From Eledone cirrhosa (Eukaryota): a stretch of 64,000 nt of DNA. The stretch spans positions 171,244,001-171,308,000 of the forward strand of contig OZ024741.1 in the NCBI GenBank assembly GCA_964016885.1. Reading direction: 5' to 3'. Shown here in pieces: positions 1-64,000 of this stretch; the first letter of the stretch is position 1, and each line of letters starts with the position of its first letter. A program made the position numbers and the translations under genes. A model generated the notes under the pieces. It ran no database searches. It worked only from the letters and a program-made list of their open reading frames with translations, and had not been told where the DNA came from.

Positions 1-707
1 AGGTTGGGACAATGCGAAGTGGACTGTAAAATTTATTTTCAATGAAGGTAACGAACGGGTTTGTGTTGCCTTGTATTTACTATCATTATAGTTTTGTTTA
101 ATCCTAATATTTCGAGGCTTGATAATGCCTTCCTTGGAGTTTGGTGAACTCACAGAGTTAAACATTCTCGTCTTGTCGCTTTGATATTTGTTTTATATTT
201 AAAATTCAAAATTGATTTTCAAGCATTGTGTTTGATTATAAATATGACGTCAATCGTCATATTTATAATCAAATTTAAGTAAATTGTGTGTGTTAATTGC
301 TGTTTTTTTGGCTGCTTGTGACTGCAACTTTTTATGGCAAGTATCGTGGACTTAGTTCTACATTATTGTTTATCTGTGAGTTGAGTTTACATATAAGCTG
401 AGCTTCCTTTATTCTCAAGTAGTCCGCATTTCTATAGTTTCAATACTGACTGTTATGTTTTTGATGTGTTTTTTTTTGAATTTGTCAACCCCTCCATAAC
501 CGCATTAAAGAAAGCATCCTCATTTAAAAGGAAAAATGACAAAAAGAAAAAAAGAAATACCAGAAAACACAAACATATTTGTCTTGATTTAAACTAAATT
601 TTACAATTCATTTCGCATTGTCTTATCCTACTTAAAGCAAACAGTTTTCTACATTATACGTGATACAATGCTTCAAGTAAACTACATCATTCTATTATAT
701 ATATATA

Positions 708-846
708 TAATTGTTTCTACTTTTGGCACAAAGCCAGCAATTATCCAGTGTATTACTGGTACTTTATTTTATCGACCCTGTAAGGATGAAAGGCAAAGTT
801 AACCTCGGCGGGATTTGAACTCGGAATGGCAAGGGCCGTAACACTA
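708..846 (-). mobile_element. tRNA-derived SINE, 5'-truncated
   Basis: Matches the repeated SINE body (ggcacaa..cagcaatta..ctggtactttattttatcgacc..taaggatgaaaggcaaagttaacctcggcgggatttgaactc); B box GTTCAAATCC on minus; 3' end abuts (TA)n. Confidence 0.85.
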
Positions 847-861
847 TTATATATATATATA

Positions 862-1020
862 TAATTGTTTCTACTTTAGGCACAAGGCCAGCAATTACCC
901 AGTGCATTACTGGTACTTTATTTTATCGACCCCGTAAGGATGAAAGGCAAAGTCAACCTTGGCGGGATTTGAACTCAGATCGTAAAGGGACGTAACTATG
1001 CTGGAAAGCATGGCGCCCGA
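862..1020 (-). mobile_element. tRNA-derived SINE, 5'-truncated
   Basis: Same family as the other copies; 3' end at (TA)n; 5' end fused to an HHR-bearing fragment. Confidence 0.85.
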
Positions 1021-1120
1021 ATGCAAATGAGTACGTCCATTTCAGAATAATACTAAGAGCAAATGGATATGTATATACCCATTGAATAGACGTTTCCCTG
1101 TGATTGATTGGATGATATAC

Positions 1121-1169
1121 ACGTCTTCTAATGAGGGTCCAAATAGATCCGAAAATCGATTAATGATGT
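1121..1169 (+). ncRNA. Degenerate type I hammerhead ribozyme
   Basis: acgtctt-CTAATGA-gggtc/gatcc-GAAA-atcgat-TA-atgatgt; G5A core change; palindromic stem III AATCGATT. Confidence 0.65.
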
Positions 1170-1250
1170 ATATTATTCTTTTAACTTAAGGGAGGTTTTA
1201 TTTTCTGGTATGATTACATGCCTACATATTAGATAGAATTATATATATAA

Positions 1251-1287
<37 letters not shown>

Positions 1288-2694
1288 TGTGTGTGTGGGT
1301 GTGGGTGTGTGTGTGTATTGGGTCAGTCTTGGTTAGATACTGTATTTATACAGATATAGCTGTATTATACGCTTCAGCTGCTAACGCACTTCTCAATATA
1401 TATCTTAATTAATTCGTCACTTTTGTAATACATTGTTGAGTGTCTAGTTCTACCTGTGCGAAACGAAACGAAATATAACGAAATGCAAGTTATGGTTCAA
1501 GTGTGTGTGCCTACTGTCCACTATAAGTAATTGCCACTATAATAGCGTACTCTCTCTTATTCAGTAAATATCCTTTAGTACCTCATTTCTCTATCAGACA
1601 ATTTTTCGTTTGAGTTGGTGTCAGATATTCTAGTCTTCTATTTTTTCAATTTCCTATGAAACCGTTCTTCTGATGGTGTCACGGACTTTTCTTGCTGAAA
1701 TCAGCAAGACAGCAATTCTCGCATAATGTCAGCATTATACATTTTATGGACAATCTAGTTACTGTGTTGGTAAATGAGAGATAATTCTTGGCCATTATGC
1801 TTGTGTTGTGGTGGATATTGATATCGATGTTATTGCGTTTGTTGTTTGAGTTTCTCTAGTTGCTGTTAATGGTAGTGGCAGTCTTATGGAGGATAGCAGA
1901 AGGTTTGGAGGTTAAAACGTTGCAAAAGGATTATTTGAGGAATTACAATAATCTCTGTTGTTTTTAGATGTTCTGTTGGTAATTTTTTCTATTATGGCTT
2001 TGGGAAAAGGGTTGTTGTTTATAAGCGTGTGGTAAGCTGTTGTTAAGAGTGGTGAAATTACTGTTGTCCATGAATGTGGTGGTGATGACGGTGGATATCT
2101 TAAGAAAAGGCATATGCACTGCAGTCTCCATTAATAAACGAGGAAGGAGGAATTCTCCTGTGCCAGATACTCCTTCCTTCAATTCTAAACTAGTCAGTTT
2201 TAAAACGTACTTTGGAGGGGTCATTCTACATACACACTAGTTGTTGTTCACTTCTCTTTTACTAAATTGATTAATTAATTAACTAAGTAGTGAATCACAC
2301 GATTAATTAATTAAAGAATTAATTAATTAATTGATCAAAATCAGAAGAGAACTGCAACCAGTTTTGTACGTTTTTATTAGCGGAATGACCAAAGCTTCAG
2401 TATCTCTGCCAACACTCCATTGCACTTCAAATTTTTTGTAAAATAAATACGAGAACGAAACAAAAAAAAAATAAATAAAATAAAGCATTTAACACTGGAT
2501 TATTGGAAGAATCATAAAACCATTTTGTGAATAATTTATGAAATGCACACACAACAATACATACACACTAACTCTCTCGCTTTTCACCAATAAGAAAAAA
2601 TGGTTCTTGTCTGAAATGTTTTATTAATTAAACGCAATTAAAAATTATAATTAACATATTCACATAGACACATGTACTACCTGACATTCTTTGT

Positions 2695-2695
2695 G

Positions 2696-2773
<78 letters not shown>

Positions 2774-3215
2774 ATCTATCTATCTATCTATCTATCTAAA
2801 AAATTAAAAAATTAAAAAATAAATAAATTTAAAAAAAAAAAAATTTTTTTAAATAAATAAAAAGAAAATTATCTATCTATCTATCTCTATCTATCTATCT
2901 CCATCTCTCTCCCTCTCTCTCTTTCAGTCTCTCTCTCACTTCCTCTCTCTACCCCCCCCCCCCCCACAAACACACTCACTCTCTCTCTATCTCTTTTATC
3001 TCTCCCGTTGTGTATCTATCTATCTAGCTTTATACTTATTACTTATTGCATCTTTTTCTTTCCTTCATATTTCTCTCTCTCTCTCCTCCCCTCTCTCTCT
3101 CTCTCTCTCGCTCATTCACTCATTTCATTAAATGTATTTTCTTTCGCATTATGATTCATTCTTATTCTCTCAAAGCCTGCCTCTCTCTTTCCCTCAGTGT
3201 TAGTTTCTGTGTCCA

Positions 3216-3303
<88 letters not shown>

Positions 3304-3394
3304 TTTCTCTCTTTACTTCATAACCTAACCCACATTAACTATTTTTTTGATTTTCTCCGATCTTCAACACTTCTCACTTACTCTTATTCTCTAA

Positions 3395-3459
<65 letters not shown>

Positions 3460-3469
3460 CTATCTCTAC

Positions 3470-3505
<36 letters not shown>

Positions 3506-3540
3506 TTATCTATATATCTCTATATATCTATCTATCTATC
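2695..3540. repeat. Compound (CT)n/(TATC)n microsatellite region
   Basis: Direct reading of simple repeats. Confidence 0.95.
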
Positions 3541-3892
3541 TTAAATTGCATTTGTGATAATATTTTACACGTTTTTATTGTTTGTAAACTTCCCCCTTTG
3601 TATTTGTGCCCCTGTAAACATATATATCTCTATCTCTCGCAATCATTCACCTGCATCATTGTTCCACCAATTATTGGTTTGAGTTTTACATGATTACACG
3701 CAAGGCCACCTACAAAATTTGGTTTTACTTCGTTACTATCTAACTCAATAATCCTAATTTTCCTATTCTATATCTGCATATATATCTCCCCTTAAACATA
3801 TATATATATATATATATATATATTATGAAGAGAGAAGAAACATTTAGATATAATTAGTAATAAAATGTATCATACCTAAACTGTTCCTAAAT

Positions 3893-3980
3893 TCCTCGAC
3901 TACGTAGTTTCGTGGCATAAACAAAAACAATATATCAAAGATATAGAGTCCTTGCGAGGTCTGCCGACTTATCAAGAGGA
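3893..3980 (-). ncRNA. Type I hammerhead ribozyme, U3-A8 core variant
   Basis: Minus strand: tcctc-TTGATAA-gtcggca...tgccac-GAAAC-tacgta-GTC-gagga. Confidence 0.8.
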
Positions 3981-4483
3981 TACCTCATTTTACTAGTCTC
4001 AAGAACGCGTCTACACGACGTGAGAAAGAATCCCAAAAGGCGGAGGGGGAGATAGTCACGCGATATAACGGTCGAGAAACAGAGCTAAGCCTCTTATAAC
4101 CACGAAGAAAATACCACGGAGGCGGAGGGGGTATTCATATCGAGGCCGTAGAAGAGGTAGTGAAGAAGGCGAGAAGTATGAGTAATGGAAGCTTTCCAGT
4201 TGTCCCCACACTTCAAAGATTGCTCGACCAGAGGGAGTTATTAATATATTTAGAAACACACAGATACATGCGGACACACACATATATACATGAATGCATC
4301 CGCACCCAACTGTGAGTTAAGGGTGCCAACTTCACCGATGTTGCTCAATGAATGACTGGGACAGACCAATTCAGTTTGAACCAGACTGAACCAGTATCAG
4401 AGTTAAAAATACATTATGAAGAGAGAAGAAACATTTAGATATAATTAGTAATAAAATGTATCATACCTAAACTGTTCCTAAAT

Positions 4484-4571
4484 TCCTCGACTACGTAGTT
4501 TCGTGGCATAAACAAAAACAATATATCAAAGATATAGAGTCCTTGCGAGGTCTGCCGACTTATCAAGAGGA
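4484..4571 (-). ncRNA. Type I hammerhead ribozyme, U3-A8 variant (unit 2)
   Basis: Copy of 3893-3980 at +591. Confidence 0.8.
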
Positions 4572-5074
4572 TACCTCATTTTACTAGTCTCAAGAACGCG
4601 TCTACACGACGTGAGAAAGAATCCCAAAAGGCGGAGGGGGAGATAGTCACGCGATATAACGGTCGAGAAACAGAGCTAAGCCTCTTATAACCACGAAGAA
4701 AATACCACGGAGGCGGAGGGGGTATTCATATCGAGGCCGTAGAAGAGGTAGTGAAGAAGGCGAGAAGTATGAGTAATGGAAGCTTTCCAGTTGTCCCCAC
4801 ACTTCAAAGATTGCTCGACCAGAGGGAGTTATTAATATATTTAGAAACACACAGATACATGCGGACACACACATATATACATGAATGCATCCGCACCCAA
4901 CTGTGAGTTAAGGGTGCCAACTTCACCGATGTTGCTCAATGAATGACTGGGACAGACCAATTCAGTTTGAACCAGACTGAACCAGTATCAGAGTTAAAAA
5001 TACATTATGAAGAGAGAAGAAACATTTAGATATAATTAGTAATAAAATGTATCATACCTAAACTGTTCCTAAAT

Positions 5075-5162
5075 TCCTCGACTACGTAGTTTCGTGGCAT
5101 AAACAAAAACAATATATCAAAGATATAGAGTCCTTGCGAGGTCTGCCGACTTATCAAGAGGA
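5075..5162 (-). ncRNA. Type I hammerhead ribozyme, U3-A8 variant (unit 3)
   Basis: Copy of 3893-3980 at +1182. Confidence 0.8.
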
Positions 5163-5564
5163 TACCTCATTTTACTAGTCTCAAGAACGCGTCTACACGA
5201 CGTGAGAAAGAATCCCAAAAGGCGGAGGGGGAGATAGTCACGCGATATAACGGTCGAGAAACAGAGCTAAGCCTCTTATAACCACGAAGAAAATACCACG
5301 GAGGCGGAGGGGGTATTCATATCGAGGCCGTAGAAGAGGTAGTGAAGAAGGCGAGAAGTATGAGTAATGGAAGCTTTCCAGTTGTCCCCACACTTCAAAG
5401 ATTGCTCGACCAGAGGGAGTTATTAATATATTTAGAAACACACAGATACATGCGGACACACACATATATACATGAATGCATCCGCACCCAACTGTGAGTT
5501 AAGGGTGCCAACTTCACCGATGTTGCTCAATGAATGACTGGGACAGACCAATTCAGTTTGAACC

Positions 5565-5638
<74 letters not shown>

Positions 5639-5832
5639 TCAGGTTTGAGGTTCACCACTGTATAGAGCTGGTCTATTCCGTATGGTCAATCGTAATGCAA
5701 TAATATAGAGAGTACTCAACGTAAAGCAGTTCAACCGTCTTTGTTTTTGTAGTTGGTGGTGCTATTACGGAGTTAAATATTAAAATGAAATGACAGGAGG
5801 CTGGATTTGTGTAAATCCTTGAAAGGTTTATT

Positions 5833-5890
5833 ATACTATGATCATTTCAATGACCGGGTTCCGTATGAATCCGGTGATATCATCAGGTAT
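5833..5890 (-). ncRNA. Type I hammerhead ribozyme
   Basis: Reverse complement of 10729-10786. Confidence 0.85.
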
Positions 5891-7308
5891 TCGAAATATA
5901 ATACGTGAATGTAATAGGTAAAATCCATGGGGCTGAAAATCGAGACCCGAGGGCGACCGCTATTCTGTTCCTTCAACCTCAGCCGGTCGCCCTGGAGTGA
6001 CGTGGCTAAATTTTATAGTATGCTACTACCGGTCAGATGAACGAAAACAGAAAGAGATGGGAGCATAGGTTAACGTCGATCCCATGACACAAGGTAAAAG
6101 AAAGAAAGAAAGGAAGGAGAAGAAGGGGGAAGAAAGAAGAAGAGAAGTTAGGGTTAATGTCAGCTAAAAGAGGAAGGTAACTACTACTGGTCAGATATAG
6201 GCAAGCAAGAGGGGGAAGGAATATAAGTCTGCAGGGAGGAGGAGAGGAGAGAAGGAAGGGAAGAGAGAGGTAGAAAAGTAAGGGTTGATGGCTACAAGAA
6301 GGAAGATAGAAAGGAAGAGGAAGAAAGGTCGATATTAATGTCAGACCACAGTCAAGCCAGGAGTGACGCGAGAAAATTTTCACAGGGACCCGCATCTTAG
6401 CGGAGATGGATATATTGGGAGTCAGTGTTTTACAGTGTTTAGACTTCTAGGATGAAGTTAAAAAAATTTAATAATCAATATTCAATATTAAAGAGGTTAG
6501 AAAATTTAAAGTTCAACAGTTTAACAATTAATTATATAATAGTTCCGATTTGTTCTGTAATTTAAAGGTACTATTTGGCGGTTAAAACAACGGCCGCGCC
6601 CCGGGCCCCATGGCGAATTAAGCCACGCCGAGTATTTTCATTTACTGAAAGAAGGGGAAATTTATTTTTCCAAGCACTCTAGGTGAGCTCGTTCGCCACG
6701 GAGCTGGTCGCGCCGCCATTAAAACCCATCCAACAGTCCGACAGAAAGTTGGAACTTTAAAATTTAGCTTAGAGAAGTAAAAGAGTAATAGTTGATAGCT
6801 ACAAGAAGGGAGATAGAAAGAGAGAGGAAGGAAGGTCGATATTAATGTCACACCACAGTCGGGCCAGGAGTGGCGCGACAAAATTTTCACAGGGACTCGC
6901 ATCTTAGCAGAGGTGAATATAATGGGGGTCAGTGTGTTACAATGTTTAGACTTATAGGATGAAGTTAAAAAATTAATAAATTAATAATCAATATTCCATA
7001 TTAAAGAGGTTAGAAAACTTAAAGCTCAACGGTTTCAGGTTGATATATATAATAGTTCCGATTTGTTCTGTAATTTAAAGGTACTATTTGGCGGTTAAAA
7101 CACCGGCCGCGCCCCAGGCCCCATGGCTAATTAAGCCACGCCGAGTATTTTCATTTACTGAAAGAAGGGGAATTTATTTTTCCAAGCACTCCAGGTGAGC
7201 CCGTTCGCCAGGGAGCTGGTCGCGCCGCCGCTAAAACCCACCCAACGGTCCGACAGAAAGTTGGAACTTTAGAATTTTGCTTAACTCTATCGGATGAAGT
7301 TGAAAGAA

Positions 7309-7370
7309 TTCAGAATAACATTCAGAATAACATTCAGAATAACATTCAGAATAACATTCAGAATAACATT
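7309..7370. repeat. 12-bp minisatellite (ttcagaataaca)x5
   Basis: Direct reading. Confidence 0.95.
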
Positions 7371-8683
7371 ATGAAACTAAGGAGTAAGAGGATTGAGAAT
7401 TGAACAAACAGAAAATTGAAGATTAGACATTCAAATAACTTCTATGAGGTTTTGGGTTGCGGGGTTTAATTAAATAGTCTTTTATGAAGAAACGTTAATT
7501 GTATTATGTAGATCTGTAATTTATCCTAGTGGGATGTAGAGTACGGGATATAGTCGTGTAATGTTTAATTTTTGTTCTCAGGAGGAGACCTTCTAGTGTC
7601 GTGTGCTAATGGGTACAGGTCCCAATGTGAGGAGTAGAAATACATGGATACATAGAAGTGGAATACGTGGAAGAGCTAATGGGTACAGGTCCCAATGTGA
7701 GGGTAGAAATACATGGATACATAGAAGTGGAATACGTGGAAGAGCACATTGGTACAGCAGAGGTATAAATATATAAACATATCAATATATAGGTATAAAC
7801 ATGTAAATAAACCAACAAGAGTGGTGTTGGAGTAAGATGGAGAAATCAGGACATTAATACAGCAAACAAAGATGTGAAGATATAGATAAACAAACAATAG
7901 TCGTTGTCTAGTAAATGTAGAGTTCAAGAGACAGGAGAAATACAATATAGTTCGGGTTGCGGTATTTATGTTCCCAGGGGGAAATATTCCAGTGACGTGT
8001 GCTGAGGGTACACGCGAGTAAAAGTCCGAATAAGGGAAGTAGAAAGTACATGGATGTATAGAGGTAGAATACGTGGAGGAGCATTAATACAGCAAATAAA
8101 GATGTAAAGATATAAATAAACAAACAAGAGTCGTTGTCTATTAAATGGAGAGTTCAAGACACAGGAGAGATACAATATAGTTCAAGTTGCAGTCAGATAA
8201 TGCATATAGATGTGGAAACAGTGCGTGTTCGAGTCTGGGAGTTCAGTGTGAGTTATACATGCCCAGAAGTATAGGGTAGCCATTTAGTTAATTCAGTGCA
8301 GTACAATACATGTTATGGTCCAGTCCGTGGAGTTTCGTCGAAGTTCGGATATTCTGTGAGGGGAGTAGCAAAGGGCCAGGCGAAAGCACCGGGTAGCCAA
8401 AGTTCGAATTGTGGTTAGATATATTCAGTCCCATGCCGCTGTTGATTATTACATTTTGAAGTGCTCAACATTTCAGGAACGTTATTTATTCAGGTTTGAG
8501 GTTCACCACTGTATAGAGCTGGTCTATTCCGTATGGTCAATCGTAATGCAATAATATAGAGAGTACTCAACGTAAAGCAGTTCAACCGTCTTTGTTTTTG
8601 TAGTTGGTGGTGCTATTACGGAGTTAAATATTAAAATGAAATGACAGGAGGCTGGATTTGTGTAAATCCTTGAAAGGTTTATT

Positions 8684-8741
8684 ATACTATGATCATTTCA
8701 ATGACCGGGTTCCGTATGAATCCGGTGATATCATCAGGTAT
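8684..8741 (-). ncRNA. Type I hammerhead ribozyme
   Basis: Copy of 5833-5890 at +2851. Confidence 0.85.
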
Positions 8742-10728
8742 TCGAAATATAATACGTGAATGTAATAGGTAAAATCCATGGGGCTGAAAATCGAGACCCG
8801 AGGGCGACCGCTATTCTGTTCCTTCAACCTCAGCCGGTCGCCCTGGAGTGACGTGGCTAAATTTTATAGTATGCTACTACCGGTCAGATGAACGAAAACA
8901 GAAAGAGATGGGAGCATAGGTTAACGTCGATCCCATGACACAAGGTAAAAGAAAGAAAGAAAGGAAGGAGAAGAAGGGGGAAGAAAGAAGAAGAGAAGTT
9001 AGGGTTAATGTCAGCTAAAAGAGGAAGGTAACTACTACTGGTCAGATATAGGCAAGCAAGAGGGGGAAGGAATATAAGTCTGCAGGGAGGAGGAGAGGAG
9101 AGAAGGAAGGGAAGAGAGAGGTAGAAAAGTAAGGGTTGATGGCTACAAGAAGGAAGATAGAAAGGAAGAGGAAGAAAGGTCGATATTAATGTCAGACCAC
9201 AGTCAAGCCAGGAGTGACGCGAGAAAATTTTAACAGGGACCCGCATCTTAGCGGAGATGGATATATTGGGAGTCAGTGTTTTACAGTGTTTAGACTTCTA
9301 GGATGAAGTTAAAAAAATTTAATAATCAATATTCAATATTAAAGAGGTTAGAAAATTTAAAGTTCAACAGTTTAACAATTAATTATATAATAGTTCCGAT
9401 TTGTTCTGTAATTTAAAGGTACTATTTGGCGGTTAAAACAACGGCCGCGCCCCGGGCCCCATGGCGAATTAAGCCACGCCGAGTATTTTCATTTACTGAA
9501 AGAGGGGGAAATTTATTTTTCCAAGCACTCTAGGTGAGCTCGTTCGCCACGGAGCTGGTCGCGCCGCCATTAAAACCCATCCAACAGTCCGACAGAAAGT
9601 TGGAACTTTAAAATTTAGCTTAGAGAAGTAAAAGAGTAATGGTTGATAGCTACAAGAAGGAAGATAGAAAGAGAGAGGAAGGAAGGTCGATATTAATGTC
9701 ACACCACAGTCGGGCCAGAAGTGGCGCGACAAGATTTTCACAGGGACTCGCATCTTAGCAGAGGTGAATATAATGGGGGTCAGTGTGTTACAATGTTTAG
9801 ACTTATAGGATGAAGTTAAAAAATTAATAAATTAATAATCAATTTTTCCATATTAAAGAGGTTAGAAAACTTAAAGCTCAACGGTTTCAGGTTGATATAT
9901 ATAATAGTTCCGATTTGTTCTGTAATTTAAAGGTACTTGGAGTGCTTGGAAAAATAAATTTCCCCTTCTTTCAGTAAATGAAAATACTCGGCGTGGCTTA
10001 ATTCGCCATGGGGCCCGGGGCGCGGCCGTTGTTTTAACCGCCAAATAGTACCTTTAAATTACAGAACAAATCGGAACTATTATATAATTAATTGTTAAAC
10101 TGTTGAACTTTAAATTTTCTAACCTCTTTAATATTGAATATTGATTATTAAATTTTTTTAACTTCATCCTAGAAGTCTAAACACTGTAAAACACTGACTC
10201 CCAATATATCCATCTCCGCTAAGATGCGGGTCCCTGTGAAAATTTTCTCGCGTCACTCCTGGCTTGACTGTGGTCTGACATTAATATCGACCTTTCTTCC
10301 TCTTCCTTTCTATCTTCCTTCTTGTAGCCACCAACCCTTACTTTTCTACCTCTCTCTTCCCTTCCTTCTCTCCTCTCCTCCTCCCTGCAGACTTATATTC
10401 CTTCCCCCTCTTGCTTGCCTATATCTGACCAGTAGTAGTTACCTTCCTCTTTTAGCTGACATTAACCCTAACTTCTCTTCTTCTTTCTTCCCCCTTCTTC
10501 TCCTTCCTTTCTTTCTTTCTTTTACCTTGTGTCATGGGATCGACGTTAACCTATGCTCCCATCTCTTACTGTTTTCGTTCATCTGACCGGTAGTAGCATA
10601 CTATAAAATTTAGCCACGTCACTCCAGGGCGACCGGCTGAGGTTGAAGGAACAGAATAGCGGTCGCCCTCGGGTCTCGATTTTCAGCCCCATGGATTTTA
10701 CCTATTACATTCACGTATTATATTTCGA

Positions 10729-10786
10729 ATACCTGATGATATCACCGGATTCATACGGAACCCGGTCATTGAAATGATCATAGTAT
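10729..10786 (+). ncRNA. Type I hammerhead ribozyme
   Basis: atac-CTGATGA-tatcaccgg..ccggtcatt-GAAA-tgatca-TA-gtat; intact core, palindromic stem III ATGATCAT, AUA cleavage triplet. Confidence 0.85.
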
Positions 10787-10931
10787 AATAAACCTCTCAA
10801 GGATTTACACAAATCCAGCCTCCTGTCATTTCATTTTATATATATATATAGTTATTAAATGAAACATGAAAAATACAAGAGGCCAATTTACACAGTTATA
10901 TTAGCTTCACGCTTGGAAGAAGTGGAGAAGG

Positions 10932-10967
10932 TTTCAACGTATCGGGTAGAAGTCCTTCTTCAGGAAA
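10932..10967 (-). ncRNA. Degenerate minimal hammerhead in PLE tail fragment
   Basis: Minus: tttc-CTGAAGA-aggacttctaccc-GATAC-GTT-gaaa (A14U change); resembles 53843-53878. Confidence 0.6.
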
Positions 10968-11019
10968 GTGTAGATAAAGAGAGAACAGATAGACTTAAGA
11001 GTAATGTGTGAAAATTTGG

Positions 11020-11082
<63 letters not shown>

Positions 11083-11085
<3 letters not shown>

Positions 11086-11422
11086 TTTACCACTGGCATT
11101 CACAGCCCCAGTTATTCGCGGAATTTTCCTGAGAACCTAACTAATAATTGCTCGTGGAAACCACTGCAGATTCGCGGAATAGTAAATATCTTCCACGATT
11201 TTTTAATGGTTTTATTTCGTGGCAATTATATACTTTTTTAACGCTAAATTATTAATAACAATATACCGTCTATTGGACGCCTCTTCGCATAAGACGCTTT
11301 TTTATTGTATTTTACTTTACATTTTGACAACTATAGTCATTTTTATGGATCACGTCCAATATTCCCGGTTTTTCATTCTTCGCGTGTGCTCTAGGAACGT
11401 AAGCCCGCGGATACCGGGGGAC

Positions 11423-11426
<4 letters not shown>
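11083..11426. mobile_element. Decayed pogo/Tigger-like MITE in (TA)n
   Basis: Right end reverse complement ttgtcccccggtatccgcggg resembles Tigger/MER2-type TIRs; left end ta-cagt...ttattcgcgg; TA flanks. Confidence 0.45.
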
Positions 11427-11512
<86 letters not shown>

Positions 11513-11915
11513 ATATATATATACATATATACATACGCACACACACATATATATATATATATGTATATACATCTTTAATTGCCTCAACTAAAGCTTTTGC
11601 ACTGTATAATAGTTAGTCTACAAGCTTTTTCTTTGTGTATTTACACATACTTTCTATAGAATTGAATTGAAGGCTATTTTCGGGCAACTCCAATGTTATG
11701 ACCTTGAACTTAAGTACACAATCTTTGTTATGTGGCATGAGGTACTATTGTGTATGGTGCATCCATGTATGTGCATGTGTGTGTCCTATTAGTTTTTCAA
11801 CATTTCCCAGTAATATATATTTATATATATAGTAATAATAATAAATTTGAAGACTAAAATCCAAAGAGGGCTCCATAAGGATAAATATATATCAAATATA
11901 TAAGAACCCTAGAGC

Positions 11916-12056
11916 ATATATTTATTAAAATAACAGATTAAAGTTTAAGCAAAGAATCGCTGCTTTCACCCTTAACGGGATCTTCAGAAGATCCCGTTAA
12001 GGGTGAAATCAGCGATTCTTTGCTTAAACTTTAATCTGTTATTCTAATAAATATAT
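11916..12056. repeat. Palindrome of two head-to-head PLE tail fragments (family D), axis at 11986 inside the HHR core
   Basis: gggatcttc-a-gaagatccc; arms match 37471-37532 and 39201-39268. Confidence 0.85.
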
Positions 12057-12061
12057 ATATA

Positions 12062-12256
12062 TGTGTTTGTGTCTATATTGTATCTGTATTGTTGACCATT
12101 AGTCAGTCAAGGGCAACATGGAGGACCGAATAAATTAAATTAACCGATATAAAAGACACAGAAGCAAAATGCGAAAACCAACCAAACAGTGAGTGTGTTC
12201 TGTTATTAATTCTGGCAATATTACACAAATATGACCCCTCCCCAAGTATAACAATA
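12062..12256 (+). mobile_element. PLE pseudo-LTR 3' fragment (family A2)
   Basis: Ends atgacccctcccaagtataacaat+(AT)n; homologous to 13003-13178, 57720-57876 and 62369-62560. Confidence 0.75.
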
Positions 12257-12380
12257 TATATATATATATAGAGAGATATAGATACAAACTATGCAAGAGT
12301 TGAGTAATCCATTACAAAATGTATGAATTCCAAACGCTGAAAATAAATAACAATAAACAATACTATGAATAATTAGTAAA

Positions 12381-12572
12381 TAATTGTTTCTACATTTGGC
12401 ACAAGGTCAGCAATTATCCCAGTGTATTACTGGTACTTTATTTTATCGACCCCGTAAGGATGAAAGGCAAAGTTAACCTCGGCGGGATTTGAACTCAGTT
12501 CGTAAAGGGACGTAACTGTGCTGTAAAGCACGGCGTCCGACGCTCTACCGATACTGCCAATCCACCGCCCTT
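12381..12572 (-). mobile_element. Full-length tRNA-derived SINE with 18-bp TSD
   Basis: A box TGGCAGTATCGG and B box GTTCAAATCC on minus; direct repeat gaataattagtaaataat at 12367-12384 and 12581-12598. Confidence 0.9.
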
Positions 12573-12942
12573 ATAATTAGGAATAATTAGTAAATAATAT
12601 CGGGTAGAATACCCCTATGGACGGAAACAGTAATTGCTGAACACTTTTCCGCCGGCCGTATGGGGTATCCTATTGAATTTTCTAAGTTAATATTTATGCC
12701 AATCGATTATTATCACATTTTTCGGCGTTTTGGATTCCACCATATTTTAATATGTATATATATATATGGTACGGATCTAGCTGTCGAAACGGCCGGAGCT
12801 CAGTCATCGGGGTTCTGACACTTATCCCATATATATATAAATATACTATACTTACATTCATATATATATATATATATATATGGGGGGGGGGGGGAGATTC
12901 AGGACACCGACGGCTGAGCTCCGGCCGTTCGACAACTAGATC

Positions 12943-12977
<35 letters not shown>

Positions 12978-13002
12978 CACCCTACATTTATGACTGTATA
13001 TA

Positions 13003-13178
13003 TATGTGTTTATATCTATATTATATCTGTATTTTTGAACGTTGGTCAGTCAATGGTAAACATTGAAGACCGAATTAATTAGCTGACATAAAAGATACAG
13101 AAGCGAAAACCAACCAAACAGTGAGTGTGTTCTGTTATTAATTCCGGCAATGTTATTATAACAATATGACCCTCCCCA
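13003..13178 (+). mobile_element. PLE pseudo-LTR 3' fragment (family A2)
   Basis: Homologous to 12062-12256; ends atgaccctcccc+(AT)n. Confidence 0.7.
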
Positions 13179-13203
13179 TATATATATATATATATATATA
13201 TAT

Positions 13204-13263
<60 letters not shown>

Positions 13264-13265
<2 letters not shown>

Positions 13266-13752
13266 GGGGTAACAAATTATTGTTATAGGTAGTCCACTTA
13301 AGTGTAGTCCAGTTATGGTACTCCGGGTAGTGGATGATATCAACGCTTGACTAAGTTTGACTCAACAAGGCGTTTTCATAGTGATGCTGCGAGTACGCTG
13401 TAATTCCTATGTTGTAAACACTTGGAGTAATAATAAATCAGGAAAGAAGAGTGACACGGTTTGCTATACAAAAAAGGTTTTTAATCTCATTGCTGACAAT
13501 TGTTTCTCTGAACTGGTATTTCTAGAGATTGCTACCCGCTTGTTTTCACGTTACTCGATCACCAATACAAAGTTTTAACCAGTCAGTTCATCGCAAGCTC
13601 CGAGGAACTGACTGGTTATAACTTTGTATTGGCGATCGAGTAACGTGAAAATAAGCGGATAGCGATCTCTAGACCTACCAGTTCAGAGAAACAATTGTCA
13701 GCAATGAGATTAAAAACCTTTTTTGTATAGCAAACCGTGTCACCCTTCTTTC

Positions 13753-13757
<5 letters not shown>
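13264..13757. mobile_element. Head-to-head PLE tail pair (family C) with degenerate HHRs
   Basis: Inverted arms 13437-~13593 and ~13601-13757; each has ctgactggt..accagttcag-a-GAAAC-aatt-GTC-agcaa with a shortened core (CGATGA/CGAGGA); TA flanks. Confidence 0.75.
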
Positions 13758-13800
<43 letters not shown>

Positions 13801-13823
13801 GAAAGAAGGGTGACACGGTGTGT

Positions 13824-13859
<36 letters not shown>

Positions 13860-13993
13860 AATTCGGATCTAGCTGTTGAAACGGCAGGAGGTAAGCTGTC
13901 AGGTTCCCGCATTTTTCATATTACCCACTCTACTACCACAAGTATCGAGTACTCTGATGAGTCATGGACTAACTGATTTTAATCGCTTCCAAT

Positions 13994-14026
<33 letters not shown>

Positions 14027-14215
14027 ACGAAGGAAATGTGGTAAGGAACCAGGTGGACCATAACGCACCAAAGTACTCAATACTTAGGGTAGTAGAGTGG
14101 GTAATAGGAACGAGTAGGACCCCGACGGCTGAGCTCAAGCCGTTTCGACGGCTAATTCTAGTCCAGAATTAGCCGTCGAAACGGCTTGAGCTCAGCCGCC
14201 GAGGTCCTACTCGTT

Positions 14216-14220
<5 letters not shown>
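14027..14220. mobile_element. Head-to-head PLE tail pair (family B)
   Basis: Palindrome axis ~14162; GAAACGGCT-tgagctc-AGCCGT-C half-hammerhead; same family at 21684, 32401 and 42778. Confidence 0.75.
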
Positions 14221-14257
<37 letters not shown>

Positions 14258-14440
14258 TATTGCTGCTCTGAAATAGCGATGTATACGAATGTATGTATAG
14301 TATATTTAGCAATATGCCGTATGTTTAATTAAAAACATTTAGAAGACCATTCGCTATTAGTTTTTAAAACTAATAACGAATGGTCTTCTAAATGTTTTTA
14401 ATTAAACATACGTTATATTGCCAAACATACTATACATACA

Positions 14441-14557
<117 letters not shown>

Positions 14558-14644
14558 GAAAAGATTCAGGATACCGACGGCTGAGCTCCGGCCGTTTCGA
14601 CAGCTAGATCCGGTATATATATATATATATATAGACACCCTATA

Positions 14645-14698
<54 letters not shown>

Positions 14699-14862
14699 CC
14701 AGCTTCCAATAAGATCAACAACACACCCACTATACAATTGTATAATCAATTTAAACATATTTTAATTTCCTACGATCAATAATCATATCTTTGCTGTGTA
14801 GTAGCGTTGTGGAAATATCCAAAGCACTGGATAGTATGTTTTTGGAGCAGCTTGCTTTAATA

Positions 14863-15077
14863 TAATTGTTTATACTTTTGGCATAAGGCCAGCAATTATC
14901 TTAGTGCATTACTGGTGCTTTACTTTGTAGACTCTGTAAGGATGAAAGGCAAAGTTAACCTTAATTTAATATATTTGTTTCTACTTTTGGCACAAGGCCA
15001 CCAATTATCTCAGTGCATACTGGCACTTTATTTTATCGTCCCCTTAACGTTGAAAGGGAAAGTTAACCTCGGCGGGA
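14863..15077 (-). mobile_element. Two tandem truncated SINE 3' fragments
   Basis: Two diverged copies of the SINE 3' half (about 14863-14962 and 14973-15077). Confidence 0.75.
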
Positions 15078-15966
15078 TAATGAATATTACCTAATTTATC
15101 TACTAAATTTCGTGGCTATTCGTTAAATATATTTTGTTTATTTGAAGATTCATTTCGTTAACATTTATGAAATGTCAACACTTCCGGTGGCGATCACTTA
15201 AATAAACATACTAATTTTCTGTAACTAATTTTCTTCTAATGCAGTTTATATATAATATCGTCTTTTTTAATGTATCATGAATTACGTTACTGATTAAATA
15301 AGACAGTGTAACAACGTCTTCGTTCAATTTCTGTTTATATTGTCAATTACGATTTTATTTGATGTATCATATATACATGTATATATATTTGCGTATAATA
15401 TCAATATACAGACTACACATGCTAGTTTAATATAATGTGGGTTGAATGGCTGGTATTAGTAATAACAACGTATTGCAGAATAGAGGCGTGTATAGGAGCA
15501 TACATACAATATATTTAGGTATAATAGACATACATAAATCTCGGTGTCAGTATTTTCAACTGTGATCATATCTAGAAAGCATGTGAGAATGCGAAAAACT
15601 CTAGTATATCAGGATCTTTATTCTATAAGTGTTGGGTGATGGCTTTTCGTTTATATGTAGATAGTAGATACACATATTAAAATTCACCGGGATATATTTC
15701 TTTTCATTGAAAGTGCCCCATAAAATACTTAATATTTATAAGAACAATGACAACAATGCTCATGTGAAAGAAATAAAATGACGGCATCTGGAATATATAA
15801 TATAAAAACATATATGCAATAACTTACCTTAATTATGCATTATCATATGAGAGACAGAGATGGATGGAGGAAGCGTGTCGTAGAAAGCCGAGCAAGCTCG
15901 ACCTGATGATGATGTAGGCATGTGCGTGGATGGTGTATAAATATATTAATGCATACATGCATACAA

Positions 15967-17286
<1,320 letters not shown>

Positions 17287-17444
17287 ATACTTTGAGAGGG
17301 TCATGTTGCCAATAAGAAACACACGCACCAGTTGCTTTCACTTCAATTTATTATATATTTATAAATTTATAAGTTTACAAATCTACAAACCTATAAATTT
17401 CTGGTTGGTTGGTTGGTTCCACAACCAGATAGTTGTTTATATAT

Positions 17445-17489
17445 AGTCATAGTCCTTTCGTCACACACTCTGTGACTTCTTCAGTGACT
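17445..17489 (-). ncRNA. Minimal type I hammerhead in 3' pseudo-LTR
   Basis: Minus: agtca-CTGAAGA-agtcac-agagtgt-gtgac-GAAA-ggac-TA-tgact. Confidence 0.85.
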
Positions 17490-17697
17490 GGGGATTGCTT
17501 TCTTTGTTTCTGTGCCTTTCCTTTCTTCTGTCCTACGCCATTTTGTTTCTGTGTGTGTGTTGTGCGCTCAGTTTGCGCATGCGCCACATCCGGGTGTCTG
17601 GGTGTGTTTGTGTTCATTTATCTATTTGTTTATTTATTTATTTATTTATTGTTGGTTGGTTGTTTGTTCTATGTGTGTGTATGTTATCATTTTGTCC

Positions 17698-19854
17698 TTA
17701 ATTGTAAGTTGTGATGTTGCTGTTCCACTCATATTTTCTATTTAATTTTGGTTGTAATTCTTTTATGCTTACTGCCTCTGTAATTTGCCTAAACATTGCA
17801 TCTTTTCTATGTGTGGATTCTATTTTTATTTCTATGTTCTCTAATTTACTCCTGTGTTCTATCTTAGCATGTTGGTAGAGCACAGATGATTCTTTATTAT
17901 CTTGAAGGTCTCGCCAGTGTTCATTTATTCGTTCCCCTATACTACGAGCTGTCTCACGTATGTGCACTATATTTTTGTTTCTACATTGTCCTTCAGTACA
18001 TCTTATGCTATACACTACAATTCTAGTTTTACAGTTAATATGGGGGCTTATTTTACAGGTTATACATTTCTTATCTATACATGAGGGTATTTGGAACGGG
18101 TATGTCTTGCTAATAAGTGTTTTTACGGAGGTACCTGGTCTTTCTACTATCTTAATATTGAGTTTATGTTTATTTAGGGCCCTTCTAAATTTGTAGGCTA
18201 GTTCGCCTCTAGGGGTTGTATTGATGAACATTACACTCTGGTATTTATTGCTATCATACCATGAGTTTATTCTATTGGCCTTGTTCCTAGTTCTTTCTAT
18301 TCTATTCCAAAATGTGCTCCTATACAAGGCGCAGGTCCCATTTATGTCATTATTTACCATTTTTTCCCATTTGGTTCTGGCTCCTCTATACACTCTGATT
18401 CTATCTCTCTGATTGTAGCCAGAGAACTGCATACGGTGGATGAAGTGTTGTATGTGTCTCTCTAGATCTTCGGGGTTGCACATGTGGGACACATTTCTCA
18501 TCACCCGTACCAAATCCGCAATCAGTATGTTGATTTTGGTATGGTCCGAAATGGCCGAGTTTCGGTGGATCAGATGTTTGGAAGTCATGGGTTTGGCATA
18601 ATGGGAATGGAGGATTTGTGTTTGGTTGTTAATGGTATCTAACCAGAGCTCTGTGTCTAGTACAGGTAATCGATGGTTGGGGTGTCTACTTGGGTAGTCT
18701 ATAGTAACTCTAATGCTCTGGTGGATGGAGTTTGCTATTTGCTGGATGCTTTCCATTGTGTTTTTCTCTAGTTCCTGACAGTTCTTTAGTGGGGGTGTCT
18801 TAACTACGATGTTTATATCATCTACGTAGCGGGAGTACGTTATCAGGGTTACGCTGCCTTCTAATTGTTCTTTAAGTTTTTGTTTAAGTCTACTGTCCCA
18901 CCATACCATGAATAAGTTAGCTATGTCGCCTGCAATGCTAACACCAATGGCTGCTCCTTCCTCTTGGGCATATGTTTTACCATTAAATTTGAACATATGT
19001 TCCTTAAGGGTTAATTTTATGCTGGCCCCTACCGCATGTGCAATCATTTTCTTCAGTCCATCGTGGTTTTCGGGTGTCCGTATGGCTCTGGTCCACCCGT
19101 TACATCTATTTGTGTGGGTTTTCTTGGCCATTGAGGTAATGGTAGGTGGTCTACCTCTTGCTGGTCTTGTAGGGCACAAGTTGCTAAGGTCATAAGTGTC
19201 TAGGTAACTATTACTATGGGTAAGCTTAAGTAGAAGTCCCAGCTCACTGGTATCAATCCCACGGAACTTAACCTTGCTCTCGCTGATCATTTCTACGCAT
19301 TTCTCCACAGCAAAATCCACGTCAATAGATGGATACAGGGACACAACATCCATACTGCCTATTATGCAGTTTGTTAGGTCCCCAGATCGGTTACTCGCGC
19401 CGATTCTGCTGAGGAGGTCCTCCGTGCTGTCACATACATCTGGGGACATCTCAATGATGGGGCGTATGATCAGGGAGAGGAAGTAGGACAGTCTGTAGTT
19501 ACTAGCAATGTTAGCCCCACAGACTGGCCGTGTTGGTGGTCCCGCGACAGGGTCACAGCCCGTTTTATGGTCTTTTCGAAGCCCATACAACGCCGGCACG
19601 TCATTGTTCCAGGCCTGGAAGTTGTTGGCAGTCCTTTTGTTGGGCTGCATTATATTCGTCCACATCACCATATGGGCATTGAGGGCTTTTTCTCTATCCT
19701 CATGCTCCTGTGGTGTTACCTCTCTTGTGTTAGTGATGTGGGGTTGCATTGCCTGGATGTAGTTTGGCAGGCTGTCAACCGACATTCTGCCAGACTTGTC
19801 TGTTGGAAAGCATGCTATCTCTCCATTACCTGAGCGCTGAATGAGCTTACGCAA
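17698..19854 (-). CDS. PLE polyprotein C-terminal part: reverse transcriptase + Cys linker + GIY-YIG endonuclease
   Basis: DKSG, GSMDVVSLYPSI, GAAIG, RYVDDI, LPVLD motifs; CxxxxCxxC linker; VVYSIRC..HIRET..RINEH..EA..I..LN. The frame is open upstream to about 19985, where a frameshift separates it from the N-terminus. Confidence 0.92.
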   Translation of the reverse strand: MRKLIQRSGNGEIACFPTDKSGRMSVDSLPNYIQAMQPHITNTREVTPQEHEDREKALNAHMVMWTNIMQPNKRTANNFQAWNNDVPALYGLRKDHKTGCDPVAGPPTRPVCGANIASNYRLSYFLSLIIRPIIEMSPDVCDSTEDLLSRIGASNRSGDLTNCIIGSMDVVSLYPSIDVDFAVEKCVEMISESKVKFRGIDTSELGLLLKLTHSNSYLDTYDLSNLCPTRPARGRPPTITSMAKKTHTNRCNGWTRAIRTPENHDGLKKMIAHAVGASIKLTLKEHMFKFNGKTYAQEEGAAIGVSIAGDIANLFMVWWDSRLKQKLKEQLEGSVTLITYSRYVDDINIVVKTPPLKNCQELEKNTMESIQQIANSIHQSIRVTIDYPSRHPNHRLPVLDTELWLDTINNQTQILHSHYAKPMTSKHLIHRNSAISDHTKINILIADLVRVMRNVSHMCNPEDLERHIQHFIHRMQFSGYNQRDRIRVYRGARTKWEKMVNNDINGTCALYRSTFWNRIERTRNKANRINSWYDSNKYQSVMFINTTPRGELAYKFRRALNKHKLNIKIVERPGTSVKTLISKTYPFQIPSCIDKKCITCKISPHINCKTRIVVYSIRCTEGQCRNKNIVHIRETARSIGERINEHWRDLQDNKESSVLYQHAKIEHRSKLENIEIKIESTHRKDAMFRQITEAVSIKELQPKLNRKYEWNSNITTYN

Positions 19855-20327
19855 GCCATTTGCAGATTTTTCTCCCAGTTGCTGGGCCTCTATTCTATTA
19901 TGCTTCTTGCTATACTGTTCTATAATATTTCTAAGTTCGGATTTAGCTATACTAAATTGTGCTTCTGTTTGTTCATCACCTGCGACGGCAACTGCGTGCG
20001 TTTGTTAAATGGTAAAGTCGTGGCGTGGACTCGTCGCAGGTCGAATGATTTATCGGAGGGATTATAAAACGGAGAGTTCTAGGCTGCTGCTTTATGTGTA
20101 CTAGTGCTATTGTTATTGTTAATTGTGTTGTTTCTATTTCTATTTCCACCAACTGCCTCATGGTTGTTTCTATGTCTCTCATAATTACTCCTGTCTCTTT
20201 CCACTGGCTCAATGTTGTTATCTACCCTATTTTGTGTGTCTGTGTGTTCGTCTTGGTTATTCTCTTTGTCCTTAGTCTCCCATATCCTGTTCCTTTTAAT
20301 CTTATTACTTTCCCTTATTTCTCTGAT

Positions 20328-21390
20328 TTATGTGCTACTGTCATTACTTGTTTTCTGTGTCTGTGTGTTTGTTAAGATTGTGGTGGTGGTGAGAGGCATT
20401 GAATGCGTGTGTGTTGTTGTTGTTGATGTGTGCTGTTGTTGACGTGTGTTGTTGTTGTCTCCGCGTGTGTTATCGTTGTTGTGTGTGTTGTTATTGTTGT
20501 TTGTGTCTGCGTGTCTGTTGTTGTTGTTTCTGGGTATGTTGCTATTGTTGTTGTTGTTGATGTGTGTGTTGTTGTTATTGTTGTTTGTGAAGGTGTGTCT
20601 GTTGTTGTTGGGATGTGTGTTGTATATGTGTGTGCGTATATTGTTGCTTTTGTTTTTGATGCTCCAGCGTAGTTTTGTAAATGATTTTTCTATTTCTGAC
20701 AGACAACTAATCATATTTACCTTCTTGAACGTCGCAAATTTGGGCGGCAGACATAACACAGACATTTCATCATTATCTATTTTTGCGTTCCCATAAATGT
20801 TGGTGTTTTTGTTGTTGAACTCTTCTGATAATGAGGTGTCGGCCATGTTGATACCGTCAATTTTGTCGGGATATCGATTGGTATACTCTATAGTATCCCG
20901 ATTTAGCTTTGTCTGTTTAAGCCACTTTAGTTTTCTGTTAAAGTGCTTATCACATTCTTGAGTAATGTACTGTTCTTCGGGGCGTATAAGGCTTATAAAT
21001 ATTAGTTTTTCTGCTGGTGTGGTGATTTTAGCTATTTCTTGTATTAAGTTACGCTTTAGTTTTTCTTGGTGACTTAATTCTCTATAGATCTTCTTTTTTA
21101 TGTTTAGAATTAAAGTTCGTTTTAGCCTATCTGCTTGTTTTTTGGTGAGTTGTAATCTTCTAACGTCGGTATTGATGGTGTTGGTGTAGATTCTAGAAGT
21201 GGTGCACAGTTTTATGAAGCGTAGTTGTCGAGATGTTATGGTTTTTCGTAGACAACAGAACATGGTGGTTTTCAGTATCTTGTTAGCCTGGCTAAGGCTT
21301 ACGATATTTCGTTTCTGAATTTGTTTAGCAAGATTCTTTATCTGAAATCGTGTGTTGAAACCGATATTGTTATACTTTGGGAGGGTCATG
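20328..21390 (-). pseudogene. PLE polyprotein N-terminal part (frameshifted from RT)
   Basis: ATG (MTLPKYNN) lies inside the 5' pseudo-LTR; basic N-terminus with EMSVLCLPPKFA..EIEKSFTKLRW; ends in an Asn/Thr/His low-complexity tract. Confidence 0.75.
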
Positions 21391-21529
21391 TTGCCAATAA
21401 GAAACACACGCACCAGTTGCTTTCACTTCAATTTATTATATATTTATAAATTTATAAATTTACAAATCTACAAACCTTTAAATTTCTGGTTGGTTGGTTG
21501 GTTCAACAACCAGATAGTTGTTTATATAT

Positions 21530-21574
21530 AGTCATAGTCCTTTCGTCACACACTCTGTGACCTCTTCAGTGACT
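21530..21574 (-). ncRNA. Minimal type I hammerhead in 5' pseudo-LTR
   Basis: Minus: agtca-CTGAAGA-ggtcac-agagtgt-gtgac-GAAA-ggac-TA-tgact. Confidence 0.85.
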
Positions 21575-21683
21575 GGGGATTGCTTTCTTTGTTTCTGTGC
21601 CTTTCCTTTCTTCTGTCCTACGCCATTTTGTTTCTGTGTGAGTGTTGTGTGCTCAGTTTGCGCATGCGCCACATCCGGGTGTC

Positions 21684-21775
21684 ATAATTTTTCCTATTTC
21701 CCACTCTACTACCCTAAGTATTGAGTACTCTGGTGCGTTACGGTCCATCTGGTTCCTTACCACAATTCCTTCGTA
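21684..21775 (+). mobile_element. Family B PLE tail fused head-to-head to the 5' end of the family A element
   Basis: Approximate reverse complement of 14027-14118 and 42778-42870; ends ccttcgt close to (TA)n. Confidence 0.8.
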
Positions 21776-21779
21776 ATAC

Positions 21780-21840
<61 letters not shown>

Positions 21841-22098
21841 AAAGAATAGAGGTGTAACACACAAGTTATTATATTTTGGTAAACGGAATAGAAAATGCTG
21901 ACAAATTGTTCACAGTTGAAAAATGGTTTAATTAGGAATAAAAGAGTATTAGTAATTGTATGGGTTAGTATTCAGTTGTGGTTTTAAGTTTTTAAGTTTT
22001 TACCGGTTGCGCATTTCTAAATGCTTTTCAAAAATAATTTTGAGATAGAGTGTCCGTGTTGTTTGCTCTGATCTGATTAGTTTTGGGAATTCTACCTG

Positions 22099-22343
22099 TT
22101 TTTATGTTAAAAAAGTGGCTCCAGCGCTACTTTGGTGTTGCAAAAATTCTTGTGGTCAAAACAATTTTGATTGGTCGGTAGAGGTCATGTAAATGTAAAT
22201 ATTGATTTTGCGCCAAGACTGTTTTTATGTTAAAAAAGTAGCTCCAGCGCTACTTGGTGTTTGCAAAAATTCTTGTGGTCAAAACAATCTTGATTGGTCG
22301 GTAGAGGTCATGTGAATAAAAAATTGATTTTGCGCCAAGACTG
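22099..22343. repeat. About 122-bp direct duplication
   Basis: tttttatgttaaaaaagt...gcgccaagactg occurs twice. Confidence 0.85.
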
Positions 22344-22454
22344 AGAAATGACTCTTTCACAACAAATATGTGCGTGTGTGTGTAGTAGTAGTAGTAAGGT
22401 GTTCGATGTTGTGATAATGGTTAGCAGGGATGTGTGTCAAATGGCTATTAAGAT

Positions 22455-22527
<73 letters not shown>

Positions 22528-22687
22528 GCAGAGTAATTCGTGCTAGCAGGGATGGTCAGTAGGAATGTGTCTGTAAGCAGTGGAGGGGGGGGTATTTTAG
22601 CATGTCAAAAGATGTTTTTCAGCTTTTGTCTTATACGGAGAAATGTGTGTGTATAAGTCTCTTTGTATGTTAATGTACGCGTGTGTA

Positions 22688-22767
<80 letters not shown>

Positions 22768-22890
22768 AATGTGTGTGTGGGTGGACCAGTATCTTTTCCC
22801 CCTGGTAAAATGGTGTACATTATTCGATTTTTTCAGTAAAATCGGTTCTCTTAATAGAACATCAAAAATCTTAACAATAGAGGGTGTGAA

Positions 22891-23230
22891 ATGATATTTA
22901 CTATATATGATGATTGCCTCATTCTTTGGTCCCACACACTCGACCAACTGAAGGATTTCAAAAACTTAATAAACGGCATCAATAACCACATCCAATTTAC
23001 AATGGAATACAGCCAAGATCAACTCCCATTTCTGGACATCTTAATCACAAAAAAAGACACAAATATCGAAACTGACATACACTACAAACCAACAGATTCC
23101 AAACAATATCTGCTATTCACCTCCAACCATCCAAAGCACACGAAGACGAACATTCCTTTTAACCTAGCAAGAAGAATTTGCACATTCATCTTTTAAATAC
23201 CAACTTAAAAGAACCAACACGGCTCTCTCA
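22891..23230 (+). pseudogene. PLE RT fragment (YxDD motif through thumb), Neptune/Penelope-type
   Basis: YDDCLILW..IQFTME..LPFLDILI..TDIHYKPTDSKQYL..SNHPKHTK.NIPFNLARRIC. Confidence 0.88.
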
Positions 23231-23892
23231 GAACTCATATGGTCCTTGAAAGACAAAAATATTAAATATAACATCTCTTGGAAAAAGGTTTCTTCTGCTT
23301 CCATACTTGAACAGTTCTCTATCCAAGACTTGCAATCTCTGTCTAAATGAAAAATTTACCATTATACCTAATTTAGATTCTATAATAAATAGACGCACTG
23401 ACTTGTTTTCTATCTGCTTGCATAAATTCCACAGAACCTTCCATAAAGTATACAGCTAATATCCTAAACTTTATCAATTCAGAATCCTTTTCTCAAAGGC
23501 ACATATATATATATATATATACTTCTTTAAAAATATACCCATCTTTCTACCTTATTTCAAAGTTATTTATTATACATTATATAATACTTGTTACTCATTC
23601 TATATCACTCCTATTTATCACTTCCCTTTCTTCCTTTTCATTTTCTTTTCTTTTTCTTTTAATTTCTAACTCCTAAGCTGTACCTTTTCTCACTGTTCCT
23701 AACATGGTAACAATTATTACACAATACAATATATTCTTACTTTATATCACCTTGAAAAAATCCTTTCGTAAACATAAACATTTTTTTGACGCTAGATTAT
23801 TCATGCTCTATTCATTATATTTTTCTCACTTTCATCTAACTTATTCATGCTCATCTCACAATATATCCTTACTTACATTACTTTTGTTTTTT

Positions 23893-24070
23893 TAATAATA
23901 CATATCAACATTTTCTTTCCATCGCACATATTATTAAACCCTTAAATATTATTTTTAATACATATTAACATTTTCTTTCCATCGCACATATTATTAAACC
24001 CTTAAATATTATTCTTAATACATATTAACAATTTCTTTTCATCGCACATATTATTAAACCCTTCAATATA
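23893..24070. repeat. 60-bp tandem repeat x3
   Basis: taatacatattaacattttctttccatcgcacatattattaaaccctt.. repeated. Confidence 0.9.
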
Positions 24071-24406
24071 CAAACCTTAAATTTACATTATTTTTCTCTT
24101 CGTTAACTTTCAAATTCTTTTAATTTATACATTATCTTCCAACGGTTTTTCAACCTCTCTATGTAAAACAATATATTTTTCTCAGTTATAAAAGCTATCT
24201 CCATCTCTCCTCCTATCTCATCCTTCCTCATTATACTCCTCCCCCTCCACTTTTTACTCTCATCTCCTCCTCTTTTTCATGCTTTCCACCCCCACCCCCC
24301 TCAAATTTTTTTTCCCCATTACCACACATCTAAAACTACTTTTCATATGTTGATTTAAAACTGCACTATCCACAAGTGTTTTTAACCTTCATATCATGTC
24401 TTCCTA

Positions 24407-24473
24407 TTTTATCTGATGAAAACACAAATCTTATTGCATGATGATATTTGTTTTTGAAATGCGGATAATAAAA
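24407..24473 (+). ncRNA. Type I hammerhead at the 3' end of the 22.9-24.5 kb PLE remnant
   Basis: ttttat-CTGATGA-aaacacaaat..atttgttttt-GAAA-tgcgga-TA-ataaaa; 6-bp stem I. Confidence 0.8.
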
Positions 24474-24516
24474 TACATGGAACTCTTTTAACCATCTTTT
24501 GATCTTATATATTATG

Positions 24517-24550
<34 letters not shown>

Positions 24551-24660
24551 AGTATATTTTATATATGTATATATATATGTATATATATGTATATATATAT
24601 ACGTATATATATATATATATATACATATATATATTAAAAGAATGAAACGGACATATATAC

Positions 24661-24702
<42 letters not shown>

Positions 24703-24769
24703 GCATATATGTACATATATATATATACATATATATACATATATACATATACTATTCTCTCTCTCTCTT

Positions 24770-24828
<59 letters not shown>

Positions 24829-25000
24829 ATATAATTAGGAAAATCTGCTTAGATAGAATCAAGATGTATCTGAGGACCTTGCGGTTTTCAGAGTCAGGTT
24901 TGATCATCACATCGATCGTGCATCGAGCTAGTCGCCAGAGAAACGATTGTAATATGTCCAATAAATTCCATTCATAGCAACACAGATTCTCTTTTTTTCT

Positions 25001-25046
<46 letters not shown>

Positions 25047-25051
<5 letters not shown>

Positions 25052-25235
25052 GTTTCTGCTTTAGGCACAAGGCCAGCAATTAAATAGTGGATTACTGGTA
25101 TATTATTTTATCGACCCCGTAAGGATGAAAGGCAAAGTCAACCTCGGCCGGATTTGAACTCAGATCGTAAAGGGACGTAACTATGCTGGAAAGCATGGCG
25201 TCCGACCCTCCACTGATACTGCCAATCAACCGTCC
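25047..25235 (-). mobile_element. tRNA-derived SINE in (TA)n
   Basis: Near full length; same family. Confidence 0.88.
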
Positions 25236-25371
25236 TATATATATATATATAATGAGAGAGAGATAGAGAGAGAGGAGGTAGCAGTAGTAGTAACAGGTAG
25301 GTAAAATATGCAAGGTATAGAGCAAATCAAATCTGTAGCGCGAGTTTCAATATCATTATTAAAGCCAGTTA

Positions 25372-25590
25372 TGGCGGTGGATTGGCAGTATCAGTAGTGT
25401 GTCGGACACCATGCTCGTAGCATAGAGTTATGACTCTTTTCGTTCTGAGTTCAAATCCCGCCGAGTTTAACTTTGCCTTTCATCCTTACAGGGTCGATAA
25501 AATAAAGTACCAGTCACGCACTTGGGTCGATTTAATCGACTTTATCCTCCCCCCAAATTACTGGCCTTGTGCCTATATAAGAAACCATTA
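25372..25590 (+). mobile_element. Full-length tRNA-derived SINE with 18-bp TSD
   Basis: A and B boxes; cattattaaagccagtta at 25354-25371 and 25586-25603. Confidence 0.9.
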
Positions 25591-26085
25591 TTAAAGCCAG
25601 TTACTTCTCAAATACAATAACATAAGTTATTCACCAAATGGAAGATACTAGAAAAATCTCAACCATATATAAAAGGGTGGATACTGATTAATTTCCAAAA
25701 CGATAACAAAATATGTTCTTATGTTTCTAAGTACCTTTTAAAGAACGGACCTCCTTAATATTGAACTATATCTCTCTTAATCTATCGATTTTTTCTAAAC
25801 CCTCATATTTGTTAGCTAATTTAGCGTTTGTTTGTGTTTCCCAGTTAAATTTACTCCCCTAGACCATCGAAATGATCTGCACCCGAATTTAGGGCCGACA
25901 TTCTTTCAATAGTGTTCTGTATTTTTGTTTTTGAATGAATATTTTCCGGTTCATTTTTGTCGGCACACGTTGAACAAGTTGGTTCGCAGGACTAACAAAA
26001 CGTACGTTACCTGGTATGGTGCCATTGTAGTAACTAGCCTTAATGATTATATATATATATTTATATATATACATGTAAATATATG

Positions 26086-26152
<67 letters not shown>

Positions 26153-26296
26153 AATTAATATATCTAGTAACATATATATACAAAAATTGGCCAAAACTGC
26201 TACTACAGTAACGGTCCGGCTGCTGTCTTCTTAACAAACCACTTTTTGTATAAGTTCCCTGTGTCCACGTATTGGCTGGAAACTTAGCTGAGAATA

Positions 26297-26380
26297 GACT
26301 TCCCTGATGACGAAAGGCGTCTCCGTACGTTTCTTCGGAAACTATGTTTATTCCCTTTCAGAAACTAATTAGTTGGAGTC
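26297..26380 (+). ncRNA. Type I hammerhead ribozyme
   Basis: gacttcc-CTGATGA-cgaaaggcgt..acgtttcttcg-GAAACTA..TAGTT-ggagtc. Confidence 0.8.
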
Positions 26381-26820
26381 AAATTTTAGTAAGTAAGTTA
26401 ATCTTATAATGTTCTTATTTTACGTCTCTCATATTATTGTTCTGCATCCCCATGCATTGAACCACAAAGTTACTAAGACAAAACCTATATATTTGCTAGC
26501 ATAAGTATGCATCTGTGTATATATATGTTACTAGATATATTAATTCTTTATAATTAGCTCCAAATAATTTTGTCGAGCAAAAATTGGCCAAAACTACTAC
26601 TATAGTAACGGTCTGGCTACTGTCTTCTTAACAAACCACTCTTCACTGATTGACCTCGATGTCACGTGATTGATTCTTTTGAATTTGCCACCGACGCAGT
26701 AGGCAGTGATTTTTTCAATGGCTTGGAACTTAGTCCACGCTTTGCTTTTTTCCATCCACTGAATTATTTTTGTATAAGTTCCCTGTGTCCACGTATTGCC
26801 TGGAAACTTAGCTGAGAATA

Positions 26821-26909
26821 GACTTCCCTGATGACGAAAGGCTTCTCCGTACGTTTCTTCGGAAACTAAACTATGTTTATTCCCTTTCAGAAACTAATTA
26901 GTTGGAGTC
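26821..26909 (+). ncRNA. Type I hammerhead ribozyme (second copy)
   Basis: Same fold as 26297-26380. Confidence 0.78.
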
Positions 26910-26956
26910 AAATTTTAGTAAGTAAGTTAATTTTATAATTTTCTTATTTTACGTCT

Positions 26957-27040
<84 letters not shown>

Positions 27041-27315
27041 GATGTGTGTGTGTGTGTGTGTGCGTGCGCGCGAGGTGAGCTCTAGAGATTTTGAGACTTT
27101 TATCAGAAAGACGTTTATTTAAATCAGATCAACACAACACTCTAATTGTAGCACTCTAACCTCTTATGGAAGGTCGCTACAGAATCGTGGTCCATGGACG
27201 GCACTGTCTAATTTCTTTTCTATCTCCAGGGTTTATATGCCGAACATTTTTGGCTAGACGGTCGCACAACGTTGATACTTCTTTCACATTCAAATTTCAG
27301 TATTATTATTATTTA

Positions 27316-27420
27316 ACCGCCAAGGTTAACTTTGCTTTATCCTTACGAGGTCGATAAAATAAAGTACCAGTAATTTACTGGGTAATTGCTGGCCTTGTGC
27401 CGAAAGTAGAAACAATTATT
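27316..27420 (+). mobile_element. SINE 3' fragment
   Basis: Same SINE family, 5'-truncated. Confidence 0.8.
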
Positions 27421-28229
27421 TAAACTCCTAGAGATAACCCGCTACAAACTGTAAGTTGAACTTTTTTCTCTGTTTATTAAAACTAGATTTTATTAATTCT
27501 TTGAATTTTTTCTTTGCTTTCTACATGAAAATCCAGGTGGAGTGATCTGCGGCCTCTTTTCACTTATTTTGCTTTTCAATTTGAAACTACCTGGCATCGT
27601 GTTCTTCGAAAATAGGCTGTATTAGCTAACTTTGTTTCATTCCTGATGTTTTTCTGACCAAATTCCAGACACTAAACTACCAAAAGATGGTGCTGCCTTT
27701 TGAAACTTTAAAGAGATATCTATAAATCCATCGTCCCATTCTAATACACTGCATTTCCAATATATATGAAGGATTTAGCAACATTAAAAAAATTACCATT
27801 TACAATATGGTAGGCTGTTGTACAAACTGTCCATGTGTAGGTTGCCATAAAACTACTGTTTTCTTTAAATGCATCGTCAAACCAAAGATGCCAAATCAAA
27901 TGCAGAAATAAACAATTGCAATCCATGCTCAATATGACTGACAAGGTCACAGTCATCAACACACAGTATATATATAAATATTCATATATGTATATATTCA
28001 TTACATATATGTATATATTCATTACAGATTTTATGTATATGGGGCTATTATCTCCACTGCCTTTGTAACATAGTAATCGTTCGCTGAAAATGGATTAATA
28101 ATCCTAGCATACATGTATACAACATTCTAATGCATTCACTGATTTAGTTGTTAGATGACCACACATTAAAATACTTAATGCGACATTTTATTCATATTTA
28201 TAACTAAAAATTGTCAATCTTTCAATATA

Positions 28230-28632
28230 TCTTCTTCTCATCCTATCCTCATATCTGAGGGTTGGGAGTCATGAACTTCTGGACAAACACACTCCATCTT
28301 TTCCTGCCTCTTGCTATTGCTGCACATTCCGCCAAATTCCATCCTGTCCATTCCTTAATATCATCTGTTCATCTCTTTTTTTGCCGTCCCCTGGACCTTT
28401 TCCCCTCTATTCGTCCATCAAGGATCTAGGTAGTCAAATGTTGGGCTCTGATGACATGACCAAAGACCGAAGCCTCTCTTTACTTACTGCTTCAACCAAC
28501 TGTTGACCGGCACCATTCTCCCCCAAGACAAACCAATATGCCTTGTGAGTCATCCAAAGCATGACACTTCAAATGTACTTATTCGGCTCAAGTCCGATAC
28601 CTTCAAAGCCCATGACACACAACCATTTTTCT
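28230..28632 (-). pseudogene. RTE-clade LINE 3' end remnant
   Basis: Minus translation FGHVIRA..ILDGRIEGKRSRGRQK..DDIKEWTG..ECAAIARGRKRW, typical of the RTE C-terminus. Confidence 0.75.
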
Positions 28633-28645
28633 GTATATATATATA

Positions 28646-31650
<3,005 letters not shown>

Positions 31651-31657
<7 letters not shown>

Positions 31658-31856
31658 GTAACACAACAGTTAGTACACCATACCGAGAACAATTGTTTCA
31701 CCTTATGCGGATCTTCAGCTCGGCCTCCGAGCTGAAGATCCACATAAGGCGAAACAATTGTTCTCGTTATGGTGAACTAACTGTTGTGTTACTACTTCTA
31801 CCTTACTCGTCCCATCGACTGAGTGCTCTACCACTACGGATATTACCTTCCAGTGT

Positions 31857-31860
<4 letters not shown>
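31651..31860. mobile_element. Head-to-head PLE tail pair (family H) with two divergent HHRs
   Basis: Axis 31724-31726; plus HHR 31727-31766 ccgag-CTGAAGA-tccacataaggc-GAAAC-aatt-GTT-ctcg; minus HHR 31683-31723; same family as 59482-59553. Confidence 0.85.
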
Positions 31861-31925
<65 letters not shown>

Positions 31926-32138
31926 TTCTTTTGAAAGGTTTCCCTTACAGCACTAATCCTGTTTCCTTCCTGAAAAATTAATGTGTGGATTTTCCAGACG
32001 AATTCCTTCCTTGGGGAACAACTATACCTCTTAGAGCCACTTCACAATAAAATATACCGACTTTATTTTATGCAAGATGTACTTACTTTAATTGTAGCTC
32101 TTTCAGTTTCTAAAGGAAATCTTTATATTTATATATAT

Positions 32139-32212
<74 letters not shown>

Positions 32213-32218
<6 letters not shown>

Positions 32219-32399
32219 GCTTCTACTTTTGGCACAAGGTCAGCAAATGCCCAGTACATTACTGGTACTTTATTTTATCGACCCCGTAAGGATGAAAGGC
32301 AAAGTTAACCTCGGCGGGATTTGAACTCAGACCGTAAAGAGACGTAACTATGCTGGAAAGCATGGCGTCCGACTCTCTACCGATACTGCCAATTCACCA
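32213..32399 (-). mobile_element. tRNA-derived SINE
   Basis: Near full length; 3' end at (TA)n; 5' end abuts a family B tail. Confidence 0.88.
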
Positions 32400-32576
32400 A
32401 TGAAGGAATTGTAGTAAGGAACCAGATGGACCATAACGCACCAAAGTACTCAATACTTAGTGTAGTAGAGTGGGTAATAGGAATAAGTATGAGCTCAAGC
32501 CGTTTCGACGGTTATTTCTAGACTAGAAATAGCCGTCGAAATGGCTTGAGCTCTGTCGTCGGGGGTCATACTTGCT

Positions 32577-32580
<4 letters not shown>
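32400..32580. mobile_element. Family B head-to-head tail pair
   Basis: Axis ~32522 (atttctag-a-ctagaaat). Confidence 0.75.
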
Positions 32581-32621
<41 letters not shown>

Positions 32622-32945
32622 TTGTGTGTGTGTGTGTGAGTGTGTGTGTGTGTTATATTATAAACATGAAGATTTACAGTACACAAACGATTAAATTTCA
32701 GCACAACGACACGGGCTAAAATTAGACAGCTCGAACATAAATATAACTTAGGAAATTACATTTTTTAAAAGCTCCCGTGGGTGGAAATCGGTTTGTAATA
32801 AAACAAAATAACATTATAATGGTACTTTCTGCAAACTGCTTTTTTAATAAAAAGCTATAATTTATTTTGTATAAACAATTTCTTTTTGTAGTTTAATGGA
32901 AACACACACACACACACTCACACACACACACACACACACACACAC

Positions 32946-33017
<72 letters not shown>

Positions 33018-33225
33018 GTGTATATATATATACACACACACGTACATAAATATAAACAATTTGTAAGGCAATATGTGATTTGCTAACTTAAATTGAAACG
33101 TAAACTGTTTCATTAACACTACCATTTAGCTTCTCTGTGAATAATTTTAGGTTTTGTTAAACCTTCATTAGAGCATGCTTGCCTATTTTCTATGAATAGA
33201 GATAATAGCATCTTCTTGCTATTTA

Positions 33226-33408
33226 TAATTGTTTCTACTTTTGGCACAAGGCCATCAATTATCCCAGTGCATTACTGGTACTTTATTTTATCGACCCCGT
33301 AAGGATGAAAGGCAAAGTCAACCTCGGCGGGATTTGAACTCAGATCGTAAAGGGACGTAACTATGCTGGAAAGCATGGTGTCTGACCCTCTACTGATACT
33401 GCCAATCC
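33226..33408 (-). mobile_element. tRNA-derived SINE
   Basis: Same family, near full length. Confidence 0.88.
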
Positions 33409-35027
33409 AATATCTAATATGCATGATGATGGAGGCGCTGGCAATTCAATGTTATATTGCTGATGTCCACATAAACCTGCTACTTCTCTGGAATTCTCGG
33501 CAACGCATTCTGAACCATCAGAACCATCAAACTGTTCTCAGTACCACCGATAGCATCATTAAATGCTTGTTTTTTTAATGGTTTCACACCCAGTTCTTTC
33601 GTTATAGCATCCTTAGGACTTTTGAAATTTATTTATTATAGCATGAATATTCTAATCCTATCTAATTTCGTTTTTAGCGGTCTTCGAATTTTCGTGTTTT
33701 AAAAATTAGACATCCGGGATATTTCTAATTAGAAACTGATTAAGTTCATGGTATTTGCGGTATTAACTTCAGGGTATTTACACATAAACAGAGAAAAGTC
33801 ACACATAGATTCATTAGAAATATATTTGAACATATTTTGCTTACATTTGAAAACATTAGTTAGGTATCCTTCTGAATGTTTAACATTGTATTTTTCAGTT
33901 TCAATATTTGAAGGATGAATGTGCTATAGCAAATTCAAAACAAAATGGATTTATATACTCTAAATACAAGCAACATAATATTTTTTATAAACAAATAAAA
34001 GTACTGCATCAGCAAATAGCTACGTAGTTATCAGTTTCTCATTGAAAAATTAATAAATATTCTTTAAAATGTTGCTTACAGATTCTGAATCTCTAATGTT
34101 GAAAATTCGAAAATCAGAAGACAGCTTTTATATTAAATATTAACATAATATTAAAAACCCCAAGCTTATTTAATCTGCATGTGTTTAATTCGTCCTCCGT
34201 TTCTACTTGCCACTTGACAATTTTTCTACGAAACAGAGTTTACTGCGTTTAGTAGCTTTCATCTGATCTGGTTTCCTCCAGGTCCCTGCCAATTTACCAG
34301 TACATGGTAGACCAAAATAAAATGTAGCTGCCTTATTGCTGTGTTCATTTGTTAATTCAAAGTTATAGCAATGTCTCTTTTACGTTTGAGCCATAGGTTG
34401 GAACTCGTTAGAAAATGTTTAGCAAAGTAAAAATAAATGTTACAAGAATATGGTAACACAGCTCTACTCCTGACCAAAGTAGCCGTGTGGCTGTGCGGTT
34501 TCTATATAGTTTGGAATAAAGAATTTTAAACAGCATATGAAATTCATATTTTTAGCTGCAATGTTTTGTGTTGCTAGGATTTAGCAAAAATGTGTAACAC
34601 CATGTTTATTGGTTTAATGTCGACAATTTAAGATGTGACGGTTGAAGTTGTCAACGTTATTTTAATCTTTCTATGAGCAGATTTCGTTTACCTGTAGATA
34701 ATTACTTTTAAAGGTAACACCATTGTTAAATAAGTGCGAAATACGTCAGATGTAGGATATATATGCTGGAGAAGGATGTACAGTGAGATGATATCGGTTT
34801 CTATCTTCTTTTAATTCTCAAAAGACATTATTTATGTCTTCCACGAGTTTTCGGTTACTTTGTGCTAATGGATTATGATAATTTCGATTTATTTTGGTAA
34901 TATTTTTAGTAACCTAATTTTGTGTTTTTGTGGTTGTCCGACTTATCAGTTAGCTTGAAATGTGCGCCTGGGGCACTCAATTTCCCATTCATAATATTCA
35001 CATTAGAATGCGCCGGCAGATATTGTA

Positions 35028-35079
<52 letters not shown>

Positions 35080-35191
35080 GATGTGTGCGCGCGTGGATGT
35101 GTGCGTGGGTGTGTGTGTGTGTAAGTGTGTGTGTGGCTGTTTGTGTATGTGTTTGTGTGCGTGCGTATGTGTGTGTCTGCGTGTGTGTAGA

Positions 35192-35225
<34 letters not shown>

Positions 35226-37482
35226 TGTGTGTGTGTGTGTGGATGTGTGTGTGTGCGCGTGTGTATGTGTGCGCGTGCATGTGCGAGCGAGTTTGGAAAT
35301 ACGGATAAATCCGTTTTTCTCTTCTCCTTTTGTCATGGATTTTTCATATGTGTCTAATTATTCTTTTATGTTATTGTTTGTTACGGTATATTTAGCTAAT
35401 AATATAGCTTGCAAGACTGAGCTTCCAATCTTTCATGTTTTTAGATGGAAGATTATGTATTAAATGATTGGGTTATCAATTAATATTTCTTCATTTAGTT
35501 TGTTGGTGGTACTCCCATGTTAACCTTGAGCGGGCAAACCTTAATTTAGATGTGTTCCAATCTATTTAGAGGCTATATAGGGTTATATTATCCAATAAGA
35601 ATTTTCCATTTTTGTAAATGTGTAATTTGTGCGAATCCTTTGATTGTTACTATTTCTAAAAAACTAATTTACTTCATAGAAGCTTTTCCAACATCAAAAG
35701 TAATATTTATTATAAAATGAAATATGTTTGTGTAAAATTGTGAATATTATTTCTAGTCTATTTATTTGCTACATATTTTATAGCAGTGTTAATTGACAAA
35801 ATATTTAAAGGTTGGATCTCCGCGTTCTGAGTTTCAATCCCATCAAAGTCCACTTTGCTTTTTATCCTTTTGGGGTGCATAGAGAAATACCATGCAAATG
35901 CTGGTGCAGCCCTCCTTACGTCCTAGATGTAACATCCTGAATGTTCAGCTTGAACAAGAACTGAAAGGTATATGGAGTGTCTGTGCCTGCTTCCAGCTAC
36001 ATGGACACATACAAACCACTAACAACGGCATGCTACAGGCTACAAAATCATATCTGATTGCAAGTGGCGGCCATAGCTTTTATGCAGCTGCAACTGTTAT
36101 TTAATCCCAGGATTAAAGGTATTCAAGCGATGACTCTCTCATTTTTGTTCATGCATAATGTATTTTCAACAACACTATTCAAATTGTCACATTTTAATAC
36201 AGTGAGATTGAATTAGATGGAGGAAACGGTTGCCATATCAAAGAGATCGGGGATGAATTTAACGTTAAATAGCCATTATGTACATGCCTTTATCAAAATT
36301 ATGTGGTTTTGCTGTGTGATAATGGGGTCGTTTAAAGGTAGAGACAATTACCTTACTATAATTGTTGTGGATCACTAAACTGAGTTGAAATCTCACCGAG
36401 GTTAACTTTACCGTTCTTCCTTCTGAAGACCACAAAATGATAGATCAGTAAAAGGTGGTGGGTATTTTAGTATTTGTTCCAGGTCTATGGGTTCTCAGTT
36501 CAAACCTCACTGTAGCCTATTTAGGTGTTAGACTTAATTCGTCGTTCGATTTAACGCATCACTCTCGGGTGACTTTAGCAGACTCTATTCTACTGCAAGC
36601 GTTTGACTAGGATCCCCGGAATGGGGATACATCTATACGTTTTATCTCATGATACGCCAAAAAAGGTGCTCATTTGCATATAGTGCAATTTTTATGGGCT
36701 GGTACTAATTAACCATAATATTAGCATAGCATGATTCATAACATAGGCGAATAGGAAAACATATACAATGTTAGAACATGTTTTTACATGGTTATTTAAA
36801 GGTATGACCATATAACCAGACAAAATATCTATATTAGCTATAGCTTATTCTTGCCCCATTTCCGAGTGAGTAATCGACACTGAAAACAGAAAAGGATCCT
36901 GAAACACTAGTGCCTGGTGTTCTCATAAGGCTATTGAGAAAGCTATGACATGATGCCTGTTTAGAAGACTATAGTGAGGCTAAGAAAAAAATATAAAAAT
37001 ATGTTACGTTTTCATATACGCCTCTATTATATATCCGTCTTATTTTCTCAAAGAGAAATTTATAACATAACGATCTAGTAGTTATCACGGTATTTATAGC
37101 ATTAAAGACAGACTGCGGTGAAATTCAAAGTTAGTTGTGTCACCGGATATTGTAACCCCATGAGTCTATTAGGTTTTCCTGTGGGAAGCGTCGAAATAGC
37201 ACATACGTATATGTATATATATATATATGCGTGTGTGTATGTGTGTGAGTGTGCGTGTATGTGTATGCGTGTATGTGTGTGTGAGTTTGCGTGTGTGTGT
37301 GTGCGTGAGTGTGCGTGTATGTGTGTGTGTGTGAGTGTGCGTGTATGTGTGTACGTGTATGTGTTGTGAGTGTGCGTGTATATGTGTGGGTGTATGTATG
37401 TGTGTGTGCGTGTGCGTTTATATAGTTTATACGCACACACACACACATATATATATATAAATATATTATAAGAACAGATTAA

Positions 37483-37532
37483 AGTTTAAGCAAAGAATCG
37501 CTGCTTTCACCCTTAACGGGATCTTCTGAAAC
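37483..37532 (-). ncRNA. Hammerhead-like motif with CAGAAGA core (family D)
   Basis: Reverse complement of 39201-39251. Confidence 0.65.
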
Positions 37533-37572
37533 ATTATTATTATTATTACTATTGGTTATTGATTAGGCGATA

Positions 37573-37683
37573 CCCGCTGATGAAGCCACATGCGCCGATT
37601 ATGCATTGTTGCACAATATATGCAGTCAGAGGGTGCAGTGAACCCTACTGCTGCATGAAGTGTGGCCGAAACTCCGATTCGGG
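37573..37683 (+). ncRNA. Type I hammerhead with long stem II
   Basis: cccg-CTGATGA-agccaca...tgtggcc-GAAAC-tccga-TT-cggg; stem III imperfect. Confidence 0.7.
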
Positions 37684-37834
37684 AACTACTATAGGTACCC
37701 GTTTACGTGTGTTGTATTGAAGCAAATAACTATGTGTATACTCTGGGAGTGTATTTTACATTACCTATTGAGTACGCTGAGATGCAACCGGTCCTAGAAT
37801 TGATACATATGCTGGGCCCGTCAACTTATTAAAG

Positions 37835-38650
37835 ATAGATAGATAGATAGATAGATATGTTTCTTTATTAGCCACAGGGGCACAAAAGAAGGGGACAAAT
37901 ACAAAGGGGGAAGTTTACATACAATAAAAACGTGTAAAATATTATCACAAATGCAATTTAAAAAATTAGTCGATTTTCCCCAATAGGGGGAGACAGTTCA
38001 TATGGGTAACACATACCCCCGAAAAAATGTGCAACCCTCATCTCCAGGAGTACGAAGAGTTTGTACTCCCTTCCTCTCCTCCTCCTTTTCCTCAACCTAC
38101 AGGCTGATATAGAGAGAAGGCCCATTCACTCGGGCCATTCTCGCCACTTTCACCCACCTTTCATAAAACTTGCTGATAGATAGATATATTTCTTTATTAG
38201 CTACAGGGGCACAAAAGAAGGGGACAAATACAAAGGGGGAAGTTTACATACAATAAAAACGTGTAAAATATTATCACAAATGCAATTTAAAAAATTAGTC
38301 GATTTTCCCCAATAGGGGGAGACAGTTTATATGGGTAACACGTACCCCCGAAAAAAAATGTGCAACCCTCTTCTCCAGGAGTACGAAGAGTTTGTACTCC
38401 ATTCCTCTCCTCCTCCTTTTCCTCAGCCTACAGGCTGATATAGAGAGAAGGCCCATTCACTCGGGCCATTCTCGCCACTTTCACCCACCTTTCATAAAAC
38501 TTGCTGGGGTACAGCACCTCTCTCTCCATCCTGATTCTTCTTCCAAAGTAGTATTTGAAAAAAAGAATCAGTTGTTGGCCGGAGAGAAAGGTGTCTGACC
38601 TCAGCCCTTTCAACCTTGTCCACCATACAACCTCTTTCGCCATAGCTATC
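37835..38650 (-). mobile_element. Duplicated 3' end of a Tx1/L1-like LINE with (TATC)n tail
   Basis: C-terminus AMAKEVVWWTRLKGL..LILFFKY..RIRMERE..FYERWVKVARMARV; two ~340-bp direct copies; a related 3' end lies at 3540-3625 (+). Confidence 0.65.
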
Positions 38651-39200
38651 ACAAATACGTACATACATGCATACACACACACACACATTTTTATATGTGC
38701 GTGGTTTTGTATACCTATGGTAAGGTTTTGCGTATGCTTGTGTATGTACGTATTTGTTTGCGTGTATGTATTCATTTATTTCTATTACTTTCGTTTTGTA
38801 TTTATTTACTTTGTTCTTAACTCTGTAGCGGAGATTCATTTGGTCTCCTAGTTAGAATTTTAGTCTACAACTTCTGCTATACCATTTACGTGGTTTTGTC
38901 TTTGCGTGCTATGGTTCTCCACGCTCCACACATGACGTCTTCGTTTTTTCGTTCTTTGCCAGAGAACGTCTCTATGCACCACCTAAGAGAACATTAGTCT
39001 ACGGCCTCTTTTATACCATAAACGTGGTTCTGTCTTTGCGCGTAATTGTTTTTCACCGATCCTATTAATGACGTATTATTCGTTTTTCCCCGTTCTTTGC
39101 CAGCGAACGTTTCCACGAACCAAAGTATCGTCTTCCTGTCTTCCTCCGGTTGCAACGTTTTTTTAAATATCCAGTTCTGCGTTTACAGATTGACTTTGTT

Positions 39201-39251
39201 AGTTTCAGAAGATCTCGTTAAGGGTGAAAGCAGCGATTCTTTGCTTAAACT
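39201..39251 (+). ncRNA. Hammerhead-like motif with CAGAAGA core (family D)
   Basis: agttt-CAGAAGA-tctcgttaagggt-GAAAGCA-gcgattctt-TGCTT-aaact. Confidence 0.65.
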
Positions 39252-39262
39252 TTAATCTGTTA

Positions 39263-41365
<2,103 letters not shown>

Positions 41366-41542
41366 ATATATATATATATATATAAAAATATATATATATA
41401 TATATATATATACAAATATGGTTTTATAAATATAGTTTCCATTTATTAATATCGTATATCTACTCCAAAAACTTGTCGAGTGCTTTTTATCAGTTATAAA
41501 AATATTTACTTGTTGTATCCCAACAACTTTAAATAGAACTTT

Positions 41543-41577
<35 letters not shown>

Positions 41578-41748
41578 GTTAATATAAATTAATATATTTG
41601 ATAAACACAAACACCAACATATCCGTGTTTGTATTGTAAACGACTAAAGTTAGCTAGATTGAAAAATACTAATTATAATAATACAGTTTCCCTGTCTCGA
41701 TTTAAAATAATAAATCAATATAAACAAAGCATATTGGCAAATGGCCGT

Positions 41749-41878
41749 GGTGCTTGGACAAATTTAAATTTCAAAATCAAACCTGTTCCGTAGACAGGTT
41801 TAAACCTTAAAATCCAAATAAGTTTCGAAAAATGAAAAAGTGAAAGAATACCGCATTTCTATCTCCTCAGCAAGCACC
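41749..41878 (-). ncRNA. Type I hammerhead with long stem III
   Basis: Reverse complement of 42341-42470. Confidence 0.85.
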
Positions 41879-42340
41879 AGAAAAATTGGTATGTTCCACT
41901 TCAAAATATTTAAAAAGACTGTTTAACGCACATGGTTTTTCACACACGGTTATCCAGTGTCTAGCTGCCTCATACTCGTGCTGCTAGAAATAACAGCCGT
42001 TTATATGGGGCTAAATTTAGCTCTACGTAAGGAGCAGTGATACTATTAATAATGAGTTCAAACCTCAGGCAGTCCTTTACAATGAAATAGCTCAAAGAAA
42101 GAAGTATTCTGAGCTGTGTAATACAAGTTAATATAAATTAATATATTTGATAAACACAAATACCAACATATCCGTGTTTGTATTGTAAACGACTAAAGTT
42201 AGCTAGATTGAAAAATACTAATTATAATAATACAGTTTGCCTGTCTCGATTTAAAATAATAAATCAATAAAAACAAAGCATATTGGCAAATGGCCGTGGT
42301 GCTTTTTAAATATTTTGAAGTGGAACATACCAATTTTTCT

Positions 42341-42470
42341 GGTGCTTGCTGAGGAGTTAGAAATGCGGTATTCTTTCACTTTTTCATTTTTCGAAACTTA
42401 TTTGGATTTTAAGGTTTAAACCTGTCTACGGAACAGGTTTGATTTTGAAATTTAAATTTGTCCAAGCACC
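42341..42470 (+). ncRNA. Type I hammerhead with 8-bp stem I and long stem III
   Basis: ggtgcttg-CTGAGGA-g..gaaatg/cattttt-c-GAAAC..aaacctgt/acaggttt..GTC-caagcacc. Confidence 0.88.
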
Positions 42471-42725
42471 ACGGCCATTTCCCAATATGCTTTGTTTTTA
42501 TTGATTTATTATTTTAAATCGAGACAGGCAAACTGTATTATAATAATTAGTATTTTTCAATCTAGCTAACTTTAGTCGTTTACGATACAAACACGGATAT
42601 GTTGGTATTTGTGTTTATCAAATATATTAATTTATATTAACTTGTATTACACGGCTCGGAAATACTTCTTTCTTTGAGCTATTTCATTGTAAAGGACTGC
42701 CTGAGGTTTGAACTCATTATTAATA

Positions 42726-42777
<52 letters not shown>

Positions 42778-42779
<2 letters not shown>

Positions 42780-42985
42780 CGAAGGAAATGTGGCAAGGAA
42801 CCAGATGGACCATAACGCACCAAAGTACTCAATACTTAGGGTAGTAGAGTGGGTAACAGGAACAAGTAGGACCCCGACGGCTGAGCTCAAGCCGTTTCGA
42901 CGGCTAATTCTGGACCAAATTCTGGTCCAGAATTAACCGTCGAAACGGCTTGAGCTCAGCCGTCGGGGTCCTACTTGTTCCTATA
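42778..42985. mobile_element. Family B head-to-head tail pair
   Basis: Axis ~42919 (aattctggacc-aaattct-ggtccagaatt). Confidence 0.78.
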
Positions 42986-45900
42986 TTTAAAAGAAAGAGA
43001 GAGATATGTGTGTGTGTGTGCGTGTGAGTGCGTGTGAGTGAGTGTGTGTGCATGTGTGCGCGTGTGTATTATAAGCGTGTTTGTATGTGCGCGTGAGTGA
43101 TAAAACATTATAATCCTAGTACCAAAACCTGAGTACAGAACTGAGCCTTATTTTCAACGGTATCTAGTCCGATATATCAACACCCACTGCTTTAATTGTT
43201 ACATATTCTATAAATCTCATGCAAAGGTAGACACAATACGACATTGCGTGTGTAAAGAAATAACGCAATGTAATTTCATTCGACAAACAATCTATAGTGT
43301 GTATGGTGCTGGTTTTTTTATATACTGTTCTGTTGTGTTCCGTGTTTTGGGAGATTGTTCATTATTTGTACGCATTAGGATTTTTTTCTCCTTTCCGATT
43401 ATTGAGTGTGTTTAAGTATCTTTGTACGTTTGATAATCTTAAGTAAATTATTTGTTGATAAATTTCGGGATTCTATGACATTGCCTGAGAAGTTTAGTTT
43501 GACTCTGAAGAAGGCTTTTATAAATACTAAGCATTTGGCTCTGATCCATTTCTGTACAACCTTTGTTAATGTCTTTGTTTTGACTTAGTTACACATGAAG
43601 TTGACTTAGTGACTTAGTGTTGGGTTCATTTAAGTTTCCTTGCCAGATTGTAAAATACAACAGAATGTGTTGAAATAGAAAATAGACAGAAATGCAAGTG
43701 GATAGAAATAGTGAGGACACCTTTATTCCAAGAAGCGTTCTGTTAATCATTGGTCCTTGAAAACGTCTAAGAAAGAATATTCAACTTCGTCAATTTTATA
43801 TGTCAGTTATTAAAACATTTGTTCCGAATTTACATTTGATTTTAAACTCTACCTCTGATGGTAGCAGATTGATTGAAAATTAACAGCTTGTGGCAACACG
43901 TGCACTAATTTTTAAGTGGACAAGTCTCATCAACATTAATGTTTTTGGTGTCAATTAAGCTAGTATTTCTTTAGTATAAAATGTACTTCCATCATAATAC
44001 GAACCCTGTAACTACCGATTTTTAATAAGCCATTATATTGTGAAGCTACGAAAAATGATTGAACAATACATATTAGAGCATGATTCACTTGGTGACAGCT
44101 AATAGGCAGGCATTTACGAATATGCGATAATGTAGGCGTTAATCTTTAGACTTCTTCAGAGTCTTATTCCACTTCAAATGTTGAAGCCATTTATAACTCA
44201 AGTGTGTCCCACACCAAATTGAAATTAATGATAAATGTTTAGTATATCACTAATTAATACGTCTATTGGTTTATTGAAATAGATACTTCAATACCCGCAA
44301 CAACAACAAAACCTGAGACTTCATATCAAGAATAAAATAGCTTAAATTATGTTTGAGTGCAACAACCATGCATATGTATTGAATTGTATTACAGGATCTA
44401 AAAATACACAATAATTACAATATATCTTTAAAAAGATATTCTATTTCAAATCAATGTGTTTTCTGGTTCAGTGTTAAATTATTAGATACTTATTCAATCT
44501 CCAATAAGAAAGATTTGGATTTCTTTTAGGGCGGGCATTTGCCAAGTTGTTTACACAGTATTTGTCGAAATAATTAAAAATGATTGAACCGTTTGATAAT
44601 TTGAGCGAATGAAATGTTGCCTTAATCCACGACAAACGTTCATTTGTTGAAAATGTTGTGGTACATAATTTATATCACAACAAATAATTTATTTTTACTC
44701 CAATAGCTTTCAAGCACCCTACATCAGATATTGTATCACGCGATAACCACCCAGTACTGTATTTATCAAGAAAATTAGCCGTTAGAAAATAATTAGCAAT
44801 TGTATGGACCATGGACTACAGATTATGTTCGTCAATTTTTAACTTGAAGTGAAATTTTCATTCACATCTGATCATCATCTTCTTTATTTCATTTTCATTC
44901 CACGAAATAAAGTTCTAAATGTTACAACGTGTAGAATATCGACTGTGGAGAAATGTAATACGTCTGAGCATCCGTAAATTTATATAAAGATTAATTTTCC
45001 TATGTAGAACATCGCTAGTTATCTCAGATTTTACTATTTTACTAAATATGCAAATTAGTTTGTTTTATATATAGTTAATTTCTATTTGCAATGCGAATTG
45101 CTATTTATTTTAGTTTATCAGTTAACCTTTCAATATGAATTCTTCTTTTATATGGAGAAATGTTTTCATGATTTAAAATTGCTCATGCAGTGAATTGATA
45201 AGCAATAGCAGCATAATGTAATCACATGAAAACAGACGTTACAGACAGATTATTGAAAAATTACCATTTTGTGACTAACCGCGTGACATATCAAGCTGCA
45301 AGTAAATGTCAAATATGATTTTCTTTCATATTTTAATTACAGATGACGTTGTTTATTCTGTCTATAACATACATAGGATACATTGTTTTTATCAAGAATT
45401 AAGAGAAGAGAATATATAAAAGTCTCTATGCTACTTCCATACGTATGAAAATATCATATTATTATGTAACTGATTTAAAATAATTATAACACCAGCTACT
45501 TAAGTGTTTATATATCATATTATAGGCCTGAGTGGGGTAAAATCCATAATTTGTTTCAAGTAAATGTCCAATATTTACAGAGAAGATGATTTGTTTTGTT
45601 TCAAATAGTATGTAACTACAATTCTAGTAAAGTTATTTCTGTTGTAATAGTTTCGATTTCATTATCTCAAACAACATTAGAAACAAGTGAACAACGAAGC
45701 AGACACAGGTTGTTTTCATTACTCAACAAACTCAACCGATAAATTTTAATTATTCTATGCGGCCATTTTCAGCAAGAAGCGTTCCGTTCAATCAATTTCG
45801 TTTACTGGTTTTGACTCCATTCATTTTAATAGATCTTACGATCATCTATATTGCTTTATCGTTGTAAAGTGTAATTTAAATTTCACCTTAGAGCACGTTA

Positions 45901-46918
45901 GAAGTAAAGGAAATGCTCGTCAGCGCTTTGAGGAACATCCACTCTCTGAATGTCATTGCGCTTCTATTGAACTAGAAGGGGGGATTTCTAGATTTAATAA
46001 CATTGGATAATTGCAAGAAACCAGGCAAAACAATCGGGAAGCCAAAATCAAAATCATTGAATGATTGCGCTTATTTTGCCGACAAGGAAGGAAATATTGA
46101 AACATCATCTGACATATATCATCATATGACTGAAAAGCAAAGATTCTGATCGTATGGAGTGATTCAACAAAACTAGTTCTGACACAATATATAATAGTTT
46201 TCTTCTATAACAGCTTGTTTTGTAATGATGGCTTTACATAGTGAAGTGGGAAACAACATTGATTTAGTTATTGTTGGCAAATATATGAAAAAGGATCGAC
46301 TTTTTTTGTGTGTTGGTTGGGTAAATAAACGCTTCAGCGACACTGAGCAATTCCTCATATAACATCTTAGATGATATTGTATGTTATCACAGATGCACTC
46401 TAGACTGCAACTACATTTATGCAATTGTAGATAAACATGTTTAGGGAAACATATGATGTGACCAAACAACTCATTGTCCAACATATTCTTTAAGTTGATT
46501 GTACGGTTGATTGTCAGTGAAAATAATTTTTACTCAAATTAAATACTCTTCAAGGATTGGGGGGGGGGGGGGGGCGTCCTAAACAAACAGTTTTGGGTAG
46601 GGAAAGATTTAATTGCGTTTGAAAAAAAACATATGCTTATAAAAAACAGTCGGATTACTCTTCCGGCTTTACTTTTGTTGTCAGTCTCCCCTCAGACCAG
46701 CATCTCAGCGCTTTTATACCTACTGAAAAATGAGCCTGACAGTTAACATCGAGTAGACTGCAGTTATGTGTCCATGGTACACTGCACAACCTCCCTCCGG
46801 CCACTTTTTGATCATAACAGAAATAGCAAGCCACAACTTTCCATTCCAGTGAATATCATTTCCAACGACTGGACTTTGGTTGTATAGATCAAAAGCAAAA
46901 ATAAATGAATTCTGGTCC

Positions 46919-47095
46919 AGTATCGGTAGAGGGTCGGACGCCATACTTTGCAGCACAGAGTTATGTACCTTTACGAACTGAGTTCAAATCCCGCCGAGGT
47001 TAACTTTGCCTTTCATCCGTATGAGGTCGATAAAATAAAGTACCAGTAATCTACTGGGTAAATGCTGGCCTTATACCAAAAAGTATAAACAATTA
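46919..47095 (+). mobile_element. tRNA-derived SINE
   Basis: Same family; B box gttcaaatcc. Confidence 0.88.
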
Positions 47096-48059
47096 TATCA
47101 CTACGCGTTGGTGTTAATGATGTTACTGTTGCAGTTGTTTTTTTCGGTCCCAGATCTCTTCACGAGGACACATTATGAAATATGTTCCAGTCATGACTAT
47201 CTTGTTTTATTCCGACACAGTTTGTATAGAAACACATTATCCAGTGTATTCGCATCTTTCCTTCAACAGTGGGTGCGTTTTGAGAGAGGTTCGGCTGCTC
47301 TAGCTTGCAAATAATGTGACTATACAGATAATCCCCTATTCACACGTAACAAGTTTGGGTGTGATAGAATGTATCCATATTTTCATCTGTAATTCCATCA
47401 CGGGGAGAAGCCATGTGGAATTATGCAGTATTGCTATTGATGTGCGTATTTGTACAGCTTACTCTTTCAACTTATTCACCAACGGTTATGTCTAATCAAT
47501 TATAAACAGCCATTATTAACAGAGCAACAGTAGTAGAAAAATCCCCAAAGAAATAGTGGGAATGCGTGGGCTTCAATAATATAGATTGAGAGTGAGAGGC
47601 AAAGTTTCTCTATGCGCGTATGTATGTGCGTACGTATGTATATGTGTATGTATATGTGTATATATGTATGCGCATATATCATAGAAGTGAAGAAAAAAGA
47701 AAATGTTAGAAAGAGGAGAAACAGAACGCATGAGGAGAATTTAGATAATTGCTGTCGATAAGTATCATTTATCACTAGTTATTAACTATTTATGAGAGCG
47801 ATAACACTGATCATCAAACGTAAGTGACAACATCATCAAAAACATCGGTTTACTTTTGTTAAGTATCAACGAGATGCTGCTGTCGTTTGCTATTCTTCTA
47901 TCCATCTGAGATCCATAAATAAAATACATGTCTAATGCGGAGGCCTGGCAAAACACTTACATCGTCGGGTGGGTTGATATGTTATTTGTTCCGACTGCTT
48001 TCTGAATTCAAATTCTACAGTGGCCTAATTATATGGTAGACTTAATCCGTCAACAAGTT

Positions 48060-49020
48060 TAACACCATCATCTGACATTTCGAAGTTTATAGCGTCCACA
48101 GTGTTGCATGTACTCGGGTATTTTAACCCCGGCCTATTGCAGTATCTGGTCCTTACTCTAGATGTGTAGGAGAGGACTTTGGGCACTACACAGTGGTGTC
48201 CTGTTCAAAGGACTGTCTCAATCTCAATGCCAAAATTTAATGTTAGACTTTCCAGAAGTGTTCGTGTGTATATCACTGCGTGTCTTTCCCGTCTCCGCTT
48301 GAGAGGGAAGATCTTTAGTTCAATCAGCTTCTCCCAGTAGCTCATCTCGTTTACTGAGGCAATCTCTTTGGTGTAGCTTCGTTGGATTGCTTCCAGTTCT
48401 GCGGTTAGTTTGACACTGTGTGATCATTTGTCCAGTCAGCTGAGAACAAACGTCCTCAAGAGGTCCAATATAGTTTCACGGTTTCTTGTCATGAAAGTCA
48501 TCAAAATCCATCCAGCCAGTCGTCTGCACATTGCGGTCAATTTGTAGATATGCGTATGAAACGATGTATCATTGCTCATGTCAATAACAGGGTCCCGTAA
48601 TGATTTAGAGTCGATGATTTCAACTCCTTCTAGTCCTGTGTAGCTTTGTTGCAGTGACCTTCTTTTTGAGGGTTGATAGCGGAGGGCTTACATTTTCCGG
48701 CATTAAACTGCATATTTTTTACCTTAGTTTATTTGTATATGGCATCCAAATCTTGTTGTAAGAGAGGAGCATCAGGCGGTTCCTTGATTGTCTGTGCTAC
48801 CTTCGTGTCTTCCGCATAGCTAGTGAGGGAAACTGTCTGTACTACAGAAGGAATATCTGAAAGAGCCATCACAAACAGCAGCGATTTCAACACAATTATG
48901 TGGGGCACACTACTTGTTATTGATGTGTTGGCTCTAGCGGTCCAGCTTCTCACTTCTAACAAGTCATGAGGCCATTTACCCTATTTTCCAACTATACCCA
49001 TACTACGTAGTTTGTGATAT
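48060..49020 (-). pseudogene. Decayed CR1/L2-group LINE RT fragment
   Basis: SSVPH..VLKSLLFV..SDIP..SYAEDTK..LQQDLDAIYK resembles SGVPQGSVLGPLLF..FADDTK..LQxDL. Confidence 0.75.
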
Positions 49021-49199
49021 ATCATTCCATGGCCAACATTTTAGAAAGCCTTCACAAAGTAGAAATATGGCGGGACTCGGACCAGACCTCCCAGAATCAA
49101 ATTTCCTCCAGTAAGCAGTTCCGAAGTTTGGAATCAGTTCAAAAATGCAATCCGTCAAGTACAAATAACTGGGTAAAATGCAGTATGATAATATGATAA

Positions 49200-50060
49200 A
49201 CTGATTGAAGCTTATCTGTAAAGAACAGTGTGGCGTAAAGAAAGAAAAAACACCAAGCCATCAGCTATGAAAAATAGGTGGCCAAAGGAGGTAGAAAATT
49301 GGAGAAACAGGCAATGAAACTTGAAAAGACTGCTCTACACCGCAAAGTCTGAAGAGTAAGCTGGTTTGTTGAAGATCTGGAAAGATGTGGAAAGAAAAAG
49401 TGTCCTCAACATGGGAGAATACTTGAGAAACAAATTGCTGAAGCGAAGGAGAGAACAAGTTCAGCGGTTCTTCTAGGACGATTTTAGTTACGACAGGAAT
49501 CTCTTTGATCAGCCAAGTTCAGAAGAACTCATAATTAAGATAGGGTTTCTTTGAAGAACACTTAAAAACTTATTCAGACCCCAAGCGACATATTTCACTG
49601 GAAAACAATACAAAGTTGGTAGGCCTGACTATCCTGAGGAAGCACTGAGCATGAAGCTTTCATCGTTCTCAGAGAGCAGACGAGTTGTTAATAAAGTAAG
49701 GAACATAACTGCGTATACCCCAAACGGTATACATTGACCTTTTTTTACAAGAGGTGTCCACATCCCTCAGTTGGTTACATGCTTATCTGAAGGTGGCGTT
49801 CGAATTTACCGAATTGATCAGCAAATATGGAAAAGACCGGAATTTGTCTTGTGGACAGAATTATGCGCCAGAGTTATCCTGGTTAAGCTGACAGTCAACT
49901 ATGTAAGCCTAGAAGACGAAGAACTCGAATACAAGACGAAGTAAACAACCTCGCCAGAAAGCTGACAAGGGAGGATATCAGTGCACAATAAGGCCAGTGG
50001 AGTTGGCACACGAAGATTTGTCATAGCTTCCAACAACTAGGTTAGCTCGGACTCAAAGGT
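49200..50060 (+). pseudogene. Decayed RLE-type (HERO/NeSL/R2-like) non-LTR element fragments
   Basis: Remnants of PNG..YKRCP and RPEFVLW..VILVKLTV..PVE.G..RF restriction-like endonuclease motifs; many disablements. Confidence 0.55.
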
Positions 50061-50532
50061 AAAAAAAAAAGAACAGCATCGATGAGAAGCCTCCCAGAGT
50101 CAGTTGACAAAGACTCAATGTTGCTACAGACAACACTGGAACAAAAATAGATTACACCAAGCCGCTAAAAATAGATTGCTGTTAAAGAAAATAGATGTTT
50201 CCCATTTGGAGGGAAAAGGAGGTTTAGCAGATTGTGTGAAGATGCCGAGTGGTGTAAACCACAAATGGGAAATAAGATCACCGGAATGTTTCGAGTTCAT
50301 ATCTTGGTGGAGAAGAATAAGAATAAGAAAAAAGCAGCAGGAGGACATTTAGGAGGGCCCGTCTTCCTTAGAATGTCGGAATGAATCAAGGTCTAAAGTT
50401 CTTGTTTGATTAGAGTTGTTCCTCAGAAGATCCTCCTGCTGTTAATTCACTCCAACGCGACTTTCCACCTTCTTATATACACACACTCACTTTACATGAA
50501 TATATATATATATATATATATTTTTATATATA

Positions 50533-51028
50533 TATGCAAGTATGTATGTATACGTACATACATATATGTATACAGACGTACAGTATATATATATATATAC
50601 ATACAGGCACACATATATATATGCACGTATCAGTTTACCGAACATTTATTATAATGTTCGCTTTGTTCGTTTGTAAACAAACGAACAGCCTGATTTACGC
50701 CGTACAGTGTTTAGGTAACCACGTCACCTTTTTGTTCAACACTGACACAGGAACGATGTACTAGTTTCAAGCTTGTTAGCTATCGTCAGCACCGTATACC
50801 TTTCTGCCAGATGGTTGAACGTCCGAAAGTATATACTTTCCTTATGAAAATTAACGGCTGAGCAGCCTAATTTGCATATCGAGTGAGTTCAGTCGGCCAG
50901 GCGCACCGAAAACGATAAATGGAATAGAATGAAACGAAATTTCATTTCTCACTCTTAGTACGGCACTTACTTAAATGCAAGTATGTATGTATACGTACAT
51001 ACATATATGTATACAGACGTACAGTAGC

Positions 51029-51099
<71 letters not shown>

Positions 51100-51256
51100 C
51101 ATACGTTCCTGTGTCAGTGTTGAACAAAAAGGTGACGTGGTTACCTAAACACTGTACGACGTAAATCAGGCTGTTCGTTTGTTTACAAACGAACAAAGCG
51201 AACATTATAATAAATGTTCGGTAAACTGATACGTGCATATATATATGTGTGCCTGT

Positions 51257-51287
<31 letters not shown>

Positions 51288-51293
51288 TGCCTG

Positions 51294-51344
<51 letters not shown>

Positions 51345-51451
51345 GCTACTGTACGTCTGTATACATATATGTATGTACGTATACATACATACTTGCATTT
51401 AAGTAAGTGCCGTCTAAGAGTGAGAAATGAAAATTAATTTCATTCTATTCC

Positions 51452-51455
<4 letters not shown>
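50533..51455. mobile_element. ORF-less HHR unit (about 441-bp period, internal microsatellites) plus inverted arm
   Basis: atgcaagtatgtatg at 50534 and 50975; inverted arm ~51100-51455. Confidence 0.8.
50755..50793 (-). ncRNA. Minimal type I hammerhead
   Basis: Minus: ggtg-CTGACGA-t-agct-aaca-agct-t-GAAAC-ta-GTA-catc; palindromic stem III ACTAGT. Confidence 0.85.
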
Positions 51456-51523
<68 letters not shown>

Positions 51524-51669
51524 CAAATAGTTTATCGCTTTACGTGGCTGAATACAATAAATGTAATCTGAGTTTTTCGAATATTAATAATAATATTCGA
51601 AATCGTTTGAAATTATGCAAACGAATCGAATTTTATTATTAATATTTGAAAAACTCAAATTACATTTAT

Positions 51670-51729
<60 letters not shown>

Positions 51730-51931
51730 TTTTTTATTTGTTTGACCCGAATTACTTGGTCGATTCTATGGCTGTGCGGATAATGGTTTAACCATCGTCT
51801 CAGTGTGTCTGGCCTTTTAACGTATGTTGTAGCTCTGGTTCGTTAGAATTTATTGAGCGCTTGCCACACATCTCGGAAGTTGTTTTTCGCTAATTTCCAA
51901 AGCCGAAGTACGATTCTCGCTAATTTATATT

Positions 51932-51965
<34 letters not shown>

Positions 51966-52057
51966 ATATAATATAAATGAAAAGTATATATATAATAAAT
52001 ATACTGAAAAAGTATATATATAATATATATATATATATTATATATATACTTTTTATT

Positions 52058-52103
<46 letters not shown>

Positions 52104-52206
52104 TAGGTAGTACGGCGTTATATTTTTCATATGTAAACGAAACTTCCTCATTTTTTGTATTACATATATATATATATTTAGCCCTTGTGGCCAATAAAGA
52201 AACCAT

Positions 52207-52323
<117 letters not shown>

Positions 52324-53842
52324 AGGAGACTCAGAATGGTATATAAATAATGTCAAGTAGTAATGAACATTATGGTTGGTGGAAGTGGGTTAAAAACTAG
52401 TATTCATAGAAAAGTATATTTGTTTTCATTTTATATGATATATGATAAAACTATATTGTGATACTATTAAATTTGTATTTATTGAATTTACAAAACGGCC
52501 GAATTTTCTGTCTGAGGAGGAAATTTTACTTTGTGACTATGTCAGACATGACAGTCTATGAAAATTATTATTCATTTGTTTGTATTATTATAGAAAGAGA
52601 AAGCGTAGAAGCAGATGAAATAATGGAACAGAAGTATAAAACAGAAGGAAAGAGAGATTGATGTCGATGGAGTAGGGAAAGGTGGGAGTAATATAATAAT
52701 AATGATAATAGTAATGCTGATGGTGATAAGATGAGAAAGAGAAGGAAGATGAGACGGGGTAGGAAGAAGGAAAGTAAGAGGATGAGACGAGGAGGGGGAA
52801 GAGGGGTGGGGAGGAATAGGAGGTGGGGGGTGGAAGAGGGGAAGGAAGGGGATATGGAGGAGGTGGGGAGGAAGAGGCGTGGATGAGAAGGGGGAGGGGG
52901 AGGAGGGGGAGGGAGTGGAATCATATTAAAACACTATAAAAATAGTAGGATCAAATAAACAATATGTCATATATGTTATCAAATTTAACAGTCTAGTACT
53001 TGACTGTGGTAATGACAGAAATAGAACAGTGGTGAAACTGGTTTATATACATATACAGTGTCTATGAACTATGCAGGCAACAAACGACTAACCTGAACAC
53101 GAGTGGAGAAAGAATTGCTTACAACAAACTGAACTCCACTGTTAGTGTTAAAGCAGACGATATTTTAATCTACTAAATTACATGATCGCTGCAATGTCTG
53201 CTAAGAGTACTGCAATTATTTCTCAGATTACAGAATATGGTTCGCTTTTAGGGTACGGCCAGCCACACGAACCTGTAACAGATCCTGAACAAGCAATTCT
53301 TGTGCTTTGAAGGCTCTTTAAGTGAGGAAAGGCATTGCACTTTACTAATCCCACTCTATGAGCATCAAAAACACTACCTGAAAAGGAGAACTGCTCAACA
53401 TCATCGGATGCTTCCGAAGCCACAGGTTTTTTTTCCAGAGTTTCCCCTCTTTAGAAAGGTGTTGTGAAAACAACTGACAGCCTTTCACTCCCAGGTGAAG
53501 AAAAAGTACTATTTGGATGGCTGTTGACTCTGCTGAGTTCCTTCGCGCCTTGCCGGATCATGTATTTCATCCCGCAGGGTGTCCAAATATCACCCTACCC
53601 ACCAAGCAAGCTTGATGGGGTTGCCGGGTTAGTCGCCGACGATCTGACCATGAGACAGGTTGTACTGGGTTACACTCGAGCGCGACCTGACGAAATTGCA
53701 TATATACATACATTCCAAATATTTTCCATTTGAGTTTCCTGGAAAGAATATATGAGATGTCAACATGAATGGACCTGTTATTTTTATCTAAAGATATCTT
53801 TTCCAATCCCCCCCCCCTCAATATATTTTATTTCTCATTCTT

Positions 53843-53878
53843 TCTTCTGATGAAGGACTAGCGTCCGAAACGTTAAAA
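53843..53878 (+). ncRNA. Minimal type I hammerhead in PLE tail fragment
   Basis: tctt-CTGATGA-a-ggac-tagc-gtcc-GAAAC-GTT-aaaa; weak stem I; (TA)n follows about 30 nt later. Confidence 0.75.
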
Positions 53879-53939
53879 CTCTCTTCCTCCTATATCAAGT
53901 ATTAACCTAATATATATATATATATATATATAATATATA

Positions 53940-54980
53940 TCAGTAGTACATTGTACGCGTGCATATGACATTTGCACACACATAAACAAAAGAAATCATG
54001 AAGGCGAGCGCGCAATCATCTAACCGCACCTATCTGCTCTCCACGCGCACAAACAACCAAAACACCAAGATACTAAAGTGACATGTCCACTCATAAACGA
54101 AGTGCAAGTACATAAACTTACATAATATGTACACACTAACTTACTCGCTAATTTATAAATCATTGAAACTGTTTTGACTTAAACAAAGAAGTTATGTCCT
54201 TTTATAAGCGACAAGCTTGAAATCTAAAAAGACCTTAAATAAATCTCAAAGAACAACACATACATATCTGTTGTATTACTTGCATATATTAACGCATAGG
54301 AACTACCAAGAAAAACTAAAATTTAACGTCGTGGCAGTCAAACGAACTTGGTGGTGATTGCAAGTATCTTTAATACTAAGAATTACAGAACCGTTCACAA
54401 GGAAAGAAACCACGTTAAGACACCAAGATTATAGAGAAAAATATAGTCATCAATACTCAACATACATCAAGGATATTGCGTAAAACACCTATTCGGTGCC
54501 TATCCAGAATCTTGCCATTAGAAAAAGATGTATTTAAAAGCTCGAAAAGGTGTCAGTGTTACTGGAAGTTTCAACATAAATGGGGATGGTAGAGATATTT
54601 CACACACAACGAGAACACGTTGAATAGCTAATACGCAGTAATATCTTATGTGACCCAATACCTTTAGTAGAAAACAGAGCTCAGTAAATGTCTTATTCAG
54701 GTTTACGAACATGAAATTGATAAGGTTATTAAGAAAGTTAATGTAAATTTGAAGTGACGCGAAATACAAAATTATAATGACATCTCCACAAGGATGATTG
54801 CAAATATTTTCGGAGAACGAAAACAAATTGAGAAGGCTGTTCATTAAGTTTTACCACGAAAAGCACAAACCATAGAGAGGATAGCCACACTGGAAGCTTT
54901 TCATGGAGTACTGCCAAGTTTGAAATTTACCTCCTTGTAAACTAGAAGCAAGAAATCCCTACCAAGTGCATTCGGTACAA

Positions 54981-55011
<31 letters not shown>

Positions 55012-55215
55012 AAAAAAGGTATTAACTAATAACAAATGTAAGCTATGTAAAACCAAAGCTATAGACATTGACTAAGTCATTGCCAACTGTGAGATAACAT
55101 TCTCAAATTACTACCCTCTTATAAAACATGATTAAGCAACAAGAGCAATATGAAATAACCCCCCCCCCCCACACACACACACACACAAAGGAAGAAAATA
55201 TAAAGACACACTCGT
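53940..55215 (+). pseudogene. Possible highly decayed PLE N-terminal/RT region
   Basis: Lys/Asn-rich remnants; weak FHG..P..K and VIANCE-like motif; no intact frame. Confidence 0.3.
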
Positions 55216-55233
55216 TGAGACTAATAAATTAAA

Positions 55234-55409
55234 ATAATTGTTTCTACTTTTGGCACAAGGCCAGCAATTACCCAGTACATTACTGGTACTTTATTTTATC
55301 GACCCCGTAAGGATGAAAGGCAAAGTTAACCTCGGCGGGATTTGAACTCAGATCGTAAAGGGACGTAACTATGCTGCAAAGCATGGCGTCCGACTCTCTA
55401 CCGATACTG
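55234..55409 (-). mobile_element. tRNA-derived SINE
   Basis: Same family; attaaaataat on both flanks (putative TSD). Confidence 0.88.
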
Positions 55410-56131
55410 ATATATTAAAATAATATTGGCGAAAACTAAGAGTAAACACATCAAACAAATTAAAAACCAATTAAAGAGATTCCACGCTGTCGTTCGACTT
55501 GATAGAAATAGCTGCCAAATCTCTCTGATATTCTTAATAGAAAAAGGAGGGATATATTAAAAGGAGGGATATATAAAAAGAAGGGATATATTAAACAACG
55601 TTGTCTGTGGTATAGAAAATGATGCGATGCTTATGTCTGTAGCGCCATTTTTTATTGATCTGCTCAATCATAGATGAACTGGACTAAACTACGACAACGG
55701 ATGGGTGAAAAGAATGTTCAGGTATTGAAACGATTACCAACTTATTGTATTGGTATATATGTTTCTAGAACGTCAAATAACCGTGTTGAGCTACCTTCTT
55801 TGATTCAACTCGGTATAATTTCAATACTGTGGTCAAAATAAACGACTAAATATGTGGCCGTGTGTCTTAGTTCAAAATAGAATATTACATAGTATCACAA
55901 ATAAAGCGTTGGCTGGCAGAATCTGTCTTGTTACTAATGCAACATGTCTATCAAACCGTTGTGAGTGATATTTGATAGACGAAGAACCATGCGAAACAGA
56001 CGCATATGTATTTATATATATATGTGTGTGTGTTTGTTTGTGTGTGTGTGTCTGTGTGTCTGTGTGTATGTGTGTGCGTCTGTGTGTGCGTGTGTGTGCG
56101 TGTGTGTGTGTGTGTGTCTATGTGTGTGTGT

Positions 56132-56234
<103 letters not shown>

Positions 56235-56479
56235 GAAAAAAGAATCGCATTCCATCACAAGCCGAGGATCAAACTCTTGTTCAATTTACAATAGCTAGGA
56301 CTAGACTTAGAAAGATGGCGGTGTCCTGCAGAAGCAAGCGGTACAATTGTCGATGCATTTCGAACGGAACTGGTTCTCACCAGGAACTGAACTGGTTTCC
56401 ACGGACAAGAAAACTATATATTCTCAACTATTTTCAAATTCCAGTAGTTGCAAGAGCGGGAGGGATTATCTTGATGATT

Positions 56480-57573
56480 TAAGGAAAAGATCTACACCCA
56501 TAATGAGAGAGCAGCCATTGGCGTCAGCATAGCTGATGATGTTGCCAACCTATTTATGGTATGGTGGGAGAACTCCTTGAAGAGAGCTCCATAGACCACG
56601 CCATGTACTCTCGTTACGTAGACGATATTAATATAGTAATAAAAACACCCCCACAAGAGAGTACTAATGAACAGGATTTAGAAGATAGCACAATAGAGAG
56701 CATCCAGCAGATAGCTAACTCCATACACCAGAGTATAACTGTAACTGTTGACTACTCTTCCAAACACCTTAACAATAGACTATCAGTATTAGACACGGAA
56801 CTCTGGTTAAACACTATAGACGAGAGGGCCCAAATTCTCCACTCACACTATGCTAAACCCATGGCCTCCAAATACCTGATACTCAAAAACTTAGCAATGT
56901 CCAATAGTGCGAAGTTTAACATTCTGATCGCAGACTTGGTAAGAGTGATGAAGAATGTATGTGTCCAGCATGTGCGACCCAACTGAAATGGAAAGACACA
57001 TCCAACACTTCATCAACCGCTAGCAGATCTCTGACTACAACCAAAGAGACAGAATCAGATAAACTGTAAAAGGAGGAATGTAGTCTATAGCATAAGATGT
57101 ACAGAGGGTACTTGCAGAAACATGACAACGACATACATAGGTGAAACAACTCGAGGCATAGGAGAAAGAATAGACCAACACTGGGGGAACTAAAAGGTAA
57201 AACAAAACCGGTTCAGTACTATACGAACATGCCAGCAAAGACATAGACAACATAGAAATTAAAATAATATCTAAACATAGAAATTACTTAACAGGTAGGC
57301 TAATCAGAGAAGCAACTGAGATAGAGCTAAGGAGACCAAAGTTAAACATAAAAAAATGAATGGAATAACAACAACCATACCCAAACAAACAATACTGACT
57401 TACGGGAAATATAAATAAATAAATAAATATATACACAATAACAACAAACACATATAAACACACACTAGTAAACAAAGATAGATTACAAAAACAAAAACAC
57501 ATACACTCAAACGCCAACACACACACCAAACATTATACACACATGCAAACGCATGCCCAGACGGAGACAAGAA

Positions 57574-57608
<35 letters not shown>

Positions 57609-57876
57609 ATGAATAAAATAAAAATGGCATAGACATACAATACAACGGGAGGAAACATAATAGTATCACTGTCATGTTGCAGATGTGCAACGAAAGAACT
57701 TTGATAGACTATATATATATACTTATATCAATATTTTTAACCGTTGGTCAGTAAATGATAAACGTTGATTGCCAAATAAATTAACTATGAAGCGAAAACC
57801 AACCAAACAGTGAGTGTTCTGTTATTATTTCTGACAATATTATCATAACAATATGACCATCGCCAAGTATAACAAT
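56480..57876 (+). pseudogene. Internally deleted family A2 PLE (RT, EN remnant, pseudo-LTR)
   Basis: YSRYVDDINI..LSVLDTELW..HYAKPMASKYL; YIGETTR; degenerate HHR at 57664-57706; tail atgaccatcgccaagtataacaat. Confidence 0.88.
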
Positions 57877-58083
57877 GTATATATATATATATATATGTTA
57901 AAACAATGAAATAAAAATTCAAGTCATTAGAAATATACTTCACTGTTTCAACTTATATCATGACTCTGTTTTCCTTTTGATGTTTTATTGTTTAACGGGA
58001 TTTATTTTAACCTACAACATTTTCAACATATGGATTACATTGAGTTCATCATGCTGACTAGACCCCACAACTAACCGTCGATA

Positions 58084-58690
<607 letters not shown>

Positions 58691-58691
58691 G

Positions 58692-59132
<441 letters not shown>

Positions 59133-59449
59133 ATATTAGTATATTATAAAAAAGAAAAATCAAAAAAATAATGTAAAACCCATGGATACCAAAATATATT
59201 ACAGAAATGCTGTTTGAATACTGACTATTCGTTCAAGATCGATATGAACATTTTAGCATTCACTCAAACCAGATGTTTACAGCACGTGACTATTGATACA
59301 AAAATATTTTTTAATAACCTATATTGAAATAAGATTCTGTGGTCATTATCCTTGTATCGATTGCCAAGAACGGCACGAAATCATGACTTAGCAGTTATCT
59401 AAACTACCATATGCTAACATACTCTATACGCTTTATAATGCATAGCATT

Positions 59450-59482
<33 letters not shown>

Positions 59483-59513
59483 GAAGTGGTTACACAACAG
59501 TTAGTTCACCATA

Positions 59514-59553
59514 CCGAGAACAATTGTTTCACCTTCGCGGATCTTCAGCTCGG
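59514..59553 (-). ncRNA. Minimal type I hammerhead
   Basis: Minus: ccgag-CTGAAGA-tccgcgaaggt-GAAAC-aatt-GTT-ctcgg. Confidence 0.85.
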
Positions 59554-61490
59554 GATATATATGGTTATAGGAACAGGAAGGACAACCGTACGAACGCGCA
59601 TGCGCAGAAACTCGGTCACTTCACACAGGCAATAGTAGACTGCGTGCGGGGGGTGTAAGCGAGATAACTGCGAAAGTCCGGAAAGTTTTTTGGTTGAAAA
59701 TAAAATAAAAAAATAAAAAAATAGAATTACAAAGAATCTGTCCGGAGCCTTGTAGTTATGCAATAGATGTTTGGTGTCGTGTGGACAACGTGTGAAAAAG
59801 TCACTCCTTGTGTTTAGGCAATCACTATTTCGTAATCTCTTTAGGATAGTTATTCGTTCGTCAATACATAAGCCACACGTCGGATTTCTCCTTGCGTATG
59901 GCTTGGACTTAGTGATGGATTTCCATTGAATGGAGTACCCTATACTTGAGTCCTTGAGGGACCATACGTGGCTCGCGAGTTTCGTGGATGAACGTCTGTC
60001 CGGGTATCTGAAGGTAGACTGGTGGTTCAGGAAACGCTCCTTGAATCGTCCCTACGCCATGCCCACATAGGATTTGACCTCCTGTGATTCGTTTGGTCGG
60101 TTGGAAGTGACCACAGCTTCATAGATTACGGCTGGTGCGTTGCATTGTTGTTGAAGGGGGCAAGCTTCAGGATAACAGCAAGAGCACACTGGTGGGGTGT
60201 TGCTCCTAGGGCTGCTCGTGATGTGGGCCTTCATGTTCTTAGCGCAGGAGTATCCTAATTTAACTTTGTGTCGGTTAAAGATGGAGCGGTATTTATGACC
60301 TATGGGGAAGTGTCTATCTAAGAGGGCTAGAAATGTTTTTCCTACATTGGTTTTAACGTTGAGTGAGAAGGGAGGAGAGAACCAGATAGTTTGTCTATTG
60401 ATGCGCTTACTTTTTTTAATGGTGTTGTTGCTAGTGGGAGAGTAGGTGATAGGTTGTGAGAAGCCGCTGTTATCCAACGCCGTGTTATAGTAGGGTGCCG
60501 CCCTGTCAAAGATGGCCTTATTAGAAGAGAGGTTTGAGATTCTAGTACTGATATTCTTAACGAAGTTTCTAAAAACAGTGGGAGGGTGACATGAGTCCTT
60601 GTGAATGTAATTGAGTTTCTTGTTTAGCTTATGGAAGGGCCTGTGAGTGTGTGTGCGATGGTCTAAATTAATGTCTAAGAAATCCACGCTAGAGAGGTTG
60701 GTGGCCACTGTTATGCTAAGGCCTAACTCATTGAAGGTAGAAGCTAAGTCTTTTTTAAACCGGTCGAGGTCGTGACCACTTTTATGGCTCGATAAAATTA
60801 GTACATCGTCACGGTATATTCCCGTGTGGAAGTCCGAGAATCTAACACGTAATATGTCTAAGATAAATAGGCCAACCAAGTCACATACGTCAGGACTGTC
60901 AACCGATCCCATGGAGACGTCGAACAGGTCTGAAGATGTAGACTTCTTTGCCCAGGCTACTCCGTCGTTGAAGAGAAAGGTTTTCCGGTAGTGAGCGATG
61001 ATTTCCCTGTCTAAACCATCGACAGTGGTATAAGTGGTAGCGAAGTCCAACGCTTTATTTAACAGGGTCTCTGAGATCGACGGGTAAAAATCGACAATGT
61101 CAAACTGTGTGAACTTCGCTTTTATGGATTTTAAGGAGTTAAACCACTTAATTACGGAGTCGCTGTTCTCCCATTGGGGCAGGTTGGACTTGGTCCTAAT
61201 GTTCTTAACTATGTTTCTAAGTATGGCCTTACTGACTAGTCCCATATCTGTGCGTGCCGGGTTTATTAGTCTGCATGTGGGGTTAGAAGTAAAGTCTACC
61301 TTGTGATCTTTCAGGGTGAGGAACGCCTCTCGCTTAGCTAGAGATTGTAGCTTCTTATCTACCTTAAGGTCGGAGCCGAGTTCCTTGGCTTCTGTATTAA
61401 TGTCGTGGTAGGCCATAGGGTTAGCTTTCTTATATTTAGAAGTAATAGCGTTATGGGCCAGGTGGCGGAAAGTGGTGTTGTCGACTTCGT
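59545..61490 (-). pseudogene. PLE RT + GIY-YIG reading frame with one in-frame TAG (60052-60054)
   Basis: TLKDHK..CRLINP, FDIVDFYPSI, GIYRDD, FLDI; CSCCYPEAC linker; VIYEA..YVGMA*GRFKERFLNH..CGLC..LNTRSD..RCPH continues in frame. Confidence 0.88.
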
Positions 61491-61500
61491 AAATAATGTG

Positions 61501-62860
<1,360 letters not shown>

Positions 62861-62950
62861 ATATATATACTTTTCCCATCTTGACGTTATAGTCGCATAT
62901 ATGTTATAGAATGCCGTTAGCTTCTTGCTAAAACAATCTCTATACCTCTC

Positions 62951-62986
<36 letters not shown>

Positions 62987-63017
62987 CTATATATATATAT
63001 GTATATATATATATTTG

Positions 63018-63112
<95 letters not shown>

Positions 63113-63116
<4 letters not shown>

Positions 63117-63434
63117 CGTATTTAAGAAAGCCACAACAATGCAAAGGGGAATCTCGAGGTAGGAAGTGAAATATAGATAGGAAAAACATGTGAAAGTGAA
63201 AATTGAGAGAGACAAAGATGAAAACAAAACAAAGATAGAAGGGTTACCGTATTAGAGATTTAATCCCAATATTTCGGGCTCACGCCCATCAACGGGGGAA
63301 AAGTTCCAAAAGGGGGGAAAACAGGCCAAGCGGAGAAAGCGGAGAAAGTTGTGATGTCGTTAAGACAGGAATGCCGTTATTATAACGGCATTCCTGTCTT
63401 AACGACATCACAACTTTCTCCGCTTGGCCTGTTT
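63113..63434. mobile_element. PLE tail (minus) with degenerate HHR and short inverted arm
   Basis: Minus 63264-63299 tccc-CCGTTGA-t-gggc-gtga-gccc-GAAA-ta-TT-ggga; palindrome axis ~63381. Confidence 0.6.
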
Positions 63435-63589
63435 GGAATGTTGTTGTTGTCTGTTGTTGTGTAGAAGCTGATTGTAGAGGTGGGGATACTGATGTTGCTG
63501 TTGGAGATGGGGAAATAAGTTATATTGAGGAAATTGTTGTTGTGTTCTATATTTATGATAAGGTTTTTGTTGGTGACTTTTCTATTTTT

Positions 63590-64000
63590 ATTTAACAGTT
63601 AACCACTCTTCTCCATAGCTACAATCAATATCCGAGTGTGCAAACTTTGTGAAGGGCACTTCTTCCCCTTTTGGTGTGGTTACATACGTTGGTGTTGGTG
63701 TTGGTGTGGAAGATGATGGTAGAGCTCCTACTAATTTTGACGTTATTGAGTCTTTTGTCTGTATTGTGGCTGCTGAGGTTTGATTTACTGCCATTGTGGG
63801 ATTTAGTGTAGGCAGGATAGGGGGTCCCGTTTGCATCGTGGAGCACAAAGCCCTCAGGTGTGTTTTTTGCGCTACATGTGTGCCACTTTGGCCTTCTGAC
63901 GGTCATTGGGACCTGGGTGCCATCCACATAGCCTATTAAGTCGGAGATGGCCTCAATATTCTATTGAATTGTTTAGATGAGTAGTTCCATCCCCAATCCT
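63590..64000 (-). pseudogene. Possible LINE ORF1 (gag-like zinc knuckle) remnant
   Basis: RRPKWHTCSAK/THLRALC across a frameshift resembles CxxCxxxxHxxxxC. Confidence 0.4.

Follow-up and report, generated by a model that had tools for sequence, protein, structure and literature searches.

A PLE joined head-to-head to the 3' end of an unrelated PLE family in Eledone cirrhosa, and a minor peak of 5' ends at a predicted hammerhead cut

The window analyzed here, a stretch of 64,000 nucleotides (G000:C2:171,244,001-171,308,000), belongs to a 3.0-Gb genome that is rich in (TA)n tracts and short repeats. In this window, the 5' end of a Penelope-like element (PLE) on the minus strand (element A) abuts at 21683 the 3' end, its last ~95 bases, of an unrelated PLE family on the plus strand (family B). 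The two pieces lie head-to-head, with both 3' ends directed outward and TA tracts on either side (Table 1). The joining of an A 5' end to a B tail, which had been described in a sequence-only reading of this DNA, is present. Beyond the TA tracts, both outer flanks consist of other repeats. The right flank (21838-22095) is a very young high-copy repeat, with 40 scored of 849 candidate copies being 99-100% identical. On the left, a TA-bound element with direct and inverted parts (16078-17210), related to 26243-27013, adjoins the 3' TA tract of A. Elsewhere in the window there are three near-identical 591-base tandem units (3818-5567), a duplicated and inverted block derived from a ~510-base unit (5632-10846), and a ~430-base unit that is repeated head-to-tail and has TA runs within it (50622-51457; also L029 and L184), retrozyme-like in layout.

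Table 1. Features of the joined A and B pieces, in positions of the window
Feature	Position	Strand	Basis
Left (TA)n tract, at A 3' end	17204..17281	no strand	sequence
Element A, full-length PLE (4.4 kb) with a direct pseudo-LTR at either end; of the family's two kinds of 3' end it has the short (tail-less) one	17279..21683	-	sequence, repeat comparison
A 3' pseudo-LTR	17279..17598	-	313/320 identical to 5' copy
RT and C-terminal GIY-YIG-like frame, 768 aa stop to stop	17698..20004	-	translation, Pfam, motifs by eye
N-terminal frame of A, 364 aa, not continuous with RT frame	20328..21422	-	translation
A 5' pseudo-LTR; start coincides with cluster of A 5' ends (likely transcription start)	21364..21683	-	6 A arms in 30 loci end at A positions 4074-4091
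Minimal type I hammerhead of A itself, with the cut predicted between 21535 and 21534; window copy uncut	21530..21574	-	read by eye; stem II folds
Junction homeology GG(T)GTC, corresponding to B +1..+6; exact GTC at 21681-21683	21678..21683	+	sequence, alignment
B piece, +7 to long (tail-bearing) 3' end of family B	21684..21774	+	similarity to family copies
Right (TA)n tract, at B 3' end	21781..21837	no strand	sequence

The RT frame of A contains YVDD, a CX4CX2C linker, and a degenerate second endonuclease motif (the endonuclease motifs were read by eye), and matches Pfam RVT_1 at 22.6 bits (E 1e-4), under the cut-off of 29.6. Judged from the YVDD frame and this sub-threshold match, A appears to possess the RT domain of a PLE of the C-terminal endonuclease type. 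The linker, CIDKKCITC, also conforms to the Neptune-clade CX2-5CxxC motif between RT and endonuclease, which is defined in PMC8557442. At the endonuclease end of the frame, the GIY-YIG/CCHH motifs recognized by eye are degenerate; a Pfam match is absent, and there is a weak likeness to the GIY-YIG frame found at 40274 of the window. The N-terminal frame had no Pfam match. A minimal hammerhead core is present in each of the A pseudo-LTRs, which are 320-base direct repeats. An Rfam scan of the window returned microsatellite noise only and no hammerhead. The 5' ends of A in the window and at loci L034, L039, L050, L051, and L055 are clustered within ~17 bases at the start of the pseudo-LTR. The cluster likely marks the transcription start, upstream of A's uncut hammerhead; among the A insertions read, a peak of 5' ends at A's own hammerhead cut was not evident.

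Positions in B are numbered from the first base 3' of the predicted cut (+1, after GUC). The A 5' pseudo-LTR terminates ..CGGGTGTC at 21683, and B sequence starts at 21684, where the best 40 of 912 candidate copies are 96-98% identical. The exact word common to the A end and B is GTC, corresponding to B +4 to +6. The gtc microhomology reported earlier thus exists, but it is distinct from the GUC of the B cleavage triplet. In ungapped comparison, B GGGGTC (+1 to +6) has one mismatch to 21678-21683, and the alignments begin at query base 59. When the A end was slid along a whole intact B copy, the best anchored match was +1 to +6 (score 5.5 vs 4.0). The position of the joint can therefore be explained without cleavage. 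There is no remnant of B's own inverted arm at the joint. A second copy of the joint was not found among 40 scored of 890 candidates, and the amplification of an A-B chimera as a unit was rejected on this basis. Two further ideas about the B piece were rejected: its 'ataatt' differs by a single base from the common ATACTT subfamily of B and is not junction noise, and 'ATAAT' does not define a separate B subfamily, since the inverted partner arms of such copies read ATACT. The A and B pieces look similar in age, though the comparison (1-2 private changes in ~90 bases of B vs 7/320 between the A pseudo-LTRs) is a weak test that does not separate them.

We consider it very improbable that the joint is an assembly chimera of two repeats. 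The contigs of four sequencing runs cover A and B separately, and none of those listed spans the joint, as would be expected of a chimera; where repeats and long TA tracts flank the site and the contigs are this short, such a hole proves nothing. The joint lies inside a 416-Mb contig, its microhomology is ordinary, and the same layout recurs at another locus, L350.

Family B is very abundant: 35,058 exact matches to a 21-base tail word occur genome-wide (control, 0), and in 600 kb picked blind there was approximately one copy in every 30 kb. The majority of copies are built as small palindromes, consisting of TA, a short inverted arm, a long arm, and TA. Long copies extend into PLE frames, and those of L083, L342, and L100 match the PLE located at 60 kb of the window (33-49% identity) and not A. 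A and B are therefore unrelated families, as had been supposed. The PLE at 60 kb (59545-61500), the second in the window, is frameshifted and is kin to B's parent family instead of A. Several other arrangements of B were encountered. In G000:C1:14,234,975-14,242,996, dozens of B tail words are spaced at 58-base multiples and form a B-derived satellite. At L087-L090 (G000:C2:276.95-276.98 Mb), B from -40 is fused behind the frame of another PLE in a 4.3-kb tandem unit. At L070 and L332, the 3' ends of other families are joined head-to-tail with B, each at -9. Finally, a SINE-like 190-base family is joined at the very edge of the B tail, with the TA tract lost, in the window (32175-32580) and at L128 and L203.

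A complete type I hammerhead (stem I, YUGANRA, a 54-56 nt stem II region, GAAA, stem III, and GUH) was recognized in 10 distinct long copies of B. The core pair is U3-A8 in eight of them, C3-A8 in one, and U3-G8 in one, and position 7 is free. The L130 copy folds into a three-way junction (z -2.3), while L100 does not (z -0.3). A U3-A8 core occurs in PLE hammerheads (Cervera and de la Pena 2014, PMC4209133), and a hammerhead variant with this pair is active in vitro (Perreault et al. 2011, PMC3088659). The B hammerhead resembles those treated in the accessible parts of these two papers in its type I fold within a pseudo-LTR and in its U3-A8 pair. It has a stem III of 4-5 bp and a long stem II, the minimal dimer form being that of A, and its activity is a prediction from sequence. 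The existence of a predicted cleavage site in B, as the sequence-only reading had it, is well founded on these copies. The available text of a paper on octopus repeats (PMC13282606) does not mention hammerheads.

The 5' ends of B copies were then compared with the predicted cut. In a set of 63 unselected arms, 49 begin upstream of the cut, mostly between -30 and -60 in the stem II hairpin, and five begin at -1 to +2, three of these with microhomology. The automatic 5'-end calls for these arms heap at -38 and -20 (the result of short references and of the stem III palindrome), and seven rows were corrected by eye. In the blind 600-kb sample, 18 of 20 copies begin upstream of the cut and none at +1. 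A genome-wide pattern for tail-bearing arms that start between -2 and +8 gave 1,004 matches (control, 0), of which the first 100 were read by eye. Starts at +1 numbered 33, while neighboring positions had four (-2), three (-1), six (+2), two (+3), two (+4), five to six (+5), and five (+6); 26 rows fell at +7/+8, where the edge of the pattern and TA microhomology coincide, 12 were intact, and the remainder were ambiguous. G microhomology was absent from 22 of the 33 +1 rows and present in 11. The same pattern applied to tail-less arms gave 1,117 matches (control, 63), and 100 rows read by eye contained 26 starts at +1 (14 of them clean), eight at -2, five at -1, three at +2, two to four at +3, five at +4, six at +5, and four at +6. 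The +1 counts are not absolute rates, since the pattern leaves out some partner types.

Mapped in this way relative to the GUC, the +1 position was the largest bin in both genome-wide screens. A first reading of 59 subfamily loci, according to which B has no peak of 5' ends, was overturned by these screens. The peak at B's predicted cut is real and minor, comprising a few percent of copies. Its cause might also be a stop of reverse transcription at stem I or the G run, though this fits less well. In several copies (L270, L333, L334, and L336), both arms stop at +1 and are separated by a linker of untemplated bases or by a captured piece. In L333, the captured piece is ~330 bases of B's own reading frame. 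The otherwise continuous B copy of L340 has nine extra bases precisely at the predicted cut. Jumps between templates, or re-joining, at the end of a cut RNA are suggested by L340 and L333. Across the family as a whole, ribozyme-cut B RNA probably does serve as a template from time to time.

To see how often arms of different origin are paired, we typed the insertions of both families. The A 3' word has 17,856 matches genome-wide, and the first 100 of them resolved into 75 insertions, of which 59 were read from sequence and 16 were assumed from opposite-strand pairs. An inverted A arm was found in 49 insertions (33 read, 16 assumed), compared with three in which A is joined head-to-head to the TA-bound end of another repeat (L307, L309, and L312; the partner at L309 lies in a tandem unit, which makes its orientation uncertain). 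Ten insertions run straight into TA, 11 are of other or nested type, and two were not assigned. Where both ends could be seen, one arm was tail-bearing and the other tail-less in 27 of 28 A insertions and in 152 of 160 B insertions; for B, only eye-checked pairs were counted, as automatic typing mislabels internal TA sites. The window locus, with A tail-less and B tail-bearing, fits this rule, a weak indication of about 2:1. The rule is followed by five of seven typed cross-family pairs (the window, L350, L330, L016, and L309, but not L066 and L020). It is also obeyed by L438, which appears to be the product of a secondary event, and is thus weak for a single site.

Arms of different subfamilies are rarely combined even within family B. 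Both arms belonged to the same subfamily in 86 of 92 B arm pairs (37% expected at random), and a mixed origin was clear in one pair and possible in about four. Mixing between arms thus occurs, but it is rare, and the 'co-operation' between families put forward by the sequence-only reading was an overstatement. Two of the 33 tail-bearing +1 rows (23 read in context and 10 judged from the printed sequence), L350 and L338, have another repeat as their head-to-head partner. L350, in which an A-like tail-less arm is followed by TATATAT and by B from +1 with its tail, is a near twin of the window locus. Further cross-family joints involve B from +1 (L352), from -2 (L330), and from -35 (L066), with L352 and L330 having come as leads from a screen dominated by intact copies of longer-spacer subfamilies. 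Since these B joints were found in searches restricted to the cut region, they give no sign that such joints prefer the cut. At L352, B is head-to-head with the 5' region of another element's reading frame, which we take, as a candidate label, to be that of an R4/Dong-type non-LTR element.

The layout at the window locus is that of a known PLE insertion with a foreign second arm. We give an even chance to the reading in which A and B were reverse-transcribed from two RNAs at the two ends of one cut. The PLE endonuclease would cut a (TA)n tract, and both cut ends would prime reverse transcription, as they do in vitro for another PLE. At one end, the A transcript would be copied from the tail-less start site to the transcript 5' end, where the 6 A arms in 30 loci stop; at the other, copying of a B RNA would begin at the tail. 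The 3' ends of the two cDNAs would then anneal over GG(T)GTC, and B would take the place of the inverted second arm usual in these elements. Had the B RNA been cut by its ribozyme, the six bases would be the entire cDNA terminus; had it been uncut, an overhang would have been trimmed.

This two-RNA reading agrees with the two-armed layout being the rule among A insertions, with the pairing of tail-bearing and tail-less arms seen in both families and matched at the window, and with the lack of a B inverted arm remnant there. The three A insertions joined head-to-head to TA-bound ends of other repeats, the L350 layout, and the few B pairs with arms of different subfamilies also argue for it, as does the activity of a purified PLE protein, which uses two start sites and both cuts and extends the two strands (PMC11167929). 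Against it, the tail rule holds in only part of the cross-family pairs and holds at L438 too, microhomology alone predicts the position of the joint, secondary joining with deletion has precedents (L051 and L438, and cases in PMC3846280), and the predominance of one-subfamily arm pairs looks as if one RNA serves both ends. The proposal that two families entered in the same integration is thus backed by the recurrence of cross-family head-to-head joints, with L350 having the same layout, but is weakened by A-type elements that join older neighbors with deletion. As to the state of the B RNA, a ribozyme-cut template at this locus is unlikely, and an uncut template trimmed to the best microhomology is somewhat doubtful. 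The cut version draws on the +1 peak, with its 33 and 26 rows per 100 compared to 2-6 and 2-8 per position in the remainder of -2 to +6. Most B copies start upstream of the cut, however, and according to the accessible text of PMC11167929 the reaction in vitro can do without the hammerhead, and reads starting at its cut are absent. The peak at the GUC that the sequence-only reading asked for is present at the level of the family, while at the locus the same six bases are also the best microhomology. All such weights are our judgement from the observed rates.

The idea that A was inserted next to an older B copy, taken over both of its forms, falls just short of an even chance. In the first form, which is a tentative possibility, A landed in the TA tract beside the short arm of a palindromic B, and its 5' end was joined to the far arm by microhomology, with ~100 bases deleted at that time or in a later microhomology-mediated deletion. 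The nearness of the joint to the cut would then be a by-product of the GG(T)GTC match, which is the best that the A end can make on intact B. Such joining has precedents among A-type elements: at L051, a microhomology of seven bases links the element to an older neighbor, and about 150 bases have been lost, while at L438 the partner is the near arm of a small palindromic B copy. The high copy number of B would make such an encounter easy, elements chain along TA tracts, as do the repeats flanking the window locus on both sides, and both microhomology joins of PLEs without target duplication and microhomology deletions are described in PMC3846280. What this form requires, however, is the loss of the entire near arm; far-arm joints (the window, L350, L307, and L312) are at least as numerous as near-arm joints in the loci read, and the pieces look alike in age, weak as that test is.

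In the second form, which we regard as improbable, the older B was one-armed and derived from ribozyme-cut RNA, with (TA)n directly followed by +1. A would have entered the TA tract later, its 5' end would have annealed to the first six bases of B, and the intervening repeat would have been lost. The cut would then be real, yet the A and B events would be separate. Copies with TA directly before +1 do exist (L272, L275, L279, L347, and L349), TATATAT remains between the partners in L350, and the SINE-like family mentioned above is likewise joined right at the border of B, where the TA tract has been lost. Such one-armed copies are rare, however, amounting to one of 63 unselected arms (L099, at +2) and to none of 20 in the blind sample.

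It is known that endonuclease-bearing PLEs insert with pseudo-LTRs, that a 5'-truncated copy lies next to them in inverted orientation, and that the tail is present on one side only (Craig et al. 2021, PMC8557442; Arkhipova et al. 2013, PMC3846280). The window locus and the insertions described in the available parts of these papers are alike in their head-to-head arrangement in (TA)n, pseudo-LTRs, hammerhead, one-sided tail, and microhomology at the 5' joint. They differ in that the inverted arm at the window locus comes from another family, and in that the tails are 60-80 bases long instead of 30-40. An arm from another family cannot result from the self-priming proposed in PMC3846280. With the anole element Poseidon_Ac studied in vitro (Frangieh et al. 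2024, PMC11167929), the families described here would share two RT start sites that give rise to the tail, the cutting and extension of both strands, and an AT-rich target. In contrast to what the accessible text reports for Poseidon_Ac, whose hammerhead is dispensable in vitro, the genomic 5' ends of B form a peak, albeit a minor one, at the predicted cut. In R2 (PMC3774820), a ribozyme cut sets the cDNA end and the 5' junction, as proposed here for B; in R2, however, the cut is the normal route and is made by an HDV-like ribozyme, while in B a few percent of copies are concerned. A preprint on retrozymes (10.64898/2026.07.22.740005) and a review (PMC6765202) have, in the parts available, uncut or circular RNA as the template.

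The window joint may also be set beside events known from non-LTR elements. In L1 twin priming, both cut ends prime reverse transcription on one RNA, and the cDNAs are joined by microhomology, while in U6-L1 chimeras a second RNA is used and the pieces are head-to-tail. The window joint differs from both in being head-to-head between two PLE families. In the literature searched, which covered few subscription journals, neither cross-family arms nor a genomic peak at the hammerhead cut of a PLE turned up. The most far-reaching interpretation is that the cut ends in PLE integration are independent priming sites that can be loaded with RNAs of unrelated families, that hammerhead-cut 3' products are true germ-line templates, and that the window locus records both, with the A cDNA reaching the transcript start, the B cDNA reaching the ribozyme cut, and the two annealed over six bases; as a whole, we hold this to be distinctly doubtful.

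How PLEs build inverted one-tailed insertions and what their hammerheads do are standing questions, and the function of the hammerhead in PLEs is called unclear in the available text of PMC8557442. Tens of thousands of B copies with a sharp, minor peak at +1 would be the trace that cleavage in living germ cells has left in the genome, and this peak makes the hammerhead question answerable by counting. If the cross-family arms are true single events, the inverted arm could no longer be ascribed to self-priming alone, and a single cut could receive a different RNA at each of its ends.
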